Origin: Epithemia pelagica
Taxonomy: Eukaryota; Protista; Bacillariophyta
NCBI GenBank assembly: GCA_946965045.2
Contig: OX337231.1
Location: 1,364,001-1,428,000, forward strand
Direction: 5' to 3'
Length of the DNA stretch: 64,000 nt
Shown in pieces: positions 1 to 64,000 of this stretch; position 1 is the first letter of the stretch, and every line of letters begins with the position of its first letter. Under the pieces are notes generated by a model. The model was not told the DNA's origin, made no database searches, and worked only from the letters and a program-made list of their open reading frames with translations. The position numbers were made by a program, and so were the translations under genes.

Positions 1-2
1 AA

Positions 3-869
3 GAGTTTACCAACTGTGTTGAGTCGCTCGAGGAAGAAGCAACAACAGGCCAACTTGATTCCACGGAAGTATTCTTCTTCACCGATAATTCCACGGTGGA
101 AAGGTGTTTCTATAAGGGGTCGTCGTCCAGCCCAAAACTTCTAGACCTCGTAATCCGTTTGAGGCGACTAGAAATGAAGCACCATGCCTTGAGACTCCAC
201 ATTTCTCACGTCTCGGGTAAACGGATGATCGCTGTTGGAGTTGACGGAATTTCAAGAGGTCAATTGAATGAAGGGGTGATGGCAGGGTCGCCTATGCTGT
301 CCTACATCCCCCTTCACAAAACTCCTATCCAAATGTCAGATACTCTCTTTGAATGGGTCCGATCTTGGTTGGGTGCCAAGACGGAGCTCCTAACCCCCAT
401 GGATTGGTTCACCACTGGCCATGACGTCAGGGGATGGACGCTCCCGTCGGATCATAACGATCTGTCCCTGCCAATCCTTCGGCCAGGACATTTTGTATGG
501 GCTCCTCCCCCGGGAGGAGCAGACGTGGCTTTAGAAGAACTTCGAAAAGCCCGTCATAAGCGTCAGTCTTCCATGCACGTCTTCTTGTGCCAACGCTTAC
601 TTACACCTAAGTGGTTTAAACAATTGCACAAGGCTTACGACCTTGTGCTGGAAATTCCAGCGGGAACTTCGTTTTGGCCTGAAGGAAACTTCGAACCTCT
701 AATCGTTGGTCTTGTTTTTCCTTTTATCAGGTCACAGCCATGGCAACTCCGAGGAACACCGAAGATGTTCTCAATGGATCGGAAATTGCGCAAAATGTGG
801 AAAGAAGATCCCGTGGGTGGACGGGATCTTCTGCGCAAATTTTGCGTACAGTGTTGGAAAATGCTCTGA
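3..869 (+). CDS. C-terminal part of retrotransposon pol: DIRS-type RNase H followed by a degenerate methyltransferase-like domain (5'-partial)
   Basis: Frame 3 is open from the window start: EFTNCVESLE...VFFFTDNSTVERCFYKGSSSS...LHISHVSGKRMIAVGVDGISRG carries the RNase H motifs E, TDN and H-x-x-G...D-x-x-SR. It continues into FVWAPPP..ADVALEELRKARHKR...VFLCQRL.TPKWF, which aligns by eye with the DIRS/PAT MT-like segment (Y-x-x-PP...W-F). Confidence 0.85.
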   Translation, partial: EFTNCVESLEEEATTGQLDSTEVFFFTDNSTVERCFYKGSSSSPKLLDLVIRLRRLEMKHHALRLHISHVSGKRMIAVGVDGISRGQLNEGVMAGSPMLSYIPLHKTPIQMSDTLFEWVRSWLGAKTELLTPMDWFTTGHDVRGWTLPSDHNDLSLPILRPGHFVWAPPPGGADVALEELRKARHKRQSSMHVFLCQRLLTPKWFKQLHKAYDLVLEIPAGTSFWPEGNFEPLIVGLVFPFIRSQPWQLRGTPKMFSMDRKLRKMWKEDPVGGRDLLRKFCVQCWKML

Positions 870-2301
870 ATGTCGGAGCGCATGGTGTCCAGGGTGTTAT
901 TCTTTGAGCGACGATGACCGGTTCTACGTCGCGTCGCGGAACACCATGGTAGAAGAATCGGATCAAGACCGTCTGGTTGCTGAGACTTGGAGGAGTCGCA
1001 CCAGAGACCGTCGGGAGGATTTCAATCAAGCACGAGCCGGCGATCACATGGTCACGCCGTTCGAATGCGATTTGTGCGTGTTCCGGAAACTGCGACAAGA
1101 GGAGCCTGACTCGCAAAACCTCAAAGACCAGTACCTTCTCACTTGCATAAGACGAATGAACTTGGACGCCTTTTGGAGCAGGGCTACGAGCACGGTCATG
1201 CAGAACACGAGGAATGCAAAAATGATGATAGAAAAATCCAAGAAAGTTGAGATTCCATTCGGACCCTTCAGAAGCCCTGGTCCTTTCCCAAATTACGACC
1301 ATTGTGGCTATCATGTGGCTTTCCTAATGCTGGATGCGTCGTTGGATCAAGGAAAGTATCATCGAGACAGAAAGCAGTTTGATACGATACGATAATTTCG
1401 CTCTACCTATTCAAATCATGTGAGAGCAACGGCTTCTACGTTGGTAAATGGCCATCCGTTGGTGCTTACAGACAACAATGGAAAGGCCTTTTCCCGAATG
1501 GGTCAGGATGAGAGCGGTTCGTTATGGTTTTCCAGATTTGTGGAAGGATGTCGACGTCGAATGGGCCAAGATTGGCGACCTGATCAGGCTGTGACCAGTG
1601 AACTAATGCAAGCCTTGTTGGGCTCAATCGAAGAGGAGATTGTGGAGAACCGAGAAGAACACGACGCGTTCTTCCTTGTTCTTGCTGGCACCTTCTTTGC
1701 CACGTCATACGTTTTGTCGTTACGAGGCCCAGAGGGTTTGCTGCTGGACTTGAATGCGCTTGTAAAATACATGGATCTTTACAGGCAACGAAACTGTATT
1801 GTGGTTGGGTTGTGGGGACAGTTCAAAGGAGAGCATATCGAACGCTCACACCTTTTGCCATGTTGCGACGAGACCAGCAGTGGAATAAACATAAGACGAT
1901 GGATAAATCGGGCAGTTTGCCTGTCCCAGGAGATAGGACGATGGTCGGGACCATTGATGCTCAATCGCAATGGGACCCCCATCACGTCAAGAGCTTTGGA
2001 CGACACTCTTCATCGTCACTTGATAAAAATCTTCGTTGAGCGGAAGGACCTTTTCCCGCTTGCTGCCATCAAAGACGAAGAGGACATAATATCAAGATAC
2101 GCAGTCTTTCGATCCTTCCGGAGAGGATCAAATACGAGAGCCAAAGAAATTGGCGTTGCCACTCCAGACGTTGATACAGTCAACCGCTGGAGAACGAAAG
2201 AAAATGCGGGCACAAACAAGCCAGGAGCCAGGATAGACCACATGTACGCCGATCTAAACTTGCTTGTGGGTCCGTTCTTGAGGTACACTCGGTCCATGTG
2301 A
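706..2301 (+). pseudogene. Tyrosine recombinase of element 1, interrupted by one in-frame TAA (1393-1395)
   Basis: ORFs 706-1395 and 1420-2301 are in the same frame and read through as QFDTIR*FRSTYSNHVRATAS. The C-terminal part has YR-type motifs SLRGPEG (R), GQFKGE (K), FRSFRRG, VNRW and HMYAD (Y). The N-terminal part is Cys-rich. Confidence 0.8.
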
Positions 2302-2328
2302 TTGCCCAGTCGAGATTCTCGGTGGAGG

Positions 2329-2753
2329 GGGTTTTGGTTCCTACAAGTTGAGAGAAAGCCGACATGGCAAGGCGTTTTCTCTTCTTGATTGTTGGTTTAT
2401 GGGTTTGTTCCGTCACAGTCTGCTGTCCCTTGCCCCCTTTGCGATTGCATGGTGCTACCTGATTGCGTTGGGGGAATCCAGGGGAACAAACAGGAGTCTC
2501 GACATGGTTCATTTACCCGTGGCTGATAAATTGGTACCCTTAGCTGGTTACAGAACACCGGCTTTGGCCCTGAGTGGAGAAGGTGTCGCCTTCCCCCCAC
2601 AACACGATCTAATCATATGATTATGATCGCGAGAATCTAATTTGTTTAAGTTATTGAGTTGTTTCATCTGTTTGTTCGCCTTGTATCTTTGGCTGCGAGG
2701 GATCTCTTGCTTGGATGGCTACGAGGAAGGGCCCAAGGTCGGCGTGCGAGTGC
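2329..2753 (+). repeat. B1 terminal repeat of element 1 (425 bp)
   Basis: Direct repeat of 3294-3718; one mismatch seen (G2425 vs A3390). Confidence 0.97.
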
Positions 2754-3293
2754 ACTCAATGTACATCAAAGTTTAAGCGGGATCAAGAAGCGGGATTGGA
2801 CCACGTCACGGAGCCTTCGCATTGATTGTGAGCGAAGAGAGAGAGCCGGGCGAGATTCAGAGAACATCGCCGGTACACCGAACAGAAAATAAATGAGGCA
2901 GAACAGGCGTGCAATTCGGAAGTCGAATTTGTGAAAGTATGTGTATCACATCTACTGCGACAAAACACTTCCAGTTCAATCTCTGAAGTGCTATCATACA
3001 AGAACCAAGGACTCGGCCTTTCAAGAGACCTGGCTTATATGGAAGCAGACAACAATGCGCCAAAATGAGGTCCCTAGTGGAGCGCAAGCATCGACCAGAT
3101 CCACTGAGCCAAAGACGCAACAAACAAGACAAGAGGGAGAAGGAGCTCTCACTCTTTGGATTTCCTAAGGTTCGACGGCAAAGGCTTGATCACCTTTGGC
3201 GTTGTTCTGAGTTCTCTGAAGAGCTGAATCTCCAACTTTCACAGGCACCAGCTAAGTGCCTAGTATTTTCTTTTTTCCCTCCCTTCCCGCCCT

Positions 3294-3718
3294 GGGTTTT
3301 GGTTCCTACAAGTTGAGAGAAAGCCGACATGGCAAGGCGTTTTCTCTTCTTGATTGTTGGTTTATGGGTTTGTTCCGTCACAGTCTGCTATCCCTTGCCC
3401 CCTTTGCGATTGCATGGTGCTACCTGATTGCGTTGGGGGAATCCAGGGGAACAAACAGGAGTCTCGACATGGTTCATTTACCCGTGGCTGATAAATTGGT
3501 ACCCTTAGCTGGTTACAGAACACCGGCTTTGGCCCTGAGTGGAGAAGGTGTCGCCTTCCCCCCACAACACGATCTAATCATATGATTATGATCGCGAGAA
3601 TCTAATTTGTTTAAGTTATTGAGTTGTTTCATCTGTTTGTTCGCCTTGTATCTTTGGCTGCGAGGGATCTCTTGCTTGGATGGCTACGAGGAAGGGCCCA
3701 AGGTCGGCGTGCGAGTGC
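3294..3718 (+). repeat. B2 terminal repeat of element 1 (425 bp), right end of the element
   Basis: Direct repeat of 2329-2753. Identity stops after ...GCGTGCGAGTGC. Confidence 0.97.
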
Positions 3719-4092
3719 CCTGGCCTTGCTTCAACCCTGAATTTTAATGGTTAGACAGACAGACGAAAAACGACAAATGCTGTCTGTGTCCACTTGGGAA
3801 CCTGTGAAGATGGCACAGACAAAAAACAGCTAAGCAGTGGACACTGATACCGAGGGTAAGAGTAAGAAGGCCAGTTCGTCATTCGTCAACTTCTTCCGGA
3901 AGTCGGCCCTCCTAAATGCGATCCTTGATCCTTGATCCGGATCCTTGATCCAAAAACCAGCACACAGCGTACTCATTTTACTCGATGTGTCTAATGATGA
4001 ACGGAGAACGGTGAATAGTGAATACAATAGTGAAAGCCTCCAATTCCAATCTCCAACACTACGAGTCATAACATACGGAATACGAAGGAAGG

Positions 4093-5592
4093 ATGAAGCG
4101 GCGACCAAGCAAAATGATGCGGCTGTGGAAGGGCGTAGTCTCACCGGCGTTGGAGAATTCACCCTTTCTGCTAAGGAAGCGACAACCCAAGGCCATGATA
4201 CAAGCTTGGGAGGAGGCCTGTCGTTCTTTTGAGTCACGCGATCAAACTGAAGCCGAAACGAAAAAGGCTTGTCTTGTTTTGAACAGCATTGTGCTTAACG
4301 CAAGGTCCTTTACCTTTCTCATCAAAGTCTTGGTGGACGAACGACCGGAACCCAGCAGTCGTCTTCAAAACTTGTGCTTGCAAGACGTTACCATTGCCGA
4401 AAACGATGCTCCGGTCGTGACGAAGGATCTAGCTACCTTTATTCAGTTGAATGAGTGCTCGTTGCAAGAATTGAGTCTCCAGTTTGCTTCTCTGCGATGG
4501 GGATGGTCACGCACTAGTGAAACTAGAGCTTTTATTCATTCTCTGAATCAACAGGACCAGTTCTCTACCTTTCGCATGCTCCGAAAAGTGTCGTTTCAAA
4601 ATGTGGATTTGTCGGGCCGTGAAGCGGGTCAGTGTCTAGCTCGATTGTTGGTGGAAGCTCCCATTCAAGAAGTTTGTTTTCGCTATTGTTGTCTGGATAT
4701 GCCCATGGTAGCACACCTTTCCAAGGGCATGAAACAGTCCCAAACATTACACACCTTTCAACTCATGTTTCTTCCCATTGTCTATACCCGGCATGCGGCT
4801 GAGGCCATCGAGTCCGTCTCCTTTCCCGTGTTGAAAACCTTGGCAGAGCTACGAAATTTGAAAAGCTTATCCCTCGCTATGGAAGCTGTGTATTGTTCCG
4901 CGTTGCCTACAATGGCAAAGATTCTGGCCAGCAATCCCAAGTTGGAAGATGTCCGACTGGAAATTTCTCAAATGTTTGGGCACAGCAGTGCCTACATTGG
5001 ACCACGATGTACCCCACCATCGGACAACGAAATGCAACCCTTTTCGACCGCCATTCAGCAGCACGCCTCTCTTCGCGTTTTGTATTTGTCAGGTTGTAAA
5101 ATGGGAGCATATGTTGCCAATAAAATCTTGCAAGTCCTCGAGCACAATCACCACTTGGAGGAACTGTGGTTACAAAACACGCGAAACAATCATCATTTGA
5201 GCTGTGGCGATGAATGGGTAGAGAGCCTGCCCAAATTGCACCATTTACGTACCCTTGCTTTGCCCAATGGTATTTTGGAGCATGATCCCAAATTTTCGAA
5301 TCTGGTGCAAGCTCTCCGCCAAAATGTTAGTCTGAATGCCTGTTACTTTTACGTCCCACCCACCGATGTGCGTTTTTTGCATTCTACCAATGCAACGTCG
5401 TCCATTATTCAACCAATTGTCCGGCGAAACCAATTTTTCCAACGCATTCATTCATCTCAGGGATTGCCACCGTCTGCAACATGGCCAATTCTTTTACAAC
5501 GCATGGACCACACCTGCGAGGACGGGGCTTCGCTGATTTTTTCGTTTCTAAAGCTGGAGACGTTTTGCAACATGAAACCACACTTTCGTTGA
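4093..5592 (+). CDS. RNI-like / leucine-rich-repeat protein
   Basis: 499-aa ORF with LRR-like periodicity (LQELSLQF, LRKVSFQNVDL, LKSLSLAM, LEDVRLEI, LRVLYLSGCKMG, LEELWLQN, LRTLAL) and an ALRQNVSL...IVRRNQF C-terminal cap of the kind seen in expanded diatom RNI-like families. The start could be the ATG at 4195. Confidence 0.75.
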   Translation: MKRRPSKMMRLWKGVVSPALENSPFLLRKRQPKAMIQAWEEACRSFESRDQTEAETKKACLVLNSIVLNARSFTFLIKVLVDERPEPSSRLQNLCLQDVTIAENDAPVVTKDLATFIQLNECSLQELSLQFASLRWGWSRTSETRAFIHSLNQQDQFSTFRMLRKVSFQNVDLSGREAGQCLARLLVEAPIQEVCFRYCCLDMPMVAHLSKGMKQSQTLHTFQLMFLPIVYTRHAAEAIESVSFPVLKTLAELRNLKSLSLAMEAVYCSALPTMAKILASNPKLEDVRLEISQMFGHSSAYIGPRCTPPSDNEMQPFSTAIQQHASLRVLYLSGCKMGAYVANKILQVLEHNHHLEELWLQNTRNNHHLSCGDEWVESLPKLHHLRTLALPNGILEHDPKFSNLVQALRQNVSLNACYFYVPPTDVRFLHSTNATSSIIQPIVRRNQFFQRIHSSQGLPPSATWPILLQRMDHTCEDGASLIFSFLKLETFCNMKPHFR

Positions 5593-5706
5593 TTCCTGTA
5601 CATAAACCAAATTTTGGACCTTTTCCTAGCAGACCATTTCTTGATTCTCTTTTCAACATTTTTTCATGCCTTGGTTACTCCTCTATTGCCACCTTATTGA
5701 ATCCAT

Positions 5707-6028
5707 GTGCAGGTTTGGGCCATTCCAAGTTTATGAGTTGGTATTGCAACCCAGGTCGTCAACAATTCATTGACGGAGCGGTTACAGCCACTTGTCGTCA
5801 GTGGATTGTACCCGGCGAGCCACGACTTGGAAACAACGACCAGTGTGGAACTCCTGGCTGACCACCAGCAGTTCTAATCATGAATTCATCTTCCAGTCCA
5901 GAGGGATCGATCAGAACGCCAAGTCATTCCCGATACTCGCTTTTTGCTTCAATCTATTGTTTGATATCATACCTTTTTGAGACACGCATCGACGTGCAGG
6001 TTTGGGCCATTCCAAGTTTATGAGTTGG
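5707..6028. repeat. 35-bp exact direct repeat (5707-5741 and 5994-6028)
   Basis: GTGCAGGTTTGGGCCATTCCAAGTTTATGAGTTGG occurs twice, 287 bp start to start. Confidence 0.9.
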
Positions 6029-6943
6029 CAAAATGAGTGGTAAAAGCGCCCTTGCCTGGTAAGCAAGCAGCGGAAAAAAGCCATGGCGGGCGACAATAGA
6101 AACGAGGACTTCGACGTCATTGTTGGGAAATTGATCGACGACCTGGTCTCCGCTAGTTACCCTTGCAAAATCACGCAACAAATATGGTTTTATACCGTAC
6201 TCGAAGTCTTGATCGAGGTGAACAACATCACACAGTCCAACTTCTTGCATCGAGGGTCATACCTTGTCCTCTCGCAAGTCCAAAGTAAAAATTCTTGACT
6301 TGCCTGACTGTACCCCGGACCATGTGGTAGTATAGATATTTATCCGTAGACGGACAGCAATATACAGTTTGTGTTGAGAGGTCGTACTAAGCCTAAGGAC
6401 ATGGTCCACTGTCGGTCATATTGAGCCGGGTTTTCATGGACTCTCCATCGTCATCCAAATTTCACTCCCACCTCCCACCGCTGCTGCGATGGTGTTGATG
6501 CGTGACGTTGGCAAAAGGCATTTTGTGAGAATGGATATTTCGGAGCATGAAAATCAGTCTTGCCGGATAAGTCTTTAGTCCCAAAGTACTTAAGAAGACG
6601 GACATCAGATTGGCGATGTCAGTCCATACTATTCATTGATTTCCCTGACCAAGACCAAAAATGATTTAATAGAATATGTCCTATCGTAGTGTCACTTAAA
6701 ATATTTGGTCGGCTGGTTCGCCCAATCACGCCAACCGTCACTTTGATAACAGTTTTCTGAGTAACTAATCCACGGTCAAGTCCATTTACATTTACACGAA
6801 CGAAAGAAACAGTGTATTGCTGCCTCTTGGTGCTTGCTTTGAAAGAGAGGGCAGGTGTTGATTGAAAAGGGTTTTGCAACAACGATAAGAACCAACAAGA
6901 CGGTGTGGAAAAGTACTCTGCTGCTCCTAGGATATGAAAAACA

Positions 6944-7993
6944 ATGGCTAAATCACCCTCTTTGGAACTACAGAAATTGCATCTGGCTGCCACCAAGACG
7001 GAATGTGAACGATTTGCGGCAGCCTTTCACAAGAAGCAGGCATCGACCAATCTTGGAAACTATTTGGCATGGCGTTCCGAACACTGCACGAGGATCGGAG
7101 CAAAGGTCCAGGCCTCTGCTATGACTGATGAAAAGAAATGGGAAATGGCGTCAGCTCATGCAATTCTCTTTTACAAACTCAAGAGAGAAGCTCAAGAAGA
7201 CTGTACTGTATCGAGTGGCACATCCGACGCTGGAAGTACGGAAGAGGATTCGTTTGGGGATGAGAAGGAATCCACCAAGCAGGAAGAAGAAGAACAGCAC
7301 AACTTCGACGACCACGAAGAACCATGCGTGACGAATGTTCAGGAACCAACACAGCGGAGTCTTGAAGAAATTGAGAACTGTGTAGAAGTGATGGAATCGC
7401 TCCCGAGATTTCTGAGATGTTACCGAAATCCCGAATCAGGAGATATAATGCGTGATCTAAATGGCCGTCGGGTGCTTCATGCCATGCCAGCAAAGCTTGA
7501 TCCAAAATATGGGGCCGATGTCTACGCTTTGGCTATTGCTGTGTATCTAAACCAGCTTTTTGAAGGAGAAGGCCAGCATGGGACTGGTGAAGAATCATAT
7601 GAGCAAATCACAGTGATTCTCGATGTTCGGCCTGGTGCTGGATGGCCCAACGCTCCGGCGTCACAAATGCTCAATTTGTTCCGCCATGTAGCGAATCAAA
7701 TTCACATTCTTCATCCCAACCGGATACACAAATGCATCATGTTCCCCATCCCGCGACCAGCCATTGTCTTGTGGAAGGTTGCTATCAGGCCGTTTCTGGA
7801 TCACAAACTTCGGCAGGTCGTTGAGCTAGTACCCGGGAGTGGTGCAAATTTGAAAGCGCCGACACCCCATGACATGTTGTCTAAGTTTGTGTCACTACAA
7901 GACTCCCACCGGATCGAACGCTATAGAAAGGCTGCATTTGAGTTTCCACCTGGATTCTGGGATGATATAAGGAAAGAGAAGCCAAAGAGCTAG
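6944..7993 (+). CDS. CRAL-TRIO (SEC14-like) lipid-binding protein
   Basis: N-terminal ATKTECERF...LGNYLAWR helix. C-terminal ITVILDVRPGAGWPN...HPNRIHKCIMFPIPRPAIVLWKVAIRPFLD fits the CRAL-TRIO core. Confidence 0.8.
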   Translation: MAKSPSLELQKLHLAATKTECERFAAAFHKKQASTNLGNYLAWRSEHCTRIGAKVQASAMTDEKKWEMASAHAILFYKLKREAQEDCTVSSGTSDAGSTEEDSFGDEKESTKQEEEEQHNFDDHEEPCVTNVQEPTQRSLEEIENCVEVMESLPRFLRCYRNPESGDIMRDLNGRRVLHAMPAKLDPKYGADVYALAIAVYLNQLFEGEGQHGTGEESYEQITVILDVRPGAGWPNAPASQMLNLFRHVANQIHILHPNRIHKCIMFPIPRPAIVLWKVAIRPFLDHKLRQVVELVPGSGANLKAPTPHDMLSKFVSLQDSHRIERYRKAAFEFPPGFWDDIRKEKPKS

Positions 7994-8205
7994 GAGAATA
8001 ATGCCATTATTCTTCGGACAAAGTACTTCATTGCTACTTGCTGCATCTTGCACCTCAAATAGTTTCATTACCCACAGGACGTTGAAACAATCTATGCAAC
8101 AATTGATTTAAAATCTGCTGAATTGCAGGAGTAAACAACACAACACTACCGTAGTGATTAGTGATAGTTGTTATCTATTATGCCGAAGTGTCATTGTTTC
8201 AACAT

Positions 8206-11200
8206 TCAATAGGCAAAAATGATGTTGAAAACAGCCCCAACATCCATCAAGTCAGCCAGGATTGGTCGAACTTCTGGAACAATTCGTTTATCCAAGTCCA
8301 AAACAAGACGAAGCCGAACTTGATTCCAGTGGTCGTTGAGCGATGTGTATCCAGAGAAAAAAGGACTAGGATCAAACTCATTCTGATCAAGGAGACGGGA
8401 TGCATTGTTGTAAAGAAGGTGTGCAATCTTATTTTGATCCTCCCTGTCAAGTACATGGTGCAGCCATGCCATGTGGCTGGTGATCCGACCAAGAATCGTT
8501 AACAAACGTGAGCTCTGTTCCTGGAGAAAATGCAGCGATTCCTTCGACACGTTTTCTTCTGATTGAAGCAGCCCTGTCGGTTCTCCAAGAATAAAGTGTC
8601 CGAGAAGAAGCCATTGCTTCACCAGAGCATTCCAGAATTTTTCCAAGGCTTCCTTTGGCCCGCGACGATGACCAGCGATATCTTTTAGCAGCTTTCGTTC
8701 ATCAATGTTGTGAATGTCAAATTCCCTCGACGATGCAGGATAGTCTCCAAGCTCATATTCCAGCAACCTCAAGAAAAACTCGGCACAGCAGGCTTTTACA
8801 TGGACAGATTGGGCAACGCGATTGATAGCAAAATTGGTCATTCGGACCTCGTCGCCTTCGAGAGTGTAATGGTCCTCCATCAAACAATTCAAGCAATCTG
8901 TCCAGAATGTGGTTCCCGCGTCTTTGATGAACTGCTCGTGAATTTTCGGATCTTGTGCCAAGGTTAGATGAAGATATTTTTCACCTAGCTGCATTCGTTG
9001 ACAATCAGGAAATGTTGTTGTTCCACTCGTGGGGCCCCGCAACATAAGAGTGACCAACGACTTACGAATGTCCAATGTCGGGGATCGATTGTGATATATG
9101 CACGTGAAATTGAGTAATTCTGACCCGATGTGACTAAAACAAGAGTGAAGACTTTTCTCGAGCGCCTTGCCGAGAGCCGGATGAATTTCATTCTTCCGCG
9201 AGCAGCTTGAGTCATCATGATGTGGCTTTATGAGACGCCCATCGCCTTGATGATCAAAAACTTGCATGCTCACGAACTTGGCTTCTTCGGTGACTTGTTC
9301 CATGAGATGAACTTTCTTTCTCCCACGTCGTTTTGTTTTCATCTCTGTTAAAGTTTCCTTCGGTCTTCTTCCATTGCGTTTCACTGTAAATTCTGATGTA
9401 GTCTTGATGTTAATCCCCAACATTGTCGTATCGTTCTCCTTTCCGGGTTTTCCTACTACACGTCTAGACTTTTCTTGCGTCGCCACATGTCCAAGTGTCT
9501 TGAGTACTGGCCTTTCCGCGTTGGGTTTAGCGCTGGAAGATTCAACAGGACCAGTATTTGTATGTTTCACCGTGGTTTTGGATGCGCACTTTTTCCGATT
9601 ACATTGTGGTCTTGATGAAGACGGGTTTACAGACACGTGGACGGGACAACTCCCTTCAAACCAATGGTGTGTTCGGTGCTCGGCCACAGTCAGACAAGCA
9701 GCTTTGAGAACCAAATCTACTGCCATTGAGTAGGAGGTCTTTTCGAATCGGACTTTTTTAGTCTTCGAATCTGTCAGAGCAAGTTTAACAACACCTTTTG
9801 GTTCAACACTGTCGACCACAGCAGTTTCCAACTTGACACCTCTACCCTTCTTTTCGCGATGGAGCGGTAGACCGATTAACCATTCAGGGCGCTCTTGTCC
9901 TTTCTGTATGAGATGAACGTTATTCGAAGACAGAGGAATGTCTTTTTCATAGTCCCCATCGTCGTAGAGGATATCGCACACTGCTAACTTTTCAGGTGTT
10001 CCTCGAACGTCGACAACACGGCCACTGAACCAGGATGTCGATGTTCCCCCTTCCCCATTCTGGAAGAAACCTTGCACCCTGTCCCCAGGTTCCACTCCAG
10101 TAGGATCGCGGTCATAAAACCGCTCTCCCTTCCACACGGTCTGGAAGGCAGTTGATGAGCCCGACACTGGGATCAACATTTCGAAATCTTGATCATTCAA
10201 GGTTCGAAGAGATCTAGGTGACTCCGAATGAGTGTAGTGAACTGTTGTAGATGTCTGGTCAAAATAGCGAAGTAGAAGATTGGCCTTGCCCCGGGCCCAC
10301 GTCACTTTTTCTATTTTGGCGGGAAACCACTCTGCTTCAGTTTCTTCTTTTCCTTTCAGTTCACGAGAAAGGATTGACGATGTCTTGCAAAACACTCGAC
10401 ACATGGACCCCCTCTGCGGCATCGGTACAGAACGCGTTGGTTTCTGGTGAGGACTCAATGCCATATCCGCTTTTACCACCGATTGCTTTGCCTCATCGGA
10501 AGATACATACTTCGGCGTTGAGCCGATATTCTCCTTGTCGGCGGTCGCTGCTGTAGCATGCTTGTCCGTTTGTTCAACCATCATCCTCTGGGTAAGGCGT
10601 GAGGGGCCGGTTGGTTGATCCTCATTGTGCGGGACGGACTTTGAAGGAGCAACAGAGGAAGACGAATTATCTGGATGAGCATTTAAGTTGTCAGTACCAT
10701 TCTTAGAGACAGTTGGTCCACAACCGGTCGATTTATTTGCCGATGAAGGCTGCTGACCTGGCTGGGAGCCATGGTTCTGACATTTAGTAGAAGCCGTAAT
10801 CGACCCTTCATCTTTCAAATCCGATACTTTTTCGTCGCCCGAAGCTGTGGGTCGTTTCTTAGACGCCGGTGTAGAATGAGGGCTGCCGCGATACCACTCG
10901 TGTTTGTTGGACTCGGCGATCCTTTCTTCGACAAGGCGGATCACCGGCTGGACAACATTCATGTACGCCATTTTTTGCTTTGAGACGTTGCCTGTCTTGG
11001 AGTCTGTGAAAGCAACAAGAACATGGCCTCGCGACGTGACGCTTTCAACAACTCCGTTCTTGCGACCTCTCCCCCTTGTCTGTTGCTGAACAGGAAGACC
11101 CTGTAGCCATTCCGGGTGGTGAAACCCATTTCTAAGAATATTGACAAAGGTGGATGACAGAGGAATATTCTTTTCAAGTTCTCCGTCATCGTATATCACG

Positions 11201-12693
11201 TCACAAACTTTCCCACTCGTAGTACCACTTCGAATGTGTGCCACTCTACCAGTGTACCAAGCCCTGGACGTTCCCCCTTGTCCGTGCTGAAAAAACGCTT
11301 GCACCTTGTCTCCCACCCGAGCTTTAGATGGATCAAGATCAAACCAAACATCTTTGTTCCAGACTGTACTGAAAGCTGATGATGAAGTAGGAACCTGAAC
11401 CAGCATTTCAAAATCATTGACGTTGGGGGTTTTCGCTGGTTCATTAGGCAACGGAAGACGAAAACGAACAGTTTCTTTTGTTTCGTCAAAGAATCGGACG
11501 TCAACCTTGGCTTCGTCACGCTGGCGATTCCACGTAACTTTTTCGACTTTAGCAGGAACCCAGTCTGCTTCGGAAACCGGAGGCTGATCATTTTGATCCT
11601 GCCGTTGCTTAGAAAATATGCAAGACACCTTTCTATACACTCTACACATTGACCCTCTGAGAGGCAGGACAGGTGATTCGCCTGATTTAGGTCCACTCTT
11701 GGTGTCCGATGCAGGTCGCTCGAATGAGGGTGTTGGACTGTTTGATTTGAAAATCGCATTCGCATCAGTTGTGTGAGGTAGTGGCCGTTTCTGACTGGTC
11801 GACACGGCATTTGGTTGTAATTTTGTAGCTGTAAGATTTAAGGGAGGTTTTTGTTCACGCTCAGCTGAAACTGAGCCGAGTGTACCACTGCTTTCTGTGT
11901 CCAACCTCTTGCGAGGTCTGGGAGGCGACGACACATTGGATGTAAGCTCGTCCGTCCTTGGTTGTTGTTGTTGTTCTTGTCGTTGCTGAAGCTTCTTGCG
12001 TTCTTCTTCCCATTCTTTCAGCACAGACGCGGGTATCGTTTCCCAGCCATCAGCGTTGGAATACTTTGATTGCTTCGTCAAGTCAATCGGGGAAGCGGCG
12101 CTCCCTGGACTTGCTGTCAATCTGGACAAGATACTCAATTTCTTTTTACATTTGACGGATGTTGGTGTCTGTACAGTCCGGTTCCTCTTTGCAGAAGATT
12201 CGTTGCCAGCTTCACATTTACCGGATGTCTGTGTCAAGTCAATGGGCGACGATACAGAACTTCCGGGACTTGTCAGACTCGAAAGAGAGCTCACTTTGGT
12301 TTTCCGTTTCTCCTTTTCAAGGTGCTCGTACCCTCGCAAGCGAGCTTTGAACGGTGTTTTTCGAGCTTTGACTACCTTCTTGGTTTTGACGCAAATTTCA
12401 ATACCAGACAGTGATCGTCCTCTCGATGAAGATGACACTGATAACATGGAAACGGACGACGTATGTGATTCTGACGCGCTATCCGTAACTTTCCGTTTCA
12501 GCTTGGAAGGAGTATCGGTCGAAGTCGATCCCAGGCTCCTCTTTTTCACGGAATGAAAGAACGACGTGATCGACGCATTCTGAAGTCTTTTCCTCTTGGC
12601 TGCAGGAGACATGATTTTGGCTTTTGTACTATGAGAAGGAGGAGAGAGAGTCAGAGTATTGCTGTTCGTATTGTTGTTGTTCGGGTCCTTCAT
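8206..12693 (-). CDS. Large putative chromatin protein: PIP-like box, two SIM-like motifs, two Tudor-like cassettes and a C-terminal helical domain
   Basis: Part of the 1623-aa ORF; likely start at the ATG at 12693 or 12612. An internal repeat of about 255 aa (10891-11660 and 9658-10413) contains W-x-P-A-K-x-E-K and W-Y/F-x-G-R-V...C-D-x-x-Y-D-D-G aromatic-cage-like motifs. SPIDLT occurs twice. Confidence 0.75.
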   Translation of the reverse strand: MKDPNNNNTNSNTLTLSPPSHSTKAKIMSPAAKRKRLQNASITSFFHSVKKRSLGSTSTDTPSKLKRKVTDSASESHTSSVSMLSVSSSSRGRSLSGIEICVKTKKVVKARKTPFKARLRGYEHLEKEKRKTKVSSLSSLTSPGSSVSSPIDLTQTSGKCEAGNESSAKRNRTVQTPTSVKCKKKLSILSRLTASPGSAASPIDLTKQSKYSNADGWETIPASVLKEWEEERKKLQQRQEQQQQPRTDELTSNVSSPPRPRKRLDTESSGTLGSVSAEREQKPPLNLTATKLQPNAVSTSQKRPLPHTTDANAIFKSNSPTPSFERPASDTKSGPKSGESPVLPLRGSMCRVYRKVSCIFSKQRQDQNDQPPVSEADWVPAKVEKVTWNRQRDEAKVDVRFFDETKETVRFRLPLPNEPAKTPNVNDFEMLVQVPTSSSAFSTVWNKDVWFDLDPSKARVGDKVQAFFQHGQGGTSRAWYTGRVAHIRSGTTSGKVCDVIYDDGELEKNIPLSSTFVNILRNGFHHPEWLQGLPVQQQTRGRGRKNGVVESVTSRGHVLVAFTDSKTGNVSKQKMAYMNVVQPVIRLVEERIAESNKHEWYRGSPHSTPASKKRPTASGDEKVSDLKDEGSITASTKCQNHGSQPGQQPSSANKSTGCGPTVSKNGTDNLNAHPDNSSSSVAPSKSVPHNEDQPTGPSRLTQRMMVEQTDKHATAATADKENIGSTPKYVSSDEAKQSVVKADMALSPHQKPTRSVPMPQRGSMCRVFCKTSSILSRELKGKEETEAEWFPAKIEKVTWARGKANLLLRYFDQTSTTVHYTHSESPRSLRTLNDQDFEMLIPVSGSSTAFQTVWKGERFYDRDPTGVEPGDRVQGFFQNGEGGTSTSWFSGRVVDVRGTPEKLAVCDILYDDGDYEKDIPLSSNNVHLIQKGQERPEWLIGLPLHREKKGRGVKLETAVVDSVEPKGVVKLALTDSKTKKVRFEKTSYSMAVDLVLKAACLTVAEHRTHHWFEGSCPVHVSVNPSSSRPQCNRKKCASKTTVKHTNTGPVESSSAKPNAERPVLKTLGHVATQEKSRRVVGKPGKENDTTMLGINIKTTSEFTVKRNGRRPKETLTEMKTKRRGRKKVHLMEQVTEEAKFVSMQVFDHQGDGRLIKPHHDDSSCSRKNEIHPALGKALEKSLHSCFSHIGSELLNFTCIYHNRSPTLDIRKSLVTLMLRGPTSGTTTFPDCQRMQLGEKYLHLTLAQDPKIHEQFIKDAGTTFWTDCLNCLMEDHYTLEGDEVRMTNFAINRVAQSVHVKACCAEFFLRLLEYELGDYPASSREFDIHNIDERKLLKDIAGHRRGPKEALEKFWNALVKQWLLLGHFILGEPTGLLQSEENVSKESLHFLQEQSSRLLTILGRITSHMAWLHHVLDREDQNKIAHLLYNNASRLLDQNEFDPSPFFSGYTSLNDHWNQVRLRLVLDLDKRIVPEVRPILADLMDVGAVFNIIFAY

Positions 12694-13464
12694 GAGTTGC
12701 TGCCAAAGCGAAAAATGGAGAACGTGTGCGGGTTTTGCAGTCGCCAACAATCCGCAACATTTTCGAATGCGCCCGCCAGGGACTGAGAGATTCTGGCGCA
12801 CGCAAGACGAGCTGGAGTTACAAACCCCAGAGGATTGAAGATTTTTCACGAGAACATTATTCAATCGCATAATCCAGGAACACAATACCGATAGTTCGCG
12901 ACTGAACAAAGAGATTCTCGAGTCGATGATTTTCTCCAGTCGTCCTTCTCTGTAACTCAATCTCCAGCGGAACAAGTTTTCATGCAAAATCGCTTCACCG
13001 CTGGAAAACATATCCGCGCTGCAAAATATGCCGACCCGGCGTGGCATGGCGCGTCGAGAGGCGAAGCAAGCGCTCATTCATGTCGTCCGTCTTCGTATAC
13101 CTTTTCCTAGAGTAGCTCTAGCACTCGGGGAGAACATCTCTCTAGGAGTAGTTTAACTCTTACTCCTACAATACAAGCAATAACATGGAATCAAAATGCC
13201 GGGCTCCAATTTGGTCCGTCTTTTCCTGGAGTGGCCCCTTAGTAACTTTTTGGCCTGCCTTTGTAACTATCAGTTTTCCATGTTCTGAATCTCATGGAGG
13301 TAAATGTTTTCGAGTTTTTCATGAGCGTCAAAAGTCCAGGAACCAGTCTATTTCTGGACAACAAGTCTTACTTGAGAGACGTGCGCGCGATTCATTGCTT
13401 TGTAGCCAGAGGTGTGTCAACGACCCAACAGAGACACCGCGACAGATTGTATTAGTTCCAGTGT

Positions 13465-14180
13465 TCAACCAAGGAGAAAGATGCGATTTCCAATATCTTC
13501 GACCATCCAGTCCATGGCCTCCACAAGTCCTAGACCCGTCACAGCACTGCAGGGTTGGATATTCCAATGCCGATTCTTGTAACGATCTGCTGTGTCCAAT
13601 TCTAGGGTAGAGGCAATTTCCTGAACGGTCAGTGCGCCTTCGACATCTTGTTTATTGGCCAGAATCAACAAAGTCGCTCCAGCCAAACGTTCGTGCTGCA
13701 ACAAGCGTTCCAATTCTTCCTTGCACAATTGCAGTCGCAGAGTATCGGAACTATCCACCACCCAAATAAGACCATCCGTGGATTCAAAGTAATTACGCCA
13801 GTAGGCACGAATCGATGATTGGCCCCCGACATCCCACAAATTCAGATTGTATCCACTGGAACTGTGTTGAAGGGTTTGAATATTGAATCCCAAGGTTGGT
13901 TCAATGGTATCAATAGGTTCCCCACAAAACTTTTTGAGGACCGTCGTTTTCCCGGCATTGTCCAAACCCAGAATTAAAAGACGAATCTCTTTTTCTTTTT
14001 GCTTCATCTGATATATCAGATAGATTCAATAATGACAATTGTCATCATACATGGCAGAGGAGACCAGGCAAATACGGGTATGAGAAAAGTCATGCACTCA
14101 CCAGTCCGCGGCATTGGCGAGAAAAGCTGCATGGCTACAACCAGATGGCGTACCTTGCGAAGTATTGTCAGTAATCCCAT
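13465..14180 (-). CDS. ARL2: ADP-ribosylation factor-like GTPase 2, two exons (14180-14154, 14007-13465)
   Basis: Exon 1 encodes [10 protein letters not shown] 146-nt GT...CAG phase-0 intron (14153-14008) joins it to [22 protein letters not shown]...WDVGGQ...NKQD...CSA, giving the canonical ARL2 N-terminus and G1/G3/G4/G5 motifs. Confidence 0.96.
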
Positions 14181-14450
14181 GGTGTCTATTCAAGATGGCT
14201 AGGGATTCGCCCTCTTTTTTATTCTCGGAAGTCGTTGGATGGGATATTTACGTGAAATTGCCTACGACGTGTGGTCTTCATGGTCGATTGTCGGGATGCG
14301 TAAGAGAAGAAGAAGGGGGATAGCGAGGCCCTCATTGTTTTGGGGGATAAGAAAGAGGGTTGTGGGGGATGGCTTCGCCGGCCAGACGGCGACCCCACTT
14401 CCGATTGAAAGAAAGCAGAGAATTCGTCATCGGTCGAAGAATTCTTGTTG

Positions 14451-14627
14451 TGTCTGTCGTGCGTACGTTGGAGCGGGGCAGTTGATCGCACATAGACTAC
14501 GACAAGCCCCACCGGACTTGGACATCTCTGATGCGATGTCCATGCTCACAATTCTTGAGATTGCGAGCATTGCAACTGCCATCTTGAGAGGTCTACACAG
14601 AGATGGATAGACTAAGACAATCAAAAA
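14451..14627 (+). repeat. A1 terminal repeat of element 2 (177 bp)
   Basis: Matches the split A2 with 2 mismatches (14543 T vs C; 14605 G vs A). Confidence 0.95.
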
Positions 14628-14643
14628 CAACTTTGGATCTACG

Positions 14644-17490
14644 ATGACTGTTACTACTGCCTTTGACGACGAGATGTTTTCCAACATGGAAGACACGGTT
14701 TCTCCTTCTGATTCTGGTGGTACTGAGGGCAACGGGACTGCCACCTTGGCTCAGTTTATCTCTCAGCCTTCTCAGTCCGAATCCCATTACGGTACAAACG
14801 ATGATGATGATTTGTTGAGTCTTGATGGTAACCCTCCTTCTGTCGAAGACTCTGGCCACGGTCGTCGTCGCACTCGTTCGAACAGTTCCGGAAGTCATGA
14901 GTCCCGTTCGTCTAAGAGTACGAAGCTGTCGAAGAAAGCGGTGAAACCTTCTCCGAATCCCGATCAGGATGACGAAGGTACTACCCCGGCAAACTACACC
15001 TCCAAGAAATCTTCTGCCTCCTCCAAGGTGACCCATAAGAAGATTTCGAAGAAGGATTTGGTCTCTTCTAATCGCCATCAGCCCCCACGTGGAACAGAGG
15101 ATAACACCAAGACGCCGACTTCCCTGTCCCGTCCCTCTGATCTTTACCGAGTTCCCATCCCGTTCTCCCAAGATACTCTTGAACTGGTCGATTCAATGAA
15201 TCCTGTGGATTGGTCTGACGCTTTTAGCTCACCCTTTCACCGATCTTTGGATAAATCGTCGAACTCCTGGTCTGAATTCTTCGACAAGTTTGATACCGTT
15301 TCTTGTGCAGAAAAGCTCCAACGCTTTATCTCCTGCGACCTTGGTTCCAACACCCCATTGGCCTTTTTAGGTGTTGACCGTCGTGGCAAGATCCGTATCC
15401 TCCACAACTTATTGGTGGCCCCGAACACCGGAAACTTCGTGAACCCCGATCCGATTTTCTTTGGCCTTTCCCATTGCAAGTTCGAATCACCCCCTATTTG
15501 GCTGGATCCCGAAGACGTGGATGCTTTACTGCTTTCAGTCGAGCATCCTGATGTACCTTCAGCTCATGAGATTATGAAGTTTTGTTGTATCGACAAGAAT
15601 GCTCCTTCTTCGTCTAAGAAGTCCCGTGCAGCCGATACATTGCCCTCCTTCCATTTCGATACCCTTCGATTTGGCTCCCTCAAGAAGCCGACTGCAGACT
15701 TGGATGAAGCAGCGACTACCTTCTCTTTGAAAGGTTTGTTCCCCCTTCATCCTGCTCTCTCAGGTTTATTGTTGAGTCACTTTGACGCCCAAGAACTCAA
15801 TTCCTCAAAACACTCGGCCCCTTTCCTCGCTTCATTCATTTTCAAGTTTCTGAATGATCGTTGGACAATGTCAACTCCCCAAGAACTTCAAGCCAAGTGC
15901 ACCTCAGTCCCTATGTATCATGACCTGTTCAAGTCGAGCCTCCCTCTGTTTAGGTTCCTCTGGTTTGCTCATCACAAACGGTCATGTGTGGAACCTATTG
16001 CCATTGAGGTTCCCCCGAACTCATCTGAAGCGACGACTGCCTTTGAGTCATACAAGTTTCAGCTATTCCCCTTTCTGAAAACCGAACCAACTTCTTGTTC
16101 TCCCCAAGGTATCCTCCCTCCACCTGTGCTGGACGCCCCTGTTGCCCCTCCCCATGGTCAACCACCAACATTTGAGAACTTTAGAGTCAATGAACATTCA
16201 GCCGCAAGCCATCCCATTTCAGCTGATACAATTTACATGACTGAGAAGCTTACCGATAAGTTGTCTGACGCCATTGCTAAGCACACTTCCAAGTTGACAC
16301 GTGAGAAAGAAGACGAAAAGAAAGAGATTTTCAAACACACTACCCACCTTCGTAACGCCATAGTGTTTGGCCAGGTTGGTCCTTCCTCGTTGGAACTCCC
16401 TTCTTCTCCATCCGAGATCGCGACCGAGTTGTTCCATCAGAAGAGTACGCATACTCTTTATTCGACGATTCACGCTCGTGTCTTTCGGAAATCAGACAAC
16501 GCCTGTTACATCCTTTTTGGTCAATGTGGCGTTTTACAAAAGTTTGGACTCCGTTGGCGAGGAAATGACCATCCGAGCGGATTTTCTCCTTTCTCTTTCG
16601 ATCCTTACTGTTGCTCTGGTCCTGACTCCCACCTTGCTCTCGACCATGACATTCAACATGCTATCTACGAGAGCTCATTGCGGAGCGATAACGGGCTTTC
16701 AACCAAAGACATGAGAGAGATTTTTGTGAACGAAAAGCTTTTTTGTCCACTTACCTGTGATGAGTATCAAACACAACTCCGTTCATTTTATCTCTTTGCA
16801 TGCGCGATTTGGAACAACGAATGTTTCGTTGCCCTCCAACTCCATAAGATGGTGGAGCACATCTTATCGAACCGATATATTTACCGCAGCAGCCAGGCAG
16901 TTGACCCTACCTTCCTTTGTCGTGTCCTTTTCTCGATTGATTTTGCGATTCAACGATTTATCGATTCGTATCTTGAAGACGCCAAGTGTGTTGAGGATAT
17001 CCGTTGCGACCGCCTTGAATTCCATATAAATAAACTCTGCGACAAGATCGAATCCAAAGAAGACATTTGTAAGATGCTGCCGAAGTTTATCGAATCAGCG
17101 ATTCGGGCAAAAGCGAAGACTCAACATGACTTTCTCAAGAATTCGTCGGCTTCCTCCTCTACTTCGACAAACCCCAAGAAACGCAAGGCCTCTGTTGAAC
17201 CCGACCCTTCTCCACCAACGGTTGTCCGATTCGATTCACCGGCTGATTGGTGTATACCCGCTGACCTCCAATATTCTCGAGTGTTTCCTCGCTCTGTTTT
17301 GGCGAAAATCCCCCACATGACGGCCGATGGTGTTGATCGTCCGTTTTGCAATAAGCTCTTTACCTTGAAATATTGCAAAAATGGAAACCAATGCCATTTC
17401 AGTCATGCCGACCCTCGAGAACATGGTAAAGGCCCAGCTATGTCGTCATTTTACAGGAAGGCCTTCAACGACGCGAAAAATAATTCTTGA
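14644..17490 (+). CDS. Gag-like protein with C-terminal CCCH zinc finger
   Basis: 948-aa ORF directly after A1, with a Ser-rich N-terminus. C-x8-C-x5-C-x3-H (CNKLFTLKYCKNGNQCHFSH) at 17347-17406. Confidence 0.85.
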   Translation: MTVTTAFDDEMFSNMEDTVSPSDSGGTEGNGTATLAQFISQPSQSESHYGTNDDDDLLSLDGNPPSVEDSGHGRRRTRSNSSGSHESRSSKSTKLSKKAVKPSPNPDQDDEGTTPANYTSKKSSASSKVTHKKISKKDLVSSNRHQPPRGTEDNTKTPTSLSRPSDLYRVPIPFSQDTLELVDSMNPVDWSDAFSSPFHRSLDKSSNSWSEFFDKFDTVSCAEKLQRFISCDLGSNTPLAFLGVDRRGKIRILHNLLVAPNTGNFVNPDPIFFGLSHCKFESPPIWLDPEDVDALLLSVEHPDVPSAHEIMKFCCIDKNAPSSSKKSRAADTLPSFHFDTLRFGSLKKPTADLDEAATTFSLKGLFPLHPALSGLLLSHFDAQELNSSKHSAPFLASFIFKFLNDRWTMSTPQELQAKCTSVPMYHDLFKSSLPLFRFLWFAHHKRSCVEPIAIEVPPNSSEATTAFESYKFQLFPFLKTEPTSCSPQGILPPPVLDAPVAPPHGQPPTFENFRVNEHSAASHPISADTIYMTEKLTDKLSDAIAKHTSKLTREKEDEKKEIFKHTTHLRNAIVFGQVGPSSLELPSSPSEIATELFHQKSTHTLYSTIHARVFRKSDNACYILFGQCGVLQKFGLRWRGNDHPSGFSPFSFDPYCCSGPDSHLALDHDIQHAIYESSLRSDNGLSTKDMREIFVNEKLFCPLTCDEYQTQLRSFYLFACAIWNNECFVALQLHKMVEHILSNRYIYRSSQAVDPTFLCRVLFSIDFAIQRFIDSYLEDAKCVEDIRCDRLEFHINKLCDKIESKEDICKMLPKFIESAIRAKAKTQHDFLKNSSASSSTSTNPKKRKASVEPDPSPPTVVRFDSPADWCIPADLQYSRVFPRSVLAKIPHMTADGVDRPFCNKLFTLKYCKNGNQCHFSHADPREHGKGPAMSSFYRKAFNDAKNNS

Positions 17491-20400
17491 CATGGTACCG
17501 GGCCGATTGATGATACTGGTAATGTTGCTCCTTCCTCCTCTAGCAAAAACCGTTCTTCTTACTTCTCATCTCTCTGCCCACCTTCCCCACCAATCGCTCG
17601 AAGACAATCTATCCCTTCTTCCCCATCAGCAGATCCCATCCCTTACCGAGTCCCAAATACTCCTTCACCACTGATTCCCCAAGTCTTTTTGGATGAACGT
17701 CGAATCTCGTCGTCTGATGTTGCTCAAAAGATTCTGCTCCCCAGCACTCCAAGCCTTCCCAAACCCGGCGTCCGTTTCACGACAGAGTTCAAGACTAAAA
17801 TTTTCGACTTGCGGAAACCAGCATGTAGAGTTGCGAACCCGAACTCCCCCAAACCCAAACCTACTACACGTCCTATACTACGTTCCCCCAAGAATGACCT
17901 ATCTAGACAAGACCCAACGGATAATACTTCACCCACAACGATTATTCCAGATAACGACGAATTTATCAAGGACATCGAAATTGCATCGACTCGGAACCAC
18001 GAGCAGGACGAAACCCTGACTACTACACAACACCAACAAATTCCTTTTGGCAAACCGCGATTGTTAGGCTCACCTTCTCCGAATATTTCTTCTGACTTGT
18101 CGGGAAAGTCCCTTCAACGGAATCTTTCTCGACTTGAATCTGAGATCCATTTGGGAGAATCTATGCTAGGTGAGTCTAACCCTGTTTCCATTACCAATAC
18201 CACAACAGACAACCACGAAAACCCCTCCCTTGTTGACTTTCAAGGAGGCAACCTAAACTATCTACCAAACGACCCAAAGCTGATTTTTACTCATAAGATT
18301 CAGCGCCCACCACTAGCTACACCAACCCATGAACACAAGATCGAGACAATCTTACACATCAGCAAGGAACAAGTTCCTGCTCCACGACCATCACCTTTTC
18401 GACACCAGACGACAGCCGATGCAGCAGAATTCAATTCAAATCTCATTGCATCATTTGGGTTTGACCTCCAACGATTGTTCGATGCATACCCAGGCACGAC
18501 GATTAGCCCAGGCTCTGAGTTCCGTCCGTTAGGATCGATTGCCCAGCTCCTTCGATACCACCCTTTCTGGAACAAGATTCAAGACACATTAAAAAACGGG
18601 GCCAGCTACGACTTCAAACCTCTTCCCCCAGATATCAACCGACAATTTGAAAATGATGCGATACTCGCATATGGGAACCACGCTTCCGCTCGACAACGCC
18701 CAGAAGCTCTTATCAAAGTCTGCAAAAAAGACACGAAATTCGGTTACTCGTTCCCCATATCATTTGATTGTGCACGACAAATCTAACAAGGCCGGGCTGG
18801 ACCACTGGGCGTTGCCCAACATGCCGGAATTGATGAGCACGGTAACATCGTGATCAAAGATCGTTTAGCTCACGACCAATCTTTCTCCTTGGGATTTGCG
18901 CCGTCCTTGAACGACTTGGTCGACGAATCGGATTTAATTGACCTCGTCTTTGGATGGTGTCTCGACCGCATCATCCATCAAACCGTAGCTCTTCGGCAAC
19001 AATTCCCAAACAAGCGTATTCTCGTCTGCAAGTTTGACTGGGGTTCCGCCTACCGAAGAATTAACGGTGACGGAATCTTAGTGGCCAACACAATCACAAC
19101 AGACGCGAGTGGAGACTTCGCAAATCTCTTGACCCGTCTCACCTTTGGTGGCCGTCCGCACCCCGCAATGTTTAGTACATTTTCAGAGGCAGCCTGCGAC
19201 CTCTGCAACGATGTTGCAGATTTGGACGAGTGGGACCCCTCTGTTTGCCGTTCGCCTTTACAAGACCTTATGGGCAAAATCCAACGGCTCGATGAATCTA
19301 TCCCATTCCATCCAGCCCAACCCATGGCTGTCGACGTCGAGCCCAGACCACAAGGATACCACGACGTGTATATTGATGATATGATTCAGCTTTTTGTGGA
19401 TTGCGAAAAATTTATCAACCGAGCACCAGGCATCGTCCCTCTGGTCCTCCACCTACTGGTTCGACCATCCATGCCGGATGAACCGATCGACCGAAACGAC
19501 ATTCTTGCCGAAGACAAGATGAAAGCAGAGGGAGCACCGTCAGAAGAAATGCGCGTATTGGGCTGGATTATTGACACACGCCGGTTACAGATGCGCTTAC
19601 CTTTTGACAAGTTCACATGCTGGTCTCGCGAAATTGAGACTTGGTTAGATCCCAAACGAGTTTATGTGACTTTCAAAGAGTTGGAGTCGATGCTGGGCAA
19701 AATGATTCATGCCTGCAAAGGCATCCCCTTAGCATTATACTACACCAAGAGGTCCCAAGAATTGAAAGAACACATTTTGAGCAAACACCAAGCCAAAAGA
19801 TCAGATAACAAAGGCCTCAACGAGCACGTCAGGGACGTACCTTCCGCTAGAGTCCAAGACCTCCCCAAACCCTGGTTCAGGTACAAGATTCCAAAAGCAG
19901 TTAGACAGGATCTCCAAGTATGGACGAAACTTTTGGCAAAAGCCCACAAAGGGATCAGCCTCAACCTACTTACCTGCCGGCGCCCAACTCATGTTATGAT
20001 TGCTGACTCATGCCCGTATGGCATGGGCGGCTTTTCCGTCCGTACCGGCAAGGCGTGGCATGTTCCTCTCGACCCCGAGATTTATGCCTTAGCAGCAAAC
20101 AAGACGGACACAGAAACCGACGAACTCGGCCGAGACCCCGACCTCAAACTCTCAAACAATCTGTTCGAGTTTGTGTGCCAAGTGGTCACGATTTGGGTAG
20201 ATTGTTTGGCCGGTGCAGTCCCAACCGAATCCTGTGTGCTCGGGCTATCAGATAGCAGCTCAGCCACTGGATGGATGCACAAATCATCCTTTGGGTCCAA
20301 CAAACCCAACCACCAACGGGTATCTGAAAAACTAACAGACTTGGTGTTAGAATACAACTTTCTCCTCCACCCCGAGCACATCCCGGGCAAAGCAAATGTG

Positions 20401-20745
20401 GTTACTGACCTTCTCTCTCGCACGTTTGATTGTTGTGACAAAGTTCTAACGCAAAAAATCCATTCCCTTTACTCTTCCCAGATTCCGCAGAACTTCCGGA
20501 TCTGTCCCATACCCAACGAAGTCGCGTCATGGATCTCATCCGTCGCACCGCGGCTGTGCGAATATTCTTTGGACGAGTTGAATCGTCCAATGAGGCCATC
20601 GACAGGACATGGGGGAGATGGCTCCTCCATCTCAAATTGTTCAGACTCCGAGACGACCCCTTTCTTGACCGAATCAAGACCCTTCGTACGCGATCGCAGA
20701 TCGTTGGCACCTTCCTCCAACGACTGCGAGATGGAGCTTTCTTGA
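17491..20745 (+). CDS. Pol (reverse transcriptase plus RNase H), same frame as gag, with one internal in-frame TAA at 18784-18786
   Basis: Frame 1 is open from the codon after the gag TGA. RT motifs: PLGVAQH..KDRLAHDQSF, KFDWGSAYRRI, LTFGGRPHP, YIDDM, LGWIIDT. RNase H motifs: IADSCPYGMGG, NLFEF, SDSSSA, HIPGKANVVTDLLSR. Confidence 0.9.
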
Positions 20746-21839
20746 GAGGGGCTACGGAGCCTCTTCGAGCATCGACTCTCGAGAAGGCCCTTAGCGACGT
20801 GGCATCGCGCTTCCGGTATAACGACCGGCCAAGCCCCTGCCACGTCCCGGGATGCAACCGGCACCACCCCATAATCGAGTCATTAAAGAAAGCTTGGGCC
20901 CAAATAGACCCCGACGAGAAAAGACAGAAAGCAATAACACCCCGACACCTTCGCTTCATGTGGGAGTACGCCACGAGGATCCATGGCGACATCGACCTCT
21001 CCACGTTTGAAGCCTGTATCGCAGACCTCGCCCTTGCCGGATACTTCTTCGCCATGCGGAGCTGCGAATACTCCACCGTGAAACAACGTGGAAAAACAAA
21101 GCTGTTGACGATTGGAAACATACGGTTCAAACGAAACGACGAACTGCAATCCACAATCGAACCAACAGACCCCCAATTTAACGAACTCGCACACTTCGTT
21201 TCAATCACCTTCACCCAACAAAAATCCGACGCCAAGTATGAAACACGCACACAAAGCCGTACTGCCGACCCAATTCTTTGCCCAGTGCGACTCTGGGGGC
21301 GCATCATCCGGCGCATCCTCCATTACAGACCAGACGCACCACCGACGACGCCGGTGAATTGTTGGTTCGACCCACACCAACTTTCCAAGACGACCACGCC
21401 CAAACCACGATTCATCAGAGCCGAAGATACAATCCGACTCCTCCGATCATCATGCACCAACGGTGGTGGACAGTCCATGTTCGGATACCGTCCCAAGGAA
21501 ATAGGGACGCACTCCCTTCGCTCTGGAGCCGCGATGGCCCTGTTTCTTGCCCGCGCCTCCGTCTTGAAGATCATGATCCTGGGGAGATGGTCATCCGCGG
21601 CATTTCTCCGATACATCCGACCCCAGGTCATGGAGTGGACGGCTGGCATGTCGACAATGATGTTGACTAACCCAGACTTTCGACACGTCGACCCAGCCAA
21701 CCAAACCGAAATCACACGAGGAGACGTCGACGCCATCCAATCGAACCTTGAGGCAGCAATAGAGTCTCCGGAGGAAATCAAGTTCAATGGCTCCGTTGCA
21801 TTCGGAACCTTTGCGACACATCTGAATCTTGAGTTTTGA
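20529..21839 (+). CDS. Tyrosine recombinase of element 2
   Basis: Overlaps the RNase H 3' end in another frame. Catalytic residues look intact: FFAMRSCEY (R), QQKSD (K), THSLRSG (HxxR), LGRW (W), FLRYIR (Y). Confidence 0.93.
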   Translation: MDLIRRTAAVRIFFGRVESSNEAIDRTWGRWLLHLKLFRLRDDPFLDRIKTLRTRSQIVGTFLQRLRDGAFLRGATEPLRASTLEKALSDVASRFRYNDRPSPCHVPGCNRHHPIIESLKKAWAQIDPDEKRQKAITPRHLRFMWEYATRIHGDIDLSTFEACIADLALAGYFFAMRSCEYSTVKQRGKTKLLTIGNIRFKRNDELQSTIEPTDPQFNELAHFVSITFTQQKSDAKYETRTQSRTADPILCPVRLWGRIIRRILHYRPDAPPTTPVNCWFDPHQLSKTTTPKPRFIRAEDTIRLLRSSCTNGGGQSMFGYRPKEIGTHSLRSGAAMALFLARASVLKIMILGRWSSAAFLRYIRPQVMEWTAGMSTMMLTNPDFRHVDPANQTEITRGDVDAIQSNLEAAIESPEEIKFNGSVAFGTFATHLNLEF

Positions 21840-21892
21840 GAACAAGATCCATCAAGTCAGACGATTCCGAAATGCTGTCTTCTTCAATGGTG

Positions 21893-22040
21893 GTGGGAGC
21901 CATCTTGGTTCCTTCTGGGCCTTTCGGCAAACGTGTGTGTCTACATCCTAGCACTCTCTCCTACTAGCTACTGTGACGACCTCGCGACAACACAGACCGC
22001 TCCAACCTGCAGGATGTGTTCGCTGGGTCGATCCCCGCGG
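21893..22040 (+). repeat. B1 repeat of element 2 (148 bp)
   Basis: Identical to 23343-23490 and directly abuts A2. Confidence 0.96.
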
Positions 22041-23326
22041 TGTCTGTCGTGCGTACGTTGGAGCGGGGCAGTTGATCGCACATAGACTACGACAAGCCCC
22101 ACCGGACTTGGACATCTCTGATGCGATGTCCACGCTCACATACCCCCCAGCGGGGAAGAGATTTTTACAGTCTGTCCGTCAATCATTTCCGTGATTCTCC
22201 TTCTCACCCCCAAGGCGCGACGTCCAAAATCAGCGATTTCCCGAGGTTGATACAAAAGCCATTGCACCTCAACACATTCAACACGGAGCCAAACTTGTGA
22301 GCGTTGGTGCATGCCTCCTGAACGTTGTAAAACACACCGAATTGTTTCATTACCCTGTCCTGACATCCAAGGACGTCATACCATGTCGTTTTTGCCTCCC
22401 AACCGCCCTCTCGTACCTTCCCACCACCGTAATAAAAGCAACATGTCCACCACAAGAAACCCAAGGCAAGAGGTGACCGAGAACACCCGGCATCGACCTC
22501 TTCCTGTACCCAGAAACTTTCCCGAATCCCTTTCCAATGGCCATGATGCTTTCTGCGACAAAGGGCAACTACTCCTATAGAAAGCGCAAGCACATACTCC
22601 TAGATGTAGATTCCAGTATAAGTTGACAGTAGACACAACATGTTCTACTCCACCTACGAGATTCTCGAAGGATCAGAATCGTACTCTTGTTCTTGGGGAT
22701 TACGTCTACGCATCTTGTGCACTCGCGGTGATCTGGAAGCAACGAGATCAAACTGTCCATTGCTCTTGTTGAGGATGGTTCAGACCTGTTGGATGCTTGT
22801 TCGTTGCTTGCTGCCTGAGTACGGCAGACTTGTGGAGTTTCATACGGACGAGCAGAGGGAGCAGAGCGCAACGGAGCAACCGACGAGGCCGTGTTGCCGG
22901 TGGATGCAGGGTTGGTGTTGGCTTCTTGAGCATGAGGTGCAGATGTAGTTTTGGCGATGGCTCTGTTATCATCTGGGTTCTGCGTTGTATAAGGCAGTGC
23001 GGAGGCACTGCGGGTGCCGAAGGCTTCCCTCACAGCCTATTGAGACCTTCGAGTTCGTTTGGGAGAGGACGTCGACATTACAGACTTCGTAATCAACCAC
23101 TGCACCTCCACCACCGCGATGAATGTATGTGCGGTGTTGGGAGTTTTGTATCAACCTCGGGGACTTTCCGTCGCGCCTTGGGGGTGAGAATACAGATTCT
23201 TCTTTTTGTGCGACCAGATTCTCGCTCCTGCTTGGGGGTAACGCTCACAATTCTTGAGATTGCGAGCATTGCAACTGCCATCTTGAGAGGTCTACACAGA
23301 GATAGATAGACTAAGACAATCAAAAA
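22041..23326 (+). repeat. A2 repeat of element 2, split into 22041-22140 and 23250-23326 by a nested insertion
   Basis: The two halves join to a 177-bp copy of A1 once 22141-23249 is removed. Confidence 0.93.
22141..23240. mobile_element. Non-autonomous TIR DNA transposon (MITE-like, 1100 bp) with 9-bp target-site duplication ACGCTCACA; superfamily uncertain (Mutator-like by TSD length)
   Basis: TSD at 22132-22140 and 23241-23249. Terminal inverted match TACCCCCCAGCGGGGAAGAG vs TACCCCCAAGCAGGAGCGAG (15/20). Perfect inverted sub-terminal blocks: 22201-22222 / 23169-23190 (22 bp) and 22240-22257 / 23144-23161 (18 bp). No transposase ORF recognised. Confidence 0.9.
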
Positions 23327-23342
23327 TTCCCCTTTCCCGCCC

Positions 23343-23490
23343 GTGGGAGCCATCTTGGTTCCTTCTGGGCCTTTCGGCAAACGTGTGTGTCTACATCCTA
23401 GCACTCTCTCCTACTAGCTACTGTGACGACCTCGCGACAACACAGACCGCTCCAACCTGCAGGATGTGTTCGCTGGGTCGATCCCCGCGG
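23343..23490 (+). repeat. B2 repeat of element 2 (148 bp), right end
   Basis: Identical to B1; identity ends after ...ATCCCCGCGG. Confidence 0.96.
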
Positions 23491-23624
23491 GATGTTTGGT
23501 CGATGGGTGATTGTTCCATTCTAAAAGAAAAGACCACGACCCGTGCCAGACGCAACTGGAATGGGACAACCCTGCTGCAAGGAAAGAGACAAAGAAAAAG
23601 ACAAAAAAGAGAGACATCGATCAC

Positions 23625-25007
23625 ATGTGGGTGTCATTGGAAGCCGCTGATGTTGCCCTGCGTTCGGTGGGTACTGCACTGACCTTGGCGTCGGCAGGAT
23701 TCTATCTGCACAATCGAGGCTTTATCAGTCCAGATGCCACGAAAGCGTTTGGTCGCTATATTCAACAAGTGAGCATTCCAGCCTTTTTCTTCACCAAGTT
23801 GGTGCAATGTCCCACATCCCAGCAACATGCTGCAAAAACTGCCTCGCACAACGGAGAAGCATCGTCCATGAATGATCAACTATGTCCAAGTATTTTTGAC
23901 CATTTGTCCGAAGCATGGATCTTATTGATTTGGCCCCTCTATGTGATTGGATGTGGAATTGCCGTTGGTCTTTTGGTAGCCTGGTGGTCACAAGCTCCTA
24001 AACGACACTATCGCTCCATCATGTTGGGGACCGCCTTTGCCAATTCTGGAAGTCTCCCCACCACCTTGCTGTTTGTCTTGCATCAGCATTCCATGTCAAG
24101 AAGTGGTGGAGACAGTAGTGTGGTGGATCCCAATGCGTTCTTGTCACTCTATCTTATTCTTCATCCCATGATACTTTGGAGTGTGGGCTTTTGGCTGGCC
24201 GAACCGCCACAACGACATAGTAGCTCGTTCGCTACCATGTCTAGAATTCAATCCGCAGACTTGAGTGACTCAGGCCTTCAAATTGCAACCGAGTCTTTCT
24301 TAGCAGAGAACAACGATGACAATGATGATCTTCCTGGACCATCCGCTAATGAAGAAACAGGACTGCTGAGAGGTCATCGGTTGGGAGGAGTGAACGGGGC
24401 ATCATCTCACGTTTTGAGGGACATGAGGTCCTCAATAACCAAAGTCATGTCCAAAGCCTGTCAACCACCTGTCATTGGCTCTTTATTGGGATTGATCGTC
24501 ACCCTGGTTACTCCATTGCGCAAAATTTTGATTCAACGGAACGGACCGTTGGACTGGTGGTTTGACGGAGTGGTGAAAATTGGATCTTCCTCCATTCCAG
24601 TCAGCATGGCCGTCTTGGGCATGAACTTGTCGAGTTCCTTGCAAAAATCTCGAACACCACACCAAGTCGATCCACTTGAGCCCTTGTTTGGCTGGAAGAC
24701 ATTGGTGGGGATCATTGTGGGAAAATTGGTCTTTCTCCCCATTGTCGGCTTTCTCAGTTTTGCCCTGTTGCGCAGTTACTCGTCTCTGAATTTGGATTCG
24801 CCCTCCTTGTCCATGGTACTGTTAATTGTATGGATCACTCCCACAGCCAACAATGCTGTGGTCGTGGCGGATTTGGCCGGTGGCCTACGGGAAGCCATGG
24901 CTCAATTGTTGGCCTACGAATATGTGGTAGTTCCTGCCCTCTTGTCCATAACTGTGGCCTGTATTATTCGTATCAGTGGTCTAGATGTCTCGACGGGCAT
25001 GGACTGA
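23625..25007 (+). CDS. Auxin-efflux-carrier (AEC / PIN-LIKES-like) family membrane transporter
   Basis: Two hydrophobic halves separated by an acidic loop. Motifs SIPAFFFTKL, AFANSGSLP, PPVIGSLLG, SSIPVSMAVLG, KLVFLPIVG and TPTANN. Likely ATG at 23625. Confidence 0.85.
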   Translation: MWVSLEAADVALRSVGTALTLASAGFYLHNRGFISPDATKAFGRYIQQVSIPAFFFTKLVQCPTSQQHAAKTASHNGEASSMNDQLCPSIFDHLSEAWILLIWPLYVIGCGIAVGLLVAWWSQAPKRHYRSIMLGTAFANSGSLPTTLLFVLHQHSMSRSGGDSSVVDPNAFLSLYLILHPMILWSVGFWLAEPPQRHSSSFATMSRIQSADLSDSGLQIATESFLAENNDDNDDLPGPSANEETGLLRGHRLGGVNGASSHVLRDMRSSITKVMSKACQPPVIGSLLGLIVTLVTPLRKILIQRNGPLDWWFDGVVKIGSSSIPVSMAVLGMNLSSSLQKSRTPHQVDPLEPLFGWKTLVGIIVGKLVFLPIVGFLSFALLRSYSSLNLDSPSLSMVLLIVWITPTANNAVVVADLAGGLREAMAQLLAYEYVVVPALLSITVACIIRISGLDVSTGMD

Positions 25008-26234
25008 GTCGTTTCGAGGTCATACGGAATGGAGCGCGGTTCCATTTCTCGACGCACATCCGACTCGATAAGTACGGTGGACTGTACTTTTGCGCAGGAT
25101 CATGCCTCCCCTTTTAACATTGTTGAATGTGGTCTGTGGACGAGTTAGACACATACTCTCTAGGAAATGGTGCTCGTAATGACTATTATCTAAAGGCGCC
25201 TGCGAGGTTTTGCGAATACAAGTCCGCCTACCTAGAGAGTGCATTTGCAGGAAAACAGTGCATTGACGTGAACGGAAAGAGCACCATTCACAACAAAAAG
25301 ACAAGGACGGAGAGTTCCTCGCTCTCAACTCCACCTGCTACTACTTGAGGAACTTCCTTCCATGCACGGGGAACCCGCTAGTCGGAGATCGGCAATCGGC
25401 ACGTCACTCGGAGAGTAAGTTCGAACATGATATTTTGTGGAAGGAGTACGTAGGTTCTTTTGCCATGTTCGTTCGCTCATCATGAGAAACTCAAATTTGG
25501 TGAGATTCCCGTGAAACAACCAGCGGACATGGGGTCTGGTGGGGTGGTGGTGGTCCTGTCTTTGTCGCTAAAGATTGGGCGAGAATCTTTGGTTCTGTTT
25601 CCGTCGTGGTCGTCTTTTTGGAATTTGTGTGGGCATAATTTGTGACCACCTTTTTGGTTGGTGCCGGTGCTCTGGGGGAAGGCTCGCGGGGCGTTGAGCT
25701 CTAGCTACTGTGAACTATTGTGTACAGCCTGAGCGTTGGAGGTCGCTTCACACATGTTGAAAGTTAGCTCCCAGTCCGTTTTCCGTTGCCCGACCGTTTC
25801 CTGGGGCCGTTCCAACGGATCAGAAATTTACGCCTCCAGTACAGTGACGGTACAGCAAATAGACCAGATCGGCCCGATCAAGCGACGGTTGAGAATCTGT
25901 TGCGCTAAGTCCATGAGCGTTAATTAGGAGGAGCGTTACAAAGATTTGTGTGAACACTCCTTATTTTCGTCGCACCAAACCAAGCAAACATCCAACAGCG
26001 CACGGGGAGTTGCCTTTTCCGCTTCGGAGCAAGAAGAATTGGTGCAGAAGAGAAAGAGGAGCAAACAACGACAAAAGAGTCTCTTGTCTGCTGCAAGTTG
26101 TCGGTTAGGATTGCAACTATTTGTGTCACGTCTCAGTTTCCTGCAATAACAACAGGTGACAATATATCACAAGGCTAGAGCAAGTGACGGGGAGATAAAG
26201 TTTGCACATTCATTGGTTCGTTCGTACTATAAAA

Positions 26235-27671
26235 ATGAGCGCCCAATCCAACCGAATTGGTGACACGAAGCCCAATTTGGTGGTGGAGGGTGATATTGCC
26301 AAGCATGGAGAAGCAGTGCGCCCGAACTGGTTTCGGGAGATGGCTTCCCATGATGTCGCTAATATTCTTCAAGAACGATGGCAACAACGACTACCGCAAC
26401 ACTCGTATGCTGTCAAGAATGAAACGGCTCTTCCTCAATGGCGTATCGAAGAGACACAGCAGGAGACAATTGAGCCCGAAAGACCCAAAACTGTTACTCC
26501 TCATAATATGAAAGAACAATCACCACCGCATCCATCACAAGGGTCGGCATTGCCAAAATCACAAGCACCACCCCAATCACCCTCCCCAGTGCATCGACCG
26601 CCTCCCCAGTCGTCACGCGAGTATTGTACGCCACCACGACCGGCTTCACCCGTAACCACGTACGCCCAAATTACCCTCCAATCGCATCTCATTACACCTC
26701 CTCTTAGTCCACTGACGTTGGATACTCGACACGATGACGAAAGCAAAGTGGACTTGTATTCACCGTCCTGGGACACGTACGAAGACAGTGATGACGATCA
26801 AACCACGGTCCCTGCCTCATCGTCGTCCGTGCAAGGATGGATTCAACCCAATTCTTCCGTTCCTCGATTGCATGTATCGGGAACCGGCGACGACGACGAT
26901 GAGGAGGAGGAAGATGAGGATGATCGTAATGTACATGACGAAAGTGATGAACAAGAAGCCTTTGAAATACGTAGTGCGCCGCCCAGTATGAGCATGAGCG
27001 CCACCATGAATGACGACATTAGTGAAAGCATGTCCAACCATGAAGAACCTTCAGAATCATCTTTTTCCGCCACCGAACACGCGGCAGTCCAAAAACCAAA
27101 GCCACTCCATCCTCAATTGAATCAAAAACGACCTCAATATGAAAGACGAAGGCCGGTTCCACTCCCTCCTTCCTCTCCCTCGTCACCACGACGCCTTCCG
27201 CCGTCCCATCAGTCCAGTCATCGAAGAAGTAATAGTCATGGTCCAAGTGGATTGCCAACGTCTCCAGATCGAAAGCAATGCCCACGAAAGCCATCCAAGA
27301 GCCAAAGTAAACGAGGCAATCCGCCGGTAGGCACCAGTAGTACCAACAAAAAGCACAAACCCAAACTTTCGTTTGGTGGCCGCAACTTTAATCCGGGAAG
27401 CAAGGGATGGGATCCCAAGGAATGGGGAGTATCTTCTTCGGATCCCGATTATCAGCTATACAAGGACGGAGTGAAACTGCCTGAGTCGTACATTCAAGCA
27501 ATCATGACTTATGCGAAAGCCATTGGGATTATTGAAAATGGAGAAGAGTTAGAACCGTCATGGTTCAAGCCATCTCTCCCTCCTGCCTCACCCCATGACA
27601 AGAAACGAGCCATTCCTCCCCTCGCCCTATCACCCTCCCGATCCAAAGGGGGAGATGGCGATGAATCGTAA
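26235..27671 (+). CDS. Hypothetical Pro/Ser-rich, largely disordered protein
   Basis: Long ATG-initiated ORF with low-complexity body and a short structured-looking C-terminal block (WDPKEWG...YQLYKDGVKLPESYIQAIMTYAKAIG). No family recognised. Confidence 0.6.
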   Translation: MSAQSNRIGDTKPNLVVEGDIAKHGEAVRPNWFREMASHDVANILQERWQQRLPQHSYAVKNETALPQWRIEETQQETIEPERPKTVTPHNMKEQSPPHPSQGSALPKSQAPPQSPSPVHRPPPQSSREYCTPPRPASPVTTYAQITLQSHLITPPLSPLTLDTRHDDESKVDLYSPSWDTYEDSDDDQTTVPASSSSVQGWIQPNSSVPRLHVSGTGDDDDEEEEDEDDRNVHDESDEQEAFEIRSAPPSMSMSATMNDDISESMSNHEEPSESSFSATEHAAVQKPKPLHPQLNQKRPQYERRRPVPLPPSSPSSPRRLPPSHQSSHRRSNSHGPSGLPTSPDRKQCPRKPSKSQSKRGNPPVGTSSTNKKHKPKLSFGGRNFNPGSKGWDPKEWGVSSSDPDYQLYKDGVKLPESYIQAIMTYAKAIGIIENGEELEPSWFKPSLPPASPHDKKRAIPPLALSPSRSKGGDGDES

Positions 27672-28173
27672 GTACTGTCCTGGAAACTTTTCCTTTTGAA
27701 GTTTTATATTTGTCGGCATCATTTTTAATCACTCATTTTTTGTTGTTGAAACGCAGAGTTTCAAGGAGAGACTCTCTGGGGTCGGTCGGAGAGCAACCCG
27801 TTCCGGACTCTCCTCCCAAAACTCCCAAAATTGTCTGGGACGTTGTGGAGCAATTCAATGATATGGTGGAACTATAATAGTAGCAGCAAACTAGTTTTGG
27901 AATCTATCAAAATCTCTGAAGTCTCTTGTCTTCCGACTTCTTGTCGTCTTGGAACCGATAGCTCTATTTGGACGCATAACAGTCGCTTCTGCTCGGAAAA
28001 GGCACAGTGTGCGCGATTTCCGTCGAAGTCGATGGAAATCTTTCCCCTCAGAGATCTTTCTTCTCCAGATTCGAGTATCTCTATCTTTGACACAAAAAAG
28101 AGAAGATACAAGCGGAGTTCAGCTCTCCTGGTCGACATTCAAATACGCGTACACTGAATCTGTTGGAACTATC

Positions 28174-28899
28174 ATGGCTCCTGTTCCGAAACTTGTGCTA
28201 AGTTACTTTAACATGGGCGGCCGCGCCGAACCCCTTCGCCTTGCCTGTGTCCTTGGAAAGATCCCCTTTACCAACAAGGGAATTTCGTTCCAGGATTGGC
28301 CCACGGTGAAATCACAGTACCCAATGGGACAGGTACCTCTCCTCGAGGTGGAGGAAGAACCAGGCCAAGACAAGGTGTCGATTGGACAATCCATGGCGAT
28401 TTTGCGGTATTTGGGCCGCCTGGGAAATTTGTATCCGATCGACCCCATCCAAGCCATGCAGGTGGATTCCTATGTCGACGCTGCTGTCGATGCCAGTCGA
28501 GGTCTTGAACTCTCACTCCGCGGTCCTTCTGCAGTGCTCATGTCCACGACTGAGTGGAGCAAAGAAGACATGATGGCCATGAGAGAACGATTGTGTACCG
28601 ATTCCAACAAGGGTCTGCCGTTTTACCTCAACTTTTTTGAAACGGCGCTCAGTAACAGCGAATCGGGTTGGATCGTTGGAAATTCCATTACCATTGCGGA
28701 CCTTGCCATGCACCGATTTGTCGCATGGATTAGCGGTGGCTTTATGGATGGAATTCCCGCGGACTTGGTGAAGGGCTATCCCAAACTAAAAAAGCATTTT
28801 GACACAATTGAAGCAATACCAGAGGTTGTGGCTTTTCGCAAGAATTATCCAACTCCGTACCCAGACTCGTTTGACTATGTTCCCGAAGCGAGTGCCTAA
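28174..28899 (+). CDS. Glutathione S-transferase (sigma-like)
   Basis: LSYFNMGGRAEPLRL...YPMGQVPLLEV...IGQSMAILRYLG N-domain and GNSITIADL C-domain motif. Confidence 0.92.
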   Translation: MAPVPKLVLSYFNMGGRAEPLRLACVLGKIPFTNKGISFQDWPTVKSQYPMGQVPLLEVEEEPGQDKVSIGQSMAILRYLGRLGNLYPIDPIQAMQVDSYVDAAVDASRGLELSLRGPSAVLMSTTEWSKEDMMAMRERLCTDSNKGLPFYLNFFETALSNSESGWIVGNSITIADLAMHRFVAWISGGFMDGIPADLVKGYPKLKKHFDTIEAIPEVVAFRKNYPTPYPDSFDYVPEASA

Positions 28900-29179
28900 A
28901 GTAGTTCATAGAGACATGAGATGTTTATTCTATATGTATAATATCTCAAGATATCTTTGATAAGAAATGGCCATGACATTCATTGTCTTGGTCTCAATAA
29001 TGCTGTTTAATGGTAGCAGATTCGTCGTTTCGACTGTCCAATTCGTCGGAACTATAAAACAGGGGGAGAAACGGTTCCTGGGTAGCACTGGCGTGGGGAT
29101 TAAAAGCCAATACGGTCGGTAGATTCGAAAACCAAAATCGACAAAACTGCTGTATCGACTCGTGGTACAATCTTTTTCA

Positions 29180-30877
29180 TCAAACAGAGGATGATCTTAA
29201 CAATGTTTCCGAGTCTGAGGATACAAAAGAGCTGGTCCTTGTGGATCGCGACAAGGATTCCGCCAATTCCAATTCCACTGGTGGTTGGGATGGACTCGTT
29301 TCCACCGTGTCATAATCATGACTTGTCCTCGTCGAAGAAGAGGATGAGACGCCCGGTACAAGGTTCCACAGGCGACGTTGAATCCTCTCCAGGGCCATGG
29401 TCCACTGGGCTGGTAAGGAAAAATCCAAGGCCAAAGCTTCTTGTACATGCTGATAGACATCAAATTTGCACAATGGACAGGTACCGGATCGTTCCGTTAA
29501 CCAAGGAAGGATGCAATCGGCATGATAGACATGTTGACAGGGCAGGACAATGCGTGGTCGTTCCTGTGAGGTTCCTTCCTCAAAATCTTCCAGACAAATC
29601 GCACAGTGGGCTGGAACCAAAGCGTCAGATGATACCAATTCCTCTTGATCATCTTTGTGGTTGCCGATATCCTCCATTCCAAGTTGTTCGTCGTGGTGGT
29701 CGTCGTCGTCGTCGTCATTCTCGTTGTGATTCTCGTCCATGGACACTGTCGTAGATTGTTGTTGAGATGTTGAATCCATGGCAGGGTCCACTGGTAGTGG
29801 TTCAGTTTGTTGCGTTGCACATCGAGTGTTTTCAAGGTGGTTGTTCGAGCTGGTAAGAATGTATCGTTCAATTTCTTCTCGTGACAACAAGTTTCTCCCC
29901 ATATAATCCGGGTCTTCTCTGGTTGGCCTTGTCCCATTGTTGGATTCCGTGTCGTCCCCTTCTTGTTGTTGTTGTCGTCGTTGACGTTGACTCTGTCGTT
30001 GTCGTCGTCGTTGGAGGGATCGTCGACGTGTGTGTTCTTGTTGTGCGGCGGCGGCACAGAGAAAAAAAATGGACGAACTCAAAACAACCAGGAAAAACAA
30101 GTCCACACTGGGATCCAACTCTCCGGCAAATTCCTCATCGTCTTGCCAATCCAGCAGTAGGGATCCATCTCCATCTCCTCCCAGTTCGTGATAGGAGTCG
30201 TAGACGGTGGGCACCGTCTCGGAATCCAAATAAATCAAGGGATTGTCCGGAACCTCGTGACTGTACTGAATCAAGGCGTGTCCGGATTGTCGTGACACAC
30301 GGACCAGTTGAATGGGAAGCGGAGGAAGGTCCTTGGGCAATTCTTGTGCAGAGAATTCATGATCTCCATACAAAATCAAATACCGATTGGAGGCATAGGT
30401 CGGAATGGTCAAGGCGGTTTGAATCTTTTCCAGGGTGGAACATTCCTCATGAGACGCCGCCAAGAGGGCCAAGGGAACGGACGTGGAGATGGAACTCAAA
30501 TCGTGCGTCCAATGGCACAATGGGAGATCGTTATCCAACACTACCAGGCGTGCCGAGTAAAAGACACCATCATGATCCTCGGGCATGGCCCATTCCCAAG
30601 GAGGAAGGGCAATGGCTGGAAACGCCGTGGGTCCCCCCACTGTCTTGGTTCCTTCATTGGCCAAATACACATGAGCCTCCACCACCATCACTGGAACAAA
30701 CGTCAGTAGTACTCCAACCAGTACGAGTGCGTTCCATACCAGAGACAACGACGACTTGGACCGAATACCGGCGAAATCAGGTGGTGCATGTGAATGTCCT
30801 TGTCTGGACTGTCTCGTGGGTCCATGAGGTTTGGCCCCCAGAGAAAAATCAACCACCTCGTTGCCGTTTCGTCTCAT
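29180..30877 (-). CDS. Membrane RING-H2 E3 ligase (signal/TM, degenerate PA-like domain, TM, RING-H2)
   Basis: CAICLEDF...LPCQHVYHADCILPWL...TCPLCK RING-H2 follows a TM helix (LFFLVVLSSSIFFLCAA). Start uncertain. Confidence 0.85.
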   Translation of the reverse strand: MRRNGNEVVDFSLGAKPHGPTRQSRQGHSHAPPDFAGIRSKSSLSLVWNALVLVGVLLTFVPVMVVEAHVYLANEGTKTVGGPTAFPAIALPPWEWAMPEDHDGVFYSARLVVLDNDLPLCHWTHDLSSISTSVPLALLAASHEECSTLEKIQTALTIPTYASNRYLILYGDHEFSAQELPKDLPPLPIQLVRVSRQSGHALIQYSHEVPDNPLIYLDSETVPTVYDSYHELGGDGDGSLLLDWQDDEEFAGELDPSVDLFFLVVLSSSIFFLCAAAAQQEHTRRRSLQRRRQRQSQRQRRQQQQEGDDTESNNGTRPTREDPDYMGRNLLSREEIERYILTSSNNHLENTRCATQQTEPLPVDPAMDSTSQQQSTTVSMDENHNENDDDDDDHHDEQLGMEDIGNHKDDQEELVSSDALVPAHCAICLEDFEEGTSQERPRIVLPCQHVYHADCILPWLTERSGTCPLCKFDVYQHVQEALALDFSLPAQWTMALERIQRRLWNLVPGVSSSSSTRTSHDYDTVETSPSQPPVELELAESLSRSTRTSSFVSSDSETLLRSSSV

Positions 30878-31398
30878 GGTTGGATTCCGCATTCTATAGG
30901 AACAGTGATTGGTTCCATGAACCTTGTACAAGAGAGAGAACAAAATCGCAGCGGCCATCGGAATCGGAGCGTGTTGTGGACAAGGAACACGGAAGTAGAA
31001 TGGAGCACGGTGCGTGTCAAGACGACGCGCGCGAAATGTCCAATCAACTACACACCTTAGAGATCACCCTGAAAGATGTAATAGTAACGATAAAGTCACG
31101 ATTTACCGTGAACGCTAAGAATTCGACGATCCGCTCGTCGACCAGTGATTTACAAGCGACCCCTACGCGATACAACAGTGACCCGCCAAAGATCGAGACA
31201 CCAAAGATTCCCCGAATTCTTGCAAAGCGAACAATCGAACGGAATACAATAGGGCCATGGCCATTCCCTTTTTTTAGAGCGCATTTTTGTTCATTCTCTC
31301 CAGCAAAGCTCCAACGCGAACTTATAGTCTCCTGCGGTTTCTTCTTCTCCAACCATTACACTCAGAAACGAACAGTACACACCCAACAAAGACAAAGC

Positions 31399-32628
31399 AT
31401 GTCTTCCCACAAAACACCACCGCCCAACGACAGTTCCTGGTCCAAAGACAACAACAACAACAAGGAGGAAAGCAAGCCCATGCCACAGTCAAAAGAGGAT
31501 GATACTACGAAACGGATCAAGCAAGACCCACCACCCGCTGCGGCGACGGTGCAATGGAATCGAAGTCCGACCTTGATTCCAGCCGTCTCCTCCCGCTTTC
31601 CCACACCCTTGTCCCCCCGTCATGAATTCTTCGGGTGGCTGTTGGCCTTGCTCAGTCCTTCCTTGTTTTACCTGGGACCCTTTTTGATCTTGTCGCCACC
31701 TCTCTTGTACTTTGTCTCGCCCCGGGCGTGCTTTACTATCCTCCTGCTGGACTGTCTCTTGTTGGTCTATCCTCATACACCCTGGCCGGCCTTTCGAAGC
31801 AGCTATCAATTGTGGTACCAACGGTACAATTTGCATCACAATCTTTTACTCGAGTCTTCCACCAAGAACAGCACTGGGGACAAGGACGACGACCAATCGT
31901 CTCGCTGTCCGACGGCCCGTATGAACCATTCCATTGAAAACGACATGTTGGCCATTCATGCCATGCATCCTCATGGTGTCATTCCCATTCAAACATTTTT
32001 ATGGATGACCTTTTGCGATCAATATTTACCCAATTTGTATGGTTTTGGTGCCACCACCGACATGGCCATGCGAACACCCTTGTTGCGACAAATCATGCTG
32101 TGGGGGAGTTCCGGACCCGCCACCAAGACCATTGTTCAATCCAAATTGGAAGCCGGTCACAACCTCTATGTCTTGCCGGGTGGTGTGGCCGAAATCTTTT
32201 TGGCTCAACCAAAAACTCATCGGATCAAGGCCCTTCGACGAGGACTCATGAAATTGGCCCTCCAAACTGGTGCGGCGCTCGTCCCCATTTATGTCTTTGG
32301 AGGCAATGACTTTTTCTCGCAATGGCCCTTGACGACCGAACACTTTTCGCGATCGGCCCGTGCCGGCATTACCTTGTTTTGGGGCCAATGGTTCTCTCCC
32401 CTCCCGCATGCCGTTCCCCAATGTACCATGGTCTTGGGGGATCCCATTTTTCCAACGTCACCGGGACAAGAAACGGCTGGAACACGCCGAACCTGCCGCA
32501 AAATTCCACATCCCACCGAGCAAGAGATTCAAGACTTGTTGCAGCGGTATACCACAGCCCTCCAACGTCTCTTTGATCAATACAAGGCACAGGCTGGATA
32601 TCCCAATGCACAATTGGAAATTCGATAA
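31399..32628 (+). CDS. DGAT2: Type-2 diacylglycerol/monoacylglycerol acyltransferase
   Basis: HPHG motif (AMHPHGVIP), LPGGVAEIF, ALQTGAALVPIYVFG, FWGQWFSPLP and VLGDPI, with an N-terminal hydrophobic hairpin. The 5' half of the 915-aa ORF is the antisense shadow of the RING gene. Confidence 0.88.
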   Translation: MSSHKTPPPNDSSWSKDNNNNKEESKPMPQSKEDDTTKRIKQDPPPAAATVQWNRSPTLIPAVSSRFPTPLSPRHEFFGWLLALLSPSLFYLGPFLILSPPLLYFVSPRACFTILLLDCLLLVYPHTPWPAFRSSYQLWYQRYNLHHNLLLESSTKNSTGDKDDDQSSRCPTARMNHSIENDMLAIHAMHPHGVIPIQTFLWMTFCDQYLPNLYGFGATTDMAMRTPLLRQIMLWGSSGPATKTIVQSKLEAGHNLYVLPGGVAEIFLAQPKTHRIKALRRGLMKLALQTGAALVPIYVFGGNDFFSQWPLTTEHFSRSARAGITLFWGQWFSPLPHAVPQCTMVLGDPIFPTSPGQETAGTRRTCRKIPHPTEQEIQDLLQRYTTALQRLFDQYKAQAGYPNAQLEIR

Positions 32629-32956
32629 ACATGAAAACAATCATGGTTGTTCCCTCGCATCGGATGATACTCTTTCTGCTGGCTGGACACTGGTCTAGGT
32701 AGTACCAAATCAATCCGTAAATCATGCTATTGGGATGCACAGTTTGCATTCGCACGTTGCACATACATGAGTATTACTGGTCCGATGCAAGTCACGTTCG
32801 TACAACGTTCCACTGATCCGTTTGTAGTGCCCATGTAAGGAGCCGATCCGATTCATGATTTTCGTGTTCGTGTAGTTCTTGTTCTAGTGGGTTGTCGTGC
32901 TTTGCTACTACTTCTTCTTGGCGTTTTCAGCATACGATGTCGGCGTAGTTCTTGTT

Positions 32957-35236
32957 CTACTGGGTCGTCGCGCTCTGTTTCTGTTTCGTTTTCTTGGCGT
33001 TGCGTTTTTTCCAATACCGCGACAATTCCTTGCCCACGCCCAAGAGGGCAGGCAAAACGAGTGGGATCAAGAGTGGTGCCAACAAGGCAGCGTATTGCTC
33101 CCATCCGAAATCCAATACCAATTGGGTCAAAACGACAGGGTTCGTCTGGGGCGGTGGCAGGTCCTTGTCGTGATGGTTGTCCTCCTCATCATCATCATCA
33201 TGTCCCAGTAAGATTTGAGCGGCCAAAGCATAATCGTGCTGCAGACGCAGCGCTTGTTCGGCCTGAAAGAGACGCCTCTGTGCTCGTTCGACAGGCCACG
33301 ACAAGGCTTGAGGAAGGGGAGGCTGCCATCCCGTCCATTCTTGAAACACCTTCCATACAGACGTCAATGCCGACGACAAGTCATCCGTTTGCTGCTCCTG
33401 TACTGTTTCTTCTTGTTCTTGCTGCTGCTTCTCCAAGGCCTTGTATCGTTGCAAGGCTTGATCGGCCTCCTCCACGGCATGACGGTGCAATTCCGACAAG
33501 GCACGACGCCAAAACAAATTGTAAAACCACGAAGGCGGGTGATTAGGAGTAGAATGCATCCAATCCTCGGTCGATTCAAAAGAAGGATACTGCATCCATT
33601 CCACGTTCATTACGAACGATGAGTCCTGTTCGTTCTCGTCGTCGTCCAGCAATTCTCCCGGAAATTGCGACAATCCGAGGCATCGTCGCGTGACCCAGGA
33701 AGAAATGCGACGCACAACATCTTGAGCAATGCCATCCTGTACCTGTGGCGGCAAAACGATAAAGAGCGAGTCATCCGATAGCAATACTGTCGCAGATGTG
33801 GCGTAGGAGTCGTTGTTGGACTCGTTTTCATCCGGCTCTTTCTTGTCCTTGTCATTACCGTTTCGTTCGTTGATCCCATTATCGCCGTTGACGTTTTTCT
33901 TGTCATTGTTCTCATCTGTTGCCTCGCTGTCCTCCACGAGGATGCGGTCCTCCTTCTCCCCTGTCACAGTTGGGGATACCGTAGCGTCCTCCTTCAACGA
34001 TTCATCCATGGCATCCTCTTGGTCATTGTCCACCACTTGAAGGGGATGACTTTGATACGAGTCTGGTTGTACCAACAAATACACGGGAATGGTGTTGGTC
34101 GTCGACCCATGGTCCTGCTGTGACAACCACGTTTCAATGGTGGATCGAAACAATCGTGGTTGTGGTTGTTGTGGGGAACGGGTGCTGGTCGAATGGGTGG
34201 TCGTCGTCGTCCAGTGAATGCGCAACGACTCGAGATTCTCCTCATGGTTATTGGTGCCATCCACTTCTCCAGTGACAATGGTCTGAATCTCAAAGGGTGC
34301 CATGACCGGTCCTCTTGGTGATGTTCCGTCCTTGGTGGTGGCTGGTGGTACCGACCAAGGAACCCAACCATTCCACGACAAGAAGGACACGGATTGTTGC
34401 GCCCGCGTCATGGCCGGCCACCAACCATTCCACAAAATGGACCACGACTCTCCTTGTTCGTGTTGCTGCTGGTGTTGGCTGTCCAGTATCAGCCAATGCA
34501 ATTGGACGACTGGGTCCAAACAGGTTGGAATTGACAAGGTTGTTGCGGTTGCATGTCCCTCCTCCTCCTCCTCCTCCTCCATGGGAAACAAGTGACTGTG
34601 CACAACTTGTTGTTGGAGGTGTTTGTGTCGTCCCGACAATGACGATGACGATGCGGGGACGAGAAGAAACAAGGTTCCCGTGGTTGCATCTTGAATCAGT
34701 TTCGGGCCGCTCTTGGACCAAACAGGAGGAGGACAGGGAACCAGGTAGAGATCCGCATCGGCGGCGGTGTAGTCATTCACGTACTCCATACCTTGGTCGA
34801 GTGCCACGCGTTCTTCTTCTTCGTCTTGCGGCTCCTGATGATAATCATGGCACAGGAATTCCCAAGCCTTGGGATCAGCCAACGAGCGTTCTTCTTGGAC
34901 CAGGATCATGGATTGTTTGGATGCAAAAAACGCCTTCCAATCCGGGTCACTGGTGGGTGGGACCGACACGACGAGGCGTGGCAAATGGTCCGTTTCAAAC
35001 TCGGTTTGAATGATCCGGGGATTCCACTCTTGAGGATGATGGATCCTTCCAGACTGGTTCAACGGTTCTTGTGGTTGTTGTTGTTGTTGGTCGCGCCACA
35101 AGGAAACCCAGTGCCGGACCAAATCGCCACCGCCACTGCCACCACCGCCAAACAAGCCCATCCACAGGGCGACTCCCACCAAGGCCACCACTTGAATGGC
35201 ATGAACGAGAGCCATGCAAAGACGTGTCCCTGCCAT
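32957..35236 (-). CDS. Two-TM protein, possibly GPI transamidase subunit PIG-S-like
   Basis: N-terminal TM (AIQVVALVGVALWMGLF), large low-complexity luminal region, and C-terminal LDFGWEQYAALLAPLLIPLVLPALLGVGKELSRYWKK resembling the PIG-S terminal F-x-x-E-x-x-x-A...PL..P..P...KE..R pattern. Judged by eye. Confidence 0.55.
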   Translation of the reverse strand: MAGTRLCMALVHAIQVVALVGVALWMGLFGGGGSGGGDLVRHWVSLWRDQQQQQPQEPLNQSGRIHHPQEWNPRIIQTEFETDHLPRLVVSVPPTSDPDWKAFFASKQSMILVQEERSLADPKAWEFLCHDYHQEPQDEEEERVALDQGMEYVNDYTAADADLYLVPCPPPVWSKSGPKLIQDATTGTLFLLVPASSSSLSGRHKHLQQQVVHSHLFPMEEEEEEEGHATATTLSIPTCLDPVVQLHWLILDSQHQQQHEQGESWSILWNGWWPAMTRAQQSVSFLSWNGWVPWSVPPATTKDGTSPRGPVMAPFEIQTIVTGEVDGTNNHEENLESLRIHWTTTTTHSTSTRSPQQPQPRLFRSTIETWLSQQDHGSTTNTIPVYLLVQPDSYQSHPLQVVDNDQEDAMDESLKEDATVSPTVTGEKEDRILVEDSEATDENNDKKNVNGDNGINERNGNDKDKKEPDENESNNDSYATSATVLLSDDSLFIVLPPQVQDGIAQDVVRRISSWVTRRCLGLSQFPGELLDDDENEQDSSFVMNVEWMQYPSFESTEDWMHSTPNHPPSWFYNLFWRRALSELHRHAVEEADQALQRYKALEKQQQEQEETVQEQQTDDLSSALTSVWKVFQEWTGWQPPLPQALSWPVERAQRRLFQAEQALRLQHDYALAAQILLGHDDDDEEDNHHDKDLPPPQTNPVVLTQLVLDFGWEQYAALLAPLLIPLVLPALLGVGKELSRYWKKRNAKKTKQKQSATTQ

Positions 35237-35686
35237 GATCCACAAAACGTACGTTGGAATGTATGTTTCGACTACCGAGGAATGAGAAGAAGGAAGCCAC
35301 AACAACAACAAGTCTCGTTCGTTGTCGGCAACCAAACCACGACGCAATGATGAGATACGACGAACCGGTGATGGCACGGAGATTTTCTGCGATCCTAATT
35401 GGGGGCAGGTTCCTTTCACCCCGCTTTCAAAACCCCAAGTTACTGAGCCAATGACAGACGTGTCGACCATAAACCCCCAAATCGAACAACGGCCACACGA
35501 GAGATGACCATGATGATCCAAGCCAGCAATTCTTGTGCGCTACAACTACTACTACTACTACAAGGTCCAGAAGAGAAGTGAATTACTTTTGTAGAGAACA
35601 GATAACAAGGACGCCAAGGCTACCAGACATTTGGACGCGCTCCGTATTTTCATAGTGCTCAAAGGAGAACGACCGGGGCAGCATTT

Positions 35687-35754
35687 ACCACCACCACCAC
35701 CACCACCACCACCACCACAAGACGCCCAACGGACACTTTTGGGTGTGAGAGGCA

Positions 35755-35784
<30 letters not shown>
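35687..35784. repeat. Microsatellites (ACC)10 at 35687-35716 and (AG)10 at 35765-35784
   Basis: Read directly from the sequence, in the divergent intergenic region. Confidence 0.9.
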
Positions 35785-35785
<1 letters not shown>

Positions 35786-35868
35786 ACCCGAGACTGAGAG
35801 TCTTCGTTTCATCGCTGTGAGTAACTCGAGTTTGGAGCCGAGTCTCACAACACGGCATTGTCATCATC

Positions 35869-37719
35869 ATGTCCATGGCAGCCAAAAAACAGGAACCAGC
35901 CCAATGGGAGGAGGGCACTGTGGAAGAACAAGACACGGACTCGTCCTCGACCACTCCCTTGTTGTTGTGGTCCCCACATTCACAGCTGGACGACGTCCGA
36001 AACAGCAATATGCCACCACAAACCCATACAGACAAGGAGGCCGTCACAACACAGTCGTGGGAACCCTCTCATCAGCTGCCTGCAACAACCACCACCACAC
36101 AAAGAAGCTTGCCAGACCAAGAGGAGGAGTTGCCAGAAGCGGCTCCCGGGACAATCACTGCCACATGGAATACCACGACTACTGCGACTTCTTGTGCAAC
36201 GACCAGGCCCCCCAAACAACCATCCTCACAACCACCCCCAACGGTCTATCGGCACAATGTCATTTTGCCCATGAATCATTCGTATTCCTTCCACGAATTA
36301 ATCGACAATCGAACCTTGACGTATGTTTCCATTCGCTTGCGTCGTTCCAAGGTATCGGTCCAAGTTCGACCTGCAGTCTTGGCTCGTTGTCCGGCCGTCT
36401 TGTTGGAACTGGATCAAGATTTGCATCAATGTTTGACGACTGTCTTACCACCCTCGGTCCAGGGCCTAGTACAACGCACCGTGGTGTGGATTCATGATAC
36501 CTATGTCTATGGACCTCGACAGGCACCCATTGTCCTGGATCATACCACGGCGCATCATCATCCAGCCTGGCTCCAACGGTACGTCTACAGTGAAATATAT
36601 ATGTTATAATACCATTCCGGACACTGGGAATTCCATTCTCATATATTATATACTCCATGGATTCCTCGTGACCATTGTGCTTTTGCTCTTTTTGGTTTGC
36701 TTTGCCAGCGTGGGAGATTGTGCCGAAAAGGTATTGGGGATTGAAATTTACAATTGTTTTGCCTATCGACGCATGAGAGTACGTTCTTGTGTGTGTTGTG
36801 AGCGCATTCGGTGATATTGTCTTGAGAAAAAAGTTGGGATCCAGTCTCACACAGTGTCCTTGGTATGGTTGGATTCTTTCCTCCACAACAACAACAATAA
36901 TAACAACAATGTACGAAACAGATGCATTGGAATGGATGTGGCTTAATCTTACATGAACTTTGTCATTTAATACATCAACAAGTCTTGCCGCATGGATTGG
37001 ACAATGGCGACGTCAAACGCTGCTACCAAAGAGCACAATCTGCCTTTATGGTGGGAGTACCATCGCAGTATCCGAATTTGTATCAGGAAACCTTGCGACG
37101 AGATTGGGCCGGCAAGAGGGTGGAACGGGATTTGCATTATGGAATGGTGAATGACAAGGAATTTTTTGCCGAGTTGTCGGTCACCTACTTGGCGACTGGC
37201 TATGCCTGGTTGGATCAAGTCCCCTTGCGACGACGACGACGACAAGGGGACCATTCGTCCTTGAATTCAGTTGTGGCTTGTAGTCCACCGTTGATGGAAC
37301 CCACAGTCGTGGCACGTTTGCAACAGGAAACTGTTCCGAACCAACAACAACAATCGTATCCTCCTCCTTGGTATGGATCACCAGCGTTTGGTGTCCACAC
37401 CATGACGACACACCACCACCGTCCCGTACCTCATTGCAACAAATTTTATCCCTTTACACGAGGACAATTGCGACACTACGATCCTCCCATGTACCATGCC
37501 TTTGAGTATATCTGGAAGACAGTGATTGCTCAGTGGCGTGATCCACAAGAACCAACCCACGAAAAGGACAATGACTCGTCGTCGTCATCATCTCGTTGCG
37601 ACCTCTGTTGTTGTGGTTGCTCGTGCCGTTCTCAATCACGACCTCTTGGTCGTCGTCGTGGTGGATGTTGGTGGACTCCACCCTGGAGTCCACTCCACAA
37701 GGTCAATGTCGTTTCTTAA
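35869..37719 (+). CDS. Zincin-type metallopeptidase-like protein, three exons (35869-36578, 36709-36778, 36922-37719)
   Basis: GT-AG introns 36579-36708 (phase 2) and 36779-36921 (phase 0) splice to HHHPAWLQRVGDCAEKVLGIEIYNCFAYRRMRMHWNGCGLILHELCHLIH (HExxH), with a downstream NDKEFFAELS glutamate motif. Confidence 0.8.
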
Positions 37720-38355
37720 TAAAACTGCACACTAAAACCCAAGAAGAACGATTCTGGTCACACACAGGACGACAGGAACTCACCCAATGTATTCAAATGT
37801 CGGAAGACTGAGACAGCAGTGGTTTCACTTTATAATTATACGAAAGAAAATGGACGTTGGTGTTGTTTGGTGGACCCCTCTCTTTCCTTTTCGATTCCGC
37901 CACACAATGTCGTACAGGCGTTTCCCCAATACAAGTAACCACGAACACAAGTTTTGAATGAAATGGACGGTTTTGGGAAGGAATCCAAGTTTTAAAAAGT
38001 AACAAACTATGTGGCCACGCACTCGTCTGTCTCTCGCGATCGGTAGGTCAAAAGGAACTATGTCTTTGGACATTGTCATGTTGATGATTCTGCCCAGCGT
38101 TGTCATCCGCTCATTTTCGCCTAATATTAAAAGCGGTCTTTGATCAACTACTGAGCCCATGGATATCGGTTCTCGGCTCAGTTGTTGTGGAGCCAATGTA
38201 CCACAAATTTTTGTGTGGTCTACATCTTTCTTTCATGATGCTGACGGCAATGAAACTCAAGGTCTAGCTAGTATCACATACTTCATACCAATCGACCAGG
38301 TCCAATTATGGATGTTTCCGATGTGGGTCAGTACTTATCACAGACTAGAGGATGG

Positions 38356-41339
38356 CTACGCGTTCTTCTTTCGTTGCTTCGACATGAACTTGACCACCGC
38401 TTGCGTCAGAGTCTGTGGTTGTTTCGCTGCCGCTTCGTCACTTTCCTCCTCGTCATCGGTATCCATACTTTCCCACGAGCCATCCTCATCATCGTCGTTG
38501 TCCATGTCTCCGTAAGGTTCAAGACCAGCCCATATCAATAGTTCGTCAACTCCGTCCCGCTTGGAAGGCGGTTGTCGACTCTGAAAGGCAAACTCTTGAA
38601 CGGATCGACAAAAGTCCATATGAACTTGCTTGATTTCACAGTACGGTGGTTCAATACAAATTCGTTTGTGCATCTCCTTATAATCTCTTGTCAAACATGT
38701 CTTGGAGCAATACCGAGGGACTCTGCATGTTTTGCACGTCAATGGAACTTGTATTTTGCGCTTTGATGTCAAAGCGTTGGTGTTCTTCTTCTTGCTGCCA
38801 AACAGCTGGAGGGCACTTTGCTTCATGGCACATTCGTAGTGCCAACAAAAGGAATCGTCTTGAGGCCATGCGTTCCGGGGTAGATAACTGAGTATGATTT
38901 CCAAGACATCCTTGGGCATGGCACCAACACCACCACATCGCTGCAAACATAGAGCCAAGGTGAATGTCGCGGCACGAAACTGCGAGGAAAAGGACTGGTG
39001 ACTGGAGGGCGTCCATGGTTCTCGGTAGGCACAGACCATGGCCAATAAGGAAAAATTAAAATGATACCACACCTCACCCGTCAACAGGGGACGACCGTCC
39101 TACAGAAACAAAATCGACACGAGACCAACGTAAGCACATACACTCTCATCTGCTATCCCATGGGACCCCTGTGGCGAAATGAATAGACCTGACGGGCATT
39201 ACTTACCTCATTCTCTGCCCAATCCAATGGTTTTCGAAATTCCGCTTCTTGGTCTTCACTTTCCTCGTCCGTCGTCTCGCCGTCGTCGTCGTTCTCATCC
39301 TCGATTTCTCCCGGCATGATGTGATTGCAATCGTGATAATACAAGACCGGATCCAAGGGTTGGATTCGAAAGCGACACCAAACGACAAAATCACCATATC
39401 CCAAACCCGCCACACTCATGTAGACGGCATCTCTCAAATACCACATTCGTACCGAATCTCGAATGTGTTGGTCGGGTCGACCCTTGAGAATTGCTTCACA
39501 AGCCACACCAAGTGTCGTGGACCAGTCTATCGGCCTGTCTTTCTCGTCGTCCGTCATGGTTGTTGTGGCTGCCTCCTCCGACTGTGGATCGTATCGAGTT
39601 ATGGCCAAGGGAAAGGAATGGTCTCGTTCCAGTTTTGTGGCTTGTTGAATCCGACGGGCCAAGCGCAGGGGGGACAAGGAAATGGATTCCAATTGTGGAA
39701 ATTTCGGAGCACCAAGATAAAAGGTATACTTGTAATTCATAATGCTTTTATCCACGTCCTGTGACACCAAACTGGCCGTAATGGACCGGACGGCCAAGGA
39801 CGCAATTTGGTACAATCGTTCCGAGGGAGGCAAGACCTGGACCGAAAGATTCCCAATCGCCACCAAGGTAGCTAAACAATTGTGATAGGAATCCACGTAC
39901 TGTGCCAATTTTTCGGGTGGTATTGTTTCTGAATTGTCGACCAGCGCGGCAATGCGGGCCACTTCTAATTCGCCACGCATGCCCAAGGCTCGAATGAGAC
40001 AAAAAAAGAACCGTGTGGGAGAATGACATCCTCCTTCTCGGGGATCCAATTCATTCCGGTCTTCCAACCGATTGGCTCGAAGAGCTCGTTTTAACCGTAA
40101 CTTGGTAAAACTCGTGCTATCATCGGTAGTACTGGTGGAAGAAGAAGCCAGGTCCTCGAGTGGTCCCAATTCTCGGTCATAGGCAAATCGGACCCAGGCC
40201 AGCATGGTTCGTGCATGATCTCGGGTAAGACAGTCTCCGACTCCATAGCACAGGGCGTGCGGCAACAGTTGCAACAAGAGTTGCCACATGTCACAAATGT
40301 GATCGGGATGGTGGTCGTTTTCACAGTTCACGACATCACAAAAGACATAGTCCGACAGGAGAATCACCAAGACGCGTTGCAAGGTGGACACATTTTGCAA
40401 ACTCCCATCAATGGCCAATCGTACCAACAGACCTCCGGCCAACAAATGATCTCGTTGGAGTTCCGCCAGGGCATGTTTCAAGAGCCTTAACCAGAGTTCG
40501 GTGCGTTCGACACTGCCCACTGGAGGGAGGGGTGGAATGTGGTCTAGGGCGGCCAGGGGCGGGTGCGTTTCGTCGTAGACAATGGGTGGGAGATGTGGCT
40601 TGGGAGATGGAAGAGTGCTACTGGACTTGAGCAACTCGGTCAGTTGTTCGACATAGCGATCTGGCATATTACAGGGTCGACTTCCCAAGACGGCCGGATC
40701 GACCAGTCGTCGTTGAAACAAAACGGCCATTATGACTTGAAAATCACAAAGGACAAAACACGGTACATCTGATTCATTGTCACGATCGTCGTCGTCCTGT
40801 TCATGCTGCAACAGCAAACGGGGCCACGTCCGTCCTTCCCATTCGTAATGGTGAGCACCTCCCATGGCTTGATAAATAATCGATTTGGGGTCGACGGAAG
40901 TGGGAGCAATGGGTTGCATGGGACGTCCCGTAAAATCTCGTTCGTACAAGGCGTCGTAGGCATGCAACAAGGGATAACACGAGGCATGGTAGGGAAAGAG
41001 AGAGGGATCATCCAGAGTAGCCGTAGGATTGGCGTAATTGCGGCGAGGAATCTTGGTCGTATTATCCTTTGTGTAAGGAGAATCGATTGTTTGTTCGTAT
41101 TTCAGACTTTCTTCCTTCCATTCACAGTGCAGTTTGTCCCACAAATCTTTAAAATTATGCCGGCGAGTGCCCGATTCTTGGTCTGTTTGTTCTTCGAATT
41201 GGGTGATTTCCTCCATGGTAAGAGGAACATATGTCAGCCTCAAAAAGGATGACGACGACGACGATGGGTCCTCCTGTTTTGCCTCTTTCGGCAAGGGATC
41301 CAAAACGGGGCATGGTGGACAGGTGGATGGACTACTCAT
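38356..41339 (-). CDS. MYND zinc-finger protein, two exons (41339-39207, 39099-38356)
   Basis: A GTAAGT donor at 39206 and a TTCTGTAG acceptor at 39100 join the two ORFs in phase 0 (WAENE|DGRPLLTGEVW). C-terminal CKTCRVPRYCSKTCLTRDYKEMHKRIC is a MYND finger. Confidence 0.8.
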
Positions 41340-41638
41340 AATAATACTGACAGTGGTCGTTGCCGCCGCGCCCTTGGTGTTTGGTTCGACGGCACCAGTG
41401 GGATTTTGGGAGGAACAATGGATCGATTCTCTGTGAGTGTGAGGAGACGTGTCAGAAAAATGAGGGTGGTGCTGCAGCTGGAGTGTTGGTAGGAGTTTTG
41501 GGTCGATGTCGGCGGTGGTGGGGCATGCGTGCGCTCCGACCAAACCAAACCGCGCGCTTTCCTTAGCTCCCCTCCTCACAAAATAGTCGTTCTCTGATAA
41601 AACACAGCGACGACAAAGAGGAAACAACAACGACAAAA

Positions 41639-44122
41639 ATGGAAAAAGAAAATCATGCCGTCTATTCGTTTGAGACGGACCAGGATTGGAGAGTTCCGTC
41701 CAAAGACAAGAAAAAGAAGAAGAAACATGGACGACCCTCTCGAGGCGTTTCACCAGAGAGATTCTACAGTCAAGCGGACCACTATCAAGGCAGCGCCCAA
41801 GTCAATCAACTCAAGGAAACTGTTGAATCCAGAATGATTCGAGAAGGAAAACGTCGAGTCAGTCGACAACAAACCTTGCGACGAGATGCCTACAAGAAGA
41901 TGACAGAATGCAAAACCTGGCCTCTCCAAGAACCCGCCTTGCAACACTTTTCGAAATTGATACATTCGTATTGCCACACCAAGGCCAACAAGAACAAGGA
42001 GAGAAACATCTCTACCAATCTGTCGTCGGTGCCATTCGATGCCAATTCCTCCTCCCCCACCATTGTGACTGGAACCCAAGGACTGGCATTGGATCATCCA
42101 CCCACGCAACGCTGCTGGTCCGCTTCGTCTTGTAGTGGCATTAGCAGTAGCGATGCTTCCTCCTCCTTCCATGACAATGATGAACCCAAGCGGTTACTTC
42201 GAACCCTTCATTCCAGTCCTTCCAAAAATCGCTACAAGGAACTGTGTCGACAAGAATTTCAACGAGAACACGACATTCCCATGGGGGTGACACTGCCACT
42301 AATACCATCACCATCCACCTTGACAAGCAAAGCCACAGAAACAACAACACCAAGCACCCAGAAAAACTACACCAGCAATGACAATGACGATGACAGTGAT
42401 TACCACTATTTGCAATCACGACCGGCCTTGTGGTCCATGGAACCTTGTATTTGGGCGTGGGAGATTTCCGGGACGGGCAAACGCAAATATGTCGTGGGAC
42501 AATTGGGTCGCTGTTTGGATTGGTATTGGCACAAAACATTGCCCGAAAATCGCCATGGATATGAACTCATTCGAGAAGGAGTTCCCTGTCGCTTGTATCT
42601 CGACATTGAATATTCCACCCGAGACAATCCCCACTTGTCGCAACCAGAGGCCTCGCGGGACTTTTTGGTGGCTCTGTTGGAGAGTTTGCGACACCAACTG
42701 CAAGAGATCTTTCCCCACCAGTTCCAAGACACTCCCTTGGAACGTCGACACATTATTGATTTGGATTCGAGTACGGAGCACAAATTTTCACGACATTGGA
42801 TTGTTCATTTGCCCGGTCAGCATTTGTTTTCGAGCAATCGTGCCGTAGGAGTCTTTGTCCACGAATGGATGGGATCCTTGATGCAACAACATGCTGCCGC
42901 CACTGCAGCGCAAGTTCAAGAACATGATCATTCGGGGCAAGAGTCCACAAGACACACGCGGCTTGCCCCAGCACTCTTGAAATATCTCATGGTCAATACA
43001 AAGCAAAGCAGTGGCAACCAACATCATGGAGCATCCTCTCCTCCAACAACATGCATTGTGGATTTGGGGGTCTATACCAAAAATCGCTTGTTCCGATTGT
43101 TGGGATCGTGCAAATATGGCAAGCCCTCGTCGGCGGGCCTGCGGATTGCTGCCGAAAATGAGTTTGCAGGCTTTCCCCCCAATTTTTCCAATGACAACTT
43201 TTACAAAGGTGTCGACCAACCCAAATCTGCACCAGTGTCGTCCACAACAAAGACAACAACAGTGAAAGCGTCTGCAGGGATTCGATCGAATAATGACACA
43301 CCCGAACTCGAACCCGTCTCCGCCTACAAGACCGCGATTGATTGGACTCCGCATGCGGACGCCCTGGCGCAAACCTTGGTCATTCCAGTCCATTCGACCA
43401 AAATCCAGTTTCCAATCCTTCCTGATTTACAAGACACTTGTGGCGGCGGCGGTGGCGGCCTGCGTTCGCAGGGTATAGCAAGAGGCCTGGGAAGTCGACG
43501 ACACACACCGCAATCGTCGGGACCATCGCCATTTCCAGTCTTGGATGACTTTGTCCTGAAGCACTTGGCCACACGTGGAGGTGTCAAAGGGACGATTCGA
43601 AGTTGGTCCTTGGAACGACGACACACATCCGAGGAACCATCCAGCACTATCGAGTCGTCGCCCTTACCCGTCGTTCAAGTCACGTATTTTTTGAGTGGCA
43701 ATCGGTATTGCGAACATGTAGGACGACCGCACAAATCGAATGGCATTTTTTGGGTCGTGGATTTGATTACCCAAAAGGCGACACAGCGGTGCTTTGATCC
43801 AGATTGTCGTGGATTTTGTTCCATGCCAGTGTCGTTACCGCCCCCTGTACAAGACCATGTACGAGCTTGCAACCAGCGTCATTCGTCGTCGTCATGTGAA
43901 CAATCGGAATCACACGATACTTCCTTGTCGGTGGCCCTACAGTCCTTGACACTCCAACAACAACAACAACAACAACAACAACATGCGGAAGACGACATGG
44001 AGGAGGAGGAACACGAATCTGTCGCCACCACCATTACGACTGTACCACCCGATCCCACCGAGGAACTTTCCGACGAGGCACTCGTGGAAGCCATGTTGGC
44101 TCATCCCGAACTATTTCCATAA
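41639..44122 (+). CDS. PRIMPOL: DNA-directed primase/polymerase (AEP superfamily)
   Basis: CRLYLDIEY (DxE), KFSRHW (SxH), VDLGVYTKNRLFRLLGSCK and a C-terminal UL52-type Zn finger NRYCEHVGRPHKSN...QRCFDPDC. Confidence 0.93.
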   Translation: MEKENHAVYSFETDQDWRVPSKDKKKKKKHGRPSRGVSPERFYSQADHYQGSAQVNQLKETVESRMIREGKRRVSRQQTLRRDAYKKMTECKTWPLQEPALQHFSKLIHSYCHTKANKNKERNISTNLSSVPFDANSSSPTIVTGTQGLALDHPPTQRCWSASSCSGISSSDASSSFHDNDEPKRLLRTLHSSPSKNRYKELCRQEFQREHDIPMGVTLPLIPSPSTLTSKATETTTPSTQKNYTSNDNDDDSDYHYLQSRPALWSMEPCIWAWEISGTGKRKYVVGQLGRCLDWYWHKTLPENRHGYELIREGVPCRLYLDIEYSTRDNPHLSQPEASRDFLVALLESLRHQLQEIFPHQFQDTPLERRHIIDLDSSTEHKFSRHWIVHLPGQHLFSSNRAVGVFVHEWMGSLMQQHAAATAAQVQEHDHSGQESTRHTRLAPALLKYLMVNTKQSSGNQHHGASSPPTTCIVDLGVYTKNRLFRLLGSCKYGKPSSAGLRIAAENEFAGFPPNFSNDNFYKGVDQPKSAPVSSTTKTTTVKASAGIRSNNDTPELEPVSAYKTAIDWTPHADALAQTLVIPVHSTKIQFPILPDLQDTCGGGGGGLRSQGIARGLGSRRHTPQSSGPSPFPVLDDFVLKHLATRGGVKGTIRSWSLERRHTSEEPSSTIESSPLPVVQVTYFLSGNRYCEHVGRPHKSNGIFWVVDLITQKATQRCFDPDCRGFCSMPVSLPPPVQDHVRACNQRHSSSSCEQSESHDTSLSVALQSLTLQQQQQQQQQHAEDDMEEEEHESVATTITTVPPDPTEELSDEALVEAMLAHPELFP

Positions 44123-44424
44123 CACAAATTTAGTGTCTATGTCATGACATACTTCTATACAAGATCGTATCCAAAGCATAGTAACGCGCTGTGCAATAAC
44201 TATAGTTGTCGAAAACACAATGCGATTTCAACAAGTCTGACATATTAATTAATTGTCTGTAGTCGCATTGGTGTCCTGGGAGGAGTTTAGACTTGGACTG
44301 AGGCCACAAATGACCAAACCATCGGAATCAAAATAGGGATTGGTATCCGGGGTATCTTGAAAAATGGTACAGGCTGGTCCAACGACCGTGGCCAAAAAGA
44401 AGCATTCGTCTTGGTCGGCCGTCG
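44051..44424 (+). repeat. Left copy of an inverted duplication (PrimPol 3' end, spacer, orphan 3' end of gene 50378-51868)
   Basis: Reverse complement of 51693-52091, with scattered substitutions and indels concentrated in the non-coding middle. Confidence 0.93.
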
Positions 44425-44539
44425 GATCACCGAACGTCCCATAGAAACCATATCCGTTCTATGGTAACCTGTACGAGAAACTATCGGCGGACAGCAATCG
44501 GGTTGTCTTTTTCTTGTGGCAACAAACGTCTCTGCTACG

Positions 44540-45859
44540 CTAGCTACGTGATGTTGCTTCTGTCGGTTGGTGTCGTTGGGCCACATCATCGGCATAGGCC
44601 CACACAAAACTGAATGGACCATTGAAGGAGTCTTTGAACAAGGGTGGTACAAAGCCATACCAGGCCCAGTACAGATCCAGGTCGTGTGGTGCAGGTGTTG
44701 CCGAAACCGTTGGGGTTGCTGTTGTGTGCCGAATGCCGCCAAGACCTAGTAAGGCATTGGCAATGGTGGCAATACCGGTACCACTGCCTGCGCCACACAA
44801 TCGTTCCAACCAATCGGGCATGGCGTGCAACCAGGATACCACGGCAGTCTTGGATTCTCCCTCGTCACGGTTGGTCGAGGGTTCTAACCATACGGCGAGA
44901 CTGGCCAAGTACAAGGCCGCACAGGCCACATAACTGGGAGGATATCGAATGCAGAAATCCAACAAGAAGGCATCATTGCAATAGTTCCAGGCACGTTGTT
45001 GTACTTGTTGTCGATGCGAATTGTGATTGTGGTTTTCGTTCGTGTTGTCGTTCTCGTTGCGACCCAACAGGGCGGCACAAAACCGGTCCAAAAACTTGTG
45101 TGGATGAGACTGGGGAATCCAATACAATGTAAATCCCAATTGACGCAAAATCTTGTGTTCCATGGTCGTCACAGCTTCCAGCCATTCCTTCCACACGGGT
45201 CCCATCGGTGACAGATAGGAAAGGCTACGGTCTTGCAAAAAGGCTTGTTTTTGCACCCACGGCCATTCGGCTTCCGCAGCCACCGCTAATCCTCGTTTCT
45301 GACGGGCATGCGTCACGAGTAGTTTGACGGAAATACCATTCTGCGCAATGGTTTCATCGTCTTGCGCAATTGTGTCGTTGTAATACAAGAGACGTCGTTT
45401 GCGAAACAAGTGAGCAAAGGCCACAATGACTTGTTTGAGTGTCAAGACAATTTCCTGTGTTTTGGCGGCAATCAAAAGACTTGCCATGGCAACACTCCAG
45501 ACATCGACCTGTTTCAACGAGACGGCATGACAATACCGGTGGAAAATGGTACAGGCCGTCCCAAAACACGACGTGGACAAGTGCAACATGCGACACGACG
45601 ATTGAATCAAGGACGTTCCATGCAATCGATGTAAGCGTTCGGTTTCAACCAAAACACCGTCTTCACCAGCCGACGGATTCTGCCCACCCTCCTTCCGGTT
45701 GTTGTGAGACAAGAACGACGAAGCTGTAGCATCGGGATGGGGCAAAATGCCAAGAATGGTTCGATCCAGGTGGTTGTTGGTATGGTTATCTTCCGTCAAC
45801 AACTTGCGTTTCCTCCCTTTACTGGAAGTATCATCAACCTGCGCTGAAGACGTGTTCAT
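44540..45859 (-). CDS. Cyclin L-like transcriptional cyclin
   Basis: HRLHGTSLIQSSCRMLHL...TACTIFHRY...VAMASLLIAAKTQE cyclin box, then MEHKILRQLGF...PHKF and AWNYCNDAF...YPPSYVACAALYLA second fold. Confidence 0.85.
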   Translation of the reverse strand: MNTSSAQVDDTSSKGRKRKLLTEDNHTNNHLDRTILGILPHPDATASSFLSHNNRKEGGQNPSAGEDGVLVETERLHRLHGTSLIQSSCRMLHLSTSCFGTACTIFHRYCHAVSLKQVDVWSVAMASLLIAAKTQEIVLTLKQVIVAFAHLFRKRRLLYYNDTIAQDDETIAQNGISVKLLVTHARQKRGLAVAAEAEWPWVQKQAFLQDRSLSYLSPMGPVWKEWLEAVTTMEHKILRQLGFTLYWIPQSHPHKFLDRFCAALLGRNENDNTNENHNHNSHRQQVQQRAWNYCNDAFLLDFCIRYPPSYVACAALYLASLAVWLEPSTNRDEGESKTAVVSWLHAMPDWLERLCGAGSGTGIATIANALLGLGGIRHTTATPTVSATPAPHDLDLYWAWYGFVPPLFKDSFNGPFSFVWAYADDVAQRHQPTEATSRS

Positions 45860-46200
45860 CTTCTCTGTGCATTTTGTTTTGGATCATTGACGTGTCTGTT
45901 TTTGCGCATGTTGAAAGGTCGGAGATCGACATTTTTTGAGTGGCACGGCAGTGGGGGTGGTGCGCGGTTTTTCCCCAAACATGATGTGGAAAATGCTGGT
46001 GGGGGGACTGAAGAGAACTCCTTATCGGTACTGGCATCATCCGAGAATAGAACATTATTAGAATCAATATGGTAACTGGCGCTCAGGATTGGTTACCCCG
46101 TCAGAATTCCGACCCATCAACAAGTTCAACGTTCAGAACCCACCATTCTCTTTGTCCCTTCGTTGTCTCTCAATCCGATCCTCTCCACCCGACACCGACC

Positions 46201-47397
46201 ATGAGGATGGGCCAAAGTCCTTGCAGCTCCATCTTTCCTCTGGTGGTATGCGTTATCGCATGCTGGTTGGTCACGGATACTTTTGCCTTTGTCCATCCTC
46301 GTCACCAAGCTACTCTTTCCTTGTCCACAGGAGGGTCACCCACCAGTCCATTTCACTGGGAGAAGGATGGAGTGCGTTGTTACTACAGTTTGGTCAATGT
46401 ACCCGTTGAAAAGACAAGTGCGGGCAGCAGTAGCAGTAGCAGTAAAGCCTTGTTTCAGCAGCTCACGTCAAGCAAAAGCGCCTACAGCAACAACAACAAA
46501 AGTGCCGCCAGTCCAGTTGCTACCATTCCATTTGAAATTGAACGGTTGCCAGAACAACCCAGTGAAACAGTCTACAAGGAGATTTCCCAAATGTGCATCA
46601 ATGCCTTTTTCAACGACGGAGTTACAGGCCGAAGAATTCCCTTTTGGAAAGATTGGCAATTGGCCTACCTTCGGACACTTCAACAAACCGATTTGCGGAT
46701 ACGACGGAAACGCTATCCGGAAACCAATATGATGTTTATTGCACGGGAAGTTGTCCCCGTTACCAATGCGGCCATGGTACAAAAATCACCTCTCGTTCTG
46801 GATTTACAAAAGGTGTTCAATTTGACTCCCGAACAACAACGAGGAGGAACCGATTTTGTCCAAGGACAAGTCTTGGGCTTTGTCGAAGTCACTCTGAGGC
46901 CCTACGGTTTGGGATCGGAGCAAGTGGGCTTTGATGACGACAGTCGCATTCAATTACGAACCAATGCCATGCACAAAAAGCGACCTGTCCTGACCAATCT
47001 GTCGGTGAAATACGAAGCACGTAAATCGGGTGTCGGAAGTCGGTTGATGGAACGATGTGAAAGCGAAATTTTGCAAACATGGCCCGCCAACAAGGAAATT
47101 ATACTGGAAGTCGAATCGGATAATGTCAATGCCTTCAAATTTTATCAAAAACGAGGGTTTGAAAAACTCTTTGACGATCCAGCCGGTCGACGATACGATA
47201 CGAGTGGATTAATGTTGCGACAATTGCGCTGTGTCCGCAATGTCATGCGCAAGGATTTGGCCGGTGGCCTTCGAGGAATGGTGGTCAGAAGCAATGCCTT
47301 GGGAGGTGGGTCTATCAATGGCGATGTCAACTACATGGATCTGGCCACCAAGGCCATTCAAAGATTGCGAAGTTCACTCTTTCCCATTCAAGGATAG
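46201..47397 (+). CDS. GNAT acetyltransferase, probably plastid-targeted
   Basis: PVLTNLSVKYEARKSGVGSRLMERCE (motif A) and LEVESDNVNAFKFYQKRGF (motif B). N-terminal signal peptide ending DTFA|FVHP (Phe at +1). Confidence 0.85.
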   Translation: MRMGQSPCSSIFPLVVCVIACWLVTDTFAFVHPRHQATLSLSTGGSPTSPFHWEKDGVRCYYSLVNVPVEKTSAGSSSSSSKALFQQLTSSKSAYSNNNKSAASPVATIPFEIERLPEQPSETVYKEISQMCINAFFNDGVTGRRIPFWKDWQLAYLRTLQQTDLRIRRKRYPETNMMFIAREVVPVTNAAMVQKSPLVLDLQKVFNLTPEQQRGGTDFVQGQVLGFVEVTLRPYGLGSEQVGFDDDSRIQLRTNAMHKKRPVLTNLSVKYEARKSGVGSRLMERCESEILQTWPANKEIILEVESDNVNAFKFYQKRGFEKLFDDPAGRRYDTSGLMLRQLRCVRNVMRKDLAGGLRGMVVRSNALGGGSINGDVNYMDLATKAIQRLRSSLFPIQG

Positions 47398-48246
47398 ACA
47401 AAGGGATTGGATTTTTTGCGCTGTCGACGGAGAGAAGCAGTCATGAAAAGGCTTGACTTGGAAAGAAAGGAGCTTTGGAAGCAACGGGAGGATCCAACCG
47501 ATCCGCATGCAAGGGAATGGTGAAACGTTGGTTGTTTTTGGGAGTGCTACCTTGATTTGGAGTGAGAGGTTATTGCGAAAAGACGAGGGAGTGCAGGAAA
47601 CGGTAATCCATGCCTTCCTCCTAGCTATCTTTATATTATTTCCTATACATAACGTTTATGATGATACTTCCATGGACTCCACAACAAATGGGTCGGCATT
47701 CGAAGTGAAGGAATCATCCACCGGCGGTTCGTTGTGGAAACTTGCTCCGCCATGTAGTTTTCGCTAGTCCTTTAGACAAATACTCCCATGGGATATGCAA
47801 TCACAACATGTGGTCCTTCTTCCATGCCCATCCATGAAGCGAATAGACAATGTTCCGTTTAGCGAATTGCTTTTCTCGACGAATTTTGCCTTGTGGGGTT
47901 GCAATCCTTGGTAGACCAGGTAGGCAGTATAGCTGCTGCGAGCAAGAGATGCAACAGACACGCGAAGTCTTGTGGGAAATTGGCACCATGGGAAGACACA
48001 AACACCCACGGCGAGTAAATAATAATGCTCTGGCTACATGGCCTGCTCTCTTATTACGACTCCTACTCTTACCGTTACTCTTTACCGCTCCGCGTATAAA
48101 CGGTCAAAATGACATGGGACTGGCATGTTTATTATCCATGCCTATGTGTGTCGTTGTTTTAGTCTTGCCCAAAAGTCCAAACTACAGACCGCGTCTCCTC
48201 ACTTTCCACACACAACCACAACAAGAGGTCAGAAAGCCTCATATCC

Positions 48247-48270
48247 CTCTCTCTCTCTCTCTCTCTCTCT
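48247..48270. repeat. (CT)12 microsatellite upstream of the gene at 48347
   Basis: Read directly from the sequence. Confidence 0.9.
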
Positions 48271-48346
48271 CACAAAATTGTCGATTGTGTCACCTGCCGG
48301 CGGTGCGCACCTCGTTGATACAGCTGCATCGTCATTCATTCTCAGT

Positions 48347-49690
48347 ATGGACGAAGAAAGTGCCTTGCCCTCCATCCAAGAAGTGGATACCTCCTTCCCA
48401 TCCGAGGAGGGAACGTATTTTGACGATGAACAACATCAACAAGATGAGGATAATAAGAAGGACCATGGTCATCATCCACAAGCACCATCGGCCGAACCCG
48501 AGCTCAACAGTGATGAGGAAGAATTGGTATCACCCTTGCGAGACGACTTTGTACGAGTTCCAGCCGAAAAAGAACACCGTTTCTCTCCTCAAGTGGACGG
48601 CAGCAGCAGCAGCTTCATGAGTCCAGCTCCCGTAACTCCTGTATTACGGCAACGAGTCAATGCGACATCATCGTCGTCCGATTCGAAGCGATCCATTCCT
48701 GCGCATGGAAAACCAATGTTGTCAGAAACATCCAAACTGTTTGATCGCAATGGCAAAGGCTATCTCGATTCGACCGAATTGGCCTTGAGGAGACTGGATT
48801 CGGACAATGATGGGAAACTTACCATCCACAATGTCTATGAGATTATGCAAAGTCTCAAAGAGTCACAAAAACTCTCGCACGAATTGATGCAAACCCTCCA
48901 AAAGGAGCAAAAGAAATCGGTCAATCTCAAAAAGGCCGTCATTGGACTCGTCATTTTTGCCGTGTTGTTGTCCCTAGCCAATATTGGAACCTCCTTTGCG
49001 GCCGCCCGCTTGGCCAAGGATACTGAGGTTTCCAGCAATGGCGATTTGGTCCGCAAGGATAGTGACACTCGGGTGGGCGTGACAGACAAGTTGACTGGCT
49101 TTACGTTGCAACCGATTCGCAATGAAGAAAAACGACGACGATTGGCCTTTGACTTTTGTGGCCCTGTCAATCAAGCTTTCGACTCGCAGTGGTGTTCCGT
49201 GCAAGCCACGTTGGATTATACCTTGGCCAAGACGATTTATGGTAAATTGTGTCCGGATCTTACCGATGTGCAGAGCAACCTGAATTGTCCCGATGTCAAT
49301 GGAGGTCTTTCCGAATTACACCTCACGTGCAATGAAGTTACCAGTACAATCAAGGGAGGCGCGGAGCTTCCCGCCAAGGGTCCCACGGTCGACTATGGTT
49401 TGACATGGTTCCCCACCTTGCTTGATAACTCGCCGGGTCAGCGTCCCTTGACCACCTTTGTGGGATCCATGATTGTGTCCGATCCGGATCCAGAGGTGTG
49501 GTTTTGTGTTCAAAAGTTTCATGCCAGTATCGTTTGCAATATTACGACCGACGACGATGAATGTCTCTTTCTGGCCGATCCGGTGGCACCCATTTGTACC
49601 ATTTTTAACGCTACATTGGATGAATTCTTTGATCCGGATGGTCTGCTCATTTGTGGTCAGGACGATACCAACAGCACGGGGACGAGCTGA
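48347..49690 (+). CDS. EF-hand-like, coiled-coil, single-TM protein with Cys-rich C-terminal domain (paralogue A)
   Basis: LFDRNGKGYLDSTE and RLDSDNDGKLTIHNV EF-hand-like loops, TM AVIGLVIFAVLLSLANIGTSFAAA and a Cys-rich tail. Tandem paralogue of 50378-51868. Confidence 0.75.
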   Translation: MDEESALPSIQEVDTSFPSEEGTYFDDEQHQQDEDNKKDHGHHPQAPSAEPELNSDEEELVSPLRDDFVRVPAEKEHRFSPQVDGSSSSFMSPAPVTPVLRQRVNATSSSSDSKRSIPAHGKPMLSETSKLFDRNGKGYLDSTELALRRLDSDNDGKLTIHNVYEIMQSLKESQKLSHELMQTLQKEQKKSVNLKKAVIGLVIFAVLLSLANIGTSFAAARLAKDTEVSSNGDLVRKDSDTRVGVTDKLTGFTLQPIRNEEKRRRLAFDFCGPVNQAFDSQWCSVQATLDYTLAKTIYGKLCPDLTDVQSNLNCPDVNGGLSELHLTCNEVTSTIKGGAELPAKGPTVDYGLTWFPTLLDNSPGQRPLTTFVGSMIVSDPDPEVWFCVQKFHASIVCNITTDDDECLFLADPVAPICTIFNATLDEFFDPDGLLICGQDDTNSTGTS

Positions 49691-50377
49691 GGAGGAGGAG
49701 GAGAACCATACAAGAAGGCGGAGAAGGAGGAGGGTACGGACGGACTGGTCCTCCTCTAGAGGGAGGGAAGAGGTTCCTACTAGAGTAGTGGAAAGGAGGC
49801 CTCCCATACTCTCCAGAGTAGAGAGGAGGCAAACGGAGTTTGCACAGGGTACCGCATGCATCACGACGACTATAGGTATGTCGCTGTTTCTATTGTTAAC
49901 TATAGCATTGTTGCTTACTTGTTGTGATCATAGCTCATGACAAGGATGACAGTCATTACCTATGTCCATTGTCTACCATAGAATTGGAGCCGGTGCCCGA
50001 GCTCCTTTGCACACAAACGGAGCGGAAGCGGAAGTCTTCGTGAGAATAAATAGAAATGGGGGACAATCGTGTTTCACGAATGACGGCTGGCTTGGATACG
50101 TGCAAGACACACACATGCATATCCGTAATCCGTACACACATCAGTCCCGCGCAGTCAAAAGAGAGGGGGAGTAGATCATTTTGTATTCCATGTGTAGTAC
50201 TACATAGAACACCCCATCACGCGCGACTGATAGAATTCGCGGGATCTGGAGATGGTCGCTCCGCTTCTCACAAATTCAGTTCGCAACAACCCGGCTCCGA
50301 AGATAACGAAATTTGCGAACCTACGCACACTGTTGTTGTCATCAAAAGAATGAAACGATTGGAGACACTGGTTCAGA

Positions 50378-51868
50378 ATGACTGTAGTAGTCCAAGGAAC
50401 GCATGTCATGAGTGGCAAGAGCAGCAGCCCAAGTAGTAGTGGAACTTTACTCCGAGACAAAACGTCTGGGACATTTGATACGGATACAACCATTATGATG
50501 GAGGACGCCGAGTCCCCGTTGTCCAATGACGACCCGGACGAGAACCAACTGGACAATAATCATCGTGGCAACACAATGCAACAACAACAACAACAACAAC
50601 AAGAGCAGGACGATCCGTCCTCCATTGCACCGCTCGAGGATGACTTTGAAGCCTGCGTGGTGGTTCGGAGTTCACCACCAGAACCTAGTGTTCCATCTGC
50701 TGCCACCACCACCACCACTCGCACCATGGTCCATGCCACTCCTACTCTGAGAAAACGAGTCTCTAGAAGAAGTAGTAGTAGAAGTAGCACCCGATTGACA
50801 ACCAGAATACCAGCACAGTCGACTCCCGTACTCTTATCCGCCACTTCCAAATTGTTTGATCGAACGGACAAGGGGTATTTGGATTCGACGGAACGAGCCT
50901 TAAGACGATTGGATACAGATCACGATGGCAAACTCACTGTGCACAACTTGTACGACATGATGCAATCTTTGACGGAATCCCAACGACTGGCACATCATCT
51001 CCTGGAAACCCTTCAAGAGGAGCAAACCAATCGTGTCAATCTGAAAAAAGCCTTGGTGGGTCTGGCCGTGTTTGCTGTCTTGTTGTGTGTGGCCAACATT
51101 GGGACCTCCTTTGCCGCGGCACGCTTGGCCCAAGATACGCAACTCTCGTCACGCACAGGGGATTTGCAGAGCAAGGAAACGGGGATCCGTGTCGGGACGA
51201 CACACAAATTAACCGGTATTGAATTACGACCCGTGTCACCACCACCACAACCACAAGACGACGACGACCAACAACAACGACGACTCCGTCAATTGGCCTT
51301 TGATTTTTGTTCCCCCATTCACAACAATTCCGATTTTAGTTTTTCCATGCGCTTTTGTACCGTTCAGGCTCTGTTGGATTATCGTTTGGCTCGAGAGATT
51401 TATCGACAATTGTGTCCCAGTCTCGTGACGATTAATGGGAGTTCGTGTCCCTCCCCCCACGGTGGCTTGTCCGAGCTCTACCTGTCCTGCAATGGGATTG
51501 TCAGCCAGCTCTTGGGAGGCCAACATCTTCCTCCCACCGGTCCGACCGTGACGGGGGATGGTCTCACCTGGTTTCCTACCCTGGTCAATGATGGGTCGCC
51601 CTGGCCGACTCGATTTTTGGGCAAGATTTATGTGACCGATCCCTTTACGTGGTATTGCGAACAACACTTTGCGGCCAGTATTGTCTGCAATGCGACGGCC
51701 GACCAAGACGAATGCTTCTTTTTTGCCACGGTCGTTGGACCAGCCTGTACCATTTTTCAAGATACGCCGGATACCAATCCCTATTTTGATTCCGATGGTT
51801 TGGTCATTTGTGGCCTTAGTCCAAGTCTAAACTCCTCCCAGGAAACCAATGCGACTACAGACAATTAA
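50378..51868 (+). CDS. EF-hand-like, coiled-coil, single-TM protein with Cys-rich C-terminal domain (paralogue B)
   Basis: LFDRTDKGYLDSTE / RLDTDHDGKLTVHNL, TM ALVGLAVFAVLLCVANIGTSFAAA and the same Cys spacing as paralogue A. Confidence 0.75.
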   Translation: MTVVVQGTHVMSGKSSSPSSSGTLLRDKTSGTFDTDTTIMMEDAESPLSNDDPDENQLDNNHRGNTMQQQQQQQQEQDDPSSIAPLEDDFEACVVVRSSPPEPSVPSAATTTTTRTMVHATPTLRKRVSRRSSSRSSTRLTTRIPAQSTPVLLSATSKLFDRTDKGYLDSTERALRRLDTDHDGKLTVHNLYDMMQSLTESQRLAHHLLETLQEEQTNRVNLKKALVGLAVFAVLLCVANIGTSFAAARLAQDTQLSSRTGDLQSKETGIRVGTTHKLTGIELRPVSPPPQPQDDDDQQQRRLRQLAFDFCSPIHNNSDFSFSMRFCTVQALLDYRLAREIYRQLCPSLVTINGSSCPSPHGGLSELYLSCNGIVSQLLGGQHLPPTGPTVTGDGLTWFPTLVNDGSPWPTRFLGKIYVTDPFTWYCEQHFAASIVCNATADQDECFFFATVVGPACTIFQDTPDTNPYFDSDGLVICGLSPSLNSSQETNATTDN

Positions 51869-52091
51869 TTAATATGTCAGACGTACTGAAATCACACTGT
51901 GTTTTCGACAACTATAGTTATTGCACAGCGCGTTACTATGCTTTGGTTACCGGTACCATATGATTTTGTATAGAAGTATCTCAAGACATAAATACTGGAG
52001 AGTCATGGTGCACTAAATTGGTGTTATGGAAATAGTTCGGGATGAACATGGCTTCCACGAGTGCCTCGTCGGAAAGTTCCTCGGTGGGATC
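51693..52091 (-). repeat. Right copy of the inverted duplication (paralogue B 3' end, spacer, orphan PrimPol 3' end)
   Basis: Reverse complement of 44051-44424. The orphan PrimPol tail has a 4-bp deletion (GGCT). Confidence 0.93.
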
Positions 52092-52554
52092 CGACATCCG
52101 ACCATCATATTATGGTCATTTGGCCGCTAGAATCTAGGGTCTGGCCTCATCACCCGGCGCGGCACTAGCTGCTCCTTCTGGTATCGCACGCACGCAGGCC
52201 ATTATGCAGCCTATCCGGTGCGGCCGTGACAAAACAAGACTGCAACTTTTCCTTCCAAGAACATCAACCATCTTTGTTTTGTTGTCGTTCGACATAGACG
52301 ATAATTACTGAACTGTATTGAGAGAGGATGATTGTTGACCCGACTAGTATACATTGTTGAAAACGACCTTGCTACTTTATTGTTCGGAGCGCCAGTCATT
52401 TAAATTCAATTTTTGATTCTTCGGAGCGTTGAAGAAAGCGGCTTCGTTTTGGTTGTCATTATCCTTTTGCATGGGTCTTTGGTGGAGACTCTCTGGCACG
52501 GAACCACCCTTGCTGCTCGTCGTGTGTGTGGTGATTGAACTTCACAACACGACC

Positions 52555-53946
52555 ATGGATATCTCCTCGGTTGATCGGCAGCAACAGAAGCAGTATCCTC
52601 CAGCTCAATCTACCTTGTCCGTGACATCGTCGTCCTTGCACTACAGCAGTTATCCACCTCCTACTTTGCCACTGCAGTACCCCACGGCGGCCTTTTCGGC
52701 CGCCTCATCTGTGGCATCTCCTCAATCCTCCCTACAAACGGCACGTCTACCACAACAGAGTCGCGATCCTTCCTCAGTGAGTCGGACGACGACACTTCCA
52801 TCTTCCGTATTGTCGCCTGTTTCGTATCGTCATCATGCACCAGAAGCCACGCCGTTACCGGCCGAACCCTCTCTGGAACCAGTGATTGCCGTGACACAAC
52901 GTCTCTTGAGCTTACGCGGCAGTCGTCCAGGAACTGAAGGACACTTGCACGAAGACGACATTAAAATGCTCTGTCGCTTGGCTCGACCCATTTTGTTGGA
53001 ACAACCGATGATGTTGGAGTTGGAAGCCCCCATGAAAATTTGTGGCGATGTGCATGGACAATATACCGACTTGCTGCGCTTGTTTGAATATGGAGGTTTT
53101 CCACCCGAAGCCAATTATTTGTTCCTGGGCGACTATGTCGATCGCGGCAAACAATCGATTGAAACCATTTGTTTGCTCTTGGCCTACAAGATCCAATATC
53201 CACTCAACTTTTTTATACTACGAGGCAATCACGAAAGTGCCGGTATCAATCGCATTTATGGATTTTACGACGAATGCAAACGGCGGTATTCCATCAAATT
53301 GTGGAAAGTCTTTTCCGATGTCTTTAATTGTCTGCCCGCCGCCGCTGTGATTGACGAACGAATCTTGTGCATACATGGCGGGTTGTCTCCTCAATTGCAA
53401 GAATTGGACCAGATCGCCGACCTTGAACGACCCTGCGAGGTTCCCGATTCCGGATTGTTGTGTGATTTGTTGTGGAGTGATCCCGATGCCAATATTACCG
53501 GATGGGCGGACAATGATCGAGGTGTCTCGTACGTCTTTGGCGCGAACGTCCTCGTGGATTTTTTGGACCGACATGGTTTGGACTTGTTGGTACGGGCTCA
53601 TCAAGTGGTGGAAGATGGCTACGAATTCTTTGGTGGACGCAAACTTGTCACGGTTTTTAGTGCGCCCAATTATTGTGGCGAATTTGACAATGCCGGCGGC
53701 ATGATAACCATTGCACACGATTTAACCTGTTCCTTTCAAATCCTCAAACCCAGTCATTCTCGTCACCACGCATCTCTGGCTGCAGCAACCACTGCAACAT
53801 CGCGAGGAGAAGGAACGCGACGTCCAAATCCCAGAGAGCATAAAAAGGACTCCACCAAGACCACTCCGACAAGCAGTAGCAGTGTCGAACCATCCTCCGT
53901 GTCCAGTCGAACCATGGGCAGTGGTCTTCTTCGCAGCACCTTTTGA
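52555..53946 (+). CDS. PP1: Serine/threonine protein phosphatase PP1 catalytic subunit with long N-terminal extension
   Basis: [48 protein letters not shown] and [11 protein letters not shown] are all intact. Likely ATG at 52555. Confidence 0.93.
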
Positions 53947-54576
53947 GCACCTTTACTTTAGGGGCGAGGGCTTTGTTTTGCATCCCCACCATTGGAGCAA
54001 GGTTATCGTGTCCCTGGAAAGCTTTGTCGAGAGATGAAATTCATGGTTCATCCTGCGTCGAAAGCATCCCAGCTTGCGGTCGAAAAGGTTTCTGGGCGAC
54101 CAGTTGGTGGTGGGCATCGAAGTGAATCCACCCCCTTGTGCGACCGTGCACTAGTGACGGAAACGGGCAACTGCCCTTATTGCACAGACCGACAAGAAAT
54201 TTGTATCCTGCTGGAGTAGAAACTCCACGGTTTGTGCCGTGGTGGATGGACCTTTCGGTCCATAAGCAGCGATCATAATTTCTAGTTTAAGCTCTGGGAC
54301 CCTTTCGTAGTATTCTCCACGCCCAACTGCTCCGTATTTCGTTGCGAAAAGGAATGCTTTGTATGCTTGATGCGACTTGGACTCCACTCGATGGTGAGAT
54401 TGTCGTTCTCGATAGTGTTGCCAAGGCACCCACTCCGGAAGGCTCACTCCAAGTCGGAAGCACCACCATTCAGTGATCTTGATCTCCTACGAGCATAAAC
54501 TCCCTTGTCTTTTTGGAGAGGGAAACAACACATTCAAAATGATTGGAAGAAGCGATCATTAATTCCTATCGTGCCC

Positions 54577-56883
54577 TTAAAAGAATTGAAGGATGGCACC
54601 CAGTACCACCAGGCCACCGGACAACCAGGCATAGTATTGTTTCCATTGGATGGCTTCTTGTTGCTGTTCTTGGACTTGTCGCATTTCTTGTAATGTTTGT
54701 TGCAATTGTTGTTGTAAGTTCTCTCGTTCTTGTTTGGCTTGTTCATTCCCCTGCAATACTTGTTGTTGTAACTGCCCTCGTTCCACCCGACCGGCTTCCT
54801 GGGCGTTTCGTATTTCGTCTTGCAAGGCTTGCTTTTCCTGGTTCAGTCGATGTTGTTGTTGTTGATACTGTTTCAATTGTTCGGATTGTTGTTGTTGTAA
54901 CTGCGCTCGTTCTGTCTGACTTGTTTCCTGAGCCTTTCGCATTTCCTCTTGTAAGTTGTGCTTTTCTTGAACGAGCAGCGCTTGTTGTTGTCGATGCTGT
55001 TCCAATTGATCCGAAACTTGTTGTTGCAATTTCGTTCGTTCCGTCTGACCGGTTTCCCGAACCGTTTGCATTTCGTCGTTCAAGCCTTTCTTTTCCTGAG
55101 CCAGTCGAGCTTGCTCTTTTCGAAGCTGTTCCAATTGTTCCACCAAGGCTTGTTGTGCCTCTTGTTGCCGTTTTCGCTCTTGTGCTTGTTGTTCTTCCAC
55201 CTTTTGTTTCAACAACAATTCACTTCGGTCCATTTCCCGTTGGGTTGTCACGGCCAATTCCTTGAGCCAGGCTCCAATTTTGGTGGGCGTTGTGAAATTG
55301 CAATCGGCCATGTCATCCAACAAGGTCGAGTCGGTCGCATGTCCCAAGGCTGTCACCAGGGGCAATCGGCAATCCAAGGCTGTTTCAGCCAAGTTGGGAT
55401 CGTCAAAGACACCCAAGCCATCCCCACCTCCCCTTACAATGGCAATGACATGGACCGGTTGGCCCTGCTCGTTCACATGCAAGTCCTCCTGGGCCAACAA
55501 TTCTTGCAAGGGACCTGGATGAGAGAGATTCACTCGTTTCCAGGTCAGTTCGTATTGGGTTGCGACATCTGAGCCCAAGGCTTGTTGCACATCTTGATCG
55601 ACAATCGAGGTTTCTCCTGTAATGAAAAGGAGACGAGGGAGTTGGTCCGTCGTCTCGTGTTGGTCCTTGTCGTCTTGCGCATGTCCATGTCGTCGTGTCA
55701 AGAGTTTGTGTTTCAAGACATCTTCGACTCCAGTCGTACGAGGTGGTTGGTGTGCCCTTCTACGCAACAGTCGGAGTCGATGTTCTTCTTGAGGGGACAG
55801 AGGTTCCATGGAAGAATCGAAAAGAGCTGCTTGTGTCACTTCAAAGATTAATTGGACCGAACAGTTTTTCGTCACTGCCTTGCGCGTGACAAAGCCTTGG
55901 ACTTGCACCATTTCTCGTGCAGCAGCTCCTGTCAAGGAGGAGGAAGATGGACTGCGCTTGTGTTTTTGTGGACCGCCATCCAAAAAGACTTGAGTGTACA
56001 TGGTTTGAGGAATTTTCAAGGTAAGGACGCAATCGGCATCCGTGGCATCGTAGAGTTGTTCGTAGTAATAGCCCACATAGGATCGTTTGCTGCCAGATGG
56101 TTGTACCAAACCCTGTACCTGTTGCAATTGATGTTCGAGAGGTCCTTCCAAACGCAAAGAATTCTGAAAGAATTCACGAATGGAGCGAGGGGTCAACACT
56201 GGAGCAGCACTTGAAGTTGTTGGAGTGTTGTTGTTGGTTTTTGTATTTCTAACAGCGTCAAGAGCGCTTGAGTCGGGTGGTCTCTCGGATATTCTAGGAG
56301 ATTCCCTACGAGGAGGAGAAGTCGTATCCATAACGGAAAAGGAGGAGGTAGAGAAAAAGGACTCGTCGTCGATCAATGGTATCGAGGAGGAGGCCTTGGG
56401 TGTTGTAGATGTGGATGCCTTTTTCGATGCTTTCTTGGAGGTGACAGTGGATAACGAGACAGAGGATGTCACCCTTGGTGAGAGAATTGAGGTTTCATCA
56501 TCCGAGTTTGTTTCGGGTTTGATTCTTGGTTTGGAAGTGGCAATGGTCGTGGTAGAGGAAGATGCTTTGGGGAGACCATTGGTCGCCGTGTCTGTGGTCG
56601 TCGTCTTTGTCTTGGTCTTTGTCGAGGCTCGTCGGGGTCTCGTCGACTTGGTGGTGGTTGAGGAGAAACGACCCGGGCCACTGACCTTCGTCACGCCAAG
56701 GAAGGAATGGCGAGTACCATCAATTCTTGGAGGAACGTTTGAGTGTTGTGGTTGTGGATGCCAAATTGTGGATCTTCCAGAGGGTGTCTTTGGAACCAAT
56801 CTGGGAATTGAAGTCGCAGAAGGAAGGATTCTCTTCATGATTGCAACTCCAAGGATTTTCTGTTGTCGACAGGCCAAAGCCAT
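54577..56883 (-). CDS. xseA: Exonuclease VII large-subunit (XseA)-like protein with N-terminal presequence, coiled-coil repeats and C-terminal TM
   Basis: VIAIVRGGGDGLGVFDD...LPLVTALGHATDSTLLDDMADCNFTTPT matches the XseA catalytic signature (RGGG...F-N/D...P-x-x-S/T-A-x-GH-x-x-D...AD...TPS/T). It is preceded by an OB-fold-like segment (GYYYEQLYD...LTLKIP...VQVQGFV). Confidence 0.85.
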   Translation of the reverse strand: MALACRQQKILGVAIMKRILPSATSIPRLVPKTPSGRSTIWHPQPQHSNVPPRIDGTRHSFLGVTKVSGPGRFSSTTTKSTRPRRASTKTKTKTTTTDTATNGLPKASSSTTTIATSKPRIKPETNSDDETSILSPRVTSSVSLSTVTSKKASKKASTSTTPKASSSIPLIDDESFFSTSSFSVMDTTSPPRRESPRISERPPDSSALDAVRNTKTNNNTPTTSSAAPVLTPRSIREFFQNSLRLEGPLEHQLQQVQGLVQPSGSKRSYVGYYYEQLYDATDADCVLTLKIPQTMYTQVFLDGGPQKHKRSPSSSSLTGAAAREMVQVQGFVTRKAVTKNCSVQLIFEVTQAALFDSSMEPLSPQEEHRLRLLRRRAHQPPRTTGVEDVLKHKLLTRRHGHAQDDKDQHETTDQLPRLLFITGETSIVDQDVQQALGSDVATQYELTWKRVNLSHPGPLQELLAQEDLHVNEQGQPVHVIAIVRGGGDGLGVFDDPNLAETALDCRLPLVTALGHATDSTLLDDMADCNFTTPTKIGAWLKELAVTTQREMDRSELLLKQKVEEQQAQERKRQQEAQQALVEQLEQLRKEQARLAQEKKGLNDEMQTVRETGQTERTKLQQQVSDQLEQHRQQQALLVQEKHNLQEEMRKAQETSQTERAQLQQQQSEQLKQYQQQQHRLNQEKQALQDEIRNAQEAGRVERGQLQQQVLQGNEQAKQERENLQQQLQQTLQEMRQVQEQQQEAIQWKQYYAWLSGGLVVLGAILQFF

Positions 56884-57280
56884 TGTGGCCTTCAGACATG
56901 GATGGATCTTTTCTCGCGATTTCCGGAGAACCGCGGGGGAGTACAATGATCTGTGATGGCGACGGCCAGACTGGTGATATCTTCGTCGTCATCGTCCATC
57001 AAAATCAAAAGAATCCATCAAAATCCTCGCCATCATAACCACGGTCTCTTGTGTCGTTCGGTCCATCCACGAAGAAACGGTTGGAAAGCCCCTCGTGTGG
57101 TCTTGTGTTGTCCTCGTTGGTCCCCTGGTGCGTGTGTGTGGTGTCGCTTTTCTTGTTTGGTATCTCGTATCTTTGTGTGGGACGGTTCTTCGTTTCTGGC
57201 GCACCCATCACGTGTCCGTTACACACAACATGGGGCAAGAACAACACCCACGACGACGACAAGACTGGACCCATGGTGGT

Positions 57281-58681
57281 ATGGTATCCAAAACGCAATT
57301 CGCTAGGCAGGGGGTTGTCATTCTAGTGACGCTGCTTCCCTTGACGGTTGGATTTGTGATTCCATCATCGACCACCACAATATGTAGAATACCGAGAAGG
57401 ATACTCCCGACCAGGGCATTTTATGACAATCGATACAAAGACACCAACAATCCCTGGGTGCTATATGCAACCAAGAAAAAGAGCAAGAAAAAGAGTGGAC
57501 CCTCCAAACCACAACAACAGGGATTCGGGACGACCCTGAGCAAATCGGGAGGAAGTGGAGGAAAAGGAACGACTCCCACACAACAACCAGGAGACAATGA
57601 CACACAGAACCACAACACGGATGACGATTATGCCGCCTTTCCACGGTTGGATCCAGATGTCCAAGAAACGTTGATTCCATGTCCCTCGTCTATCTTGTTT
57701 GACGAAGCGGGTGTCTTGCCGGACGAAGTCTACGAGCGTCTCACCCATATTTATGGATTGAGTCGATTTAATCAGGAGCTGGAATTCCATAATGGCGCCT
57801 CCACCCTCTTGTTCAGCCTCGTCTCGGAGGATGCAACCTCGGAACTCGGTCTTCCCTTTGCCTTGAACAACGACTCCGAACAGAAGAAGGACGATCCTGC
57901 GGCACCATCCACTCGAAATTTGGCATCCGTCTTGAATCAATTACCGCCTTTTTCCGAATTTCGTGTGTTGCACATGGATCCTCTGGTTTTGGCCATTGAT
58001 GACTTTTTTACCGAGGAGGAATGCGATGCCTACATAGCCATGTCCTTGGAGGAGGGATCGGATCATGTCATGCAAAGTCAATCACCAACCGTGGGCAAGG
58101 ATTCCGCCTCGAGATCGCAACGAACCTCCACAACCTGGTATCATTATTATAGTCACACACCTCAACTCATGGCCAAGGCTACCAAACTTGTGGGATTGCC
58201 AACCTTGCATCAATGGGAAGAACCGCAGACGGTCCGGTATCGCAAAACGGAAAAGTTTACCTGGCATTTGGATGCCTTGGGGCCCAGCGAAAGTCGACCC
58301 ACCAAGGGTGGACAGCGCATTGCCACCTTGTTGGTCTATCTTTCCAACTTGTCCCCCACGGATGGCGGTGCCACCATGTTTCGAGATTTGACGACACCAC
58401 GGGGAGACCGATTGGCCGTCCTTCCGAAAAAGGGGTCGGCCCTCTTGTTTTTTCCGGCCGCCGGTGGCATTCCCAATGCCCCCTTTGACATTCGAACCTT
58501 GCATTGTGGGCAAGCGGTTCAAGCGGATGCCACACACGATAAATGGATTGCTCAATTGTGGCTGTGCGAAAAGGACTATACACCCACGGCACCGGATACC
58601 CAAAATTTACATGCCAAGGCACTGGAAGCCATTACCGAGTATTGTCAACAAAGCAACAGCAACGCTACACCAACAGCCTAG
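57281..58681 (+). CDS. Prolyl 4-hydroxylase-like Fe(II)/2-oxoglutarate dioxygenase, probably plastid-targeted
   Basis: IDDFFTEEEC, RTSTT, EEPQTVRY..FTWHLD (HxD), QRIATLLVYL, GGATMF, TLHCG (H) and DKW (K). Signal peptide ending LTVG|FVIP. Confidence 0.88.
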   Translation: MVSKTQFARQGVVILVTLLPLTVGFVIPSSTTTICRIPRRILPTRAFYDNRYKDTNNPWVLYATKKKSKKKSGPSKPQQQGFGTTLSKSGGSGGKGTTPTQQPGDNDTQNHNTDDDYAAFPRLDPDVQETLIPCPSSILFDEAGVLPDEVYERLTHIYGLSRFNQELEFHNGASTLLFSLVSEDATSELGLPFALNNDSEQKKDDPAAPSTRNLASVLNQLPPFSEFRVLHMDPLVLAIDDFFTEEECDAYIAMSLEEGSDHVMQSQSPTVGKDSASRSQRTSTTWYHYYSHTPQLMAKATKLVGLPTLHQWEEPQTVRYRKTEKFTWHLDALGPSESRPTKGGQRIATLLVYLSNLSPTDGGATMFRDLTTPRGDRLAVLPKKGSALLFFPAAGGIPNAPFDIRTLHCGQAVQADATHDKWIAQLWLCEKDYTPTAPDTQNLHAKALEAITEYCQQSNSNATPTA

Positions 58682-58980
58682 TCCCTCCATTACTTTTGCT
58701 ACAATAAACTGCAATGTTGTCGTATGGAATGTAGCAATGGTGGGCATGCTAGAGCTGTATTAGATGCGTCTTTTCGTTCACTGTGTGCTTGGTTTCAAAC
58801 CAACCGAAAAGAGCAGTGCATCCAAAGCTCGAAGCAACGCATTCGTGTACCCATGACTCAGCAAAACATTCGGCCGGACAAGTGCCCTCAAGTTCCCAGG
58901 GAGGAAGCTCAAAAGGATGGCGCCAGAGTCTTTCCATGTACAATGACACGTTGATCAGCTTGTTTTGCAGTCCCTCTGGT

Positions 58981-60585
58981 TCATAATATCTGCTGTAGCT
59001 GCACACTCTCTTCTTCTTCATCGTTGTCACCCGCGACGTCGTTATCATGGTAAGGAGGAACACCATGTGGATGATCTGCCGGATTCATCTCGTCGCAATC
59101 CACGTCATCTCGATAGGGATATGGACGTGTCGTCGTACTAGTTTCCAATGTCCTCGGACCATTTTCGTCGTGGTTGTTGTTGTTGGTGTGTTCCGCATCC
59201 TCGTTTCCAACATTGACCAGGACAAAGCCGGCCAAAACGGAAAGGGCTCCAAGCGTCGACAAAAAGGTCACGACATGAGATTTTCCCAACCAAAAAATGT
59301 CACTCAAAAAGGCCAAGGGAATGGTCATGCCCAAACCCACAGTCGCCACCGTGGCACTGGTCAACATGACAGCCCGCAACCACAAAAAGTCGGACAAGAC
59401 ATTATCCAACAAACCCTTGACAATGAGGGCACCCAGCACCCACCATGTGGCAAAGACCGTGGAATCACTGCCATTCTCCAATACGACATAGACGGCCACG
59501 GGCGCCAAGGTCGTTCCACTCAACAAGCCAATGTATCCCAAAATCAATTGCATACTGTACAAGGATTCATTGTGGGGACACAACATGCGTGTTTGGACGG
59601 CATATCCACCGTAACCGACGGCTGACAAGAGTCCCAAGACATCACCCCACAAGGCATTGGTCGAATGTCCTTGATCGTCCAAATATCGTTCTTGCAAACA
59701 CCGTCGGATCCAATCATGCCAATGTGGATCGTTGTCATTGATGTCAGTGTTTTGATTTGTGGACGAGGTTGCTGCATCGCTAAAGGCTGTGAAACAGCTG
59801 CCCAGGACGCCCAAGACAACTCCCAACAATTTGAGCCAACCAAATGATTCATCACGAGCCAAGACGGCAAACAAAAAGGTAAACAACGAACCCGTAGATG
59901 CCAAGACAGTGGAAGAGGTAATGGATGTGTGTTGGAGGGAGGCGTTGTAGGTCCAATTGGCAACGAACCAAACGGGTGCAATCCACATGGCGACATGCAG
60001 GTGTTGCCGATGAGTCCAGGGTCGAGTCGGTACGCCAATGACATCCGCATCTTCCTCTTCCTCATCTCCCATGTATTCGTCAAGGGCATTGGTATCGACA
60101 TCATTGGACGGTGGCGACTCTTCCGACGTATGAGAAGAAGAAGACGAGATATTGCGATACACTGGCGTCGTTGAACCATTCGTGGTGACTTCCCTTGATT
60201 CCCTAACGGATGAAAACTCTGGTGTTGCTGCTGGGAAGGAGGAAGATGATGTTCTTCGTCTTCTCCAACACAACTGAAACAATTGACGCCACAGTTGAGC
60301 TGCTTGTTGACGACGTTCTCGTTGGTCCAGAATCCAGGTTGACACAGAATGCGTGGGTAACCAAAGAGTGAAAAGGGACGACCCAATGTACGTCAAGAGA
60401 AAGGGTGAATCAAAGGAAAAATCTGTGTACAGAGACTGCACCAAGATGGAAGAGCCAGCCCATATTAATGCCACGAGGAAGATGAACACCAATCCTTGTA
60501 TGTAGCCAAAGGACCATTGCGGTCTCCATCTACAACATGATCTGGAGGTTTCTGGTCCAACATGGCGTAGTGATTCTGCCGCCAT
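58981..60585 (-). CDS. Drug/metabolite (EamA) transporter, SLC35F5-like
   Basis: GLVFIFLVALIWAGSS...FDSPFLLTYI..SLFT, WFVANWTYNASLQHTSITSSTVLASTGSLFT, GDVLGLLSAVGYG and SDFLWLRAVMLTSATVATVGLGMTIPLA; about 10 TM helices. Confidence 0.88.
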   Translation of the reverse strand: MAAESLRHVGPETSRSCCRWRPQWSFGYIQGLVFIFLVALIWAGSSILVQSLYTDFSFDSPFLLTYIGSSLFTLWLPTHSVSTWILDQRERRQQAAQLWRQLFQLCWRRRRTSSSSFPAATPEFSSVRESREVTTNGSTTPVYRNISSSSSHTSEESPPSNDVDTNALDEYMGDEEEEDADVIGVPTRPWTHRQHLHVAMWIAPVWFVANWTYNASLQHTSITSSTVLASTGSLFTFLFAVLARDESFGWLKLLGVVLGVLGSCFTAFSDAATSSTNQNTDINDNDPHWHDWIRRCLQERYLDDQGHSTNALWGDVLGLLSAVGYGGYAVQTRMLCPHNESLYSMQLILGYIGLLSGTTLAPVAVYVVLENGSDSTVFATWWVLGALIVKGLLDNVLSDFLWLRAVMLTSATVATVGLGMTIPLAFLSDIFWLGKSHVVTFLSTLGALSVLAGFVLVNVGNEDAEHTNNNNHDENGPRTLETSTTTRPYPYRDDVDCDEMNPADHPHGVPPYHDNDVAGDNDEEEESVQLQQIL

Positions 60586-61290
60586 GATGGCTTGCTTCTC
60601 TCTCTCTGGTTTGTTCTTCTGGACTTTTATTGTTGTGGTTCGGTCACGTGTGACCATTTTTTTGTGGTGCGGCGGTAGGACTTTTGGTGGGTGTTGGTGC
60701 GACCACCCCACGAGTAGAGGTGAGCAGAAAGCTATGTCATCTATGAGCCATGACGACAGAAACCACTCCAACGCACCGAAGCCCGATCTAATGAATCTCT
60801 CCAATCTCCAAGAATCTGCGAGAGAAGATGAAGGCTGGGTACGTACTTTTCTTTCTTGCTTGAGATGGATGGATGGAGACGACGACAGTGGAGAACCCTC
60901 TATGACTACGATGATGCTGTAAACGCCTTGTTGGTCATAACACCTTCTACTCGTAGCGTCCACCTTAAACTTGAGAAGATGATGGACCATCTGTGCAAAG
61001 TTAACATTGTTCAAAAGGAAGTTTTCGAAGGATAATGCGTGTATTTAAATTGTAGTAATCTCTCTATGTCTTGAGTACAAAATACAGTGTCCAATCCTAG
61101 TGGGGACATACAGTGTGTGTGTTTAGCAAGAATGCGTTTCTTCCACAAAGCAGTGCGGTTTGATTCAATCAAATGGTGAAAGATCAGCGAAAAAGAGGCG
61201 AGGCAACATGCAAATGCAAGTAGCATATTCAAATGGAATGGTTTCCATGCAGTCGTGAATTGACAGTGCCACTGGCTCACAATGAATGAG

Positions 61291-61797
61291 CTAGTAGGTC
61301 ATGCTTTCGCGCATGGCGTTGGTCAAGTGAGGCAAAATGTCGGGGTCACTCAGCATGGGCAAACAGGACATGGGTCCGTGTTGCTTGTAGGTTTTGAGAA
61401 AGCTCACCACTGCTTCACTCTTGTGTCCTTCTCGTATTATAAGTTCTTCCATGCGTAACACGGTCTCGGGAGACAAGAGACCGTGTGACGTGGGAAAAGA
61501 AGCTTGAGACTCAGAGGAGGCCATGGCCGATCGAGAGAGCGACAGAGATGCTGAATATTCCTTGTCCGCAGATACGGATCTTGTAGGTGGAGAGCATTTC
61601 AACATTTTTTGGGCCACCATCTCCGGTGTCTCTGTTGTGGGCATGTTTGTGGGAGCATATTTCACACTCATGGTCCGGCGCTTCGCCGCAGCGTTCGACG
61701 CGCTGGTTCCCAACGTCCAACCCACTACCAACGGACTCGTCATACAGAGCAACGCGACGACCACCGCAAGAACCTTGGACTTCCCTCTTGGCAACAT
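61291..61797 (-). CDS. Small hypothetical protein with signal peptide
   Basis: MLPRGKSKVLAVVVALLCMTSPLVVG|WTLG leader. The C-terminal block HGLLSPETVLRM...FLKTYKQHGPMSCLPMLSDPDILPHLTNAMR looks like a conserved small domain. Family not named. Confidence 0.6.
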   Translation of the reverse strand: MLPRGKSKVLAVVVALLCMTSPLVVGWTLGTSASNAAAKRRTMSVKYAPTNMPTTETPEMVAQKMLKCSPPTRSVSADKEYSASLSLSRSAMASSESQASFPTSHGLLSPETVLRMEELIIREGHKSEAVVSFLKTYKQHGPMSCLPMLSDPDILPHLTNAMRESMTY

Positions 61798-62707
61798 CGT
61801 TCCCGCGTTGCTCCTGTTGCGCCCGTGCGTAGAGAGTGAATAAGTGGCGATGAAAGGGTTTCTATCCAATTCAGTCTTTCGGATGGTGGTGTATGAGTGG
61901 CTAACAGCGAGTAGGCAGTAGAAAGACTGACTCAGCCAAAGCGACTCCTTGTCACCACGAAAATTTTTTGTACGGAGCACCAAAAACGTACTTTACTATA
62001 ACCGGAGAATCGGGGGATTTGAGTTTGGGTGCAATCTGTGATGTCTGAGTCCCGAATGATCCAACACGAGTCAGCCTCCGGGTCCTCAAAATGAGACGTC
62101 GTGGTTGTTTGGGGGTTTCAACAACGTGGATCAATCCAAAACAGGCTCACGAGGATCGACAATGAGGCTCTCACCAGTCAATTGCGGCGGAAGAGACCAC
62201 ACGAGAGATCAACAGCAACAATTCAACGCATCAAAAGTCTAGACTTTGTTTCGTTTGCAACTTCAGGAACGCAATCGGTGTGGTTTGATACCTTTATTTT
62301 TTTATGGAACAAATTAACACGCAACAAGATGATGCGAGAAAGCAAGTGAAAAAGACGCGACGAGAGTCCAGCTGTTGGACGTGTCGCAGATCTCGGAGTG
62401 CATGCGCACTTGAAGTAAATCATTCGCATCTTGGGCGATTTTTCACTATACATTGAAAAGTAGAACAAAGATTTATTGGCACAGCGATCATATTGTACAC
62501 AATAACGTATAGTGAATGGATAGTATGAAGCAGGAAGTACTTGAGCCTTAACACTAATCGACGTTGCTGTCGTCACCATTTTTCTGACATCTGGGTGACG
62601 TCGGCATGGAAAATGGAAAATGGAAAATCGAGTTGACCTCTTTCGTCTTTATGACACAATCTATCTACCATCTACCATAGAAGCCACACCTTCAGGCAAT
62701 CAACACA

Positions 62708-63358
62708 ATGCGTATCGCAGGTTTTACCGCTGTCGCCTTGTCCTTGGGATATGCTGCGGCATTTTCCGTCCCATCCCCGGCATCAAGCTCCAAGAATGCC
62801 GCGTCCGCTCTCCAAATGGGATTGTTTGACGGTTTCCTTGGACAAGGATCCGGCAAAGATCAATTGGACGAACAATGGGAAGCCCAGCAAGAGATCCTGA
62901 AAACCCGACGCAAACCACGTGAAGAGCGAGATGCATACTTCCGTAAGGTTCAAGAACAGCGTATGGATGCATCGCAGAAACAGAAGGACATGTGGTCATG
63001 GCAAACCAAAAAGTATGGCAAGGGTGAAGATCCAATCAACGAATGGCGCAAACAGCGTGAAAAGGGAACCATCTCGGACCTGGACAACCAATACGGAGAC
63101 CCGAAGAAAGTTGGAGGTATTCCTCTTCCAATGGCGTCTTTTGGTGTCGGCGGAGAGTTTGGCGTTGGTGGAAAATTTGACAATGGAGGACGATTTGATC
63201 TTCGTTTGCCGTATGCGGAACAAGGATATGTTGACGATGATGCTGACGTAATGGGGAAAATGGCTTCGTTCTTTGGTGGAAACAAGAAGAAAGAGAACAA
63301 ACCTGCTCCCACAGAGGAGAAAGAACCAGAGAAGAAGAAAGGGGGCTGGCCCTGGTAA
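62708..63358 (+). CDS. Hypothetical plastid-targeted protein
   Basis: MRIAGFTAVALSLGYAAA|FSVP (ASAFAP-type), a Ser/Ala-rich transit peptide, then MGLFDG... mature part ending in a KKKGGWPW tail. Confidence 0.75.
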   Translation: MRIAGFTAVALSLGYAAAFSVPSPASSSKNAASALQMGLFDGFLGQGSGKDQLDEQWEAQQEILKTRRKPREERDAYFRKVQEQRMDASQKQKDMWSWQTKKYGKGEDPINEWRKQREKGTISDLDNQYGDPKKVGGIPLPMASFGVGGEFGVGGKFDNGGRFDLRLPYAEQGYVDDDADVMGKMASFFGGNKKKENKPAPTEEKEPEKKKGGWPW

Positions 63359-63412
63359 ATAAATTTTGACTGGGCTCCCAATTGGAAAGATGCGTTGGTG
63401 ACGGGGCAGCTA

Positions 63413-64000
63413 TCACCGTTTCCGTTTGCTTCTGGTCTGCCTCTCGTTTTTTGTAGAATCTGAGGGTATTTCTGCGGTTGATCGCTTCCGGCTCTTGGTA
63501 TTCGCTGGTTGATCAGAAGGTTTAGCACTAGACGAAGACGATGATTTGGTTTTCCAGTTTTTGTCCCGATCAAATACTAGCGTGGTATCGTCCGAGTCTT
63601 TTTCCACAAAACGGTATCCTTCGTCCTGGAAATCTCGAACTTGTTGTAAGGTCGTCGCTTGAATGCGGGCTATATAGCGTGTCATGAGTCCCCTCGCTCG
63701 TTTGGCATAAATGGTGACAACGCGGCCTTGTTCCTGGAAAATGACTTTGACAAAGGTTGCCGGAGCACCTGAGTTGGAAGGTAAAAATTGAGTGGAATCG
63801 ACAGCAGACGAGTATTCATCACTTGCCAGATTCAATAGTATACCCTTTGTGACGGATCCTTGTCCCGGGGACACGCATGTGTCAGGCTCTGCCAATTCTT
63901 CCAGTAGCTGATTCGTCACTGGCGTTCTCCAATATTCGGCAAGTTTGGTCGGTTCTTGTCCTTTCGCTAATGCCTTGGACTTGCTCTTTGTTTCATCTTT
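63413..64000 (-). CDS. yaaA: YaaA / UPF0246 (DUF328) peroxide-stress DNA-binding protein, 5'-partial
   Basis: Frame is open to the window edge: KLAEYWRTPVT...ILLNLASDEYSSAV...VIFQE...VVTIYAKRARGLMTRYI...FQDEGYRF...LVFDR. Confidence 0.88.
   Translation of the reverse strand, partial: KDETKSKSKALAKGQEPTKLAEYWRTPVTNQLLEELAEPDTCVSPGQGSVTKGILLNLASDEYSSAVDSTQFLPSNSGAPATFVKVIFQEQGRVVTIYAKRARGLMTRYIARIQATTLQQVRDFQDEGYRFVEKDSDDTTLVFDRDKNWKTKSSSSSSAKPSDQPANTKSRKRSTAEIPSDSTKNERQTRSKRKR

Follow-up and report, generated by a model that had tools for sequence, protein, structure and literature searches.

An apparently horizontally acquired, tail-anchored XseA-like gene in Epithemia diatoms

We analysed a 64-kb stretch of Epithemia pelagica DNA (hereafter the window) that carries a single copy of a gene for a predicted membrane-anchored protein resembling XseA, the large subunit of exonuclease VII (ExoVII; Table 1). 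The open reading frame is intronless and intact across positions 54577-56946 of the reverse strand when counted from an upstream TTG; an in-frame ATG first occurs at 56883 and encodes Met1, Met16 being the other candidate start, the TAA stop occupies 54577-54579, and a further in-frame stop is found upstream. A first-pass annotation had described an intronless frame starting at Met 56883 between genes for PP1 and a 2OG oxygenase, and both statements hold, the former by the list of open reading frames and the translation, the latter by domain matches (Metallophos plus STPPase_N for the PP1 gene, and 2OG-Fe(II) oxygenase). The GC3 of the gene, 0.47-0.51, matches that of the adjoining genes.

The gene is found at approximately 99% identity in three sequencing runs of one study, and none of the read-derived contigs (short unitigs from the three runs) covers the gene plus its adjoining genes. 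Read differences listed for the gene comprise 14 synonymous and 9 non-synonymous changes, and the sole indel among them is in frame and falls within a disordered loop. This synonymous excess, and the intactness of the frame in three species (see below), suggest that the XseA-like reading frame is apparently under constraint. RNA evidence is weak, consisting of a near-identical 246-nt contig from one metatranscriptome; the read depth of run X4, whose kind is unrecorded, is uneven across the gene, which suggests RNA, and is not counted here as expression. No exact match to the 768-aa window protein occurs in the assembly collection.

Table 1. Features of the XseA-like gene and its predicted product, in window coordinates.
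Feature	Position	Strand	Basis and remarks
CDS, complete, tail-anchored XseA-like protein	54577..56883	(-)	768 aa + TAA; ORF translation, PF02601 79.8 bits
N-terminal extension, aa 1-227	56203..56883	(-)	net +20, 35% Ser/Thr, disordered; composition and model
Presequence-like acid-free stretch, first 54 aa	56722-56883	(-)	composition
OB-fold domain, aa 228-355	55819..56202	(-)	AF2 model, Foldseek, alignments
Two linker helices, aa 364-399	55687..55794	(-)	model and alignment; common to prokaryotic TM-type subfamily
Catalytic alpha/beta domain, aa 415-535	55279..55641	(-)	Pfam, TIGR00237, alignment to 8TXR, fold matches
Catalytic D431	55591-55593	(-)	column invariant with canonical XseA
R484-GGG, aa 484-487	55423-55434	(-)	column invariant with canonical XseA
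G514-HATDSTLLD523	55315-55344	(-)	signature motif
FTTPT	55282-55296	(-)	catalytic domain
Helical stalk / coiled coil, aa 533-749, Gln/Glu-rich	54637..55287	(-)	model
Three tandem 129-nt (43-aa) units in stalk, aa 581-709	54758..55141	(-)	TRF
C-terminal TM helix (tail anchor), aa 750-768	54580..54636	(-)	hydrophobicity

The AF2 model of the core (mean pLDDT 89.7) predicts an OB barrel and an ExoVII catalytic domain, followed by a helical stalk of about 215 aa and a transmembrane (TM) helix. Residues 1-227 are modelled with pLDDT <50 and without secondary structure; this extension is diatom-specific, Met1 of the prokaryotic relatives aligning near the OB domain, and the zero Asp/Glu and 8 Lys/Arg previously counted in its first 54 residues are reproduced from the translation. 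Within the OB domain lie YVGYYYEQL, a motif of the subfamily, and a Ser-rich loop that is disordered at around aa 302-323, and the OB fold that had been proposed is confirmed by the structure model and Foldseek, though Pfam OB models give no match to the window protein. In the catalytic domain, residues 512-534 form the motif ALGHATDSTLLDDMADCNFTTPT. Model helices at 533-655, 666-697 and 702-767 make up the stalk, and the last ~19 residues are the only hydrophobic segment of the protein (as they are in P0001, P0002, P0004 and P0009), in keeping with the coiled coil and hydrophobic C-terminal end first read from the sequence. Tandem repeat detection on the stalk gives a period of 129, 3.0 copies and 73% matches; this 43-aa triplication is present in this species only, the other two diatom orthologues being 569 and 602 aa long. 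ExoVII tails are known to differ in quantised XseB-site steps (PMC10835039), and a role for the 43-aa repeats as XseB-binding modules was considered and rejected as unsupported, because no XseB was found.

The homology to XseA, for which the first-pass annotation had sought a profile match, is recovered by the Pfam model Exonuc_VII_L (PF02601; 79.8 bits against a cut-off of 35.9 for the window protein, 83-97 bits for the diatom orthologues). E. coli XseA (PDB 8TXR) matches the protein by sequence with E 1e-7 and is also the best PDB match to the AF2 core in Foldseek (E 8e-16, 365 columns), with further matches to the OB folds of AspRS/LysRS and PriB and to the type II dehydroquinase 1uqr. Profile and predicted fold thus both place the diatom protein in the Exonuc_VII_L superfamily. 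Its RGGG and GHATD motifs, singled out at first pass as a catalytic signature, correspond to the published ExoVII signature RGGG(x)nGHxxDxxxxD (PMC2566859), and the catalytic columns are invariant with canonical XseA. The XseA equivalog model TIGR00237 gives 76.3 bits for the window protein against a cut-off of 180, and 59-95 bits for six other proteins of the same anchored type, an Epithemia orthologue included; by these scores the protein is XseA-like and lies outside the canonical XseA equivalog.

An exhaustive HMMER search of 1.84 billion representatives returned hundreds of relatives of 300-460 aa, scoring 88-137 bits; 751 hits reach E<=1e-10. A TM helix follows a coiled coil at the C-terminus of 133 of the 157 proteins collected, nearly all of them prokaryotic (hereafter TM-type proteins). 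The core of the window protein shows 27-36% identity with TM-type relatives versus 21-25% with canonical XseA, and shares with the former the motifs YxGYYYD, IVDxDV, a shortened VRGGGxGLxVFDD loop and FTTPT. The quick-mode tree places a branch marked 100*, of length 2.05, between the TM-type group, diatoms included, and canonical XseA. By cluster look-up the top search matches are metagenomic singletons, and P0019 and P0061 are the nearest relatives of the diatom protein; a word-based search with P0004 added one relative only, because coiled-coil words swamp the candidate list. Named taxa were sampled with the degenerate DNA pattern GH-x10-AD-x2-F-x-TPT in genome contigs, which gave at least 120 matches, and the taxon list is to be read as a sample. 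Among the matches listed, the named carriers of TM-type genes belong mostly to Bacteroidota, the others being Thermus/Deinococcales, Longimicrobium, Armatimonadota and Nanoarchaeota; example members are P0019, P0020 and the proteins of Niastella vici (L017), Flaviramulus basaltis (L070/L082), Mucilaginibacter (L107) and Thermus thalpophilus (L111). PADLOC-DB defence models match neither the window protein nor the TM-type cores, matches to these models being limited to neighbours in some TM-type loci. We found no paper describing such proteins. As judged from their sequences, tail-anchored XseA-like proteins are a large undescribed prokaryotic subfamily, with a coiled-coil stalk and a single TM helix where canonical XseA has its long XseB-binding helix and C-terminal beta-barrel, and the diatom protein is a member of it. 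The first-pass annotation had likened the protein to a divergent XseA-like subfamily of Bacteroidetes bearing a coiled coil and a terminal TM helix, and such a subfamily does exist; the annotation's proposal that the anchor was added when the protein was "rebuilt" in the eukaryote is not supported, given the same 133 proteins. As the prokaryotic relatives already possess coiled coil and TM helix, the diatom anchor and stalk were inherited.

Canonical and TM-type loci differ in their linkage to xseB. A Pfam-verified xseB lies directly downstream of xseA in 22 canonical loci, versus none beside TM-type genes in 38 non-archaeal loci, nor at the two other diatom loci (L002/L003). The HMM that recovers these 22 bacterial xseB genes (Pfam PF02609) detects no XseB-like ORF in the window, in agreement with the absence noted at first pass. 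The literature describes ExoVII always as an XseA-XseB complex. We infer that TM-type proteins may act independently of XseB, and put this no higher because canonical XseA, once purified, shows no activity unless XseB is present (PMC10835039).

Besides the window protein, two diatom orthologues were identified, the first from Epithemia clementina, 58% identical and lying on a contig of 2.77 Mb, the second from a further diatom assembly, on a 530-kb contig, and these two contigs are syntenic with each other. Identity among the orthologues is 52-58% over the aligned part and 58-62% in the folded core, with tails that cannot be aligned, and the catalytic residues are invariant across all three. 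Only one 50%-identity cluster of the diatom type occurs among the 1.84 billion representatives, so that the broad vertical inheritance in eukaryotes that had been named as refuting a transfer is not seen. Orthologues of the adjacent 2OG oxygenase, in the same collection, occur in Seminavis, Nitzschia, Cylindrotheca, Chaetoceros, Thalassiosira, Fragilaria and Pseudo-nitzschia. The bacterial-type origin and very narrow eukaryotic distribution claimed for the gene are thus upheld, with three Epithemia-type genomes carrying it beside a neighbour found diatom-wide. ExoVII is described in the literature as prokaryotic and not seen in eukaryotes (PMC2566859).

In the tree the three diatom proteins share a long stem that arises from a polytomy of metagenomic proteins, and their apparent nesting inside the prokaryotic TM-type proteins is not statistically secured: a tree that unites every sampled prokaryotic TM-type protein in a single clade, with the diatoms outside it, is not rejected by an AU test (p-AU 0.73). 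The direction of transfer therefore rests on taxonomic distribution and not on topology. A metagenome scan with the diatom trio found no relatives, and a viral scan yielded, apart from one chance match, just an XseA of canonical type carried by a 166-kb viral contig, which points to no viral vector. Bacterial genes are common in diatoms, amounting to 3-5% of their proteomes (PMC12377750); the main text of that study mentions neither nuclease nor exonuclease. On these comparisons the case is one of apparent horizontal transfer and not of eukaryotic reinvention.

The explanation that best fits the whole, and which we hold to be probable though by no means assured, is that the locus is a functional nuclear diatom gene, a horizontally acquired member of the XseA-like subfamily. 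Horizontal transfer would have brought the gene into the diatom lineage prior to the split of the three known Epithemia-type genomes, the gene subsequently taking on the host base composition and gaining a basic, disordered N-terminal extension of 140-230 aa, with the 43-aa stalk unit triplicated in this species. The tail anchor would tether the protein with its bulk on the cytosol- or matrix-equivalent side, and dimerisation may depend on stalk and TM helix where canonical XseA uses its C-terminal domain. Single-stranded DNA could then be held by the OB fold while the D431/R484/H515/D518 site trims ssDNA ends without XseB, possibly protein-blocked ends, as ExoVII does. From sequence and model, the most likely function is that of a membrane-tethered, XseB-independent nuclease acting on ssDNA ends.

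Where such a nuclease might reside bears on the two rivals that we take most seriously. One starts from a canonical bacterial XseA which, once acquired, would have been refitted in the eukaryote with a new anchor and a mitochondrial presequence, to process organellar ssDNA. The basic, acid-free first 54 residues speak for this, as do the basic N-termini of all three orthologues, none with a signal-peptide-like hydrophobic core, and a bacterial topology (N-in, C-out) that maps naturally onto matrix and inner membrane; we nevertheless think it the weaker account, if a credible one, as both the anchor and the coiled coil go back to the prokaryotic subfamily, the 100* branch separates the diatom protein from canonical XseA, and the presequence-like stretch is unconserved and embedded in the long disordered tail. 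The other, which we consider rather unlikely, is an ER or nuclear-envelope tail-anchored protein whose TM helix is inserted by a GET-type route and whose tail, rich in Lys/Arg and Ser/Thr, serves in nuclear localisation or DNA binding; its nuclease head would face nucleoplasm or cytosol and target nuclear or cytosolic ssDNA, e.g. retroelement or leaked organelle DNA. A TM helix at the extreme C-terminus is indeed tail-anchor topology, and the long basic tail (net +7 to +20) has KKASKKAS- and RPRRASTKTK-like runs, but an extreme N-terminus free of acidic residues is seen more typically in organelle presequences. The N-termini of the three diatom orthologues are basic, acid-free, unconserved and weakly amphipathic (the hydrophobic moment clearly exceeding shuffles in the window protein alone: fraction 0.012, versus 0.06-0.43 in the orthologues), heading tails of 140-230 aa, a composition compatible with mitochondrial targeting. 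We tentatively favour the mitochondrial inner membrane, facing the matrix, as the single most likely compartment, with less than even confidence, because it reproduces the bacterial topology and the acid-free N-terminus fits. Roles in organellar ssDNA or against foreign or retro-DNA are speculation.

The remaining alternatives concern whether this is a working, transferred nuclear gene at all. We give almost no credence to a bacterial contaminant or assembly chimera: the gene's lack of introns and its bacterial-type relatives would fit such an origin, but the adjoining genes on both sides have diatom orthologues, GC3 equals that of the neighbours, the orthologues reside on mutually syntenic 2.77-Mb and 530-kb diatom contigs, and the low-complexity N-terminal extension is of a eukaryotic style absent in prokaryotes. 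Fast evolution of tail and stalk, the repeat expansion and the 52-58% orthologue identity could be read as signs of a decaying or neutral relic of transfer, now without function; this is very unlikely given intact frames in three species whose genomes diverged tens of millions of years ago (PMC12377750), catalytic residues that remain invariant in a core far better conserved than the tails, and the excess of synonymous variants. Endosymbiotic transfer from the cyanobacterial diazoplast deserves mention in a host lineage where passage of endosymbiont DNA into the nucleus has been documented (for E. clementina; PMC12377750), but the protein is TM-type and no cyanobacterium is among the named TM-type genomes listed (the tree being drawn without diazoplast XseA); an ancient vertical eukaryotic gene lost elsewhere is opposed by the single 50%-identity cluster of diatom type, and we regard this pair of origins as highly improbable.

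The locus shows that the nitrogen-fixing Epithemia diatoms are a eukaryote lineage keeping an intact, apparently constrained XseA-like gene, and one that leads to a large prokaryotic subfamily with a membrane anchor in place of the canonical C-terminal domain and no linkage to xseB. Were the protein active, it would represent an ssDNA nuclease that is tethered to a membrane and assembles in a new way; it would also offer a clean example of how an enzyme of DNA-repair or defence type, gained horizontally, is given a eukaryotic N-terminal extension. The frequency of bacterial genes in diatoms limits the weight of the case, and function and compartment are deduced. A bolder proposal, which we consider a long shot, is that the diatom protein belongs to an XseB-independent, membrane-tethered class with which prokaryotes destroy or process incoming ssDNA, and that the Epithemia copy polices the boundary with organelle or endosymbiont. 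Prokaryotic members would then act at the inner membrane face, often encoded in mobile or defence-rich regions, on ssDNA from conjugation, transformation and phage entry, and the Epithemia copy could limit nuclear integration of leaked mitochondrial or diazoplast DNA.

Set against known systems, the gene resembles the published Epithemia HGT set (51 candidates unique to E. clementina and E. pelagica; PMC12377750) in being of bacterial type, Epithemia-restricted and fully ameliorated. With the prokaryotic TM-type proteins it has in common the entire architecture from OB domain to terminal TM helix and the motif GHAxDxxLLDxxADxxFTTPT; those proteins differ in having stalks of only ~40-100 aa and no N-terminal extension, and the Asp of GHxxD has been lost from some of them, while the canonical site is complete in the diatom proteins. 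Gene neighbourhoods of the prokaryotic members vary, and include restriction, DRT, SRAP and integrase genes. Canonical XseA stands further off, at 21-25% identity and with TIGR00237 below half of its cut-off: the diatom protein has two extra linker helices, a loop after RGGG that is two residues shorter, and a long disordered N-terminal tail foreign to canonical XseA; it lacks the canonical C-terminal beta-barrel dimerisation domain, ending in the TM helix at aa 750-768 instead, and the canonical C-terminal alignment block has no counterpart in it. The two nonetheless share an N-terminal OB fold, a dehydroquinase-like catalytic domain and a long helix. Residues D155, R205, H238 and D241, needed for activity in E. 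coli XseA by mutagenesis (PMC10835039), correspond to D431, R484, H515 and D518 of the diatom protein (R205, H238 and D241 as read from the HMMER alignment to 8TXR), and the signature RGGG(x)nGHxxDxxxxD is kept.

The window protein is a new eukaryotic member, of variant architecture, of the ExoVII large-subunit superfamily. Pfam Exonuc_VII_L matches it at 79.8 bits (gathering score 35.9), bearing out the family proposed in the first-pass annotation, and its sole solved relative by sequence is E. coli XseA (PDB 8TXR, E 1e-7); TIGR00237, the xseA equivalog model, scores it at 76 bits against the 180 required. The HMMER alignment to 8TXR pairs R484 with R205, H515 with position 238 (an H238A mutant in the structure) and D518 with D241, and the columns invariant with five canonical XseA proteins are D431, R484, G485-487, G514, H515, D518, D523 and D527. 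These include all four E. coli residues implicated by mutagenesis (D155, R205, H238, D241; PMC10835039) and the family signature RGGG(x)nGHxxDxxxxD (PMC2566859), so that the catalytic signature noticed at first sight is kept in full.

An AlphaFold2 model of the core (aa 228-575, 111-sequence alignment, mean pLDDT 89.7) contains, in order, a five-stranded OB-type barrel, two linker helices, an alpha/beta domain and a long helix. Its top Foldseek matches in the PDB are three 8TXR chains (E 8e-16 to 1e-14, 362-365 aligned columns), followed by OB folds (AspRS/LysRS anticodon domains, PriB, CST) and then type II 3-dehydroquinate dehydratase, to which the XseA catalytic domain has a described fold relationship (PMC10835039). 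Model and Foldseek together indicate that the annotated OB fold, missed by Pfam OB models, is real.

Features of the window (nt) and of related loci
Feature	Position	Strand	Remarks
XseA-like ORF from TTG	54577-56946	-	TAA stop 54577-54579; upstream in-frame stop
XseA-like gene from first in-frame ATG	54577-56883	-	768 aa
RGGG motif	55423-55434	-	aa 484-487
Three tandem 129-nt (43-aa) stalk units	54758-55141	-	aa 581-709; 73% DNA matches
6-nt in-frame deletion	55923		about aa 321
Match to 246-nt contig of run X5	56327-56572		one mismatch
Several out-of-frame ATGs	56884-57040	-	upstream of XseA-like start
90-aa ORF	56720-56992		overlaps XseA-like start codon, different frame
113-nt skipped segment	54326-54440		ends CT..GA
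P0004 gene and recQ	L001:321-3887		same strand, recQ 50 nt downstream
Halonotius terrestris XseA	L074:657-2180		
P0020 locus	L126:235-16407		
Viral XseA	L130:2-784		166-kb IMG/VR contig

The closest relatives recovered by a word-based search are orthologues from Epithemia clementina (P0001, 569 aa, 58% identity) and from the diatom ENA assembly ERZ25042306 (P0002, 602 aa, 52% identity). The same search returned a distant relative of 528 aa (P0004) that has RGGG, GHSTD and FTTPT motifs and a coiled coil and ends in a TM helix; it is encoded on a bacterial-looking contig beside a RecQ helicase gene, and its extra N-terminal domain (aa 1-97) matches PDC-S69, a candidate defence family in PADLOC. 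In an exhaustive HMMER search of 1.84 billion representatives with the core profile (14,646 matches at E<=1e-3, 751 at E<=1e-10), P0001 was the only diatom-type representative (552 bits), and hundreds of proteins of 300-460 aa ranked below P0004 at 88-137 bits. The most hydrophobic 17-residue window lies at most 12 residues from the C-terminus in 133 of 157 proteins collected, and we call such proteins, with coiled coil and terminal TM helix, TM-type. The window core, alignable with them across the OB domain and linker helices, shares 27-36% identity with these proteins, versus 21-25% with canonical XseA; it has in common with the TM-type proteins the motifs YxGYYYD, IVDxDV and GHAxDxxLLDxxADxxFTTPT and the loop VRGGGxGLxVFDD, two residues shorter than canonical RGGGSxEDLWxFN. 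All TM-type proteins scored fall far under the TIGR00237 cut-off, and in a 113-row tree a branch of length 2.05 (SH-aLRT 100) separates canonical XseA from the TM-type group, diatoms included.

Scanning prokaryotic genomes, one per species, with a degenerate DNA pattern gave at least 120 loci; among the matches listed, 97 of 120 encode XseA-like proteins, about 40 of them TM-type. Carriers among these matches include, on the Bacteroidota side, Chitinophagaceae, Flavobacteriaceae, Mucilaginibacter, Dyadobacter and Bacteroidales, and beyond it Thermus/Deinococcales, Longimicrobium, an Armatimonadota MAG and a Nanoarchaeota MAG. The nearest ESM Atlas clusters agree, carrying PF02601 only and being mostly from Bacteroidota or Pseudomonadota. 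The divergent Bacteroidetes subfamily that the first-pass annotation pointed to therefore exists, and the coiled coil and anchor, which it took to have been rebuilt in the eukaryote, were inherited from it rather than added. Our literature search found no paper on TM-anchored XseA. One Flaviramulus basaltis contig holds two paralogous TM-type genes about 0.5 Mb apart, and a viral contig carries an AT-rich canonical-type XseA with the C-terminal domain and no TM helix.

The Epithemia lineage probably gained this gene horizontally from an undescribed tail-anchored prokaryotic subfamily. Contamination, the competing account of a bacterial-type gene in a diatom assembly, is very unlikely on several counts: the neighbouring 2OG-Fe(II) oxygenase has orthologues in many diatoms (57-76% identity, the nearest in E. 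clementina), the XseA-like gene matches its neighbours in GC3 (0.47-0.51), the orthologue contigs (2.77 Mb and 530 kb) are syntenic with each other, though not with the window, and the locus recurs at about 99% identity with allelic differences in three runs of one study. Broad vertical inheritance is not seen either: no XseA-like protein was found for Seminavis, Nitzschia, Cylindrotheca, Chaetoceros, Thalassiosira, Fragilaria or Pseudo-nitzschia in the same collection that holds their 2OG orthologues, and the distribution is thus restricted to Epithemia-type diatoms. In the tree the three diatom proteins form one clade (support 99-100) at the end of a long stem, in a polytomy of metagenomic proteins outside the sampled Bacteroidota clades, and an AU test does not reject a single prokaryotic TM-type clade excluding diatoms (p-AU 0.73); the direction of horizontal transfer, from prokaryote to diatom, is thus drawn from distribution, hundreds of prokaryotic lineages versus one diatom group, and not from nesting. 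Horizontal acquisition as first annotated hence stands for the bacterial-type gene and its narrow distribution, and fails for a eukaryotic origin of the anchor. Two Epithemia species uniquely have 51 candidate horizontal transfers in common (PMC12377750); our literature search turned up no publication on ExoVII in any eukaryote, diatoms included.

Within the window the gene is present in one copy, flanked by a convergent PP1-type phosphatase gene (Metallophos and STPPase_N) and the divergent 2OG gene, the latter only about 210-350 nt away. The out-of-frame ATGs before its start would act as upstream ORFs if the transcript begins far enough upstream. Beyond its stop, a minority form in read-derived contigs of sequencing runs X1, X2 and X4 skips a segment before the PP1 gene; its ends are not intron-like, and an allelic deletion in the common 3' intergenic region is the probable cause. 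In both orthologue loci a DUF6687 gene precedes the XseA-like gene and a homologous gene of 834/917 aa follows it; these flanking genes are absent from the window, and the locus has thus been rearranged in one lineage. The ORF is intact in all three diatom species, with folded cores 58-62% identical and tails unalignable. Of 23 listed read differences in the CDS, 14 are synonymous, nine are not and none falls in a motif; the sole indel, in a disordered Ser-rich loop of the OB domain, is an allele at about half of read-derived depth. Direct signs of expression are weak. A contig from the subsurface metatranscriptome run X5 matches the low-complexity N-terminal part of the gene, which implies that this diatom or a very close one was in the sample; in a run of unrecorded kind, depth varies strongly over the three genes.

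The annotated lack of an XseB-like ORF also holds. The positive control consisted of 22 canonical (no-TM) xseA loci among the pattern matches listed, each with a small same-strand ORF directly downstream, of which three were confirmed as Pfam Exonuc_VII_S; an HMM built from the 22 has no match in the window or the two diatom loci (best E 6.6). Over 39 TM-type loci among the matches listed it matched only at haloarchaeal Halonotius, whose XseA ends in a TM helix and groups outside the main TM clade, with an xseB-like ORF directly downstream of its gene; this suggests that membrane anchors have more than one origin and can coexist with XseB. TM-type gene neighbours are not conserved in a census of 102 flanking ORFs (SRAP at four loci, Xre-type HTH at three, DRT reverse transcriptase UG39 at three, besides RmrA, REase-ARP, McrBC, a type I specificity subunit, ImpB and RadC). 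The SRAP/YedK-like (SOS-response-associated peptidase) genes lie <3 kb from the TM-type gene in four Bacteroidota loci (L009, L058, L084, L114), a proximity that may reflect a connection with the handling of abasic sites in ssDNA or of DNA-protein crosslinks. The gene for P0020, a TM-type relative, lies among a phage-type integrase, a 1295-aa MmeI/Eco57I-like restriction-modification enzyme and a relaxase (Replic_Relax), with a DUF87 ATPase too, in what looks like an integrative element. Location of TM-type genes in variable, mobile or defence-rich regions is only a lead, the neighbour counts having no background rate; PADLOC has no model for the XseA-like protein itself.

The window protein combines a complete XseA-type OB fold and catalytic site with a helical stalk and terminal TM helix, and has neither the canonical C-terminal domain nor a linked xseB. 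We envisage a tail-anchored protein with its nuclease head on the cytoplasm-equivalent side, in which stalk and TM helix would dimerise the protein in place of the canonical C-terminal barrel and ssDNA ends would be trimmed without XseB; the main caveat to such trimming is that canonical XseA by itself is inactive (PMC10835039). None of the three diatom orthologues has a signal-peptide-like N-terminus, which argues against plastid and secretory lumen. The N-terminus, with no Asp/Glu and eight Lys/Arg in residues 1-54 as annotated, and the bacterial N-in/C-out topology, apparently kept, favour the mitochondrial inner membrane. An ER or nuclear envelope location, to which the tail anchor and a long, Lys/Arg-rich disordered tail would be suited, fits about half as well as the mitochondrial inner membrane. 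Bacterial genes are common in diatoms, but an ExoVII-type nuclease in a eukaryote, with an unstudied membrane-tethered subfamily behind it, merits a bench test.

What the diatoms have added lies outside the core. In the full-length model aa 1-227 have no structure (pLDDT < 50), and the folded core is followed by helices at 533-655, 666-697 and 702-767, ending in the hydrophobic stretch already annotated, ...YYAWLSGGLVVLGAILQFF, the protein's sole hydrophobic window. The stalk repeat units, together with a longer N-terminal tail, make the window protein longer than its orthologues. All three diatom proteins carry N-terminal extensions of 134-227 aa, mutually unalignable yet of similar make-up (27-35% Ser/Thr, 13-16% Lys/Arg, net charge +7 to +20), whereas in prokaryotic TM-type members the sequence begins right at the OB domain.
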